Source: a virus. Taken from it: a stretch of DNA of 35,725 bases. This document shows positions 1-35,725 of the stretch, in pieces (within the stretch, counting starts at the first letter, position 1; each line of letters opens with the position of its first letter). The DNA is taken from IMG/VR virus record IMGVR_UViG_3300044537_000214. One strand, given 5' to 3'. A program made the position numbers and the translations under genes. The notes below the pieces were generated by a model, which was given only the letters and a program-made list of their open reading frames with translations, was not told the DNA's origin and made no database searches.

Positions 1-127
1 CTGATCGTTTTGAATTCCAATTAGTTAAACATGGAATTCATACCGAAATAGATGACTTACATGTTTATCCAGATGAGGAATGATAAATTGATGGGCAATT
101 GTTGAATGAGCAATCCTTGATAAAAAT
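1..127. repeat. Terminal direct repeat copy A; identical to 35599..35725, giving a circular-closure overlap
   Basis: I compared the two ends base by base. ctgatcgttttgaattcc...caatccttgataaaaat occurs at both ends. Positions 1..83 duplicate the 3' end and stop codon of the ArpU-family gene that ends at 35681. Confidence 0.95.
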
Positions 128-206
128 GTGATAATGGTATTGTCGAATGATTCGATGTTCATACAATAATTTCTACAGCTTATTTGTCCGAGATGACGTT
201 AAACTA

Positions 207-278
207 ATTTAAATCACCCTCAGGAGTCTAGCTATAGTGGCTAGGCTTTTGTATTATGTTTAGTTGGGTGATTTAAAT
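207..278 (+). promoter_or_regulatory. 13-bp perfect inverted repeat whose 3' arm covers the RBS and start codon of ORF 277..879
   Basis: atttaaatcaccc (207..219) is the exact reverse complement of gggtgatttaaat (266..278). The right arm contains the SD-like GGGTGA and the first two bases of the ATG at 277. An inner hairpin tctagc/gctagg is followed by cttttg. Confidence 0.5.
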
Positions 279-879
279 GAAAGAGTATATGAAAAATATT
301 ACTTTAGTTTGTATTGCAATATTATTAGGAGCAATTATTTTTGATGCTTTACCATATTCATCAGAAAAATATGGTACTTTGGCAGATTGGATGGGTGGGA
401 TCGGTACAGTAGCGGCAGTTGTAGTCGCTTTGTTCTTTAATTATTATGGAATCTTGAGACAAGATGCTGATAGCCTTCGTAAAGAACTTAAAGAATTTAC
501 TAATAAGCTCGATCAAGAGCAAGAGAAAAGAATGACTTTACTCGAAAATTTGGCAGAATGTCTAAAATTTATTAGCAATGATAAAAACGATTTGGTTTCT
601 AAAAAAGAGTATTTAAAAGCAATAATTCCAACTCTTAAAGAAACTCGAAAAGATTTATTAAATGATCCGCTAACTCAATACAAGACTAATAAAATTATCG
701 AAAAAATAAATAATAACAATCTTCTTGATGAAAAAACTATTTTAGAATTAAGTAAAGAAATGGCTTTAATAGTAGAATCATATAAAGAATTGGTAAAGGT
801 AGAACAAAGTAAAATTAAGGAAGAAGTGAAGAAATTTAACGAGAAATACAATAGTTTGGCAAAAAAAGCCAAAGTGTAA
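277..879 (+). CDS. Hypothetical membrane-anchored coiled-coil protein; moron-like accessory gene
   Basis: 200-aa ORF with two N-terminal hydrophobic helices (ITLVCIAILLGAIIF, GGIGTVAAVVVALFF). The rest is a K/E/L-rich helical tail. It is visibly more AT-rich than the flanking genes and sits between the late regulator and terS. Confidence 0.7.
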   Translation: MKEYMKNITLVCIAILLGAIIFDALPYSSEKYGTLADWMGGIGTVAAVVVALFFNYYGILRQDADSLRKELKEFTNKLDQEQEKRMTLLENLAECLKFISNDKNDLVSKKEYLKAIIPTLKETRKDLLNDPLTQYKTNKIIEKINNNNLLDEKTILELSKEMALIVESYKELVKVEQSKIKEEVKKFNEKYNSLAKKAKV

Positions 880-912
880 AAGAACCAATAGAATAAATTA
901 GTTAATTAGGAG

Positions 913-1344
913 GTGAGTAGTATTACTAAAAAATTAACACAGAAGCAACAACGATTTGTCGATGAGTACATTATTTCGGGTAATGCTACTCAGGCGGCGA
1001 TCAAAGCTGGATATTCTAAGAAGACGGCCGCTGTTACCGCAACCGAAAACCTAAGAAAACCTAATATTAAAGCTGCTATTGAAAAACGCAACGAAGAAAT
1101 CAAGTCCGAAAAGACTGCAGACATGACCGAGGTGATGGAATATCTTACTTCAGTTATGCGTGGTGAGCAAACAGAATCAGTTGCTACTGCTAAAGGTGTT
1201 TATGAAGACGTTGAAGTATCAGCAAAAGATCGCATTAAAGCGGCTGAATTAATCGGTAAGCGTCACGGCGCATGGACTGATAAAAAAGTTATTTCTGGCG
1301 ATGTTCAGATTGATGTGGGAATGGGTGATTATGATGATGAATAG
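913..1344 (+). CDS. terS: Terminase small subunit (Terminase_2-like)
   Basis: The N-terminus KKLTQKQQRFVDEYIISGNATQAAIKAGYS is the HTH signature of Firmicute phage small terminases, and the gene lies directly upstream of terL. The start is ambiguous: GTG at 913 abuts the SD, while ATT at 922 is ideally spaced. Confidence 0.85.
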   Translation: MSSITKKLTQKQQRFVDEYIISGNATQAAIKAGYSKKTAAVTATENLRKPNIKAAIEKRNEEIKSEKTADMTEVMEYLTSVMRGEQTESVATAKGVYEDVEVSAKDRIKAAELIGKRHGAWTDKKVISGDVQIDVGMGDYDDE

Positions 1345-1359
1345 AAAGAAGGTGATACC

Positions 1360-1464
1360 ATGCCAAACATCAAACTAAATTTTCCTAACCCATACAACGT
1401 TTTCAATAAACAAATTTTTGATAACTTGTTTGATTACAGTCATTTCGTTGAGGTTTGGTACTGA
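1360..1464 (+). CDS. terL: Terminase large subunit, N-terminal 34 codons in a different frame from the main ORF
   Basis: ATG at 1360 is preceded by GAAGGTGA. It translates as MPNIKLNFPNPYNVFNKQIFDNLFDYSHFVEVWY and stops at TGA 1462..1464. The main TerL frame opens at 1452. Confidence 0.7.
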   Translation: MPNIKLNFPNPYNVFNKQIFDNLFDYSHFVEVWY

Positions 1465-2639
1465 CTTATGGCGGTGCATCTTCTGGTAAATCTCATGGTG
1501 TGGTACAGAAAGTTGTACTTAAATCACTCCAACACTGGAAACATCCACGTAAAGTGCTATGGCTTCGGAAAGTTGATCGAACAATTCAAGAATCAATCTT
1601 TGCAGATGTAATTGATTGTCTATCTAATTGGCAACTTCTACCTCTGTGTAGAGTAAATAAATCAAACCGTACTATTCATTTACCGAATGGTGCGGTTTTC
1701 TTATTTAAAGGGATGGATGATCCGGAAAAGATTAAGTCAATTAAAGGATTGTCTGATGTGGTGATGGAAGAAGCATCTGAGTTTAATCAAGATGATTTTA
1801 CGCAGCTTACTCTTCGTCTACGTGAACCTAAACATAAGAAACGACAATTGTTCTGTATGTTTAATCCAGTTAGCAAGTTGAACTGGACATATAAGCAATG
1901 GTTTGATCCAAAAGCAAGGGTTGATCCGGAACGAGTATCAATTCACCAATCAACTTACAAGGATAATCACTTTTTGGACGCTGATAACATTGCAACGATT
2001 GAGAACTTAAAACAAACCAACCCGGCCTACTATAAAATCTATACGCTGGGCGAGTTTGCTACATTGGATAAGTTGGTCTTTCCTACCTTTACTAAGCGAC
2101 GATTATATCCGGAAGAACCACAGCTCCGTGATTTACCTGATTTGTTTGGCTTAGACTTTGGTTACAGCAATGATCCTTCCGCTTTTACTCATTCCAAGAT
2201 TGATATGAAAAATAAACGTTTCTATGTTCTTGAAGAATATGTCAAAAAAGGAATGCTCAATAATGAAATAGCCAATGTAATTAAAGAAATGGGTTATACC
2301 AAAGAAGTTATTACAGCTGATGCTGCAGAACCAAAGTCAATTGCTGAATTAAAGCGCGATGGGATCTACCGTATTCGACCAGCGAAGAAAGGACCGGATT
2401 CAATTATTCAAGGTATTCAATTCTTACAGCAGTTTGAATGGATTGTTGATGATCGTTGTGTCAAAACAATTGAAGAATTGGAAAACTATACATATAAGAA
2501 AGACCGAAAGACTGGTGAATATATCAATGAACCTGTTGATGCTTACAACCACTGCATTGATAGTTTGAGATATGGAAGTTCTGAATATAACGGAATGGCT
2601 AGTCCAAAGGCAACTGTAATGAAAAATATTTATATTTAG
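1455..2639 (+). CDS. terL: Terminase large subunit (PBSX/Terminase_3-like), main ORF
   Basis: Walker A YGGASSGKSHG lies at the very start of the ORF, and Walker B-like VVMEEASE follows. A C-terminal nuclease region is present (DFGYSNDPSA...ADAAEPKSI...YNHCIDSLRY). There is no SD in front of the TTG at 1455. Confidence 0.9.
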   Translation: MVLTYGGASSGKSHGVVQKVVLKSLQHWKHPRKVLWLRKVDRTIQESIFADVIDCLSNWQLLPLCRVNKSNRTIHLPNGAVFLFKGMDDPEKIKSIKGLSDVVMEEASEFNQDDFTQLTLRLREPKHKKRQLFCMFNPVSKLNWTYKQWFDPKARVDPERVSIHQSTYKDNHFLDADNIATIENLKQTNPAYYKIYTLGEFATLDKLVFPTFTKRRLYPEEPQLRDLPDLFGLDFGYSNDPSAFTHSKIDMKNKRFYVLEEYVKKGMLNNEIANVIKEMGYTKEVITADAAEPKSIAELKRDGIYRIRPAKKGPDSIIQGIQFLQQFEWIVDDRCVKTIEELENYTYKKDRKTGEYINEPVDAYNHCIDSLRYGSSEYNGMASPKATVMKNIYI

Positions 2640-2650
2640 GTGGTGATTGA

Positions 2651-4033
2651 ATGTCAGAAATTAAAGGGCAAGTAGTTGAAGGAAACGTGTTTATCTATCC
2701 TAAAGACGATGAAATGACAATGCCAGACTTGCTTAAATTTATTAGTAAGAATAAAAGCTTGGCAGAAGAATATAAGCATAACCTTAAAATGTATAAAGGT
2801 AATCATGATATCTTAACCAAGCAACCACGACAGTTTGGACCAGATAATAAGTTGGTGGCCAACCTGCCACATTATATTGTTGATACGTACAATGGTTTCT
2901 TTGCGGGTATTCCGCCTAAGGTAACGCTGGATGATAAAGAAACTAATAGCTTATTGCAAGAATGGAACGATGAGAATTCATTACAAGATAAATTAAGTGA
3001 GATTAGTAAGCAAGCGGACATCTTCGGACGGTCACTTGCTTTTGTTTATCAAGACGAAGATAGTCAAACACGGATTGCCTATTCATCCCCAGTGGATTCT
3101 TTCATGGTTTACGATGATACAGTATCACGACAACCGCTGGCTTTTGTTCGCTATTGGAAGAATACAGATAGTGTTCAAGTCGGAATGGTTTACTACAGTG
3201 ACAAGACTATTTCCTTTGAAGGTAGTAAGTTCGTAGATGAGACAACTAATCCTTATGGTTTAGTCCCGGCCGTTGAGTTTTACGGTAACGAAGAAAGACA
3301 AGGTGTTTTTGATAATGTTAAAACGCTGATTGATGAGTTAGACCGGGTATTATCGCAAAAAGCTAATCAGGTTGAGTATTTTGATAATGCTTATTTAAAA
3401 ATCCTAGGAGTAGACCTAGATCAGGATGGTGATGGTAAACCGGATGCGGATTTAATTGGTAACCAGATGATTTATAGTCCGGATGCTGATGCTACTAATG
3501 CAACTGTTGACTTTATCAGTAAGCCTGATGGAGATAACATGCAAGAACACATTATTGATCGTCTAGTCTCAATGATTTATCAAATTAGCATGGTGGCCAA
3601 TCTTAACGATGAGGCCTTTGCCGGCAATAGTTCTGGTGTTGCTCTGCAATATAAACTCTTGCCAATGCGGAATATGGCCTCGAATAAAGAACGTAAATTT
3701 CGACAAGCTTTGCGGCGTTTATACCGAATTGTGTTTAGTGTCGGTCAAGTATTGCCTGAGGTACATTCAGAGGACTGGAGAGAGCTTAAATTTACTTTCA
3801 AGAGGAATTTACCAGATGACATTTCAAACGATGCAGACATCGCTCGGAAGTTACAGGGGATGGTATCAAAAGAAACACTATTGTCTATTTTGCCATTTGT
3901 TGACGATCCTCAAGAGGAAATCAAACGGATTAGTAAAGAGAAACAAGAGGATATGCAACAAGCTCTTAAATATGGCCCTGCCGCATTAGACCAAGATAAG
4001 CCGGACGGTGATAAAGATGGCGATGTCGAATAG
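2651..4033 (+). CDS. Portal protein (SPP1 Gp6-like)
   Basis: 460 aa, positioned after terL. It has motifs typical of Gp6-type portals (PDNKLVANLPHYIVDTYNGFF) and an acidic C-terminus. Confidence 0.9.
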   Translation: MSEIKGQVVEGNVFIYPKDDEMTMPDLLKFISKNKSLAEEYKHNLKMYKGNHDILTKQPRQFGPDNKLVANLPHYIVDTYNGFFAGIPPKVTLDDKETNSLLQEWNDENSLQDKLSEISKQADIFGRSLAFVYQDEDSQTRIAYSSPVDSFMVYDDTVSRQPLAFVRYWKNTDSVQVGMVYYSDKTISFEGSKFVDETTNPYGLVPAVEFYGNEERQGVFDNVKTLIDELDRVLSQKANQVEYFDNAYLKILGVDLDQDGDGKPDADLIGNQMIYSPDADATNATVDFISKPDGDNMQEHIIDRLVSMIYQISMVANLNDEAFAGNSSGVALQYKLLPMRNMASNKERKFRQALRRLYRIVFSVGQVLPEVHSEDWRELKFTFKRNLPDDISNDADIARKLQGMVSKETLLSILPFVDDPQEEIKRISKEKQEDMQQALKYGPAALDQDKPDGDKDGDVE

Positions 4034-5858
4034 TGATTACTGGAAGAAACGAGAAGATGAAGAACGAAAGTGGCAAAAGAAAAATATTGCTAGTGATGAA
4101 GCTTTTAATCGTTTAATTGAAAGATACTATAATCAGGCTATCTCACAAATCAATAAAGAAATAGATCATCAGTATCAATCTCTCGCTAAGTCTGTGGGTG
4201 GTCTTAGTAATGCTTATTCTACCGTTAACATGACTGATATTGCTGATTATGAAGCTGAGGCTCAAAAGTTAGTTATGCAAGCTGCTCAAATGAGAGCGCA
4301 AGGTAAGAAAGTTACTTATGGTTCATTCAGCGATGATGTCAATCGGCGAATGAAGATCTACAATGCAACCATGCGAATTAATAGATTGGAGTATCTTAAA
4401 AGCCAGGTTGGATTGCATCTTACTGAAGCTAACATGAACATTGAAAATGCCACTCGATTGAAGTTAACCGACAGCTATATCAATGAGGTTAAACGGCAAA
4501 GTGGTATTCTTGGACGTAATCTTAAATTTAATAATGCTTTAATTGAAGATGATAACGTTGCTAAAATCATTATGGCTCAAACTGCTGGAGCAAACTGGAG
4601 TCAGCGATTATGGCTTAACCAAGATGCGCTAAAGGCTCAATTAGACACGATACTTTCAACAGGATTTATAACTGGTCAAAGCAATCAAGCAATGGCCCGT
4701 CAGTTGCGCAATCAGATTAAGAGTACAATTAATAATCATGCATATGTTGCCGAGAGATTAGTGAGAACCGAAACGGCACGTGTTCAATATAAAGCACAAA
4801 TTGATAGTATCAAGGCTGCTGATTATAAATATGTAAAATGGTATGCTGAACCTGGAGCTTGTCGTGTTTGCCAACGAATTGCTGATAATGATGAATATGA
4901 TCTTGGCTATGGTGTGTTTCCAGTGGATGAAGTTCCTCAAATTCCAATTCATCCTAATTGTCGTTGTAGTATTAGTGCTTATTGGGTTGAGGGCAAGGAT
5001 AATTTAGGTAAAAATAGTAGTAAGAAAACTTCTGAGTCATCAGATAAAGATAACTTTCAGAAGCTGATGGATACTGATATTACTAAGTTGAAGAAAGATG
5101 ATATTGAATATCTTGGCAAAGCAATTAATGAAAAATACCATATCGATAGAATGCTAGGTGATAAAGACGGAATTGCTAAAATTATTGCCAATTATCGTCA
5201 AGTTGGTGGTACGGTTGAAAAGAGTCAGTGGATGCCACGGTCAAATGCAAGTGTGAAGAAAGCATTAAATGAAGCTTTTAATCACTACCCCAGTGACTGG
5301 GTTAATTATTTAAATAATGGCGAATTTATGTATGCTGGTAAAAATCAGCGTGGATTTTATACAAGACATTATGTTGATGCACGTGGTAGATTTAAGGCAC
5401 CTTCAACAATAAAGACCCAGTCTGACATTCCAAAATATCTTCAAGATGATAAAGCTGGTAAATATAATACAATCTTTTCATCGGGTCGTCCTACTACAGC
5501 TTGGCATGAGTTAGGCCACTTCGTTGAAACTCATAATGAAGATGTTGAAAGGATCGAAAGAGAGTTTCTTAAAGAGCGGACCAAAGGTGAACAGACAAGC
5601 CGGTTATATGATATTTACAATGGTTTTATTAATTACCGACTAAGTGAAATTACTAAGAAAGATAATTTTATTAATCCATATATCGGTAAAGAATATCCTA
5701 AAGGAACAGAAGTACTTTCGATTGGTTTGGAATCATTATTTGAGCCGGGAAAAGGACAATTAAAATCGATTGGCAAAGATGGTAAGAATAAATATGTTAA
5801 AATTAATGAAGATGAAGAATATTTGAATCTAATACTAGGATTATTATTAAAGGGGTGA
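4017..5858 (+). CDS. Head morphogenesis protein (SPP1 gp7 / Mu F-like) fused to a C-terminal HExxH putative metallopeptidase domain
   Basis: The N-terminal ~330 aa carry MuF hallmarks (RLVRTETARVQYKAQ, CRVCQ...HPNCRCS). A Ser/Lys-rich linker is encoded around 5008..5050. The ~270-aa C-terminal domain contains WHELGHFVE (HELGH encoded at 5505..5519). The start may be 4008, 4017 or 4023. Confidence 0.85.
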   Translation: MAMSNSDYWKKREDEERKWQKKNIASDEAFNRLIERYYNQAISQINKEIDHQYQSLAKSVGGLSNAYSTVNMTDIADYEAEAQKLVMQAAQMRAQGKKVTYGSFSDDVNRRMKIYNATMRINRLEYLKSQVGLHLTEANMNIENATRLKLTDSYINEVKRQSGILGRNLKFNNALIEDDNVAKIIMAQTAGANWSQRLWLNQDALKAQLDTILSTGFITGQSNQAMARQLRNQIKSTINNHAYVAERLVRTETARVQYKAQIDSIKAADYKYVKWYAEPGACRVCQRIADNDEYDLGYGVFPVDEVPQIPIHPNCRCSISAYWVEGKDNLGKNSSKKTSESSDKDNFQKLMDTDITKLKKDDIEYLGKAINEKYHIDRMLGDKDGIAKIIANYRQVGGTVEKSQWMPRSNASVKKALNEAFNHYPSDWVNYLNNGEFMYAGKNQRGFYTRHYVDARGRFKAPSTIKTQSDIPKYLQDDKAGKYNTIFSSGRPTTAWHELGHFVETHNEDVERIEREFLKERTKGEQTSRLYDIYNGFINYRLSEITKKDNFINPYIGKEYPKGTEVLSIGLESLFEPGKGQLKSIGKDGKNKYVKINEDEEYLNLILGLLLKG

Positions 5859-6088
5859 TTATTGTGAGTAAATTGAATGCTGAGTTAAAGAATTTAAAAG
5901 AAGCCCATGATAATTACGAAAAGAAATTTGGCGTTGGTAGTCTTGATAATGCTATTTCTTATTTTGATCCAGTAAACCCAGATATTCATAATATTCAAGA
6001 AGGCATTAAAATCTTGAATGATGCAATTAGAAGTGGGAAGCCTTTACCAAAGCTTTCAAAAGAAATGCAATCAGATATTATCTATTAA
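5855..6088 (+). CDS. Small hypothetical protein immediately downstream of the MuF-HExxH gene; candidate partner or immunity protein
   Basis: 77-aa ORF overlapping the MuF stop codon. A more likely start is the GTG at 5864, which follows AAGGGGTG. It is followed directly by a terminator. Confidence 0.6.
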   Translation: MIIVSKLNAELKNLKEAHDNYEKKFGVGSLDNAISYFDPVNPDIHNIQEGIKILNDAIRSGKPLPKLSKEMQSDIIY

Positions 6089-6117
6089 ACATTCAGATTA
6101 ATTCTGAGTGTTTTTTA
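6088..6117 (+). terminator. Rho-independent terminator inside the structural module
   Basis: Stem aacattcaga / ttctgagtg(t) with a ttaa loop, followed by TTTTTT (6111..6116). Confidence 0.7.
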
Positions 6118-6271
6118 TTTTCTTAATTAAATTATTTTCAAAGAGGATCCTTTATTTTCAAGGGTTCTCTTTTTTCGTAACTAAATTATGTCCGTTCCGT
6201 GTGTAGTGGACGTTAAACAAAACCCGAGCAGTCTCCCAGGACATTAAATGCGAGTAAAGGAGGTCCACAAC

Positions 6272-6874
6272 ATGGACGAAAATAACAACACTGAAGTTCA
6301 AGAACCACAAGTTACTGATCAACCAAAGGATACTGGTACCGATCCAAAGGAAGATAACAAATTAGATGGTGACAAATTAGTTAAGAAACTTCAAAAACGA
6401 ATTGGTAAGGAACAGAACGAGAAGCATTCTCTCCAAGAACGGTTAGATAAGGCTAATGCGAAAATTAAAGAGCTTCAATCTGGCAAGGCAAATAAAGATT
6501 CATTAGATATAGAGGCAACTATGTCAAAAGAAAGCGAGAAAGATAAAGAAATCGCTTCTCTTCGTGCTCAAATTGCCCGCCGTGACAATATTAAGCAAAC
6601 AGATGAAGTCTTTAAGGAAGCTGGTCTAACTGTTAGTGATGATGTGCTCAACATGGTTGTAGTTGATGACGAAAAACAAACTTATGCAAATGTTCAAGCA
6701 CTAATTAAATACACTAATCAAATTCAAAGTGGAGTTAAGAAGGACTTACTCAAAGGTTCTACACCTAGAACGAATGGCAAGCCAACAATGACTAAGGATG
6801 AAATCAACAAGATTAAGGATCCAATCAAACGGCAACAAGCCATTGCAGATAATTTAAGCCTATATCAGCATTAG
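6272..6874 (+). CDS. Capsid scaffolding protein
   Basis: AAGGAGG (6258..6264) precedes the ATG at 6272; the track start at 6248 lacks an SD. The N-terminus is acidic and is followed by coiled coil. The gene lies directly upstream of the capsid gene. Confidence 0.8.
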   Translation: MDENNNTEVQEPQVTDQPKDTGTDPKEDNKLDGDKLVKKLQKRIGKEQNEKHSLQERLDKANAKIKELQSGKANKDSLDIEATMSKESEKDKEIASLRAQIARRDNIKQTDEVFKEAGLTVSDDVLNMVVVDDEKQTYANVQALIKYTNQIQSGVKKDLLKGSTPRTNGKPTMTKDEINKIKDPIKRQQAIADNLSLYQH

Positions 6875-6886
6875 GAGGAATAATTT

Positions 6887-7753
6887 ATGGCAACAGAAAA
6901 TATTACTACATCAAAGGATTTAATTGCACAATCTATTGATTTTACAGAACGATTTACTGGTTCAATTAGTACTTTGCTTCAAGCAATGAACGTAACACGA
7001 ATGCAACCAATGGCTGTTGGTTCACAGATTAAGATTTACAAGTCAGAAGTAAGCAAGGCAGATGGTAACGTCGCTGAAGGTGAAGTTATTCCACTTAGCA
7101 AAGTAACTAAGAAGCTAGCTAGTACTAAGGAACTGGTTTATAAGAAGTACCGTAAGCAAACCACCGCTGAATCGATTCAATCAGCTGGTTTTGGTCCGGC
7201 TGTAAATGACACTGATAGTAAGTTACTTCGTGCTATTCAAGGTGATATTAAAAAGGATTTCTTTGATTTTGTTCAAACTGGTACTACTAAAACAGATGGA
7301 ACTGACTTTAAGAAAGCCGCTGCTCATGCACTTGGGCAATTAACAATTAAGTGGGAAGATGACGACGTTCAATCAGTTCTCTTTGCTAACCCACTAGATT
7401 TTTACGACTACTTGGGCGATTCAGATATCACTACTCAAACTGCTTTTGGTCTGACTTATATTCAAAACTACCTTGGTTTTAACGCCATTATTTTAACCGG
7501 TGCAATCAAACAAGGCACAATTGCTGCTACTGCTAGTCAAAACTTGAACTACGCTTATGCTGCAATGAATGGTAGTCTAAGCCAAGCATTTAACTTAACG
7601 ACCGATGAAACTGGTTTGATTGGTGTTGTTCATAATGCTCTGACCGAAAATGCCTCATATGAAACTATGTCACTGACTTCTGGCGTGCTATTCCCTGAAC
7701 GACTTGACGGCATTGTAGTTGCAACCATTGGTGAGGCTTCTGCGTCAAAATAA
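6887..7753 (+). CDS. Major capsid protein
   Basis: 288 aa with a strong RBS (AGGAGG). It lies between the scaffold and head-tail connector genes, and its composition is typical of siphovirus major head proteins. Confidence 0.85.
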   Translation: MATENITTSKDLIAQSIDFTERFTGSISTLLQAMNVTRMQPMAVGSQIKIYKSEVSKADGNVAEGEVIPLSKVTKKLASTKELVYKKYRKQTTAESIQSAGFGPAVNDTDSKLLRAIQGDIKKDFFDFVQTGTTKTDGTDFKKAAAHALGQLTIKWEDDDVQSVLFANPLDFYDYLGDSDITTQTAFGLTYIQNYLGFNAIILTGAIKQGTIAATASQNLNYAYAAMNGSLSQAFNLTTDETGLIGVVHNALTENASYETMSLTSGVLFPERLDGIVVATIGEASASK

Positions 7754-7905
7754 CACCGCCCGATAATTCAGAAGCGGGCGATAATGATGTAAAACCAACG
7801 TCCGCTAACACGGTGGACGAAATCAAGAAGTATATGGATGAGCATGGAATCAGTTATACTTCTACCGACAATAAGCCTGATTTATTAGCAAAGTTAGGTG
7901 AGTAA
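7735..7905 (+). CDS. Start-less reading frame encoding an HeH (Rho_N/SAP-like) motif; putative -1 frameshift extension of the capsid protein
   Basis: The -1 frame relative to the capsid is open from 7735 to TAA 7903..7905. It encodes ...ITPPDNSEAGDNDVKPTSANTVDEIKKYMDEHGISYTSTDNKPDLLAKLGE. No ATG occurs before 7834, and the GTG at 7813 has no SD. Confidence 0.45.
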   Translation, partial: GFCVKITPPDNSEAGDNDVKPTSANTVDEIKKYMDEHGISYTSTDNKPDLLAKLGE

Positions 7906-7906
7906 T

Positions 7907-8293
7907 ATGGAACAATCTGTAACACTTGAAAATCTAAAAACGATGCTCCAGTTAAAAACTGACAAACAAAATGCCTTACTATCGCTGATTATTGATAATA
8001 CGGAACAGGCGTTAAGATTTAAGCTTGGCTTAGGACAGGATACCCCTTTCCCTAGTGAGCTAGGTTTTATCTCTCTTGAAGTTTGTGTACGACGGTATAA
8101 TCGTATCTCCAATGAAGGAATGGCTTCTTATTCACAAGAAGGACAGTCAATTACTTTTAACTCGTCTGATTTTGATGACTTTGAAGCCGATATTAATGCC
8201 TGGCGAGATCAAAACGGTAAGAATGTTAAGTCGCATGGACGTGTTCAATTCTTTAATCCATATCGGGGTGATAGCCGTGCGGTTCGATCATGA
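7907..8293 (+). CDS. Head-tail connector / adaptor (gp6-like, Phage_connect_1, SPP1 gp15 position)
   Basis: ATG at 7907 follows AGGTGA. The N-terminus MEQSVTLENLKTMLQLKTDKQNALLSLIIDNTEQAL is typical of this family, and the synteny fits. Confidence 0.75.
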   Translation: MEQSVTLENLKTMLQLKTDKQNALLSLIIDNTEQALRFKLGLGQDTPFPSELGFISLEVCVRRYNRISNEGMASYSQEGQSITFNSSDFDDFEADINAWRDQNGKNVKSHGRVQFFNPYRGDSRAVRS

Positions 8294-8594
8294 AATTAAC
8301 TTTTACACAGAGGAAAGTAAGCACTATAATCCGCTAACATCTCAAACGGATTGTGGATCTAAGCTGGTTGCTAGCATGATGGGAAATGTTACCGACGTTG
8401 GTGCTGATCGGACGGTTCGGCTCCTCGGAAGTATTACCCAAGGAGTTAAAATTATTCGGATAGTAGAACCAATCGAAAAACAGTGGGCTTATTTAACAAT
8501 CGATGATGGTCCTACTAAATATCGAATGAGGACAACTACTGTTCCATTAAAGAATGTTTCTATATTGGTAGGTGAAGATGTTGGGAAAACCTAG
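8277..8594 (+). CDS. Head closure / head-tail adaptor (SPP1 gp16-like)
   Basis: GTG at 8277 follows GGGGTGA and overlaps the upstream stop. The ~105-aa size and the synteny fit. The upstream part of track ORF 8076..8594 overlaps the preceding gene and is probably not translated. Confidence 0.65.
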   Translation: MRFDHEINFYTEESKHYNPLTSQTDCGSKLVASMMGNVTDVGADRTVRLLGSITQGVKIIRIVEPIEKQWAYLTIDDGPTKYRMRTTTVPLKNVSILVGEDVGKT

Positions 8595-8940
8595 GATGAA
8601 GCTTGAAGGATTAGATGATTTAACTGTAGCAATAGAAACAAAGATGAATCTTACTGAAGTACCCCAAATCGTAAAGAAACATGGCGCACAATTGTCTAGT
8701 CGTACTCAATCTAATATGCAGGCTGCCTATACTCATGGTTATTCAACTGGACGGACTCGTCGATCAATTAAGCCTATCTTTAGTGATGGTGGAATGACTG
8801 TTTCAGTTGGCCCGACTACTGATTACTTCCCTTATTTGGAATACGGTACTCGGTTTATGTCGGCCATGCCTACTTTGAAACCAGCTTTTGATGTTCAGTC
8901 ACAAATGTTTATCAATGAATTGAAAAGGTTGATGCAATGA
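8572..8940 (+). CDS. HK97 gp10-family tail component
   Basis: The motifs KLEGLDDL...HGAQL...YFPYLEYGT...MPTLKPAF resemble the HK97 gp10 family. The start is uncertain (8572 or 8587). Confidence 0.7.
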   Translation: MKMLGKPRMKLEGLDDLTVAIETKMNLTEVPQIVKKHGAQLSSRTQSNMQAAYTHGYSTGRTRRSIKPIFSDGGMTVSVGPTTDYFPYLEYGTRFMSAMPTLKPAFDVQSQMFINELKRLMQ

Positions 8941-9335
8941 TGAAATCTCCACAACAAGAATTGTATGATTATGTATTTCTAGAATCACTAAACAAAGGGT
9001 ATGACACTTACGATCATTTACCGATGGCTTCTGAAAACGTGAATTATCCTTTTGTGACGCTTGAAAATATGAACCTAGTACCAATCCCGAATAAAATGAG
9101 CATTGGTGCTGAAATAAACCTTACTGTTAACGTATGGGGCAATCAAGATCAACGACTAATGGTTGATACAATCGCTAGTTCGTTGTTAATGATTGCCTCT
9201 TTGTCGTTTAAAACGTTAGATTATCGCTATCGTGGACGAATGACTGGTAGTGATTATCAAATTATTCAAGATACTAGTGTCCCAGATACAGTATTAAATC
9301 ATGCAATTGTTAATTTGAAATTTAGTTTAATTTAG
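8937..9335 (+). CDS. Tail terminator / tail completion protein (SPP1 gp17 position)
   Basis: 132 aa with an ATGA overlap onto the upstream gene. It lies immediately upstream of the major tail protein gene. Confidence 0.6.
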   Translation: MMKSPQQELYDYVFLESLNKGYDTYDHLPMASENVNYPFVTLENMNLVPIPNKMSIGAEINLTVNVWGNQDQRLMVDTIASSLLMIASLSFKTLDYRYRGRMTGSDYQIIQDTSVPDTVLNHAIVNLKFSLI

Positions 9336-9350
9336 AAAGGATGAAAATAA

Positions 9351-9935
9351 ATGGCAAATAACGATATTCAATATTTACAAGGTATTGATACAGTTGCTTA
9401 CGTTCGTTTGCTTGAAAATGCGGCAAAAGAACGTGGCCAACTTATCCCTTACCAAACATCACTGGACTTTGATCCACAACGTGATACAGATACTACACAA
9501 ACTAAACAGGGAGGGGTTCCTACTACTTCTTCATTAGAAACTGATTTAGAAATTGAGTTTGTGCATAACATTAGTAAGGTGTCGGATGATCTAATGACCT
9601 CGCTCTTGAAGAATAAGGATATTGAAGTATGGATTGTATACCGGAAGCGGCGCAATCCACAAGGTCAATATTTTGCTTGGTACATGCGTGGGATTGTATC
9701 CGAAGATGAAAATGAGAACGATCCGGATGACAACTCAACTCGTGATGTAACTTTCACCATCAAAGGCGAACCCCAACGTGGATGGTTAACACTACCAGAT
9801 GATGCGGAAGAAGAATTATCTTATGTCTTCCAAGGTATCGGTCAAGTTACAGAACAAGATAAGACTGGTGGTGGTACTACTTTTACTGCTGAAGATGCTG
9901 GTAAAGGTTCAGATACAGCTCCAGCGAGTAAATAA
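9351..9935 (+). CDS. Major tail protein
   Basis: 194 aa, positioned upstream of the chaperone pair and the TMP gene. It has an acidic C-terminal tail. Confidence 0.8.
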   Translation: MANNDIQYLQGIDTVAYVRLLENAAKERGQLIPYQTSLDFDPQRDTDTTQTKQGGVPTTSSLETDLEIEFVHNISKVSDDLMTSLLKNKDIEVWIVYRKRRNPQGQYFAWYMRGIVSEDENENDPDDNSTRDVTFTIKGEPQRGWLTLPDDAEEELSYVFQGIGQVTEQDKTGGGTTFTAEDAGKGSDTAPASK

Positions 9936-9965
9936 TCCAGAAAAGAATGAAGGAGAAGAATAATT

Positions 9966-10298
9966 ATGGAAATTAAATTAAATGATAAAACAGTTCAATT
10001 AAACTTTGGTGTGCGTTTTGTTCGTGAACTTGATAAGGTTGCAGGGATGTCAGTTAATGGCCAATCTTTTGGCTTTGGATTAACTAAGTCTTTGCCTGCT
10101 TTACAAGCTTACGATCCAGCAGTTTTAAGTGATGTAATTTACTCTGCCGCTTATGGAGTAAAGCCACGGCCAACGCAGAATACAATCGATGACTTCATTG
10201 ATAATTGTGAAAACTTAGAAAAGGTATTTAATGAAGTTCAAAAGGAAATTAATGACTCAAATGCTGTTAAGGTAGCAGCAAAAAACATGAAGCCCTAG
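9966..10298 (+). CDS. Tail assembly chaperone (gpG-like)
   Basis: 110 aa, located between the major tail protein and TMP genes. A slippery heptamer lies near its 3' end. Confidence 0.8.
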   Translation: MEIKLNDKTVQLNFGVRFVRELDKVAGMSVNGQSFGFGLTKSLPALQAYDPAVLSDVIYSAAYGVKPRPTQNTIDDFIDNCENLEKVFNEVQKEINDSNAVKVAAKNMKP

Positions 10299-10738
10299 AA
10301 GAGCCGCAGACAAGTGAACAGCAGTATCACGAAATACTGCTAAATGGCCTAGCTCTTCTAGGCTTTTCTAATATTGAAGATATTGAACGAATGACTTTAA
10401 GAGAGTATCAATTGCGACTTGAAGCATATAAGATTCATCAGGTTAGAGAGCAGGAAAATCTTGCGACTCTTGCTTGGTGGATTCAAAGCGTTCAGGCAAC
10501 TAAAGGAAGTGCAAAGCATCCTAAACCCGTCTTTAGTGAATTTAAAGACTTTTTTGATTCTCAAAAACTGATTGATCAAATTCGTTCTAGTTTTGAAGCT
10601 GATTATAGTCCACGAGCTAGTGCTACTAAAGCGATTGACCGAGCACAAATTTTTAATCGTCGACTGGAAGAATTTAAGAAACTAAAAGCGGCTGGAAAAA
10701 TCGTCCCACTTAAAGAAAGGGGGATGAACAATGGCTGA
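9966..10738 (+). CDS. Tail assembly chaperone, -1 frameshift fusion product (gpGT-like)
   Basis: The -1 frame is open from 10271 to 10738 and contains track ORF 10391..10738. The heptamer A_AAA_AAC at 10280..10286 is in the correct zero-frame register. Confidence 0.75.
10280..10286 (+). promoter_or_regulatory. Programmed -1 ribosomal frameshift slippery heptamer A AAA AAC
   Basis: In gca gca AAA AAC atg, the zero-frame codons are AAA (10281) and AAC (10284). The stop in the G frame is only 4 codons downstream. Confidence 0.75.
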
Positions 10739-13700
10739 TAGTTATAGTGTTAGAGCAATCCTATCTGCAGTTGACCAATCCTTTAGTTCAACATTAGCAA
10801 AAGCTGGTCAGGCAACCCAATCGTTTGGAAAAATGGTAGATTCCCGAATGAATGGTGTTGGTAAAGCTATGACCGTAGCCGGTGCGGCTACTACTGCAAT
10901 GGGGATGAAGTCTGTTAAATCATTTGGTGACTTTCAAGCTTCACTAAACCAGGCGGCAGTTATTGCCGGCGGTACAGCTAAGGATATTGACGGCTTATCC
11001 GATGTTGCCAACCGAATGGGTGCTGTTTTGCCAATCAGTGCCCAAGATGCTGCTGACGCTATGGTTGAAATGGCACGAAATGGTGCTTCATTAGATGACA
11101 TCAAGAAACAATTCCCTGCAATTGCTCAAGCATCAACGGCGGCTGGATCTGACTTACAAGCAACCGCTGGAGTCGTACAACAAGCCATGAATATCTGGGG
11201 AGATAGTTTGAAATCTCCTCAACAGGCTGCTGCTATTTTAGTTCAAACTGCGAATGCCTCAAATGCATCAATCGAAGATATGCAACAAGCATTAGCAACA
11301 ATTGGTTCTACTGCTAAGATGGCTGGCATGGATATGGGTACGACAGCTGAAGCAATTGGATTGCTTACTAATCGTGGCTTCTCGGCTGCACAAGCTTCAG
11401 ATGACCTTAACCATGCTATTACGCAGATGTTGGCACCTTCCTCTGTTGCTAAGAAGCAAATGGATGCCTTAGGTTTATCTTTTGTTGATAGTGCCGGAAA
11501 GATGAAACCATTCCCACAAATTCTTCAAGAAATTGCCGATAAGACAGACGGGATGGGTGAAGCGCAAAAAACGGCTGCATTGAAAGCGATGTTTGGCGCT
11601 TCTGGAATGAAAGCAATTATTCCGTTACTAGAATCTGTTAAAGACACTACTGGTGATGCTAAAACGAGTTGGTCCGCTTATGCCGAAGAACAAGATAAAG
11701 CGGCACATTCAACTGCAGCTGCTACAAAATTTTTAGCTAATCAAGCTAACGAAATGCAGCAGAATATTGGTTCAAAAATTGAACAAGTAGGCGGTAATTG
11801 GGAAGCACTTCGCAATAAAGCAATGGCTGCTAAAGGTGGCGTTAATGGTGCTTTACTAGACATGATTAACCAAACGTTAGAGTGGGCAACCACTTCTGAT
11901 AGTAGTACTGCAAAGGTTATCAAGGGATTTATTGGACTATCTCCAGTAATTGGTCCAGCTGTAACTGCAGTAGGAGCTTTTACTACCAATCTTGGTAAGA
12001 TTATTGGGATTGGTGGTAGTGTCATAGGCACTATCGGTAATCTTGGTAAGACGTTCCTTGTTCTTAAGCAAGCATCGAACTTAAAGACTGCTATTACAGC
12101 CTTGAAGGCTTTAGGTAAGGAGTCTTTAATTGCAAGAACTGCAGCTGTTGCTTTATCAGCTGGATTAAAAATTGCAACTGCGGCACAGTGGTTATTTAAC
12201 GCTGCAATGGATGCAAATCCGTTAGGACTTATAGTAATAGCCATTGCGGCTGTTGTTGCTGCATTAACACTCTTCTTTACTAAAACAAAGCTAGGACAAC
12301 AAATATGGGCTAATTTTGTTAACTTCTTAAAGCAAGCATGGGCTGGCCTAAAAGCCTTAGCTACTACTGTTTGGAATGCAATTGGTCAAGCAATCTCTCA
12401 TCCTGTTGAAACAATTAAAGGGTTGTGGAATAACCTCTCTAGTTGGTTTGGTCAACTATGGCAAAACATTGTTAATACGGCTAAATCCTTATGGAGTGGT
12501 TTCGCTCAGTCTTTTAGTCCGATAGTAGAAGCAGTAAAGAGTATTTGGAATGGAATCTCAGAATTCTTTAGTACTTTATGGCAGGGTATTATTACAACTG
12601 CACAAGGAGTATGGAATAGTTTTGTTCAAGGAATGGCACCTATTGTTGAAGCAGTGAAGAATTTGTGGAGTGCGTTAACGGATTTCTTTAGTGTTCTTTG
12701 GCAAGGGATAGTAACTGTTGCTCAAGGAATATGGCAGACTTTTGTTCAAATATTTACGCCAATTGTAGAAAACATCAAAACTATTTGGCAAGCACTTCAA
12801 CCGTTCTTTAGTACTTTATGGCAAGGTATTGTCACAGCGGCACAAATTATTTGGCAACAACTAGTTACAGTGGTTCAAACAGTATGGTCGCAAATTCAAG
12901 CAGTCGTTCAGACATCAATTCAGGTACTATCTACTATTGTTCAAGCAGGTATGCAAGTAATTCAGACGGTCTGGTCTACAGTTTGGAATGTAATTAAAAC
13001 TATAGTTCAAACGGTTTGGAATATTATATCTACAATAGTTTCAACTGCAATCAATGCTATCGCAGGAATTATTAGAGCAGTAACAGCTGCTATTAAAGGC
13101 GATTGGTCAGGTGCTTGGAATGAGATCAAGGGCGTTGTCACTACTGTTTGGAATGGTATTAAGTCAGTTGTAACAACTGCAATTAATGGTGTTAAATCAG
13201 TCATTTCTAGTGTGATGAATGGAATCCGTTCTGTAATGAGTTCTATTTGGAATGCTATTAAGAATATTATTTCTAGCGTTATGAACGGTATACGATCTGT
13301 TGTATCAAGTGGCATGAGCGGTGTTCGTTCTGTTGTTTCAAGCATGATGAGTTCTGTTCGATCGGCGTTTAGTGCTGGTTGGAATGCTGCTAAGAGTGTT
13401 ACTTCTAGTGGTATTCGTGGAGCAGTTAACATTGTTCGCTCGATGGCAAGTGGGATGGTTTCTGCAGGTCGCAATTTCGTTATGGGATTTGTAAATGGTA
13501 TTCGTGGGGCTATTGGCGCTGCTGCTAGTGCAGCTGCAAATATGGCTCGTTCTGCGATGAACGCTGCTAAATCTGCTTTAGGAATCCATTCACCATCCCG
13601 TGTTATGCGAGACCAGGTTGGGTACTATGTTGTAGCTGGATTCGCCAAAGGTATGAACGATAACACCAATTTGATTGATAAGGCAGCTAATAATCTTGCT

Positions 13701-13925
13701 GCTCACGCAATGCCATCCGTTGATATTGGTAACTCAATTAATGGTGTTCTTAGTCACGGCAATCTCACTAATAACATTGGTGGTAAAATCGACCATCAAC
13801 TCAATATTAATCAACAGCCGGCCTATATTAATCTTTCACTGGGCGGAACAGAATATCGGGCTTTTGTTGAAGATATTAGTCGTGAACAAGGAGCGCAAAC
13901 TTCATTAAGACAATTTAGATTTTAG
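10731..13925 (+). CDS. Tail tape measure protein
   Basis: 1064 aa. It has a TP901-type core (GMDMGTTAEAIGLLTNRGFSAAQASDDLNHAI), central hydrophobic segments, W-periodic repeats and the C-terminal motif LGIHSPSRVM. Confidence 0.95.
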   Translation: MADSYSVRAILSAVDQSFSSTLAKAGQATQSFGKMVDSRMNGVGKAMTVAGAATTAMGMKSVKSFGDFQASLNQAAVIAGGTAKDIDGLSDVANRMGAVLPISAQDAADAMVEMARNGASLDDIKKQFPAIAQASTAAGSDLQATAGVVQQAMNIWGDSLKSPQQAAAILVQTANASNASIEDMQQALATIGSTAKMAGMDMGTTAEAIGLLTNRGFSAAQASDDLNHAITQMLAPSSVAKKQMDALGLSFVDSAGKMKPFPQILQEIADKTDGMGEAQKTAALKAMFGASGMKAIIPLLESVKDTTGDAKTSWSAYAEEQDKAAHSTAAATKFLANQANEMQQNIGSKIEQVGGNWEALRNKAMAAKGGVNGALLDMINQTLEWATTSDSSTAKVIKGFIGLSPVIGPAVTAVGAFTTNLGKIIGIGGSVIGTIGNLGKTFLVLKQASNLKTAITALKALGKESLIARTAAVALSAGLKIATAAQWLFNAAMDANPLGLIVIAIAAVVAALTLFFTKTKLGQQIWANFVNFLKQAWAGLKALATTVWNAIGQAISHPVETIKGLWNNLSSWFGQLWQNIVNTAKSLWSGFAQSFSPIVEAVKSIWNGISEFFSTLWQGIITTAQGVWNSFVQGMAPIVEAVKNLWSALTDFFSVLWQGIVTVAQGIWQTFVQIFTPIVENIKTIWQALQPFFSTLWQGIVTAAQIIWQQLVTVVQTVWSQIQAVVQTSIQVLSTIVQAGMQVIQTVWSTVWNVIKTIVQTVWNIISTIVSTAINAIAGIIRAVTAAIKGDWSGAWNEIKGVVTTVWNGIKSVVTTAINGVKSVISSVMNGIRSVMSSIWNAIKNIISSVMNGIRSVVSSGMSGVRSVVSSMMSSVRSAFSAGWNAAKSVTSSGIRGAVNIVRSMASGMVSAGRNFVMGFVNGIRGAIGAAASAAANMARSAMNAAKSALGIHSPSRVMRDQVGYYVVAGFAKGMNDNTNLIDKAANNLAAHAMPSVDIGNSINGVLSHGNLTNNIGGKIDHQLNINQQPAYINLSLGGTEYRAFVEDISREQGAQTSLRQFRF
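12399..12878 (+). repeat. Four tandem 120-nt (40-aa) in-frame repeats within the TMP gene
   Basis: Units start at 12399, 12519, 12639 and 12759. Examples are PIVEAVKSIWNGISEFFSTLWQGIITTAQGVWNSFVQGMA and PIVEAVKNLWSALTDFFSVLWQGIVTVAQGIWQTFVQIFT. Confidence 0.9.
13146..13574 (+). repeat. About 13 degenerate 33-nt (11-aa) repeats within the TMP gene
   Basis: Consecutive units include VMNGIRSVMSS, IWNAIKNIISS, VMNGIRSVVSS, GMSGVRSVVSS, MMSSVRSAFSA and GWNAAKSVTSS. Confidence 0.8.
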
Positions 13926-13931
13926 GAGGTA

Positions 13932-14723
13932 ATGGTTATGTATGGTTTTACTAACTTAGACATTAACCCATCTATTAACAGCCCCACTCGCCCAGTGGAG
14001 GCTATTAATTATGGTGGTCACTGGTTGGACGATGAGATTACGGGTTTTACCACCTTAGTTGTGAGTGGTAGGCATACTTTTTCAAGGGCCGTAAATGATG
14101 TTGATTTAACTGGTGATGGAAATATGTATTTATCATCAAAATTAGAGAAGCGAACAATCGAAGTTAAGTTTCTGATTAAAACAGATTCTATTTCTGAATA
14201 TAATCGACAAATGGAGCAGCTAAATATCATTTTAGCTAAACCACATCAAAAGTTATTCTTTGATGACTATCCAGAAGCCGTTTATACAGGAACTGTAACT
14301 TCAATTGAAATGGAAAATGATATTTTGAATGATACCGGAACTATTAAGATAGAGTGTAGTGATCCATTTGCTTATAGTAATGAACAAAATTCTTCTGGTA
14401 CAGGTAACAGTTATCAAATTCCAACAGCTGGGTTAAATTATAATCAAACTCCGGAAGAAATTATTTTCTATCCTAGTACTGATATTGCCTCGTTAACAAT
14501 TACGAACGGAGATAAAAAGATTGAGATTAACCAGGGGATTACTGCTAATACTAAAGTGCTAATCGATTTCAATACGCTTGATGTTGTTATTAATGAAGTT
14601 TCTGCATTGATGAACGTCACTTTGGAGAGTAATCTTAATGATTTTTACATTGAGGATGGTGATACGATTCTTTTTTCAGCAAATGGAAAATATGAGATTA
14701 GGTATAAGGTGAAGAAATTATGA
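13932..14723 (+). CDS. Distal tail protein (Dit, Sipho_tail family)
   Basis: 263 aa directly after the TMP gene. The ATG at 13938 is better spaced from AGGAGG (13924..13929) than the ATG at 13932. Confidence 0.8.
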   Translation: MVMYGFTNLDINPSINSPTRPVEAINYGGHWLDDEITGFTTLVVSGRHTFSRAVNDVDLTGDGNMYLSSKLEKRTIEVKFLIKTDSISEYNRQMEQLNIILAKPHQKLFFDDYPEAVYTGTVTSIEMENDILNDTGTIKIECSDPFAYSNEQNSSGTGNSYQIPTAGLNYNQTPEEIIFYPSTDIASLTITNGDKKIEINQGITANTKVLIDFNTLDVVINEVSALMNVTLESNLNDFYIEDGDTILFSANGKYEIRYKVKKL

Positions 14724-17700
14724 GAATGTATCTATTAGACAGAAAGCAACGTGTCAGACGTTGGCTCAAAGATAATGATTTCATTGAAGCTGAAATGACT
14801 GAAGAAATTAATGCAGCTAATCAGATTACTTTTTCTTTACCATTGAAAGAACGCATTGCTAATAACATTTACTATGTTGCAATTCCAACACCACACAGTA
14901 AGCAAAAATATTTATTGTTTAAGCTTCTTAGTGAACGGGTACAAAACGATCGAATTGAGTACCAAGGGATTGAAGAAGCGTACGATGAATTAAAGCAATA
15001 CGGCTATATTAAAGATATTCGCCCGAATGACCGAACCGCTGAAGAAATGCTAAAGATGGTTCTTGAACCAACACGTTGGACACTGGGTAATGTTCCGGAG
15101 ACTAATCACCAGTCAACAAATTTTTACTATATTAGTTATCTTGAAGCTCTACAGAAAATTGTAGGGCTTTTTAATATTGAACTAACTTTTGAGGTCGCGA
15201 TTGATCCCAAGAGCAATAAAATTACTCGTCGTCAGGTTAATGTCTATACAGAACAAGGACAGCGAACGGGCAAACGTTTTGAGTATGGTTCTAACTTGCT
15301 GACAGTACAACAAGAACAGGATAGTCAGGAATTGATCACGGCACTGGTTGGTCGTGGTAAAGGTGAGTTAGTTTCAGAAGGTCACGATGATACTCCTGAT
15401 GGCTATGGACGGCGAATTACTTTTGCCGATGTAGTTTGGACTAAAAAGGATGGTCATCCAGTCGATAAGCCAGCAGGTCAGGAGTATTTGGTTGATCCAG
15501 AAGCAACGGCGCTTTATGGCTTTAGTGATGGTAATCCTCGGATTGGCTTAACTGTTTTTGAAGACATTGAAGATCCAGTTGAATTAATCAATGCTACTTG
15601 GCGGGCCTTGCAATCACTAAAGCGTCCTAAAGTAAGTTTCAAAGCTGATGTCACTGATGTGGGTCAATTGGGTCTTGGCGATACAGTTGCAATTATCCGT
15701 CATGACTTAAAAATTGAGTATTTCACACGGGTCTACAAGGTCAAACATAACTTACTCAATGAAAATAATAACCAGATTGAACTAGGAGATGATTTTAGCG
15801 GTCATAGTATTACTAGCTCAATAATTAAAGTTGATGAAATTGCTAACGAGGCCAGAGAGACTGCCGGTCATGCTGCTATTGCTGCTAATGGTAAAAACAA
15901 TAATTATTATTCTAGTGTTCAGCCATTAGCACCAGTCGAAGGTGATATTTGGTATAAAGACTTAGGCAATGGTGAAACTGATATGTATCAATATCACAAT
16001 GGTGGTTGGGTATTTATCCAATCTACCCGTGATTTACATGTAGTGGAGAACCAAGTCAAGGAAGCCCAAGACGGGCTAAACCAAGCCAAAGCAGATATTA
16101 TCAACAACAAGCAAAAAGCTGATGCGGACATTGAGAACCTCAATAAATCAATTGAAGTTAATAAAAAAGTTGCCGATGAAAGTTTAAAAAAGCTAAACGA
16201 TTCGGTAACTAATCTGCAAGGTCAGTATGATAACAATGTTGTTCCTAACTTGAATAAGGTAATGGCTGATGCGTCTGACGCTTTGCAGAAATATATAACT
16301 GCTCAAAATTCAATTGCTGATTTAACCAAGCAGGCACAACAACAAGGTAAAGACATTGCTGATGTAACTAACACCGTTAAAGGATTGAATGTCAATTACG
16401 CCAATTTAGCAGGAGATGTTAATTCCACTAAAGTGGATGTAAAAGGTCTACAAACCACTATTGGTACTGCTAACGGCGATATTGCCCAGTTAAAGCTTGA
16501 TGCACAGAATTTACAAACGATGTTAGCTGGTAAAGTTGATAATACTATCTACACGAATTTTGTTAATCTGACTAATCAAGCTCTGAACGCTCGGTTAACT
16601 GCTAGTGATTTAAGTGGTTACGCTAAAACTGTAGATGTGCAAGCTACGGCTAATGGGTTACGGGTTGATTTAAATAGCGTCACTGATCGAATGAATAATT
16701 TGAAAATTGGAACGAGTAATCTTCTCCACCATTCAGACACATTTGACGGATGGATTAAAGGTTATTCAGTTACTGTTACAGCGGACAAATATCTTGATGG
16801 TAGAATTGCTATTCTTGGAGGCGCTGGTGTAGACGGCGGACAACTTACTACTTTTCTGGATGGTCCATATAACAATGATCTAGTAACATGGGTAGTTTAT
16901 GCCAGAGCAGAGAATGCTGGAGATAAAATGCATACAGAATTATGGGGAGGTGGAGGTTATACAGATCAAAGCCTCACTACCAAATGGCAAGCTTATAAAT
17001 TTTCTGGTCATAGAAATATTGATCACCCTGACTTTTATTTGTGGGGCTGCGTTGGTAACAAGGGAAATATTTATGTAGCTTTACCCTTTGCTGTTGTTGG
17101 TAACACAATTGGAACTTGGGGGCCTAATGCAAGTGATATAAATCATGACTTAAATGAATTATCTGCTCGGGTTAACGTTACTAGCCAACAATTTAGTAGC
17201 TACTACACCAAATCAGAGACTGATACTAAAGCTGATGTCGCTAAAAATGATGCTGTTAACGCGATCAAGAGTGACGGTAATTGGCAAGGGTTAAGTAATA
17301 TTTTGACTAATTCAGGATTCTTACAAACTGCTGATGGTTTCCTTCAAAAAGTTCAACAAACCACTGTCCCCATGTTCAATGGTGGTGGTGTTAATTTAGT
17401 AAAAGATACAAGTGAATCAGAAATATCAGGTAAAGCTTATGATATAAAAGATTACTATTTCTCTGAACCACTTGAACCGAATACTAAATATACAATTTCT
17501 ATTGATGCGAAAGTTGATCAAGAAGCATTAAACCATCAACAATTTATTTTTGTTGATCCTTATACTGCTAATTGGTCTTGGGGCGCTCAAATGAGTTGCA
17601 TATCAGCTAGCCTTGAATATCAACATTATAGATATACATTTATTACACCGGATGCTTCTCAAAAGGTTACTAATATTTCAGTTTATTTAGCTCGTCCAGA

Positions 17701-20095
17701 TGGAGCAACTAACGGAGACAGAGATAACCTTTCTGGCACGGGTTACTTTAAGAAACTCAAAGTAGAACGAGGAGAAATTGACACCCCATATTCGCATGCT
17801 CCATCGGATAATGCATCTCAGATTGCTTTTTCAGAGCTATCTCAATCATTAGAGGGATTGCGTTCCACTGTTGGTAGTAATTACGGAAGCCTACAATCAC
17901 AAATTAGTCAAAGTTCCTCTAGTATCCGTACCGAACTAACTGACAAGATAAAGGGCATTGACAACAAGACCACTTCTACTGCTAATAGCCTTAATAGTGT
18001 AATTGGGCGAGTGGGAAGTTTAGAAAATTTAACTAATTTCCAAGTAATCAACAATGCAATTAATGCAAACGATTATACAAAAACTGGGAATTACTTTATT
18101 CAATCAACAAGTAATACTAACGTACCCGCTACTAATTGGTGCTATCTAAAAGTTGAAAAAGTTAATGATGGTCGAATTGTACAAACTTGGCAGGCTGATA
18201 GTGATCCAACATTAAGGTATGTACGAACTAAATTTGGTGATTCATGGACTCAGTGGCAAAGATCAGCTAGTTATTCGGAATATAGTGAGTTGAACCGAAC
18301 AGTACAAGGCCTTCAATCTACTGTTTCAGGTAACTACGGAAATCTTCAATCACAAATTAATCAAACAGCTACAACGCTCAGAGGAGAAGTAACTGATAAA
18401 GTTAATGGATTTCAGGGTCAAATCACGACCCAAGCTAATAACATTAATTTGATGCTTGGAACAGCAGGTGACTTATCAAATATTTGCCGTAATCCAACAT
18501 TTGATAATCATGATGGTTGGACAGATAGTGTTCACGTAGAAAGCAACTGGTCAGAAATACCAACAAAAAATTGTGGTGTGCTATTTACTCGTGATGGTTA
18601 CTACGGCAAAGAGTTTACGGTTGTTCCTGGGGACAGGTATTACACAAGTGTCTTTGCTAATAATCAGAATGATGGTGATTTCGTTCTTGGTCTTCACTTC
18701 AAGATGAAAGATGGCAGTGATCAATGGTTAAGCGGTTCACGGATTGGTGCGCGGGAATGCCGACAAGCATTAGGTTCAATTACGGTTCCTGATAATGCTG
18801 TTACTGCAAATATTTGGGCTTCAATTCAAAAGTTTAATAACTTTGGTTTTACTCGTTTTACCAACGTAATTGTAAAGAAAAACGATACTCTCGCTCAAAT
18901 CAACATGTCCGCCGGTACAACGTTAATCCAAAATGACAAGATCTATATGGATGCCAGTTCAACTGTTTTTAGTGGTAATGCATTTATCCCAAGCGCTGCA
19001 ATTACGGAATTAAATGCTGATAAGATTACTGCTGGAACATTGAACGCTGCTAACGTAAACATTATTAACTTAAATGCGAATAATATCACCACCGGAACGA
19101 TTAATGGACAAAATCTTAAAATTGATTTGAATACTGGAAATGTTGAATTTCAGCACGGCCGTATTCACAATTTTAGTAATACAGTGGATATTAACCTTGA
19201 TCAAAACTATATTTCTACTGCTAATTACAATACCCGTGCCTTATTAAAAGACGGGGAACTTCAATTAACTCAGCCTAATCTTTATGATACTAATGGTAAT
19301 TGGTATTTCCGGCTTTATAACGGTGGGGGTGCTGGTGATGCTTGGGCTGGTGCTAGTTTAATTGGTCGTGATAGTGTGATTGTTGCTAATGAAGCCAATG
19401 CACAAGGAGCAACAGGTTTTACATCTAGTCCAATGGGGACGGCTACTTTTTCTGGTTTATTTACAGGAAAAGGAACTAACAATTGGATGCCGACAATCTT
19501 AGGCGGTGCAGAACGAGGTGTGTTCATTAAAGGTGGTAACCAAATGAGCATAAAGCAAAACATTATGGACCCTAACGATGGAGGGGTTTTTGTAACCGGT
19601 TCTCCATTTATTTCTGTGGGCGTAGATGGACCCAATAATAATTGGTGGGGAAATCGAATTGTAATTGACGGAGAATATCTACATGTGCCGACAGCTTGGC
19701 GGCATACTACTGGTGGCGCTCCAAACCTTGTCGTTGCTTCTGATGGTGCATTAGTTCGTTCTACCTCTGCATCAAAATATAAGACTGAAATTCATCGTGA
19801 TTACTCAACAGATTATGGTGATCGTTTATTAGAGTTGCCAACAGCAACTTGGATCGACAAAGGACAAAAGAAGCGTTATCAAGCAGGGCAACGTAGTATC
19901 AAGCCAAATAAGTATTTTGGAATGATTGCCGAAGATTTAGCTGATGCAGGCTTAGATCTCTTCGTCAGCCGTAACCCACAAACTCACGAAATAGAAGGTA
20001 TTCAATATGAACGAATAGCCCCAGCGCTTATCCCCGTAATCAGAAAATTAAAAAAGAAAGTTCAAGAATTGGAGGAAAAATTAAATGAACAATAA
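14720..20095 (+). CDS. Tail-associated / receptor-binding protein (Tal) with a Prophage_tail N-domain, coiled coil, CBM-like modules, a knob-like module and a C-terminal S74 intramolecular chaperone domain
   Basis: 1791 aa. The N-terminal ~370 aa resemble phage tail endopeptidase/Tal proteins. The C-terminus SASKYKTEIH...YFGMIAEDLADAGLDLFV...GIQYERIAPALIPVIRKL matches the auto-cleaving chaperone of tail spikes and fibres. Confidence 0.85.
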   Translation: MRMYLLDRKQRVRRWLKDNDFIEAEMTEEINAANQITFSLPLKERIANNIYYVAIPTPHSKQKYLLFKLLSERVQNDRIEYQGIEEAYDELKQYGYIKDIRPNDRTAEEMLKMVLEPTRWTLGNVPETNHQSTNFYYISYLEALQKIVGLFNIELTFEVAIDPKSNKITRRQVNVYTEQGQRTGKRFEYGSNLLTVQQEQDSQELITALVGRGKGELVSEGHDDTPDGYGRRITFADVVWTKKDGHPVDKPAGQEYLVDPEATALYGFSDGNPRIGLTVFEDIEDPVELINATWRALQSLKRPKVSFKADVTDVGQLGLGDTVAIIRHDLKIEYFTRVYKVKHNLLNENNNQIELGDDFSGHSITSSIIKVDEIANEARETAGHAAIAANGKNNNYYSSVQPLAPVEGDIWYKDLGNGETDMYQYHNGGWVFIQSTRDLHVVENQVKEAQDGLNQAKADIINNKQKADADIENLNKSIEVNKKVADESLKKLNDSVTNLQGQYDNNVVPNLNKVMADASDALQKYITAQNSIADLTKQAQQQGKDIADVTNTVKGLNVNYANLAGDVNSTKVDVKGLQTTIGTANGDIAQLKLDAQNLQTMLAGKVDNTIYTNFVNLTNQALNARLTASDLSGYAKTVDVQATANGLRVDLNSVTDRMNNLKIGTSNLLHHSDTFDGWIKGYSVTVTADKYLDGRIAILGGAGVDGGQLTTFLDGPYNNDLVTWVVYARAENAGDKMHTELWGGGGYTDQSLTTKWQAYKFSGHRNIDHPDFYLWGCVGNKGNIYVALPFAVVGNTIGTWGPNASDINHDLNELSARVNVTSQQFSSYYTKSETDTKADVAKNDAVNAIKSDGNWQGLSNILTNSGFLQTADGFLQKVQQTTVPMFNGGGVNLVKDTSESEISGKAYDIKDYYFSEPLEPNTKYTISIDAKVDQEALNHQQFIFVDPYTANWSWGAQMSCISASLEYQHYRYTFITPDASQKVTNISVYLARPDGATNGDRDNLSGTGYFKKLKVERGEIDTPYSHAPSDNASQIAFSELSQSLEGLRSTVGSNYGSLQSQISQSSSSIRTELTDKIKGIDNKTTSTANSLNSVIGRVGSLENLTNFQVINNAINANDYTKTGNYFIQSTSNTNVPATNWCYLKVEKVNDGRIVQTWQADSDPTLRYVRTKFGDSWTQWQRSASYSEYSELNRTVQGLQSTVSGNYGNLQSQINQTATTLRGEVTDKVNGFQGQITTQANNINLMLGTAGDLSNICRNPTFDNHDGWTDSVHVESNWSEIPTKNCGVLFTRDGYYGKEFTVVPGDRYYTSVFANNQNDGDFVLGLHFKMKDGSDQWLSGSRIGARECRQALGSITVPDNAVTANIWASIQKFNNFGFTRFTNVIVKKNDTLAQINMSAGTTLIQNDKIYMDASSTVFSGNAFIPSAAITELNADKITAGTLNAANVNIINLNANNITTGTINGQNLKIDLNTGNVEFQHGRIHNFSNTVDINLDQNYISTANYNTRALLKDGELQLTQPNLYDTNGNWYFRLYNGGGAGDAWAGASLIGRDSVIVANEANAQGATGFTSSPMGTATFSGLFTGKGTNNWMPTILGGAERGVFIKGGNQMSIKQNIMDPNDGGVFVTGSPFISVGVDGPNNNWWGNRIVIDGEYLHVPTAWRHTTGGAPNLVVASDGALVRSTSASKYKTEIHRDYSTDYGDRLLELPTATWIDKGQKKRYQAGQRSIKPNKYFGMIAEDLADAGLDLFVSRNPQTHEIEGIQYERIAPALIPVIRKLKKKVQELEEKLNEQ

Positions 20096-20255
20096 TACTG
20101 ATATGAATCAAGTAGCACAGAAGCTACTTAACAAATTAGCTTTGCAAGAATATAACAATTCGATTCTAGAAACACAGGTTGAAACGCTTCAACAACAAAA
20201 TCAGCAACTAAAACAAGAAAATGAATCCTTAAAGAATAAGAAAGGCGGTAAATAA
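20085..20255 (+). CDS. Small coiled-coil protein (56 aa), not in the supplied ORF track
   Basis: GGAGG (20071..20075) precedes the ATG at 20085. It translates as MNNNTDMNQVAQKLLNKLALQEYNNSILETQVETLQQQNQQLKQENESLKNKKGGK with no in-frame stop until TAA at 20253. Confidence 0.55.
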   Translation: MNNNTDMNQVAQKLLNKLALQEYNNSILETQVETLQQQNQQLKQENESLKNKKGGK

Positions 20256-20257
20256 TT

Positions 20258-20518
20258 ATGGCTTTAACCAAAGAAAAGAACATCACATTGGTAGGACACT
20301 CAACAATTAACGGAACTGAGGTTGCTCGTTTTAATGCTCAAATTGCAACAGATTTGAATGCACAAACTACAACTAATACTTACATTTATAACCAAGAACT
20401 TTACCGCAAAAACTTAAAACAGGTACGAGCGGACTCTGATGAATTTCGGACATATATCCGCAGTCAAGAAGATGAAGCATTCAGTGAAATCGAAGAAACA
20501 ACAGCTGACAAAGCATAA
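20258..20518 (+). CDS. Hypothetical protein between the tail and lysis modules
   Basis: 86-aa ORF tightly packed with its neighbours. I did not recognise a family. Confidence 0.6.
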   Translation: MALTKEKNITLVGHSTINGTEVARFNAQIATDLNAQTTTNTYIYNQELYRKNLKQVRADSDEFRTYIRSQEDEAFSEIEETTADKA

Positions 20519-20535
20519 GAAGTGAGGGGATAGTT

Positions 20536-20970
20536 GTGCCATACCATTTATTTATGCTTCATCAAATGCAAGCGCTAATTGATGATAAGTTGATGTGGGC
20601 ATTCACCATTGTTATGATTGTGGATTTAATTACCGGTATGGTAAAACCATATTACGCAAAGAAAACGGTACGAAAAACTAATAGTTCTGTGGGGATTCCA
20701 GGCCTAATCAAACATACAATAATTTATTTAGTGGTAGTAATTGCTTATCCATATCTTTATACGATCGGAGCAAGCACAATGGCTACCACTTTTTTAATTG
20801 CTTGGATTTATCAATATTTGATTTCAATTGTTGAAAATTGGACAGAGATGGGGTGGTGGTTACCTAAACCAATCATGGATTTCTTTGAAGCAAAGTTAGC
20901 AAAAGATCAAGAAGATTATGATCCATCTAAGTACAACTTTCTTGGTAAATATAAAGGAGGTAAAAAGTAA
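20536..20970 (+). CDS. Holin (Phage_holin_4_1 / toxin-secretion holin-like)
   Basis: 144 aa. GTG start follows GAGGGGA. It has several TM helices and a charged C-terminus, and lies directly upstream of the endolysin gene. Confidence 0.8.
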   Translation: MPYHLFMLHQMQALIDDKLMWAFTIVMIVDLITGMVKPYYAKKTVRKTNSSVGIPGLIKHTIIYLVVVIAYPYLYTIGASTMATTFLIAWIYQYLISIVENWTEMGWWLPKPIMDFFEAKLAKDQEDYDPSKYNFLGKYKGGKK

Positions 20971-21929
20971 TGACAGAACGAAAGACAGTAATTGATTTAG
21001 CTAGTTTTCAGAGTCACTTAACAGTTAATGATTACAAAAACATCGGTGCTGACTATGCAATTGTTAAGACAACAGAAAGCACGAACTATGTTAATCCTTA
21101 CATCCGGTCGCTGATTGATCGAAGCGCAGGTGGTGGAATTAGGGGTTATGCTTTCTATCACTTTGGCCGTTTCCATAATGATGCACAAGCGGTAGCAGAA
21201 GCCAACTACTTTATCGCCAATTCTAAGGCACAGGCAAATGTGCAACCCGGTGCATTAATGATTCTTGATGCTGAAATTTCTAACATGCCAACATCATCAG
21301 TAAATGTGTTCTTAAATACCTTACGCAACGCCGGTTATCACACTGGTTTCTATACGTATAAGTATCTGTTGCCTAACTTTGACTTAGAGTCAATCCATCA
21401 CCATATGGATATGTTCTGGTTAGCTGCATATGTATATCGCAATGGAACGCCAGCAGGGAAGAACCCAGACTTTAATTACTTCCCGTCAGCTAACTATATT
21501 GATATGTGGCAACATACCGATAATTTGCTTGGCTACAATGTTGATGGCTCTATCACATTAACCGATAATGCAATCAACCTATTTAATCCAAGCGAAGCAC
21601 CAGCCCCAGAGCCAAACAAACCAATTGAACAAGAAAAGCCAGCAATCACCACTGAACTTCCAACTAACCATTGGGTTGATGATCTTGGTGATCGTTGGTT
21701 TGCTGAAAACGGGACATTTATTACTGGCGCTGCAATTAACTTGCGGTGGGGTGCTAAGACTAACAGTGCCTTAATCGCTACCTTACCAGCTAATAGTGAA
21801 GTTAAGTATGACGCTTGGTCTCGCCACGATGGCTATGTATGGCTTCGTCAGCCACGACCAAACGCTCAGTACGGTTATCTTGTTTGCCGTGATGCAAATA
21901 ATAACCAGCCGTTCGGTACGTTTAAATAG
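20970..21929 (+). CDS. Endolysin: GH25 muramidase with a C-terminal SH3b-like cell-wall-binding domain
   Basis: The N-terminus VIDLASFQ...AIVKTTESTNYVNPY...GYAFYHFG is GH25-like. A Pro/Glu-rich linker (PSEAPAPEPNKPIEQEKP) follows. The C-terminus WVDDLGDRWF...YDAWSRHDGYVWLRQ is SH3_5-like. Confidence 0.9.
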   Translation: MTERKTVIDLASFQSHLTVNDYKNIGADYAIVKTTESTNYVNPYIRSLIDRSAGGGIRGYAFYHFGRFHNDAQAVAEANYFIANSKAQANVQPGALMILDAEISNMPTSSVNVFLNTLRNAGYHTGFYTYKYLLPNFDLESIHHHMDMFWLAAYVYRNGTPAGKNPDFNYFPSANYIDMWQHTDNLLGYNVDGSITLTDNAINLFNPSEAPAPEPNKPIEQEKPAITTELPTNHWVDDLGDRWFAENGTFITGAAINLRWGAKTNSALIATLPANSEVKYDAWSRHDGYVWLRQPRPNAQYGYLVCRDANNNQPFGTFK

Positions 21930-21942
21930 GTAAAAATTTAAT

Positions 21943-21992
21943 TAGCCCTAGTGGTTATTGCATAATTTGCGATAGTCACTAGGGCTTTTTTT
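21943..21992 (+). terminator. Rho-independent terminator of the late operon
   Basis: Stem tagccctagtg / cactagggct, followed by TTTTTTT. Confidence 0.85.
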
Positions 21993-21995
21993 ACG

Positions 21996-22014
21996 AACAC
22001 ACAAAAATCACACA
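21996..22014 (+). repeat. 19-bp direct repeat copy 1 (aacacacaaaaatcacaca); candidate integrase arm-type site
   Basis: Exact copy of 22203..22221. The two copies bracket the non-coding region between the lysin and int genes. Confidence 0.6.
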
Positions 22015-22104
22015 AAGACCAGTTAAAGCCTAATATAATAGGAAGAGTTTTGCCCACCGGAGGCATATCAGTACTTTGGTACAAAATTGTCAGCTAAGCT
22101 AATG

Positions 22105-22147
22105 AAATAGGAGAAAGTTTGTTATAACAGGCTTTCTCCTATTTTTT
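22105..22147. terminator. 13-bp perfect-stem hairpin with a T-run, inside the putative attP region
   Basis: aaataggagaaag (22105..22117) pairs with ctttctcctattt (22132..22144), followed by TTTTTT on the + strand. It lies 78 nt downstream of the int stop on the - strand, so it may act in both directions. Confidence 0.7.
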
Positions 22148-22202
22148 AGTTTAAATTTTGATTTTAAAGAAATGGTATAAAATGGTGCAAATTTGTGATG
22201 AA

Positions 22203-22221
22203 AACACACAAAAATCACACA
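22203..22221 (+). repeat. 19-bp direct repeat copy 2; abuts the integrase stop codon
   Basis: Exact copy of 21996..22014. Confidence 0.6.
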
Positions 22222-23346
22222 TTAAAATTGACTAAGTGCCTGGACGATTTTGTCATCAGTTTTACTTTTATATTCATCAATCAAGTAGGCGTATGTGTTC
22301 ATTGTGGTTGTGATATCATTATGTCCAAGTCTTTTGCTAATTGCATAAATATCTATTCCGTTGCTTAACAGTAAAGCAACGTGACTATGACGTAAACTAT
22401 GGAAATGAAAATTCTTCTTTGATAATTTTGTATCACTCATAATTTGTCGAAGCGTTTTATTTAATGCTGTACTAGTAGGGATAGTATTAAATTGATCCAT
22501 AAAAACAAGGTTACTTGATGAATTATTGCGCAATTGTTTAAGTAGTAATAGTAGTTCTTCATTAACTTTTATTTTACGTGTAGATGATTCATTCTTGGTG
22601 GGTTTAAAGCGATGTGTATTAAAATGTTCGTCTGTTTCGTCTCTTCCTTTTACCTCTCTCCATGCTTTATCAATATTAATGGTATGATGAATAAAATCAA
22701 TATCATTCCAGGTAAGAGCTTGAATTTCTTCTTTTCTCATTCCAGTATATATTGCAGTGACTATCATATAACGGCTTGTATATCTTCTATTAGTAATTCC
22801 ATTGATTGTAGTAGTTAATAATTTCCTTATTTCAGTTACATTAGGGTATTCTACCTTCATTGTTTTACTAGTATTGGCAGCTAAAGTAACACCTTTGGTA
22901 AAATCTTTAAGCAGATAATCATCAAGGATAGCAGATTGTACACAAGACCGTATTATTGAATTAAGCTTCTTTACACTTGCTATAGCATGAGTTGCTCCAT
23001 ACTTATTAATAAATTCTTGATATTTAGAACGGTTAATTTCTTTAATAGAAGCTTCTTTGAAATAATCATTAATTAGATTACCGATTATAATATAACGATT
23101 CAGAGTTACACTTGATATTTTAGGTTGCTTATAAGTATTAACCCATTCTTCGTAATAATCACTAAAAGCAATTTTTTTCTCAATGTGTATTCCGCGATTA
23201 AGATTAGTTTCCATTTCAGCTGCCCACTTTTTAGCTAGTGCTTTTGTTGCAAAACCAGCTTTGGACTTTGAAAAACGTTTTCCTTCAGTATCTTTCCACT
23301 GAATTCTTACAGACCATTTTCCGCTTCTTTTATATATTTGAGCCAT
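22222..23346 (-). CDS. int: Tyrosine recombinase / phage integrase
   Basis: The catalytic region HSLRHSHVALLL...GHNDITTTMNTYAYL carries the R..HxxR..Y signature. An N-terminal SAM-like domain is present. The ATG at 23346 (MAQIYKR) follows GGAGGG, and the track start at 23409 is unlikely. Confidence 0.9.
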   Translation of the reverse strand: MAQIYKRSGKWSVRIQWKDTEGKRFSKSKAGFATKALAKKWAAEMETNLNRGIHIEKKIAFSDYYEEWVNTYKQPKISSVTLNRYIIIGNLINDYFKEASIKEINRSKYQEFINKYGATHAIASVKKLNSIIRSCVQSAILDDYLLKDFTKGVTLAANTSKTMKVEYPNVTEIRKLLTTTINGITNRRYTSRYMIVTAIYTGMRKEEIQALTWNDIDFIHHTINIDKAWREVKGRDETDEHFNTHRFKPTKNESSTRKIKVNEELLLLLKQLRNNSSSNLVFMDQFNTIPTSTALNKTLRQIMSDTKLSKKNFHFHSLRHSHVALLLSNGIDIYAISKRLGHNDITTTMNTYAYLIDEYKSKTDDKIVQALSQF

Positions 23347-23426
23347 ACTTGTCCCTCCATTATTAAATTGTGTATAATGAAAGGGTTGATAGAATTTGTT
23401 TGGACGCAATTAATATCAACCCTTGG

Positions 23427-23462
23427 TCCACTGACAGTTGCCGCTGTCGGTGGGCTTTTTTT
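23427..23462 (+). terminator. Plus-strand-oriented rho-independent terminator between two minus-strand genes
   Basis: An 11-bp stem tccactgacag / ctgtcggtggg has two G-U wobbles that are valid only in the + transcript. The loop is ttgccg, followed by TTTTTTT. Confidence 0.65.
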
Positions 23463-23506
23463 AGTTTAAATAGCTTTTTACGTCATCAATTTAGTTGGAC
23501 GAAGTA

Positions 23507-24058
23507 TTATTGAACATTCACTTTAAACTTTGCGGCTTTATCAGTCGAAACAAGTGGAGAAAATTGTAATTCAATGTTTCCTAACTTGTTAGTACCAAAG
23601 CCAGTTGTAACATCAGCTTCTTTACCAGCTGCTATTGAGTCCAAAGTAGTATCGTTAATTGGATATGACTTAAGCTTGTTATTATCTGGGCCATATGCTT
23701 CTAAGTCTGTTCCAATTGGTAAATCCTCATCAGAATTGTTCTTAACATGATAAACTACCTTAATTACATTAGCTGGGTTATCATCTGCAAATTCATTACG
23801 TTCATTGGTAGTTTCGACCGATTTAAGTGTGTAGGTAGCTTTTCCAACTTTTACAGTATCGCCAACTTTATAAAAATCAGGCTTTTTTGCAGTTGAACTT
23901 GATGGATTTTCCTTTGTACCACCATTTGAATTACTTCCCATTGCGCCACCAATAGCAAAAGCCAGAATCACTACTACAACCCAAAACCATACACGTTTAT
24001 AGAATGGTTTCTTTTCCACATATGTCTTCCCATCGTCACCTTGAATCTTTTTTGCCAT
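23507..24058 (-). CDS. Membrane-anchored extracellular beta-rich protein (DUF4352-like); candidate superinfection-exclusion protein
   Basis: 183 aa. It has an N-terminal TM anchor (VWFWVVVVILAFAIGGA), a Ser/Asn-rich linker and a beta-rich ectodomain. It lies between int and the repressor cassette. Confidence 0.6.
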   Translation of the reverse strand: MAKKIQGDDGKTYVEKKPFYKRVWFWVVVVILAFAIGGAMGSNSNGGTKENPSSSTAKKPDFYKVGDTVKVGKATYTLKSVETTNERNEFADDNPANVIKVVYHVKNNSDEDLPIGTDLEAYGPDNNKLKSYPINDTTLDSIAAGKEADVTTGFGTNKLGNIELQFSPLVSTDKAAKFKVNVQ

Positions 24059-24124
24059 TATAAAATGACCTCCCTAATATAAAATTTCAGCTTTTATTGT
24101 CATCAGGGTTTGGACAGCTAATTT

Positions 24125-24394
24125 TTAGCTTTTATTTAGATTCTTTAATTGATTAATGATTTCTTGGTTTTGCTTGATAGTTATCCAATTTTGCTGTTTG
24201 ATCATTCGTAATTCATGGAAAAGGGCTTTTGTATCATTACTTGTAAAAGTAGGATAGGCACCCGTTAATTTTTCAGCAACTGCTATATCTTTTATAGATT
24301 CGATAATCTCGTCATCTAAACTTTCTAAACGATTTTCTTTAATATATTTATCTTTGTCTTTAGCAAATCCATCTTTGCCGTTAAAAATACTCAT
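24125..24394 (-). CDS. Hypothetical small protein of the lysogeny module
   Basis: The ORF lies downstream of the ImmA-like gene. The ATG at 24394 (MSIFNGK) follows GAGGAAAG. Confidence 0.55.
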   Translation of the reverse strand: MSIFNGKDGFAKDKDKYIKENRLESLDDEIIESIKDIAVAEKLTGAYPTFTSNDTKALFHELRMIKQQNWITIKQNQEIINQLKNLNKS

Positions 24395-24405
24395 TTTTAC
24401 TTTCC

Positions 24406-24861
24406 TCACATCTTTTCAATTTTTACGTTTTTACGAAGGTCAAATCTATATCCTTTATATGCGAAAATTAAACCACGTTTCACACGGTAATTATCTATCG
24501 CATCCATTAAATATTCCACATCTACATTACAATAATCAGCAATATCTTCTAAATTCCAAATATCATGCTGATAACAGTAAATTAATTTATCTAAACTTAC
24601 TGCTCTCATCATTGCTAATGAACGGGCTTTATGCTCTTGCTTCCGACCATCTGGGGTATCTTTAGTAACAATATCTCCAGCCGTCGTATCGTAGTGAGCA
24701 ATTTCTTCTTGTAGAATTTCATACATCTTTATATCAGAATTCGCCCGATTTAAATAAACATCCGTATCAATATTTAACCCAGCTAAATTATTTGGCATAT
24801 TTTGAGGATAATTAATAGTGAGATGCGGATATTCACTAGCTAATTCTTCATAAGCATACAT
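24406..24861 (-). CDS. ImmA/IrrE-like (M78-like) protein with a degenerate zinc motif
   Basis: It is translationally coupled to the CI-like repressor and has an appropriate size. The motif LQEEIAHYDT sits where HExxH is expected, with Glu in place of the first His. Confidence 0.5.
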   Translation of the reverse strand: MYAYEELASEYPHLTINYPQNMPNNLAGLNIDTDVYLNRANSDIKMYEILQEEIAHYDTTAGDIVTKDTPDGRKQEHKARSLAMMRAVSLDKLIYCYQHDIWNLEDIADYCNVDVEYLMDAIDNYRVKRGLIFAYKGYRFDLRKNVKIEKM

Positions 24862-24866
24862 AATTA

Positions 24867-25208
24867 TCACTTCCGAGCTTTTTTTAGATTCTCAATAAAA
24901 TTAATAATCTGTTGTCGCTCTTCTTCCGGAGTATCATCATCAATATGAGCAGCTACTGTTTGAGCTACTTCATTATTTTCATTAGTATTATCATCTTTAT
25001 CAAAAAAGTAATCTATACTTACATTAAATAGATCAGCGACTTGTTTTAACGAAGATAGGCGAGGTTCATCAGTATTATGCTCCCACTTCGATAATCGGCC
25101 TTTATTGAAGTTTGAATTCTTATTTTGTTTATTAAGAGCATCAGCCATTTCTTGTAACGTCATTTTATGTGATGTTCGTAATTCTTTTAATTTACTTCCT
25201 AGAGACAT
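24867..25208 (-). CDS. CI-like repressor (XRE-family HTH)
   Basis: ATG at 25208 follows GAGGTG. The sequence MSLGSKLKELRTSHKMTLQEMADALN... contains an HTH_3 motif, and the C-terminus is acidic. The gene is divergent from the cro-like gene. Confidence 0.85.
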   Translation of the reverse strand: MSLGSKLKELRTSHKMTLQEMADALNKQNKNSNFNKGRLSKWEHNTDEPRLSSLKQVADLFNVSIDYFFDKDDNTNENNEVAQTVAAHIDDDTPEEERQQIINFIENLKKARK

Positions 25209-25232
25209 TTTTTTACACCTCTCAATGGCTAT

Positions 25233-25261
25233 ATTATAGTATTTATGTTTCGTTTTGGCAA
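25233..25261 (-). promoter_or_regulatory. Leftward (repressor) promoter
   Basis: On the - strand: TTGCCA (25261..25256), a 17-nt spacer, then TATAAT (25238..25233). Confidence 0.6.
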
Positions 25262-25262
25262 C
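25247..25262. promoter_or_regulatory. Degenerate operator-like site GTTTCGTTTTGGCAAC overlapping the -35 of the leftward promoter
   Basis: Same 6-4-6 architecture as 25335..25350, with mismatches. Confidence 0.4.
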
Positions 25263-25286
25263 ATTTTTTGAAAAAAACGAACAAAA

Positions 25287-25303
25287 GTTGTTGACATCGC
25301 AAC
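25287..25303. promoter_or_regulatory. Operator-like site GTTGTTGACATCGCAAC overlapping the -35 of the rightward promoter
   Basis: It shares GTTG...CGCAAC half-sites with the perfect palindrome. Confidence 0.55.
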
Positions 25304-25319
25304 AAGAAGAATGTAAGAT
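25291..25319 (+). promoter_or_regulatory. Rightward (early lytic) promoter
   Basis: TTGACA (25291..25296), a 17-nt spacer, then TAAGAT (25314..25319). Confidence 0.6.
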
Positions 25320-25334
25320 GATACACGTAATCAA

Positions 25335-25350
25335 GTTGCGAAAACGCAAC
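25335..25350. promoter_or_regulatory. Operator: perfect 16-bp palindrome GTTGCGAAAACGCAAC
   Basis: Exact inverted repeat between the rightward promoter and the cro-like gene. Related sites lie at 25247..25262, 25287..25303 and 25589..25605. Confidence 0.7.
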
Positions 25351-25370
25351 GTAGGAAAAGAGATGATTTT

Positions 25371-25580
25371 ATGGTAAGGGATAAAGCCGAACCATATTTC
25401 GGCTTAATAATTGAAATGAAGAAAAAGAAGAAAACTCAAGCTGATTTAGCTAAATTAATTAATGTTGATAGAAGTACTTTCAATCAAAAACTTAATCGAA
25501 CCAATGGTAAAGATTTCTATTATTCTGAAGCTCAATTAATCGCTAAAGAATTAAATATTCGTGTTAGCGATTTTTCTTAA
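25371..25580 (+). CDS. Cro-like HTH regulator
   Basis: The HTH is TQADLAKLINVDRSTFNQKLN. It is the first gene of the rightward operon. An alternative start at 25416 (MKKKKKTQ...) would give a 54-aa protein. Confidence 0.7.
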   Translation: MVRDKAEPYFGLIIEMKKKKKTQADLAKLINVDRSTFNQKLNRTNGKDFYYSEAQLIAKELNIRVSDFS

Positions 25581-25588
25581 GAATAAAA

Positions 25589-25605
25589 GTTGCGAAAAGA
25601 ACAAC
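25589..25605. promoter_or_regulatory. Distal operator-like site GTTGCGAAAAGAACAAC, downstream of the cro-like gene
   Basis: The left half plus spacer (GTTGCGAAAA) is identical to the perfect palindrome. It lies 254 bp to the right of that palindrome. Confidence 0.5.
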
Positions 25606-25630
25606 TTTAAGTGAATAGGGGTGACACAAA

Positions 25631-25957
25631 ATGCAAGCATCATTAGATGAACAAGATTACCAAGTAATTACTAATGAGGTTCTCAGGCGTATTAAGGAAT
25701 GTTACAACTTAGTACCCAAACAAGATGTTCAAACTGACAAATGGGTCGGTATCAAGGAATTCACGAGTAAGTTGCCCGTTATAAAGGACAAGGAATGGGT
25801 CAGAATGTTTCTCCTGCCGTTACCAGTCTTCAAGCCGTGGGTAATTAACTTAAACGCTGGTCAAGGACGACCGGCCAGAGTCAATTTGACCAAAGCATTA
25901 CCCTGGATCATGTCTCATCAAGCTGATATTAATTGGAATCAGTCATTGCCACGTTAG
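25631..25957 (+). CDS. DUF771-like protein (possible excisionase-type DNA-binding protein)
   Basis: 108 aa. KWVGIKEFTSKL...KDKEWVRMFLL...GQGRP resembles the DUF771 family, which is common at this position in Lactobacillus phages. Confidence 0.45.
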   Translation: MQASLDEQDYQVITNEVLRRIKECYNLVPKQDVQTDKWVGIKEFTSKLPVIKDKEWVRMFLLPLPVFKPWVINLNAGQGRPARVNLTKALPWIMSHQADINWNQSLPR

Positions 25958-25968
25958 GAGGTGATTAA

Positions 25969-26097
25969 GTGGCGTTGGTAATTGGATTACCAATATTAAT
26001 TATTGCAATGTGTTTGTTATATGCATTGGTGTACAGCTTATTGTATGAGCGAAACAAACCATTGCTGCTGAAAGAGAAGTATCGGAAGAAGCATTGA
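25969..26097 (+). CDS. Small single-TM protein (42 aa), not in the ORF track
   Basis: AGGAGGTG (25956..25963) precedes the GTG at 25969. It translates as VALVIGLPILIIAMCLLYALVYSLLYERNKPLLLKEKYRKKH. Confidence 0.5.
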   Translation: MALVIGLPILIIAMCLLYALVYSLLYERNKPLLLKEKYRKKH

Positions 26098-26111
26098 AAG
26101 GAGGTGAGGGG

Positions 26112-26282
26112 ATGAGTAAGTTAATTGCGCTAATCGTTGGTGCTTGGATCATGTATTGTTCAATGATTGGCTCTTATGATGGAGCGATGGCGATCCTAGC
26201 AGTTTATCTTCTGCTAGTGGTTCTTGACCCACTAAACAAAAAGGTACGACCGCCGCAAACAGTCGTACCCAGAAATAAATAA
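26112..26282 (+). CDS. Small two-TM membrane protein (56 aa)
   Basis: AAAGGAGGTGAGGGG precedes the ATG at 26112. The sequence is MSKLIALIVGAWIMYCSMIGSYDGAMAILAVYLLLVVLDPL... Confidence 0.6.
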   Translation: MSKLIALIVGAWIMYCSMIGSYDGAMAILAVYLLLVVLDPLNKKVRPPQTVVPRNK

Positions 26283-26300
26283 TCTATGAGGTAATTATAT

Positions 26301-26516
26301 ATGAATGAGTTCAATTTATCAAAATTAAATGCCAAAGTTGGCGATAATTGTGTATTTGTATCGAATTTGGCAGTTCGCTATCAAAGTGCTGCTACTCCCG
26401 AAGAACGAATGGCAATGGCTATTAAATTAGAAAACGCTGCTACGATGTTACGAATTTCAGCTGAGCGTTTGGCTACTGAAACTAAGAATATTTACGGAGG
26501 TAAAAATAATGACTAA
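26301..26516 (+). CDS. Hypothetical early protein
   Basis: 71-aa ORF with an RBS (GAGGTAA), tightly packed with its neighbours. Confidence 0.6.
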   Translation: MNEFNLSKLNAKVGDNCVFVSNLAVRYQSAATPEERMAMAIKLENAATMLRISAERLATETKNIYGGKNND

Positions 26517-26781
26517 TGAAGAAAAGATTAAAGCAATTAAGACAATCCTTGGCCCTGAATATGAAGAGGTAGCAATTTTTGCCGCAAAGCCAGCTGAAAA
26601 ACGTGATGATCGGACGATCGCATTGACGGAAGGTGATGATGGAGCCATAGCAGCAATGATAGTTAACTATCTTAATACCAATCCAGTGGCGACTTCAATA
26701 ATTAAGAACATTATTGGTTCATTAGAAACAGACCCGTTTGCTGATGTGCTTGGACAATTACTCCTTGGAGGTAAAGATTAA
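26509..26781 (+). CDS. Hypothetical early protein
   Basis: 90-aa ORF with an overlapping start and a GGAGGTAAA RBS. Confidence 0.6.
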   Translation: MTNEEKIKAIKTILGPEYEEVAIFAAKPAEKRDDRTIALTEGDDGAIAAMIVNYLNTNPVATSIIKNIIGSLETDPFADVLGQLLLGGKD

Positions 26782-27260
26782 TGAATTTATTTGAATTAAA
26801 CGACAATTATAAAACACTTGCTAGTCGGGATGACTTAGATCCAACTATTCTAAAAGACACATTGGAATCAATTAATGATGATCGGAAGACCAAGCTGGAC
26901 AATCTTGCCTCATGGGCGGATCAATTGAAGTCAGAAATTAATTTTATGACTGACAAAAAGAAGTCATGGGAAGAAGAAATTACTTACCGAAAAAATAAAC
27001 TTACTTGGATCAAGAAATATATTACTGAAGTTCTTGATGATGCAGGTATTAAGAAAATAACTACTGAAAATCACTTACTTAGTGCCCGGAACTTTAAGGC
27101 CTCAACCATTATTGATAGTGATAAGAAGCTTCCGGATAAGTTCAAAATTACTGAGACGACTACTAAGCCAGATAAGCAGGCCATTTACCAAGCACTCAAA
27201 GCTGGAGAAGAAGTACCAGGAGCACATTTAAAAGCTAACCGTAACACGGTGATTAAATAA
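26781..27260 (+). CDS. Siphovirus Gp157-family protein
   Basis: MNLFELNDNYKTL...DTLESI...KLDNLASWADQLKSE...L and the position upstream of the helicase gene are characteristic of this family. Confidence 0.75.
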   Translation: MNLFELNDNYKTLASRDDLDPTILKDTLESINDDRKTKLDNLASWADQLKSEINFMTDKKKSWEEEITYRKNKLTWIKKYITEVLDDAGIKKITTENHLLSARNFKASTIIDSDKKLPDKFKITETTTKPDKQAIYQALKAGEEVPGAHLKANRNTVIK

Positions 27261-28630
27261 TGTTTGAACTCCGTGATTATCAGCAAGAAACGATTGATAA
27301 CATCATGAATTCTATAAGTGCTGGTCACCGTTCTATCATGGTTCAACAACCGCCACGAACGGGGAAGACAGTTATCATGGCCGAGATTGCTAGACGAGCA
27401 ACGGCAAAGGGTAACCGTATCTTGTTCGTGGTTCATCGGCAAGAAATTGTCCAGCAGGTTATCAAAACGTTCAAAGCTAATGATGTAAATATGGATTTAG
27501 CTAAAATCGGTATGGTTCAAACGATTACTCGACACGTTAATAATCTAGACCCACCGGCGATAATCTTTGTTGATGAGGCCCATCATGTTCTGGCTAAATC
27601 ATATCGAAGAATCCTTGATGCTTTTCCAAAGGCCTATAAGTTATTGTTTACTGCCACACCATATCGGTTAGGTGGTCAAGGCTTTACTGATGTTGCTGAT
27701 GATTTAATCATTGGGAAATCAGTCCCCTGGTTAATTGACCATCACTTTTTAGCTCCAGTTGATTATTACGCTCCTTCTTATATTGATACTGCCAAGTTAA
27801 AAGTAAAACGAACTGGTGAATATGACACTGATTCAATTAAAGAAGCAATGAAGCCTAAAATCTACGGGAATGCGGTTAAGCACTATTTGAAACTTGCTAA
27901 GGGAATGCAAGCAATTGCCTATACCTATAACGTTGATAGTGCAATTAAGTTAGCTAATGCATTTAATGGCTATGGGATAACTGCAAGGGCCGTCTCCGGA
28001 AAAACACCCAAAGAAGAACGGAATAAAATCATTGAGGAATATCGGCAAGGGAAAATCCAAATTGTAACTAATGCAGAATTATTTACTGAAGGACTTGATT
28101 TACCTAACGTTGATTGCGTCATTATGTTACGGCCAACCCAATCATTATCGTTGTATCTACAATTTGCAATGCGTTCCATGAATCCACGGAAAGGTAAAAC
28201 TGCAATAATTATTGATCACGTGAGGAATGTTGAACGATTCGGATTGCCTACTGATGAACGGCAATGGACATTGGAAGGTAACGGTAAAAATAAGCAACAA
28301 TCAGGATCAACAATTAAACCTGTATCAGTATGTCCGACATGTTTTGCTTCGTTTTATCGAACAGGCGATATTTGTCCTTATTGCGGGGCGGCATTAGGAG
28401 AAGAAAAAGAAATTGAAGTCATTGATGATGTTCAACTTAAAAAAGTTACCAAGTCACGACTAGCAATTATTAAACAAATTCAATCGTCAGCAGTCATGAA
28501 TAATGTTGCTGGCAAGCGTCCAAACGAATTGAAAAATCTGAAAGAAATACAAGCCTATGCCAAATTAAAAGGGTATAAACCAGGTTGGGCTTATCACTAC
28601 GCTAAACAGCGTGGATTTATTAAGAAGTGA
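27260..28630 (+). CDS. SF2 DEAD/DEAH-box helicase with a C-terminal zinc ribbon
   Basis: Motif I is PPRTGKT and motif II is VDEAHH, with TATP and helicase-C motifs also present. The zinc ribbon is CPTCFASFYRTGDICPYCG. Confidence 0.9.
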   Translation: MFELRDYQQETIDNIMNSISAGHRSIMVQQPPRTGKTVIMAEIARRATAKGNRILFVVHRQEIVQQVIKTFKANDVNMDLAKIGMVQTITRHVNNLDPPAIIFVDEAHHVLAKSYRRILDAFPKAYKLLFTATPYRLGGQGFTDVADDLIIGKSVPWLIDHHFLAPVDYYAPSYIDTAKLKVKRTGEYDTDSIKEAMKPKIYGNAVKHYLKLAKGMQAIAYTYNVDSAIKLANAFNGYGITARAVSGKTPKEERNKIIEEYRQGKIQIVTNAELFTEGLDLPNVDCVIMLRPTQSLSLYLQFAMRSMNPRKGKTAIIIDHVRNVERFGLPTDERQWTLEGNGKNKQQSGSTIKPVSVCPTCFASFYRTGDICPYCGAALGEEKEIEVIDDVQLKKVTKSRLAIIKQIQSSAVMNNVAGKRPNELKNLKEIQAYAKLKGYKPGWAYHYAKQRGFIKK

Positions 28631-28640
28631 GGTTGATATT

Positions 28641-29405
28641 ATGAGTATTTTGCCACCAAATAAACCACAGAAAGCACGGCGAGTACCACGGAATTATTTC
28701 ATCTACGGAGACACGATGTCTGGAAAATCATATCTAGCAGAACGATTTCCAAGTCCATTATTCCTTAACACCGATGGTAATAGTGAGATGAACACCGCAC
28801 CAAGTATTCAATTAAAAAATGTCCGAAAGAGTGATGGGAGCTTAAAAGAGTCTGTGATTGATCAACTAGACAAGATTATTCTTGCTCTTGGTACTGAAAA
28901 TCATGGTTACAAAACAGTAGTTATTGATGTGATTGATGATGTAGTAACACTAATTGAACAGGCCATCTGTTATGACAATGGAGTAGAAACGCTGGGGGAT
29001 GTTCCTTACGGTAAGGGATATGCACAATTTAATACCGTCTTTCAAGCATTTGTCACTGAGCTAAAAGCCTTACCACTGAATGCGGTTTACATTAGCCGGT
29101 TAATGATGCTAACTGATGAATCTTCTGGCCACACCGAAGACCGACCATCACTAAAACAGAAATATTACAACGTGGTTAACGGAAATTGTGATTTAGTGAT
29201 TGAAACTAAGCGCTATGGTGACCGTTATATCCGGATGGTTAAAGATCGACGAATTCATTATGTCAAAGATGATATTACTGATCCGGTAATCTTACGGGTA
29301 CTTGAACATGTTAACGGTGTCTTTGATAAGCCAAAGCAGACTACTACAAAAGAACAGAATGAAATTGTTAACAAAATTAAAAAACAAAATGTAAAGGAAG
29401 GTTAA
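28641..29405 (+). CDS. AAA_24-family ATPase (Sak4/RecA-like)
   Basis: ATG at 28641 follows GAGGT. Walker A is YGDTMSGKS and Walker B-like is VVIDVIDD. Synteny with DUF669 fits. Confidence 0.75.
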   Translation: MSILPPNKPQKARRVPRNYFIYGDTMSGKSYLAERFPSPLFLNTDGNSEMNTAPSIQLKNVRKSDGSLKESVIDQLDKIILALGTENHGYKTVVIDVIDDVVTLIEQAICYDNGVETLGDVPYGKGYAQFNTVFQAFVTELKALPLNAVYISRLMMLTDESSGHTEDRPSLKQKYYNVVNGNCDLVIETKRYGDRYIRMVKDRRIHYVKDDITDPVILRVLEHVNGVFDKPKQTTTKEQNEIVNKIKKQNVKEG

Positions 29406-29411
29406 TGAATT

Positions 29412-29927
29412 ATGAGTTTACGAGATGCAATGAATAAAGCTACTGAAGGTTTTGATCCAAAGAATGATTCAGTTAATAAATTTAAGGGACTGGAAAGTGG
29501 TAAATATACCGTTGTAGTTGCAAAAGTAGAAAACCATGAAACTCCTTGGAATGCTGAACAGCTTAACTTTGAGTTAGAAGTTGTCGATGGAGAATCTGCC
29601 GGTCAAAAGGAATTCTTACAAATTGGATTAGATGAATTAACTTCTAAGGGTAATCCCAATCCAATGCTAGAAACTAATTTACGATTGGTTTCTAAGTTAG
29701 CAGCAATTCTAGGTGTTGAAATTCCCGATGAAGTTTGGGATGACGATACTTTAATCTACGAGAACTTGGCTAAAGCATTTGCACCGGCAGTAGGAAAGAC
29801 CATGATTATGGATTTGAAGGTTCGACCAAACAAGAAGAACCCCCAATATCCATACCGTAATTATGACTTTGATGAAGCGGAACAGCCGGAAACGCCAGAA
29901 GTTACAGATGATGAAATGCCCTTTTAA
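29412..29927 (+). CDS. DUF669-family protein (putative ssDNA-binding protein)
   Basis: 171 aa with SGKYTVVVAKVE... and an acidic C-terminus ending DDEMPF. It sits at the conserved position after the AAA_24 gene. Confidence 0.65.
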   Translation: MSLRDAMNKATEGFDPKNDSVNKFKGLESGKYTVVVAKVENHETPWNAEQLNFELEVVDGESAGQKEFLQIGLDELTSKGNPNPMLETNLRLVSKLAAILGVEIPDEVWDDDTLIYENLAKAFAPAVGKTMIMDLKVRPNKKNPQYPYRNYDFDEAEQPETPEVTDDEMPF

Positions 29928-30081
29928 AGGTGGGTTAAGAGCAGCATATGAAAGCATAAGTAGTCCGTCTGTTTCAAATATGATTGAAGATACTCTTTCA
30001 TATAGTGATATGTATGGATGGTAAGGCAGTGACCTAAACACCGAGCGGGTGGAATGCCCGTTATTTTTACAGGGGGTCAAA

Positions 30082-30873
30082 ATGAAAAATCTAGTTAATT
30101 ACGCCTTAGCCTATCAAGCAAAGGGTTTAAGCGTCCTCCCAATTGCTGGCAAGCGTCCACTAATTAAGTTTGCTGATCGTGATCCACTTACCGCCGAAGA
30201 AATAAAGACCATCTGGATAGAACATCCATATGCTCAAATTGCGTTGCGGACTGATAAGTTCTTCGTTGTTGATATAGACCGCAACCATGCTGATAACATT
30301 GATGGTTTTGAATCAATTAAGCAATTACCAGCGGAATATTTTCCGGAAACTTTAACCCAAACCACCAAGCATGGTGGCCGACAGTTATTTTATTTGAAAC
30401 GTTCAGATATGCGAGTTAATCAGTTGATTGGTTATTTACCAGGTGTTGATGTAAAGGCCCACCAAAATAATTATGTTGTGGTTGCGCCATCAGAAGGTTA
30501 CCAATGGCTGAATAAGAAGCCGATTGTTACGGCTCCTAAGTCGTTAGTAGTGAATATTAACCAAATGCGAGCCAGTAACCGGCGAAGTTCTCCAGATGAT
30601 TTAGTTTTTAAACCACGTGAACGCAACTCAACTACTGACTTACTTGAGACCATCGCAAATGGATTGGGAGATAAAGGAATAAGAAATAAAAACTTAGCTG
30701 GAATGATTGGTGCTTTATTGTTTCGGGGAGTAGAACCAAAGTCTGCTTATCAATTAGCGATGATTTGTAATGAGAATACGCCCGATCCACTACCAGAAGA
30801 AGAAGTGAACCGGACATTTCAATCAATGCTAAGACGTGATTTGAGAAACGGGGGTGAAATACGTGGCGGATAA
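30082..30873 (+). CDS. Bifunctional DNA primase/polymerase (PrimPol, N-terminal domain family)
   Basis: ATG at 30082 follows GGGGG. Motifs include GLSVLPIAGKRP, FVVDIDRNH, TKHGGRQLFY and GVDVKAHQNNYVVVAPS. Confidence 0.85.
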   Translation: MKNLVNYALAYQAKGLSVLPIAGKRPLIKFADRDPLTAEEIKTIWIEHPYAQIALRTDKFFVVDIDRNHADNIDGFESIKQLPAEYFPETLTQTTKHGGRQLFYLKRSDMRVNQLIGYLPGVDVKAHQNNYVVVAPSEGYQWLNKKPIVTAPKSLVVNINQMRASNRRSSPDDLVFKPRERNSTTDLLETIANGLGDKGIRNKNLAGMIGALLFRGVEPKSAYQLAMICNENTPDPLPEEEVNRTFQSMLRRDLRNGGEIRGG

Positions 30874-32092
30874 TATAATTCGCAAACCAATTGAATTTGA
30901 ATTAAATACTCAAGGCAATCCTAAAACTAATAGTTTGAAGAATATTGGTTTAATCCTTGATGGCGATCCACTACTGCATGGCACCTTCAAATATAACGAG
31001 TTTGCTTATTCAATTGATGTTGTTAAGGACATTCCACAGCTATTTATTGAAAAGGGGCAACTTGATGATAGCTATTCAGCAATTATGCTCCGTTACATTG
31101 AGGATGAGTATGGGGTGATGTTTCAAGAAAAATTGTTAAATATGGCAATCACTGTTGAAGCAAAAAGCCACCCATATAATCCGGTTAAAGAGTATATGGA
31201 AAAGTGCTATAAGAATTGGGACCACAAAGAACGAATCAAAGACTTCCTACCAGTCTATTTAGGAGTACCCAGTGGTGAAGTAACAACGCTGCAGACAAAA
31301 TTATTCTTAGTCGGAGCGGTGATGAAAGTCTATAAGCCGGAAAGTAAATTTGATTGGGTGTTTGATTTAGTTGGTGGCCAAGGCGTTGGTAAAACTACTT
31401 TGCTTAAAAAGTTAGCCCATGGTTGGTACACTGACCAATTTACGGATTTCAAGGATAAAGATAATTTTGCCAATATGCTACGAGCGTTGATTGTTAACGA
31501 TGATGAAATGACGGCAACCAATAATTCTGATTTTGAAAACTTGAAAAAGTTTATTTCAGCTGAAGAATTAGAGTTTCGGCCACCATATGGACGGCATACA
31601 ATCCGCCGGCCAAAGAATTTTGTTATGGCCCGGACTACTAACGAATCAACCTATTTGAAAGATAAAACCGGTGAGCGGCGTTTCTTACCTAACATGGCTG
31701 ATAAGTCCCAAGCAATGGCTAATCCGGTAACTGATCTTGATGATACGATGGTCAATCACATTTGGGGTGAAGCTGTTGGCCTCTACAAAGAAGGCTTTTC
31801 TTTCATATTGACGAAGGAGCAGCAGAAGCTCATTGAGGATAATCGGAAGTCATTTATGTATATTGATGAAACTGAAAATCAAATTGAACGAGTTCTCAGT
31901 ACTTGGGACGATGACTGGATTGAAAGCTCGGAAATTGCTCATCAATTAGGTGAAGATAATCTGGTTAAGAATCGTTCATTAGCCAAGAAGATTAAGTATG
32001 TAATGGATAACCGGCATGATTGGAAGCCTGGATATAAGAAGATGAAAGGAATAGTACATCGCGGTTATCGGAGATTGGAAAGTTTACAGTAG
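30854..32092 (+). CDS. VirE-family P-loop NTPase (primase-associated helicase)
   Basis: Walker A is GGQGVGKTT and Walker B is LIVNDDE. Its size and its position after the PrimPol gene fit. The start is GTG at 30854 or 30863. Confidence 0.8.
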   Translation: MKYVADNIIRKPIEFELNTQGNPKTNSLKNIGLILDGDPLLHGTFKYNEFAYSIDVVKDIPQLFIEKGQLDDSYSAIMLRYIEDEYGVMFQEKLLNMAITVEAKSHPYNPVKEYMEKCYKNWDHKERIKDFLPVYLGVPSGEVTTLQTKLFLVGAVMKVYKPESKFDWVFDLVGGQGVGKTTLLKKLAHGWYTDQFTDFKDKDNFANMLRALIVNDDEMTATNNSDFENLKKFISAEELEFRPPYGRHTIRRPKNFVMARTTNESTYLKDKTGERRFLPNMADKSQAMANPVTDLDDTMVNHIWGEAVGLYKEGFSFILTKEQQKLIEDNRKSFMYIDETENQIERVLSTWDDDWIESSEIAHQLGEDNLVKNRSLAKKIKYVMDNRHDWKPGYKKMKGIVHRGYRRLESLQ

Positions 32093-32331
32093 TTGTCACT
32101 GGTTTACATTAAAAATTCGTTAGTGTAAACCTCCATGGTTATTGTTATATCAACATTTGCGAGAAGTAGGTTTACACTACTACACTATTTTAATAATAAA
32201 AATAAATATATATAAATACTATATATGCATTATAAAAAGTTGAAATATAGTGTAAACCTGTAAACCGAGGTCTAAGTCGTTGGTAGAGTAAGCATATCGT
32301 GATTTTTAGTAGTGACAACCTAGTGTAAACC
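32081..32331. promoter_or_regulatory. Putative origin of replication: iterons plus an AT-rich core, bounded by ~20-bp inverted repeats
   Basis: (TA)GTGTAAACC occurs at 32121..32131, 32248..32258 and 32321..32331, and TGTAAACC at 32259..32266. Inverted copies GGTTTACA(C/T) lie at 32101..32109 and 32169..32177. An almost pure A/T stretch spans about 32186..32245. gttgtcact (32092..32100) is the reverse complement of agtgacaac (32311..32319). Confidence 0.6.
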
Positions 32332-32344
32332 TTAGGAGGGAAAT

Positions 32345-32557
32345 ATGCATACAAAAATATTTACAATTAATGGAAATTTCTATGAAGCTGAGGGCGGTAT
32401 TGATGATATCCAAAAAAAGCTAAAAATAAATGGAACAATTGGATTCTATCTTAGCGGTAGGGCAATACGGAATTTACAAACAGTTCCTCATCGGTTCATT
32501 ATTCCGCTTACTGCAGTCGAAAGTATTATGGAGTTTGAAGATGACGAGGATAAATAA
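32345..32557 (+). CDS. Hypothetical protein
   Basis: 70-aa ORF following TAGGAGGG. Confidence 0.6.
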   Translation: MHTKIFTINGNFYEAEGGIDDIQKKLKINGTIGFYLSGRAIRNLQTVPHRFIIPLTAVESIMEFEDDEDK

Positions 32558-32559
32558 AA

Positions 32560-32760
32560 ATGACCTATACGATTAATGAATTGCGATCAATGAATGATGA
32601 AATGTTACGCGAAATTTCTTTGCAAAGGTATAAAAAATCTCGTCGTTCAACTGGTGATGCGTTAAGAGCGCAAAAGGTTTTATGGGAACGAGCCGGACAA
32701 CCTTTTAGCAGTTCAGCAAATTATAAACGTAATCATACAGCGACTGGGGTTAAGTTCTAA
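32560..32760 (+). CDS. Hypothetical protein
   Basis: 66-aa ORF, tightly packed with its neighbours. Confidence 0.55.
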   Translation: MTYTINELRSMNDEMLREISLQRYKKSRRSTGDALRAQKVLWERAGQPFSSSANYKRNHTATGVKF

Positions 32761-33095
32761 TGACGAGTGAACATAAAATTCAAAACGATATTCGGGTAGC
32801 CTTGTCAAAACACAAGTGTACAGTGTTCCGAGTAAATGTTGGTTCGGTTAAAACACCGGACGGAAGATTTTTCTCAGCTGGTGTACCAAGTGGTCATCCA
32901 GATTTATATGGATTTCGTTGGTCAGATCATCAAGTGTTTTACATTGAAGTGAAAAACGAAAAAGGTAAGCCTAGAGCGGATCAAATTAGATTTCATGAAA
33001 TGTTAACTAAACGAGAAGTTATTCATGGAATTGCTAGGTCTGCTGGGGATGCAGTAAAGATTGTTGAGGAAAGATTGGTTGGTTATGGGTTTTAG
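32760..33095 (+). CDS. VRR-NUC domain nuclease (PD-(D/E)xK)
   Basis: IQNDIRVALSK...VFRVNVG...GHPDLYGF...YIEVKNEKGKPRADQ contains the D...E-x-K core. Confidence 0.8.
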   Translation: MTSEHKIQNDIRVALSKHKCTVFRVNVGSVKTPDGRFFSAGVPSGHPDLYGFRWSDHQVFYIEVKNEKGKPRADQIRFHEMLTKREVIHGIARSAGDAVKIVEERLVGYGF

Positions 33096-33258
33096 TATTA
33101 TCTCTAATGCTATCTTTTCTTTATTATGGCTGCGGCTAATTAGATATATCCAACGCGATTATCAGGAAACCCAAAGTCGAGGATTGCTAGTTGCAGAAAT
33201 TATTGTGGTATTAATTTGCTTTATAATTAGTGTCTTGTGGATAAGAAGTGAGTTATGA
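33085..33258 (+). CDS. Small membrane protein
   Basis: MGFSIISNAIFSLLWLRLI...LLVAEIIVVLICFIISVLWI has two hydrophobic helices. The start is uncertain. Confidence 0.45.
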   Translation: MGFSIISNAIFSLLWLRLIRYIQRDYQETQSRGLLVAEIIVVLICFIISVLWIRSEL

Positions 33259-33275
33259 GTTGGCAGGTGTTGTAA

Positions 33276-33521
33276 ATGGTTAATTATAAGTGTTTAGGAA
33301 AAGTTGGACCTTGTTTGTTTACTGTTGAAAGCATAGGTAAAGATGGTGAAGCATATTATCTTAACGTCAATGTAAAGCGACGAGCTTACTCCAGAATCAA
33401 ACGCACTCGTAAACGTCAAATAAAAAAAGCCAAGCACATGTTGGCTTGGCACGATCATACGAGTTATGAGTGGTCACAGTATTGGCATAAGAAAGCGAGA
33501 AAGCCGAAGAGGTGGAAGTGA
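33276..33521 (+). CDS. Hypothetical protein with a highly basic C-terminus
   Basis: 81-aa ORF containing RIKRTRKRQIKKAKH...KKARKPKRWK. Confidence 0.55.
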   Translation: MVNYKCLGKVGPCLFTVESIGKDGEAYYLNVNVKRRAYSRIKRTRKRQIKKAKHMLAWHDHTSYEWSQYWHKKARKPKRWK

Positions 33522-33665
33522 ATGAATAAAAAACTTATAGGCTGGTCGTGGTTCCTTGCTTTTGTTTTAATGCAATTTCATCCAGAATGGTTTGTCCACC
33601 AAACCACTAATTTTTGGCTATCGGCTATAGCTATGTTGATTGCGTTAGGCTACACAGCAGATTAG
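33522..33665 (+). CDS. Small two-TM protein (47 aa), not in the ORF track
   Basis: GAGGTGG (33509..33515) precedes the ATG at 33522. It translates as MNKKLIGWSWFLAFVLMQFHPEWFVHQTTNFWLSAIAMLIALGYTAD. Confidence 0.5.
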   Translation: MNKKLIGWSWFLAFVLMQFHPEWFVHQTTNFWLSAIAMLIALGYTAD

Positions 33666-33678
33666 AGGAGGAAGAATA

Positions 33679-33930
33679 ATGCTACACAAATACAGAAAGA
33701 CAGTTCCAATTAAGGCTGAACAGTTCGATGGGTCAATTAAGCAGATAACTAGGTACAAGGTACATATTGTTGGACCAACATCATGGGGTGACGCTTCTTA
33801 TTTCTTACTTCCAACAAAAGAAGGGAATATGAAGCTTAATGCTGGCGACTACATCGCTACTGGCGTTGATGGTGAACACTGGGCTATCGACCAAGATATT
33901 TTTGAACAGACTTATGAGAGGTGCGACTAA
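33679..33930 (+). CDS. Hypothetical protein
   Basis: 83-aa ORF following AGAGGAGG. Confidence 0.6.
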   Translation: MLHKYRKTVPIKAEQFDGSIKQITRYKVHIVGPTSWGDASYFLLPTKEGNMKLNAGDYIATGVDGEHWAIDQDIFEQTYERCD

Positions 33931-34139
33931 TGCACATTTATGAAGTAATCGTTGTAGCTGTATTTGGCACAGATATTAGCCACTTTGTTGTTGCTAAGAA
34001 TGCCGATAATGCTAAGAAAATTATTCTTGATTATTACAGCACTCGTGATGATGGTATCAGGCCAACTGTGACAATGTATGACCTAACAACAAAATTAATC
34101 AATCTTAATAACTACATTGATGAGGTGATGCTTGGATGA
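33930..34139 (+). CDS. Hypothetical protein
   Basis: ATG at 33930 (MHIYEV...) follows GAGGTG. The track start at 33921 is a GTG. Confidence 0.55.
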   Translation: MHIYEVIVVAVFGTDISHFVVAKNADNAKKIILDYYSTRDDGIRPTVTMYDLTTKLINLNNYIDEVMLG

Positions 34140-34285
34140 GATTAAGTGACAAAATTATTATGACTTCCTTTTTACTGTTATTAATTGTTTCAGTCGTCTT
34201 ATCAATAGTTACGGGAAGTAAAGTCTGGATATGGATTTTTCTTTTTCTGATGACACTTGAGATGCTTTACAAAATTTGGCGTTAG
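34136..34285 (+). CDS. Small two-TM protein (49 aa), not in the ORF track
   Basis: The ATG at 34136 overlaps the upstream stop (ATGA). It translates as MRLSDKIIMTSFLLLLIVSVVLSIVTGSKVWIWIFLFLMTLEMLYKIWR. Confidence 0.5.
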   Translation: MRLSDKIIMTSFLLLLIVSVVLSIVTGSKVWIWIFLFLMTLEMLYKIWR

Positions 34286-34296
34286 GAGCGTGACTA

Positions 34297-34686
34297 ATGA
34301 AAGTGACCTGGGGTGAATGGAGTGCAGATGCTTATCCGGTTGAGCCATTTGTTTATGAAGTGGTAGCCGATGGTAAAAAAGAATTTTATCAAGCGGCATG
34401 GGATGCTTTTAGATCTGATTTGCATATGAAAAATGCAACAGCAAAGATTATTAAAATACCGGTTACTCCAATGAGTGATTATGAGATTGAGACGGAGCAA
34501 CTTTATTTTGAATTAGGAGAGAAGAGGGACTATCCAGATGTAAAAGAATTTAAGAACGATAAACCAAAAGTAACTAAGCCAAAGTTCAAAATTACATTTA
34601 GCAAAATAATGGATATCTTAACAATAGCTTGGGTAATTTGTATGGCTATATTATTAATTACATTATTTTTTAGTGGGAGGAATTAA
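34297..34686 (+). CDS. Hypothetical protein with a C-terminal TM anchor
   Basis: 129 aa following AGGAG. The C-terminus is IMDILTIAWVICMAILLITLFF. Confidence 0.6.
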   Translation: MKVTWGEWSADAYPVEPFVYEVVADGKKEFYQAAWDAFRSDLHMKNATAKIIKIPVTPMSDYEIETEQLYFELGEKRDYPDVKEFKNDKPKVTKPKFKITFSKIMDILTIAWVICMAILLITLFFSGRN

Positions 34687-34687
34687 G

Positions 34688-34864
34688 ATGACATTTGAAG
34701 AAGCATTAAAACACGAAGAAAATAATGTGCCAGTAACTTATAACAATCAGAAATATTATGTTATTGGGCATAATGCATTAAATCAAACTTTAACGATTAG
34801 GAAATTGAGTGGTAATCCATTCTTTACTGTTCCCGTTGAAGCTAAACCGGAGGAACTATCATGA
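34688..34864 (+). CDS. Hypothetical small protein
   Basis: ATG at 34688 follows GGGAGG and begins MTFEEALKHEENN... Confidence 0.55.
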   Translation: MTFEEALKHEENNVPVTYNNQKYYVIGHNALNQTLTIRKLSGNPFFTVPVEAKPEELS

Positions 34865-35073
34865 GTATTAAAATTAATGCCCAAACAGTAATTTTTAAGA
34901 ATAGCCCTGTTGAAAGCGTTAGACAGGATAAATGTGAATATTGCCATGCACCATTTAAGACAATCATGGTGACTAAAACAATTAAAAACACAGGTGTTAA
35001 AAGTGAAATTCCTATTGAAGTTAGCGGGGAATACTTTAATTACTGTCCTAAATGTCGACGGAGGTTAAATTAA
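34861..35073 (+). CDS. Small zinc-ribbon protein
   Basis: Two CxxC pairs are present: CEYC at the N-terminal side and CPKC at the C-terminus. Confidence 0.6.
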   Translation: MSIKINAQTVIFKNSPVESVRQDKCEYCHAPFKTIMVTKTIKNTGVKSEIPIEVSGEYFNYCPKCRRRLN

Positions 35074-35222
35074 TGTTATTTTTAATATTATTACTTGCTG
35101 TTTTCGTGTTTGGGTTCCTTCTTGGTAAGAAAAATCCATAATAAAAAGGACCCACCGTGCTTGATGTGTCCTTACTCAAAAATATTAACCTTAATTATTA
35201 TAGCAGATAGCGGGGGTACATC

Positions 35223-35681
35223 ATGCAAACTGATTTGAACTTAGATATAGATTGTTTGAAAACTGCACGGAAGGTTACTGAGTTTCTGGAAAAGAAGCTG
35301 GATCGCTATCTAGCTTTATCCGGGAAACAACGATTTGATTTAAAGTCACCTGGAATGGACGGAATGCCCAAAGTACCTAGTCATGGTAATGCAAGTGAGA
35401 GCCGAATGCTGAATATTTGGTTGGCAGAAGAAGTGGTTGATTGTGTGGGGTGTGCAATGCGTAACATGACAAAGGAATCGCAACGGATATTGTTAAGTCG
35501 TTACTCAGATCAGATGTTGACGTACAACATTGCTAGGGAATTAAGTATTAGTTCATCAACATACAGCCGAAAACAAGAGAAAGCATTGTGTGAATTTGCT
35601 GATCGTTTTGAATTCCAATTAGTTAAACATGGAATTCATACCGAAATAGATGACTTACATGTTTATCCAGATGAGGAATGA
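35223..35681 (+). CDS. ArpU-family late transcriptional regulator
   Basis: 152 aa. LKSPGMDGMPK...S...E and the C-terminal HTH (ILLSRYSDQMLTYNIARELSISSSTYSRKQEKAL) are typical of ArpU/phage autolysin regulator proteins. The gene lies just upstream of the packaging genes in the circular map. Confidence 0.8.
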   Translation: MQTDLNLDIDCLKTARKVTEFLEKKLDRYLALSGKQRFDLKSPGMDGMPKVPSHGNASESRMLNIWLAEEVVDCVGCAMRNMTKESQRILLSRYSDQMLTYNIARELSISSSTYSRKQEKALCEFADRFEFQLVKHGIHTEIDDLHVYPDEE

Positions 35682-35725
35682 TAAATTGATGGGCAATTGT
35701 TGAATGAGCAATCCTTGATAAAAAT
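35599..35725. repeat. Terminal direct repeat copy B; identical to 1..127
   Basis: Same 127-nt string as the window start. Confidence 0.95.

Follow-up and report, generated by a model that had tools for sequence, protein, structure and literature searches.

A conserved metallopeptidase-like domain at the C-terminus of a MuF minor head protein and its dedicated small partner gene in a temperate phage

The window analysed here, a stretch of viral DNA of 35,725 nucleotides (IMG/VR record IMGVR_UViG_3300044537_000214), belongs to a temperate phage with an integrase gene and contains a head module in which the portal gene is followed by a MuF gene and then by the scaffold and capsid genes. All features described in the following are located on the plus strand. 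The SPP1-type portal gene (2651..4033; PF05133 SPP1_portal, E 4.3e-113) is overlapped at its 3' end by the start of a large open reading frame (ORF; 4017..5858), which codes for a minor head protein with an additional metallopeptidase-like domain and could begin either at ATG 4017 (613 aa) or at GTG 4008 (616 aa). The stop codon of this gene (TGA 5856-5858) is in turn overlapped by the GTG at 5855 of a small ORF coding for an acidic protein (5855..6088), and the TAA of the small ORF (6086-6088) coincides with the start of a terminator-like hairpin and T-tract (6087..6122; 11-pair stem at 6087-6113, loop of 5 nt, TTTATTTTCT); in the region, 5 terminator-like sites were observed compared to 1.3 expected. 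The scaffolding protein gene follows at 6248..6874 (PF14265 DUF4355, E 1.2e-7). All sequence features named in a preliminary description of this DNA were found where that description had placed them, including the 77-aa ORF that overlaps the upstream stop codon and is followed by a terminator. A megablast search of 4017-6088 against GenBank phages yielded no match. Both the large and the small ORF are real beyond chance, since both have many clearly conserved homologues. The position after the portal gene, the homologous MuF domain, and the gene order portal-MuF-scaffold-capsid are shared with SPP1 gp7 and Tuc2009 MCP1, but these proteins (308 and 346 aa, respectively) lack the C-terminal domain, and their genes are not accompanied by any of the partner families described below.

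The core MuF domain (residues 211-319, encoded by 4647..4973) passed the cutoff of TIGR01641 (phageSPP1_gp7; 40.2 bits, cutoff 39.65) and scored just under that of PF04233 (25.7 bits, E 2e-5, cutoff 29.6), a family to which a cluster representative (P0008) was matched with 36.5 bits. It extends up to a Cys knuckle (CRVCQ...HPNCRCS), and the translation of 4017-5858 also contains the low-complexity, Ser/Lys-rich linker GKNSSKKTSESSDKD (5016..5069) between MuF and the C-terminal domain (hereafter C-domain), exactly as the preliminary description had it. Its central observation, that a MuF/gp7 head protein carries an added HExxH domain, was likewise borne out by the TIGR01641 match and by the HELGH encoded at 5505-5519. 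Over its full length the head protein matched PHROG 19443 ("minor head protein"; E 1e-107), and its residues 6-568 aligned with phrog_595, which is labeled "head maturation protease." MuF proteins are portal binders, and in SPP1 a few copies of the MuF-type protein sit on the portal within the procapsid, are packaged, and leave together with the DNA. SPP1 gp7 and TP901-1 MCP1 are capsid proteins that have been described as associating with the portal and influencing infectivity, and the entry of SPP1 gp7 into the procapsid via the portal and its presence in the virion were reported in literature cited by the same study (PMC4493119).

The C-domain (276 aa; 5028..5855), which was delineated by its profile, an AF2 model, and its invariant residues, has a very wide distribution. 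Its profile was found in at least 4,313 clusters (50% identity), where it nearly always occupies the very C-terminal end of the protein, which in most cases is a MuF protein. No model in Pfam or NCBIfam covers it, and searches of the PDB sequences with the single C-domain, a 36-sequence profile, and a core-only profile retrieved nothing significant (best: FtsH, E 0.44). The idea that this is an unrecognised and undescribed domain thus holds with respect to Pfam, NCBIfam, and PDB entries, but not with respect to PHROG 19443, which matches end-to-end, or to the size of the family. Judged from the full-length PHROG match and the cluster count, the fusion of MuF and C-domain is neither unusual nor newly arisen. 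The HExxH motif was present in 151 of 157 homologues; five of the remaining six are fragments without that region, and in one homologue the motif is replaced by HKIGH. HExGHxxE and approximately 12 further downstream residues are invariant among representatives that share only 20–30% overall identity. The C-domain was also better conserved than the MuF part of the same proteins, with approximately 40% versus 22–28% identity and 0.82 versus 0.50 bits per residue. By these sequence comparisons the C-domain is old as well as more conserved than MuF, and this degree of conservation argues against a diversifying toxin. Some relatives contain two C-domain copies or an extra ADP-ribosyltransferase.

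The motif TAWHELGHFVETH is encoded by 5496-5534 and includes HELGHFVE (5505..5528; C-domain residues 160-167), which conforms to HExGHxxE and is the putative metal-binding and catalytic motif. In an AF2 model calculated from a 36-sequence alignment (pLDDT 93.2, compared to only 56.6 with an 8-sequence alignment), HELGH is located within the predicted active-site helix at residues 155-169. The predicted order of elements, three strands, the HExxH helix, a further helix, and then a helix preceded by the invariant E228, agrees with the zincin core as laid out by Iyer et al. (PMC5512222), so that the modelled secondary structure is compatible with such a core. Candidates for the third metal ligand are E167, which is nearly invariant, and the invariant E207, D212, and E228. 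All similarities below the thresholds were to zincins (PF18818 MPTase-PolyVal over the HExxH core, FtsH M41, M78, M41, and Reprolysin), and none of the Pfam peptidase families exceeded its threshold for the C-domain. PF18818 matched neither the window protein nor any of 36 trimmed C-domains, but was detected in one of 66 full-length representatives (E 1.2e-4); the best score, 18.6 bits over the HExxH core at residues 270-306 of representative P0067, does not reach the cutoff of 27.5 bits. A Foldseek search of the pLDDT-93 model against the PDB found no neighbour at E ≤ 0.001 (best E 0.59, TM 0.13; an M32 carboxypeptidase had E 2.8). The zinc-metallopeptidase signature is upheld as far as the conserved HExGHxxE is concerned, whereas the zincin assignment, to which the sub-threshold matches point, is not confirmed, because the model has no significant match to any solved structure. 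The same Foldseek result, the sub-threshold Pfam scores, and the homologue with HKIGH would also be consistent with a structural or decoration domain that lacks catalytic function and contains HExxH only incidentally. This is highly improbable, however, since the invariance of HExGHxxE and the downstream residues, several of them acidic, at otherwise 20–30% identity favours a working active site, and the sole similarities detected are to zincin active sites.

The closest described counterparts of the C-domain are the zincins of polyvalent proteins (Iyer et al., 2017, PMC5512222; PF18818), which share the HExxH helix and a downstream acidic residue and are virion-associated phage proteins, a setting in which the C-domain is placed by the predicted MuF identity of its carrier. 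The relatives with two C-domain copies or an extra ADP-ribosyltransferase are a further point of resemblance. One phage clade in that study also has the acidic residue three positions past HExxH, but the conserved His that closes strand 2 in this clade is absent from the C-domain, which instead has an invariant RG(F/Y). A further difference is the small partner gene, which is part of the C-domain cassette and has no described equivalent in PMC5512222.

This small gene (5855..6088) is preceded by a Shine-Dalgarno sequence (AAGGGG, 5849-5854), to which the in-frame GTG at 5864 is better spaced than the GTG at 5855, so that the true product possibly has a length of 74 instead of 77 aa. The predicted product is acidic and ends with ...DIIY-COOH. 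A small acidic ORF was located directly downstream of 157 of 158 C-domain genes, compared to 7.5% of other genes of at least 300 aa, and its start was at most about 30 nt past the stop codon in 82/83 loci of the near subfamily and in 75/75 loci of the distant subfamily, where one of the 75 ORFs (160 aa) falls outside the 70–125 aa class. The gene immediately downstream was a homologue of the window's own partner in 82 of 83 viral loci and in all 13 genome loci, and both the reverse linkage test (viral contigs and genome loci) and the negative controls hold. The C-domain gene of Bacillus phage vB_BboS-125 has no adjacent small ORF. Tblastn searches of the small ORFs against GenBank phages retrieved four Lactococcus records only, and the window's own small protein had no match there. 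The partners belong to at least three mutually unrelated families and for the most part have an aliphatic-aromatic terminus; three of these families (A, B, and C) are alike in their acidity and in the terminal pattern [IVLM][FY]. This terminus was present in 91% of the family of the window's partner compared to 0.3% of background ORFs, and the aromatic terminus is often missing in family C (5/15). Shared ancestry of family A with B and C pooled was rejected based on an hhalign probability of 1.2%, with an alignment confined to the C-terminal tail. Likewise rejected was a programmed frameshift fusing both ORFs, since elsewhere the partner begins 4–28 nt past the stop codon and in varying frames. 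Taken by its genomic linkage, the small ORF is a real, conserved, and dedicated partner of the C-domain gene, as the preliminary description had anticipated.

Comparison of related loci also supported the earlier notion that the C-terminus of MuF proteins is exchangeable. The MuF backbones of TP901-1, Tuc2009, and the C-domain carriers are 41–43% identical and end in different C-terminal regions, and orphan fragments consisting of catalytic core and partner exist, in which the partner remains with the core where MuF has been lost. In the window, the segment 5001-5200 is 68% identical to one related locus (L008), compared to 86–98% upstream. The linker is the least conserved stretch and forms the left edge of a mosaic block in which C-domain and partner diverge together. 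These patterns support the MuF C-terminus as a site of cassette swapping, which was seen over longer timescales.

With the MuF polymorphic toxins of Jamet et al. (2017, PMC5576092) the locus shares a temperate Firmicutes phage as carrier, an N-terminal MuF domain encoded among the packaging and head genes, a putatively enzymatic extension at the C-terminus, a small ORF directly downstream, and a cassette exchangeable between MuF backbones. In that study, metallopeptidases occur in 20% of MuF toxins and an ORF of less than 150 aa follows 89% of them, and in Table S1 the homologue in phage 315.3 is entered as a MuF3 protein extended at its C-terminus, with the type "Cter-Tox" and the toxin field "unknown." The locus might thus encode a classical MuF polymorphic toxin, a growth-inhibiting peptidase injected into sensitive cells with the small protein as its cognate immunity, and the swapped cassettes, the orphan core-plus-partner fragments, and the temperate lifestyle of the phage would suit such a function. 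However, the C-domain is the most conserved and not the variable part of the protein, its catalytic core is unchanged between host phyla, unlike that of an arms-race effector, and a translationally coupled partner in a late operon would shield the producer cell but not lysogens. Moreover, the domains co-occurring with the C-domain in 66 representatives were only MuF, Phage_min_cap2, Portal_Mu, and ADP-ribosyltransferase, and no other toxin-trafficking or delivery domain was found among them. In its age, its conservation relative to MuF, and its absence from other toxin-trafficking domains the C-domain differs from the MuF toxins of Jamet et al. (PMC5576092). The polymorphic-toxin-like behaviour that had been proposed for this locus was not corroborated, and a classical MuF toxin appears improbable.

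The strong conservation of the C-domain is at least as compatible with a substrate inside the phage as with a target in the host, and the fact that it exceeds that of MuF suggests a conserved and probably phage-encoded substrate. The C-domain might then be a head-assembly protease, which in the procapsid would remove the scaffold, trim head proteins, or cut its own linker and thereby replace a prohead protease, with the small protein as substrate, internal protein, or timing inhibitor. The alignment with the phrog_595 "head maturation protease," although this label is of uncertain basis, and the autoprocessing that Iyer et al. proposed for virion metallopeptidase domains (PMC5512222) point in the same direction. 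Among 21 diverse C-domain loci, 16 had free-standing scaffold genes and the capsid families varied, no canonical prohead protease appeared in the Pfam and PHROG listings of these loci, and none is encoded between the portal and capsid genes of the window either. This absence is undiscriminating, however, because SPP1-type modules with a short MuF protein also lack a prohead protease and the scaffolds of SPP1 and P22 exit intact. In addition, SPP1 and Tuc2009 dispense with the C-domain, the processing of hundreds of scaffold molecules would be left to the few copies at the portal, and to our knowledge all known prohead proteases are of the serine or assemblin type. Prohead proteases such as HK97 gp4/S78, the ClpP-like S14, and T4 gp21 are likewise encoded in head modules and act in the procapsid, a possible functional analogy, but they differ from the C-domain in fold and catalytic type, none being a metallopeptidase or fused to MuF, and no homology was detected. 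A role as head-assembly protease is regarded as somewhat unlikely.

The explanation preferred here, to which we would give about an even chance, is that a conserved cassette of two genes in the head module, 4017-5858 and 5855-6088, encodes a portal-tethered, packaged metallopeptidase that is restrained by its co-translated partner. Beyond the observed architecture, conservation, partner linkage, and cassette behaviour, we infer packaging, catalysis, a substrate, and binding and inhibition by the partner as follows. The MuF part, connected by the flexible linker to the zinc-metallopeptidase-like C-domain, would carry few peptidase molecules into the capsid. The translationally coupled partner, synthesised in step with the peptidase and at the same site, would bind it in the producing cell and hold it latent there, or chaperone it, and this peptidase would then become active on a conserved substrate inside the head or after its exit with the DNA. 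The conserved aliphatic-aromatic tail of the approximately 75-aa partner is the best candidate for the contact with the peptidase. A literature search found no virion proteomics for any member of the C-domain family. As a tentative extension, the cassette may represent a new and widespread head-borne pair of peptidase and inhibitor (or peptidase and substrate) in which the peptidase would constitute a new metallopeptidase family lacking any solved structural neighbour and the acidic partner would gate the active site by inserting its free aliphatic-aromatic C-terminus there; in its strongest version, this may be the first capsid-maturation protease of the metallo type, with MuF serving as its anchor at the portal.

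Prophages of gut, dairy, and pathogenic Firmicutes commonly encode MuF proteins that bear C-terminal extensions. One very large extension family outside Pfam, NCBIfam, and the PDB is now defined, which is conserved instead of diversifying and nearly always accompanied by a small acidic partner gene. The question thereby moves from the identity of a toxin to a conserved proteolytic step that many phages would need in the head or at entry, and if the partner is an inhibitor whose tail plugs the active site, it would constitute a new type of protease regulator. Tractable carriers are Lactococcus phage 62503, 315.3-like prophages of S. pyogenes, and prophages of L. reuteri.

A similar layout exists in phage TP901-1, where MCP1 (ORF33), a MuF protein with a 28-kDa extension, is followed by the 75-aa MCP2 (ORF34) and then by the scaffold gene (PMC4493119). 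MCP1 and MCP2 were rejected as homologues of the pair described here, since the extension is non-homologous and lacks HExxH, and MCP2 is unrelated to every partner family. In the TP901-1 knockouts, MCP1::Ter was defective in infection, whereas MCP2::Ter was viable and yielded few particles (PMC4493119).

The window (positions 1–35725) represents the complete genome of a temperate siphophage, which encodes TerS, TerL, a portal, head genes, a tape measure, Dit/Tal, a GH25 lysin, an integrase (22222–23409, minus strand), a helicase, and a VapE-like primase. The 5' end of the MuF head protein ORF (4017–5858, 613 aa; alternative GTG start at 4008) overlaps the end of the SPP1-type portal gene (PF05133, E 4e-113). 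Residues 211–319 scored 40.2 bits against the SPP1 gp7 model TIGR01641, slightly over the curated cutoff of 39.65, and 25.7 bits against Pfam Phage_Mu_F, slightly under the cutoff of 29.6. The Cys knuckle, the Ser/Lys-rich linker, and the motif WHELGHFVETH (HELGH codons at 5505–5519) were confirmed, as were the GTG at 5855 and the hairpin, and the preliminary description of a MuF–HExxH fusion with a small overlapping ORF is thus accurate. The protein matched phrog_19443 ("minor head protein") end to end (residues 8–613 against positions 2–579 of 579, E 1e-107). Residues 6–568 (window 4017–5720) also matched phrog_595 ("head maturation protease", E 1e-46), a label that may simply reflect the HExxH motif; phrog_595 likewise matches the plain MuF parts in two Negativicutes loci, L176 and L179. 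The C-terminal 276 aa with HELGH (C-domain) are 100% identical to the C-domain on contig CAMYRF010000002.1 (35,952 bp), binned as an "uncultured Tenericutes" MAG. As its nearest proteins stem from Limosilactobacillus reuteri and Ligilactobacillus, this contig is probably a Lactobacillaceae phage that was placed in the wrong bin.

HExxH was present in 151 of 157 C-domain homologues; of the remaining six, five are fragments that do not cover it. In one homologue, P0057 (235 aa), HKIGH replaces HExGH, and this protein may be a catalytically dead variant. At only 20–30% overall sequence identity, the residues P88, W91, R108, G109, H160, E161, G163, H164, E167, R184, T185, Y203, E207, D212, F214, Y218, G220, K221, Y223, E228, and G233 (C-domain numbering) are invariant or nearly so, a pattern suggestive of an active site. 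That the C-domain is an inert structural domain is very improbable, since the invariant motif counts against it. An AlphaFold2 model based on a 36-sequence alignment (pLDDT 93.2, pTM 0.91) comprises an N-terminal helical region, strands 100–105, 110–112, and 146–151, the HExxH helix 155–169, helix 171–184, and a later helix 229–238 after the invariant E228; this predicted order fits a zincin core as outlined by Iyer et al. (PMC5512222). No Pfam or NCBIfam family spans the C-domain, sequence searches of the PDB gave no significant match, and a Foldseek comparison of the model with the PDB returned nothing at E 0.001 or better (top match E 0.59, TM 0.13), leaving the C-domain without any solved structural neighbor. 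Significant matches in BFVD were limited to uncharacterized or "head morphogenesis" phage proteins. Nothing significant places the C-domain, whose family the preliminary description did not recognize, in a known family. Sub-threshold matches comprised PF18818 (MPTase-PolyVal) exactly over the HExxH core of the homologue P0067 (18.6 versus a cutoff of 27.5 bits), M78, M41, and Reprolysin_3 on single family members each, an FtsH active-site segment (E ~0.44), and, in BFVD (E > 0.1), SprT, lethal factor, M48, and N4 virion RNA polymerase. These matches are consistently zincins and, given the lack of a significant known family, the C-domain is classified as zincin-like, belonging to an undescribed family of unproven fold.

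This family, defined here, is large. By tblastn with the C-terminal 276 aa the C-domain was found in phages from several phyla, including Lactococcus P335 subgroup IV phages 62503 and 50902, S. pyogenes prophage 315.3 and 12 Javan prophage records, Bacillus phage vB_BboS-125, Planktothrix phage PaV-LD, and a Flavobacterium phage. Related prophages occur in Ligilactobacillus, Lactobacillus, Enterococcus, Pseudolactococcus, Veillonella, Selenomonadaceae, and Megasphaera, and a distant one in Nitrosomonas. With a C-domain profile, HMMER retrieved in an exhaustive search 4,313 clusters (50% identity) at E ≤ 1e-3, of which 1,271 reached E ≤ 1e-10. Gene 4017–5858 belongs to a very large, uncharacterized family, and the rarity implied earlier is contradicted by these cluster numbers and the phrog_19443 match. 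The C-domain ends within 40 residues of the protein C-terminus in 156 of 157 retrieved proteins, six large ones having two copies. Among 66 full-length representatives, Phage_Mu_F matched 47, Phage_min_cap2 four, and Portal_Mu one; three additionally contain an ADP-ribosyltransferase. The latter lies between MuF and C-domain in vB_BboS-125 (loci L003/L133) and in the proteins P0121 and P0122, a genuinely polyvalent arrangement.

The GTG start (5855) of the 77-aa acidic ORF (5855–6088) overlaps the MuF stop codon (TGA, 5856–5858); an alternative in-frame GTG at 5864 is better spaced from AAGGGG (5849–5854). In the near subfamily (83 loci with C-domains 37–100% identical to that of the window), a homologue starts −13 to +28 nt from the C-domain stop in 82 loci, which bears out the partner gene proposed initially. 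The partner was also present in 13 of 13 independent near-subfamily genome loci, and all five loci reached in reverse, via divergent small-ORF homologues, carry the C-domain gene upstream (one is a myophage). In the distant subfamily (C-domains ~30% identical to the window's), an ORF of 70–125 aa follows at −40 to +25 nt in 74 of 75 usable loci, and one of 160 aa at −36 nt in the remaining locus, L142. Only the C-domain gene of vB_BboS-125, among those examined, lacks an adjacent small ORF. By comparison, such an ORF follows just 7.5% of other genes of at least 300 aa in the same loci, and both the C-domain and all partner families are absent from the short-MuF controls SPP1 and Tuc2009. Most distant-subfamily small ORFs have no sequence relationship to the partner in the window, and the partners sort into at least three BLAST-unlinked families: A, that of the window (53 unique sequences, mean net charge −4.5), B (34, −10.4), and C (15, −8.0). 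Comparison of family A with pooled B and C by hhalign gave 1.2% probability, with the alignment limited to the C-terminal tail. The ending [IVLM][FY]-COOH occurs in 48/53 family A and 30/34 family B sequences, versus 1/338 background small ORFs. The small ORF is thereby marked as a dedicated partner gene; the obligatory presence of this acidic protein and its conserved C-terminal tail are new here. Between the window and the related phage L008, identity drops to 68–79% in a block that starts at the linker and closes with the partner gene, against 86–98% on either side, and in decayed Negativicutes prophages a catalytic-core fragment still precedes the partner ORF where MuF is gone or broken. 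The partner therefore goes with the peptidase core and not with MuF.

Identity across the family is typically 40% for the C-domain versus 22–28% for MuF (0.82 versus 0.50 bits per residue), and in 10 of 62 distinct comparisons MuF was undetectable by BLAST while the C-domain remained 35–42% identical. This is the opposite of a diversifying toxin tip, and the variable toxin suggested earlier does not hold. A classical toxin–immunity pair is improbable, being weakened by the conservation pattern and by the late-operon position of the partner. Over longer timescales, however, the MuF C-terminus is a swap site. TP901-1 and Tuc2009 have MuF backbones 41–43% identical to backbones bearing a window-type C-domain, but TP901-1 carries its own extension and its own 75-aa ORF, both unrelated to C-domain and partner, whereas Tuc2009 has neither extension nor small ORF. 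In L176, MuF residues 1–374 are 82% identical to a C-domain carrier; homology breaks beyond, and a family B partner follows. The cassette logic of Jamet et al. thus holds, but the C-domain–partner cassette is an ancient and conserved one. Table S1 of Jamet et al. (PMC5576092) enters the phage 315.3 homologue under MuF3, with a C-terminal extension and "unknown" in the toxin field; Iyer et al. (PMC5512222) treat virion metallopeptidase domains in general and do not mention any partner gene.

The best-supported reading, held at roughly even confidence, is a packaged, portal-tethered zinc peptidase with a co-translated partner. Inside the head, MuF would tether a few copies of the putative peptidase to the portal, and the acidic partner would bind it, probably via the C-terminal tail, and either hold it latent or escort it; the peptidase would then act on a conserved substrate in the head or on entry. 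A role of the C-domain as head-maturation protease is rather unlikely, and stays in play because a canonical prohead protease was seen in none of 21 diverse C-domain head modules, while 16 have free-standing scaffold genes. SPP1-type modules without the C-domain lack a prohead protease as well, so its absence is non-discriminating.

Downstream of the partner ORF, a clear terminator-like hairpin (6087–6122, 11-pair stem plus T-tract) extends into a 160-nt non-coding gap (6089–6247) that separates the partner from the scaffold gene midway through the late operon. A second hairpin, imperfect and with T6 after it (~6143–6176), lies in the same gap; in L008, 361 nt are inserted here. A 288-aa ORF (6887–7753) in the position of the major capsid protein matched nothing in Pfam at E ≤ 1.

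Catalytic-core-only fragments (85–173 aa) occur in the Negativicutes loci L176 (1950–3235), L177 (2462–3250), L179 (1413–2380), and L180 (2504–3327), and in all four a family A partner ORF still comes next. In L180, the core is divided over two ORFs (117 and 85 aa); the order is partner, fragment, partner in L179, and family B partner, orphan core fragment, family A partner in L176. Among the subset of intervening ORFs scanned in L176 and L180, no scaffold or capsid gene precedes the head-tail adaptor gene. All four loci look like decayed prophages with orphan cassettes. In locus L118 (2935–4817), MuF (351 aa) and C-domain (194 aa) are on separate ORFs overlapping by 29 nt in different frames, an arrangement that a split gene, a frameshift, or a sequencing error might explain; the partner ORF 3' of the C-domain ORF matches the pooled families B/C profile. 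In Ligilactobacillus sp. WC1T17 (L170, 2321–4006), the C-domain ORF segment has just 337 aa, the MuF part apparently being cut off, and two family A partner matches follow downstream (3335–3562 and 3716–4006).

Follow-up and report, generated by a model that had tools for sequence, protein, structure and literature searches.

Near the 3′ end of its major capsid gene, the virus analysed here very probably programmes a -1 ribosomal frameshift that gives rise to a second, C-terminally extended capsid isoform, a reading to which we assign a probability of about 0.86 from comparison with related phages. The DNA under analysis is a stretch of 35,725 nucleotides (hereafter the window), and all features discussed lie on its plus strand. 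Most ribosomes would terminate at the TAA at 7751 and release the 288-aa capsid protein, and a fraction would slip back by one base while tRNA-Lys decodes AAA 7748-7750 within the tetranucleotide A_AAA, the tRNA re-pairing from AAA 7748-7750 to AAA 7747-7749 with the aid of a 6-bp GC hairpin that starts 6 nt downstream. Ribosomes that have slipped would go on to read ATA ACA CCG and so forth until the TAA at 7903, and their product would consist of the capsid protein, a flexible acidic linker of ~20 residues and a helix-extended-helix (HeH) domain of 30 residues. A start-less -1 frame, slippage on the A-run, stimulation by a GC hairpin and an extended isoform had all been proposed in the first-pass annotation of this DNA; every sequence feature it listed is found in the sequence and its list of open reading frames at the positions it gave, and the comparative evidence strongly supports the proposal itself.

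The capsid gene (6887..7753) is the zero frame of this arrangement and encodes 288 aa with a computed mass of 31.0 kDa. Its protein belongs to the PHROG family phrog_544, major head protein (5.8e-59), and is 73% identical to the major head protein of Lactobacillus phage LfeSau; sequence searches of Pfam and the PDB with the capsid protein as query gave no match. The gene ends in the codons GCG TCA AAA TAA, and its stop (7751..7753) is at the same time the first half of a 6-nt spacer (7751-7756, TAACAC). The -1 frame is closed on the upstream side by a TGA at 7732-7734, is open from 7735 and ends in a TAA at 7903-7905, the extension proper (7750..7905) counting 51 codons from ATA 7750. Read after the slip as K-ITPPDNSEAGDNDVKPTSANTVDEIKKYMDEHGISYTSTDNKPDLLAKLGE, it would add 5.5 kDa, in agreement with the figure of about 5.5 kDa given earlier, and bring the isoform to 339 aa and 36.5 kDa (computed masses). 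The late operon runs on uninterrupted into the following gene, which encodes a gp6-like head-tail connector (7907..8293; Pfam Phage_connect_1, 1.3e-20) and whose Shine-Dalgarno sequence could be the GGTGAG found in the final codons of the extension.

The shift site, G_UCA_AAA, occupies positions 7744..7750, its four As being 7747-7750. A minimal -1 site is a tetranucleotide that follows the pattern Z_ZZN (Atkins 2016 review, PMC5009743), and the effective slippery element here is A_AAA, which is present in 14/14 close relatives and in 57/57 of the -1-frame modules surveyed below. The heptamer of the window is not of the canonical X_XXY_YYZ kind, whilst the G_GGA_AAA and C_CCA_AAA of its relatives are, and because the P-site tRNA-Ser would re-pair poorly on GUC, the efficiency of frameshifting may be low. 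The putative stimulatory hairpin (7757..7780) has an all-GC stem of 6 bp, in which cgcccg (7757-7762) pairs with cgggcg (7775-7780), and a loop of 12 nt. It is the minimum-free-energy fold, short, at -10.9 kcal/mol, and with a modest z of -2.4 against shuffled sequences; the 6 nt between AAA and the stem fall within the 5-9 nt expected of a stimulatory structure. The terminator scan does not call the hairpin an intrinsic terminator and no T-run follows it (its 3′ sequence is ATAATGATG), as the first-pass annotation had argued, and an Rfam scan of 7600-8000 returned as its sole match a chance snoRNA far under threshold. A pseudoknot formed through the loop is rejected as a conserved feature, since loop sequence and length vary freely among relatives. 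A second hairpin (CGTCC 7800-7804 with GGACG 7815-7819) was likewise considered and rejected: in two relatives, L011 and L019, the substitutions at the paired positions leave U-U, and each is synonymous, falling on a third codon position.

The HeH domain itself, VDEIKKYMDEHGISYTSTDNKPDLLAKLGE (7813..7902), is assigned from matches to the Pfam HeH family, within the HeH/LEM/SAP group of the PF12949 clan, and from AlphaFold. The motif had been described as clear, which is true of the family and not of the window alone: the assignment is solid for the family, with Pfam HeH matches in 35/37 related modules (best 1.5e-9) and matches to the Rho_N and SAP profiles in a few of the 37, and weak for the sequence of the window by itself (E = 8e-5 to 2e-4, short of the gathering score). 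In the AlphaFold model of the extension, residues 22-32 form a helix, 33-41 an extended stretch and 42-50 a second helix, with pLDDT above 90. A Foldseek search of the PDB with this 51-aa model, the domain being very short, gave nothing significant; its top matches, with E above 3, were T4 endonuclease VII, the Rho N-domain and the SAP domain of MANF, all of which contain HeH. A profile search also matches the C-terminus of FluMu gp35 (PDB 2OUT) at 1.5e-5. The extension has a computed net charge of -6 and a pI of 4.4, the median net charge of HeH cores being -1, and this acidity argues against plain binding to the DNA backbone.

Between the shift site and the domain lies the linker ITPPDNSEAGDNDVKPTSANT (7750..7812), which sits 5′ of any start codon and holds a conserved KPT motif. 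AlphaFold predicts neither helix nor strand for extension residues 1-21, the mean pLDDT being 52 over residues 1-10 and 80 over residues 11-20. The only start codons within the -1 frame are GTG 7813 and ATG 7834, and the 22 nt 5′ of the former (aaaaccaacgtccgctaacacg) contain no purine run resembling a Shine-Dalgarno sequence. The tryptic peptide ITPPDNSEAGDNDVK of the extension lies upstream of GTG 7813. At the junction itself, ...SASK-ITPPDN, trypsin would cleave at the K and split the junction peptide.

Selection is visible in the close relatives on the signals as well as on the frame. A megablast search of phage genomes with the junction found no match; searches at the protein level and by pattern, used in its place, yielded 14 distinct relatives with capsid identities of 86-89%. 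The arrangement NNA AAA TAA CAC CGCCCG-loop-CGGGCG is kept in all 14, the loop and the capsid codons just 5′ being variable. The codon preceding AAA is TCA, GGA or TTA (Ser, Gly, Leu) and thus always ends in A, and the TAACAC spacer is invariant. All 6/6 stem pairs are kept in 11/11 aligned junctions, where the loop measures 6-12 nt and varies in sequence; one pair covaries from C-G to U-A in 3 of the 11, so that the covariation involves one pair and possibly one evolutionary event. Taken together, these comparisons show that slip site, spacer and stem must all be under selection. Capsids of the same family that lack the module (LfeSau and L028-L036) also lack the A_AAA motif.

The frame behind the stem is conserved as protein. 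It is open in every relative, the single 3-nt indel being in-frame, and its variable sites fall on codon positions one to three as 8, 5 and 24 across the HeH frame, which indicates purifying selection, and as 1, 1 and 7 in the post-stem linker (7/9 in third positions). K-P-T is invariant in the 11-sequence alignment, and at least 90% of the sequences in a 37-sequence alignment retain its proline. The linker 5′ of GTG 7813 thus changes in the manner of a protein-coding -1 frame, and the overlapping frame, devoid of initiation signals of its own, is coding-conserved from the shift site on. This shows that the -1 frame must be translated from a point 5′ of that GTG.

The same organisation extends well beyond these relatives. 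Among 65 distinct HeH modules adjoining capsid genes, 57 lie in the -1 frame relative to the capsid, 5 in +1 and 3 are in-frame fusions of the phi adh type, and none has a conserved start codon of its own. The 57 modules in -1 follow the sites NNA_AAA_stop (32), C_CCA_AAA (12), G_GGA_AAA/T (11) or others (2), whilst the +1 modules, from streptococcal and lactococcal relatives, stand behind CCC_UAA or CCC_C. No ATG, GTG or TTG precedes the KPT in 45 of the 57, and an ATG occurs in frame, apparently by chance, in a minority of them. The arrangement is kept not only in the 14 close relatives but at dozens of more distant loci, and the possibility raised at the outset that relatives carry an independent HeH frame with its own ATG and Shine-Dalgarno sequence does not describe this lineage. 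The structure begins most often 6 nt downstream of the slip codon, and 4-9 nt downstream in 32/49 junctions. The capsid stop follows AAA directly or one codon later, and in several junctions of the latter kind the hairpin still begins 5-6 nt after AAA, a geometry consistent with tRNA-Lys sitting on the A-site codon when slippage occurs. The key stimulator is therefore probably something other than a stop in the A site, contrary to the slip with TAA in the A site that had been pictured.

Other origins of the HeH frame have to be weighed against this. The domain could be the product of an independent small gene, started from GTG 7813 (30 aa) or ATG 7834 and adjoining the capsid stop by coincidence. 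Gene callers do output such products (P0003 and P0004, of 30 aa and starting M/V-DEIK), and free-standing HeH proteins follow capsid genes in T12 and FluMu; free-standing genes beside related capsid genes, with Shine-Dalgarno sequence and ATG (such as T12 gp44), imply that the domain can work in trans. However, the Shine-Dalgarno sequence, start and N-terminal domain that mark genes of the T12 gp44 and FluMu gp35 type are lacking here ahead of the conserved region, and no Shine-Dalgarno sequence precedes 7813. A start at GTG 7813 would drop the conserved KPT, and one at ATG 7834 would truncate the first helix as well, and yet the region 5′ of 7813 shows third-position-biased substitutions and in-frame indels. 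Given in addition the frequent lack of any start before KPT and the far from random preference for -1 relative to the capsid, we regard an independent gene as very unlikely. It is just as improbable that ribosomes terminate at TAA and then re-initiate, or use a non-canonical start overlapping the stop, and so make a separate protein of ~51 aa. A candidate start, ATA 7750, does overlap the stop in all relatives of the window type, the L. reuteri homologue P0002 (an NCBI-sourced entry) begins at ATC, as PGAP assumed, and the annotated ORF7 of A118 starts at a stop-overlapping ATG (TAATG). But no upstream Shine-Dalgarno sequence is conserved for re-initiation, and most C_CCA_AAA-GCG-TAG junctions, like those of L101 and JNU_P1 (GCA AAA AGC TAG), offer neither ATG nor GTG nor TTG in the vicinity of the stop and yet keep the -1 frame and the A-run. 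Re-initiation would also leave unexplained both the A-ending codon that always precedes AAA and the hairpin held 6 nt from AAA, and the in-frame fusions indicate that the HeH domain functions attached to the capsid.

Two further explanations we consider scarcely credible. One of them takes the hairpin for an element of RNA stability or attenuation and the HeH frame for a decaying, unexpressed remnant. Placed immediately behind a gene of high expression, a GC hairpin could indeed serve as a 3′ stabiliser, and the module is wholly absent from some relatives of the same capsid family; against this, the hairpin has neither T-run nor terminator call, the late operon continues unbroken into the connector gene, and the HeH frame is open in all relatives and under purifying selection. 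The other invokes slippage of RNA polymerase on the A-run, the slip site being a homopolymer run, and a resulting mRNA short of one base that encodes the fusion. Four As, however, are far below the run lengths known for transcriptional slippage, and such slippage does not need a conserved hairpin at the canonical ribosomal spacing.

Ribosomal frameshifting being the preferred reading, the closest known counterpart of the window is to be found in Listeria phages. Recoding of a capsid gene to HeH is already proven there, and the window would be a further case: frameshifting in -1 is recorded for the coat genes of A118 and A500, and in +1 for that of PSA (Atkins 2016 review, PMC5009743, where A118 and A500 are cited to Dorscht et al. 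2009). A118, like the window, has its shift site directly before the capsid stop (G_GGA_AAC TAA), followed by a 6-nt spacer and a GC-rich hairpin, and its -1 extension of about 52 aa ends in HeH (Pfam HeH 8.4e-12); both have a scaffolding gene before the capsid and a head-tail adaptor or connector gene after the HeH frame. A118 differs from the window in that its heptamer is a full X_XXY_YYZ, its hairpin much stronger (about -21 kcal/mol over a junction segment of 69 nt) and its stop overlapped by an ATG. Its capsid belongs to phrog_10 rather than phrog_544, BLASTP finding only a 44-residue local match between the two (E = 0.001); for the HeH sequences of A118 and the window BLASTP produces no alignment. 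Given that homology to the A118 capsid, Cps, is lacking, the window belongs to the A118/A500 type by architecture and payload and not by capsid lineage. Listeria phage PSA (Zimmer et al. 2003; NC_003291, 'ribosomal slippage') shares a recoded capsid extension with HeH/SAP and differs in its +1 shift, its proline codon and its stimulator.

The precedent named in the first-pass annotation was Lactobacillus casei phage A2, which is less close than A118. A2 gp5A/gp5B (Garcia et al. 2004) does resemble the window in a -1 shift on ..A_AAA near the capsid stop and in its two isoforms, but the A2 heptamer has a CCC portion for which the window offers no counterpart (G_UCA_AAA as against C_CCA_AAA), and the A2 extension, of about 85 aa, looks by eye to be Ig-like in sequence rather than HeH, and the review too classes it as Ig-like (Atkins 2016, PMC5009743). 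The A2-type site C_CCA_AAA is itself used by twelve of the surveyed HeH loci, mostly followed by GCG and a stop. A2 and PSA also shift frame in their major tail genes; a counterpart in the window was considered and rejected, as its major tail gene ends AGT AAA TAA and has only a short open -1 frame.

The same HeH domain is also recognisable, from its sequence, as fused in frame to the capsids of other phages (phi jlb1, Lj771, AQ113 and L096). The phi adh-type fusions (phi jlb1, Lj771 and AQ113) share with the window the HeH family phrog_12526 and a K-P-x motif at the capsid C-terminus, and differ from it in their capsid family, phrog_422; as they need no recoding, every subunit bears the domain. 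Streptococcus phage T12 gp44 and FluMu gp35 (PDB 2OUT) likewise end in HeH, the former directly 3′ of the major capsid gene; unlike the extension of the window, they are separate genes for ~100-130 aa with an extra N-terminal domain, and T12 gp44 has its own Shine-Dalgarno sequence (GGGGGT, 7 nt before ATG).

The distribution of the module over capsids points to its movement. Capsids bearing HeH modules fall into at least 6 clusters mutually unrelated by BLASTP. In prophages of L. reuteri, an HK97-type capsid unrelated to that of the window (PF05065, 380 aa) is followed by the same HeH, the capsid gene ending GCG TCA AAA TAA CAC CGTCCG..CGGACG; the part that resembles the window starts some 9 nt ahead of the stop, and the stem has U-A in place of one C-G pair, through compensatory substitutions in the two arms that are both non-synonymous. 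The cassette of slip site, stem and HeH has thus, as these alignments indicate, moved between unrelated capsid genes. The HeH payload, thought unusual at first, turns up repeatedly, following capsids of at least six unrelated families and in A118 (-1) and PSA (+1).

We infer that the long form would be built into virions, and that its HeH domain, if it behaves like the C-terminal additions to other HK97-fold capsids, would be displayed on the outside of the capsid. It is tempting to go further, if only tentatively, and to regard slip site, spacer, hairpin, linker and HeH as together forming a recoding cassette that is self-contained and horizontally mobile, and that could plug onto the last codons of unrelated capsid genes (with its junction about 9 nt before the stop) and give Firmicutes phages a sub-stoichiometric, surface-displayed, acidic HeH domain with a ligand other than DNA. 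Were this so, the domain might brace neighbouring capsomers or bind a polymer of the host envelope or the environment, an idea that parallels the proposal made for Ig-like capsid domains. Those are attached to phage structural proteins either in frame or through a -1 or a +1 shift, the mode apparently depending on the recombination site (Atkins 2016, PMC5009743). The Ig-like additions (Fraser et al. 2006; T3/T7 gene 10A/10B) are thus, like the one described here, accessory domains joined by frameshifting, of another fold and presumably with a different ligand. The payload of the Listeria capsid frameshift is an HeH/SAP module, and the same module on at least six capsid families, by -1, by +1 or in frame, would by this parallel point to HeH as a second accessory domain with a wide distribution among the capsids of Gram-positive phages. 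The shift site, in turn, would offer a natural and tunable position for C-terminal display on phages of lactic acid bacteria.

Frameshifted HeH capsid tails appear from this survey to be common in phages of lactic acid bacteria but mostly unannotated. The literature search for HeH or Rho_N capsid extensions found no paper that describes them. A simple rule, by which one looks for a start-less HeH frame behind any capsid gene with A_AAA or CCC next to its stop, would recover dozens of isoforms. In most of the records examined the extension is missed or mis-called: phiPYB5, LFP01, JNU_P1 and Javan393 have no feature annotated for it, ORF9 of JCL1032 is a spurious zero-frame ORF, and in P0003 and P0004 what is called is the 30-aa fragment started at GTG.

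The capsid gene of the window (6887..7753, + strand; 288 aa, PHROG phrog_544), preceded by a gene for a DUF4355 scaffolding protein, ends GCG TCA AAA TAA, with four As (7747-7750) before the stop (TAA 7751-7753). The -1 frame on the same strand, closed upstream by TGA 7732-7734, is open from 7735 to TAA 7903-7905 and encodes a linker with a KPT motif followed by a helix-extended-helix (HeH) domain; the next gene, for a gp6-like head-tail connector, starts at ATG 7907 (+). This frame contains just two start codons, GTG 7813 and ATG 7834, and no Shine-Dalgarno sequence was found before either in the window sequence. The minimum-free-energy fold gives a hairpin with the stem cgcccg 7757-7762 / cgggcg 7775-7780 (+; -10.9 kcal/mol, z = -2.4), a region matching no Rfam family. 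The first-pass annotation had described the A-run, stop, open frame and stem correctly in each detail, and rightly held that the stem is not a terminator, as it has no T-run and receives no call in a terminator scan. The best explanation of this arrangement, judged from sequence comparison, is that ribosomes slip by -1 on A_AAA at the end of the capsid gene, aided by the hairpin, to give a minority 339-aa capsid isoform, in which the extension would add 5.5 kDa (31.0 to 36.5 kDa).

No near-identical phage record was found for the window, which is essentially one entire phage genome. Its capsid region is 100% identical to one on a 35,952-bp contig of a metagenome-assembled genome labelled ‘uncultured Tenericutes’ (CAMYRF010000002.1), probably a mis-assigned phage contig, because the other genome records among the relatives bear Limosilactobacillus or Lactobacillus names. 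Searching with the capsid yielded 33 prophage and viral-contig loci, the genome records among which carry these two names, and 14 distinct junctions with 86-89% capsid identity formed the close-relative set. When conservation was checked across this set, the A-run, the stem and an open -1 frame of 51-52 codons were kept in all 14, with AAAATAACACCGCCCGA-(loop)-GCGGGCGA unchanged, while the loop and the capsid codons immediately upstream of the junction differ. The codon preceding AAA is TCA, GGA or TTA; its third base is A throughout despite the change of residue, indicating that selection at the slip site acts on the RNA run and not on the protein. Variable sites in the linker between the stem and GTG 7813 number 1, 1 and 7 at -1-frame codon positions 1, 2 and 3 (hand-computed binomial probability of at least 7/9 on any one position, about 0.02), and the sequence 5′ of the window's only possible start therefore evolves as protein. 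The corresponding numbers in the HeH part are 8, 5 and 24, and in one lineage the linker is longer by a 3-nt insertion. Module-less relatives of the same capsid family (the Lactobacillus phage LfeSau and loci L028-L036) have the connector directly after a capsid gene ending GCT TAA, AAT TAA or AAG TAA, with no A_AAA.

In Dulem virus 33 (2394-2558) the capsid, 43% identical to that of the window, ends G_GGG_GGT TAA, and a -1 frame that opens only five codons 5′ of the stop enters a 35-aa HeH ORF annotated from an ATG that no Shine-Dalgarno sequence precedes. A further -1 site, here on a G-run, may be present. Streptococcus phage T12 has a capsid gene of the window's family (1474-2365) whose record splits it into two ‘major head protein’ CDSs that overlap (1474-1887 and 1874-2365), suggesting a frameshift or a sequencing error within the gene.

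Only four called proteins matched the extension in a protein-database search: two of 30 aa from the GTG, one of 45 aa from a chance ATG in the loop, and one from L. reuteri, of 53 aa. At the locus of the last (L038/L039) the capsid is unrelated, of HK97 type (PF05065, 380 aa) with an S78 prohead protease upstream; the capsid gene ends GCG TCA AAA TAA CAC CGTCCG-loop-CGGACG, after which comes the same HeH. Aligned with the window, the capsid genes are dissimilar until about 9 nt before the stop and highly similar thereafter, so that module and recoding signal travel together between unrelated capsid genes. The two stems are distinguished by one compensatory exchange, a C to T change on the 5′ side with G to A on the 3′ side. 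Each of the two changes is non-synonymous (Pro to Ser and Gly to Asp, respectively), as would be expected if the stem acts as RNA. The small L. reuteri protein (P0002; L038 3001-3162) is annotated from an ATC codon, and ORF9 of phage JCL1032 (1499-1669) was called in the zero frame where the true HeH frame is -1, at a G_GGA_AAA TAG site with an 8-bp stem; both are public annotation errors caused by an unrecognised frameshift.

Searching phage genomes with the extension by tblastn matched 88 records from Streptococcus, Lactobacillus, Lactococcus, Leuconostoc and Listeria phages; among the matches listed (60 of 88), the hits lie under or abut a capsid or major head gene, or fall in unannotated sequence, except for a few ‘hypothetical protein’ calls. 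In public records the module mostly lacks an annotation or has a wrong one. A profile-guided search through IMG/VR added 80 further loci. With the preceding ORF (150 aa or longer) as reference, 57 of 65 distinct modules are in the -1 frame, five in the +1 frame and three in frame; none has a conserved start of its own, and 45 of the 57 lack any ATG, GTG or TTG from the upstream stop to the KPT motif, in agreement with the earlier view that an independent gene is unlikely. An A_AAA-type site adjoins the stop in all 57: NNA_AAA_stop in 32, C_CCA_AAA (in most then one more codon and the stop) in 12, G_GGA_AAA/T_stop in 11 and other A_AAA in two. Linkers are between about 8 and about 60 residues long, and the capsids form six or more clusters that BLASTP leaves unconnected. 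Predicted structure most often starts 6 nt after the slip codon (16/49 junctions), and 4-9 nt after it in 32/49. Where the stop lies one codon further downstream, five loci (L084, L085, L099, L101, L115) nevertheless keep the start of the structure 5-6 nt past AAA, so it looks as if the hairpin, not the stop, is the positioned element; the remaining junctions of this kind fold differently.

The five +1 loci (L044, L043, L128, L080, L106) include the sites CCC_TAA (Javan393, L044), CCC TTA TAA (Javan508, L043) and CCC_C / CCC_CGA TGA (Lactococcus Q33, L128), the last accompanied by a GC hairpin. The extension frame is featureless in the Javan393 and Q33 records and carries a 42-aa ‘hypothetical protein’ call in Javan508. 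In-frame C-terminal modules occur in the major head proteins of phi jlb1 (host L. gasseri ADH), Lj771, AQ113 and contig L096 (e.g., ...EEDAKPNENNTVDEIKAYLDKNHIDYTGKTKKDELLTLVK); in phi jlb1 a PHROG scan assigns the capsid part to phrog_422 and the HeH part to phrog_12526. The capsid cluster of these fusions also has members reaching the HeH via C_CCA_AAA, which shows that the domain works when joined covalently to the C-terminus of capsid proteins.

Each of the other readings fails to account for parts of this evidence. Independent initiation at GTG 7813 leaves unexplained both the coding constraint upstream of that codon and the relatives without any start codon. Re-initiation, or a start at ATA or ATC, would require neither the conserved A-run nor the positioned stem, and some site classes have no start-like codon near the stop. 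If the stem were a transcript stabiliser followed by a dead ORF, the -1 frame would hardly be under coding constraint and open in all relatives, whilst transcriptional slippage is at odds with the positioned stem and with a run of just four As. In-frame capsid-HeH fusions are predicted by none of the four. The extended-capsid frameshift proposed by the first-pass annotation is, on the other hand, supported by the conserved A-run and stem, the constraint upstream of GTG 7813 and the start-less frames. As the heptamer G_UCA_AAA is non-canonical, the shift probably relies on tRNA-Lys alone and may be inefficient; the site is of the minimal tetranucleotide type described in a review (PMC5009743). 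Its efficiency, the incorporation of the long form into virions, the display at the capsid surface and a ligand are what we infer.

The kind of recoding in the window is a known one, which this case extends to Limosilactobacillus phages; no new mechanism is involved. The precedent originally invoked, phage A2, holds insofar as A2 has a slip site (ACC CCA AAA GCG TAA, as opposed to G_UCA_AAA here), but its -1 extension looks Ig-like by eye, not HeH, and is listed among Ig-like extensions in the review (Atkins et al. 2016, PMC5009743). Listeria phage A118 offers a closer precedent: its cps ends GCG GGA AAC TAA with a GC hairpin from 6 nt later, as in the window, and the ORF annotated in its -1 frame (ORF7, ‘HeH/LEM domain-containing protein’) scores 45 bits with Pfam HeH. 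The same review reports -1 frameshifting for the coat genes of A118 and A500, and +1 for that of PSA, whose cps is annotated with ribosomal slippage, whose +1 extension passes the Pfam SAP threshold, and whose proline-codon site the +1 HeH sites resemble. Recoded HeH/SAP capsid extensions are therefore already documented, though the review groups them with Ig-like domains; our literature search found no paper naming the HeH payload of capsid frameshifts. The HeH module, which had been thought unusual, is in fact what such capsid frameshifts usually add in phages of Firmicutes.

Pfam HeH matches 35 of 37 modules (best 1.5e-9), with Ish1, Rho_N and SAP matched by some, and a profile match was obtained to the C-terminus of the Mu-like prophage protein FluMu gp35 (PDB 2OUT, 1.5e-5). 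AlphaFold models residues 1-20 of the window extension as a linker without regular secondary structure, followed by a helix (22-32), an extended segment and a second helix (42-50) with pLDDT >90; the model has no significant structural match in the PDB. Simple binding to the DNA backbone is not favoured, because the extension is acidic (net charge -6, pI 4.4); for the HeH cores the median net charge is -1.

Elsewhere in the window, the 616-aa minor head protein (4008-5858, +) combines a Phage_Mu_F / SPP1 gp7-like core (residues 214-322) with a long C-terminal region to which Pfam gives no assignment and which has a HELGH (HExxH, metalloprotease-like) motif. In the tail-assembly-chaperone gene (9966..10298, +; Pfam Phage_TAC_12, 2.8e-25), positions 10280-10286 form a canonical heptamer, A_AAA_AAC, from which the -1 frame is open to 10738, meeting the tape-measure gene (10731..13925); the region 10280-10738 (+) looks like a classical -1 frameshift of the G/GT type.
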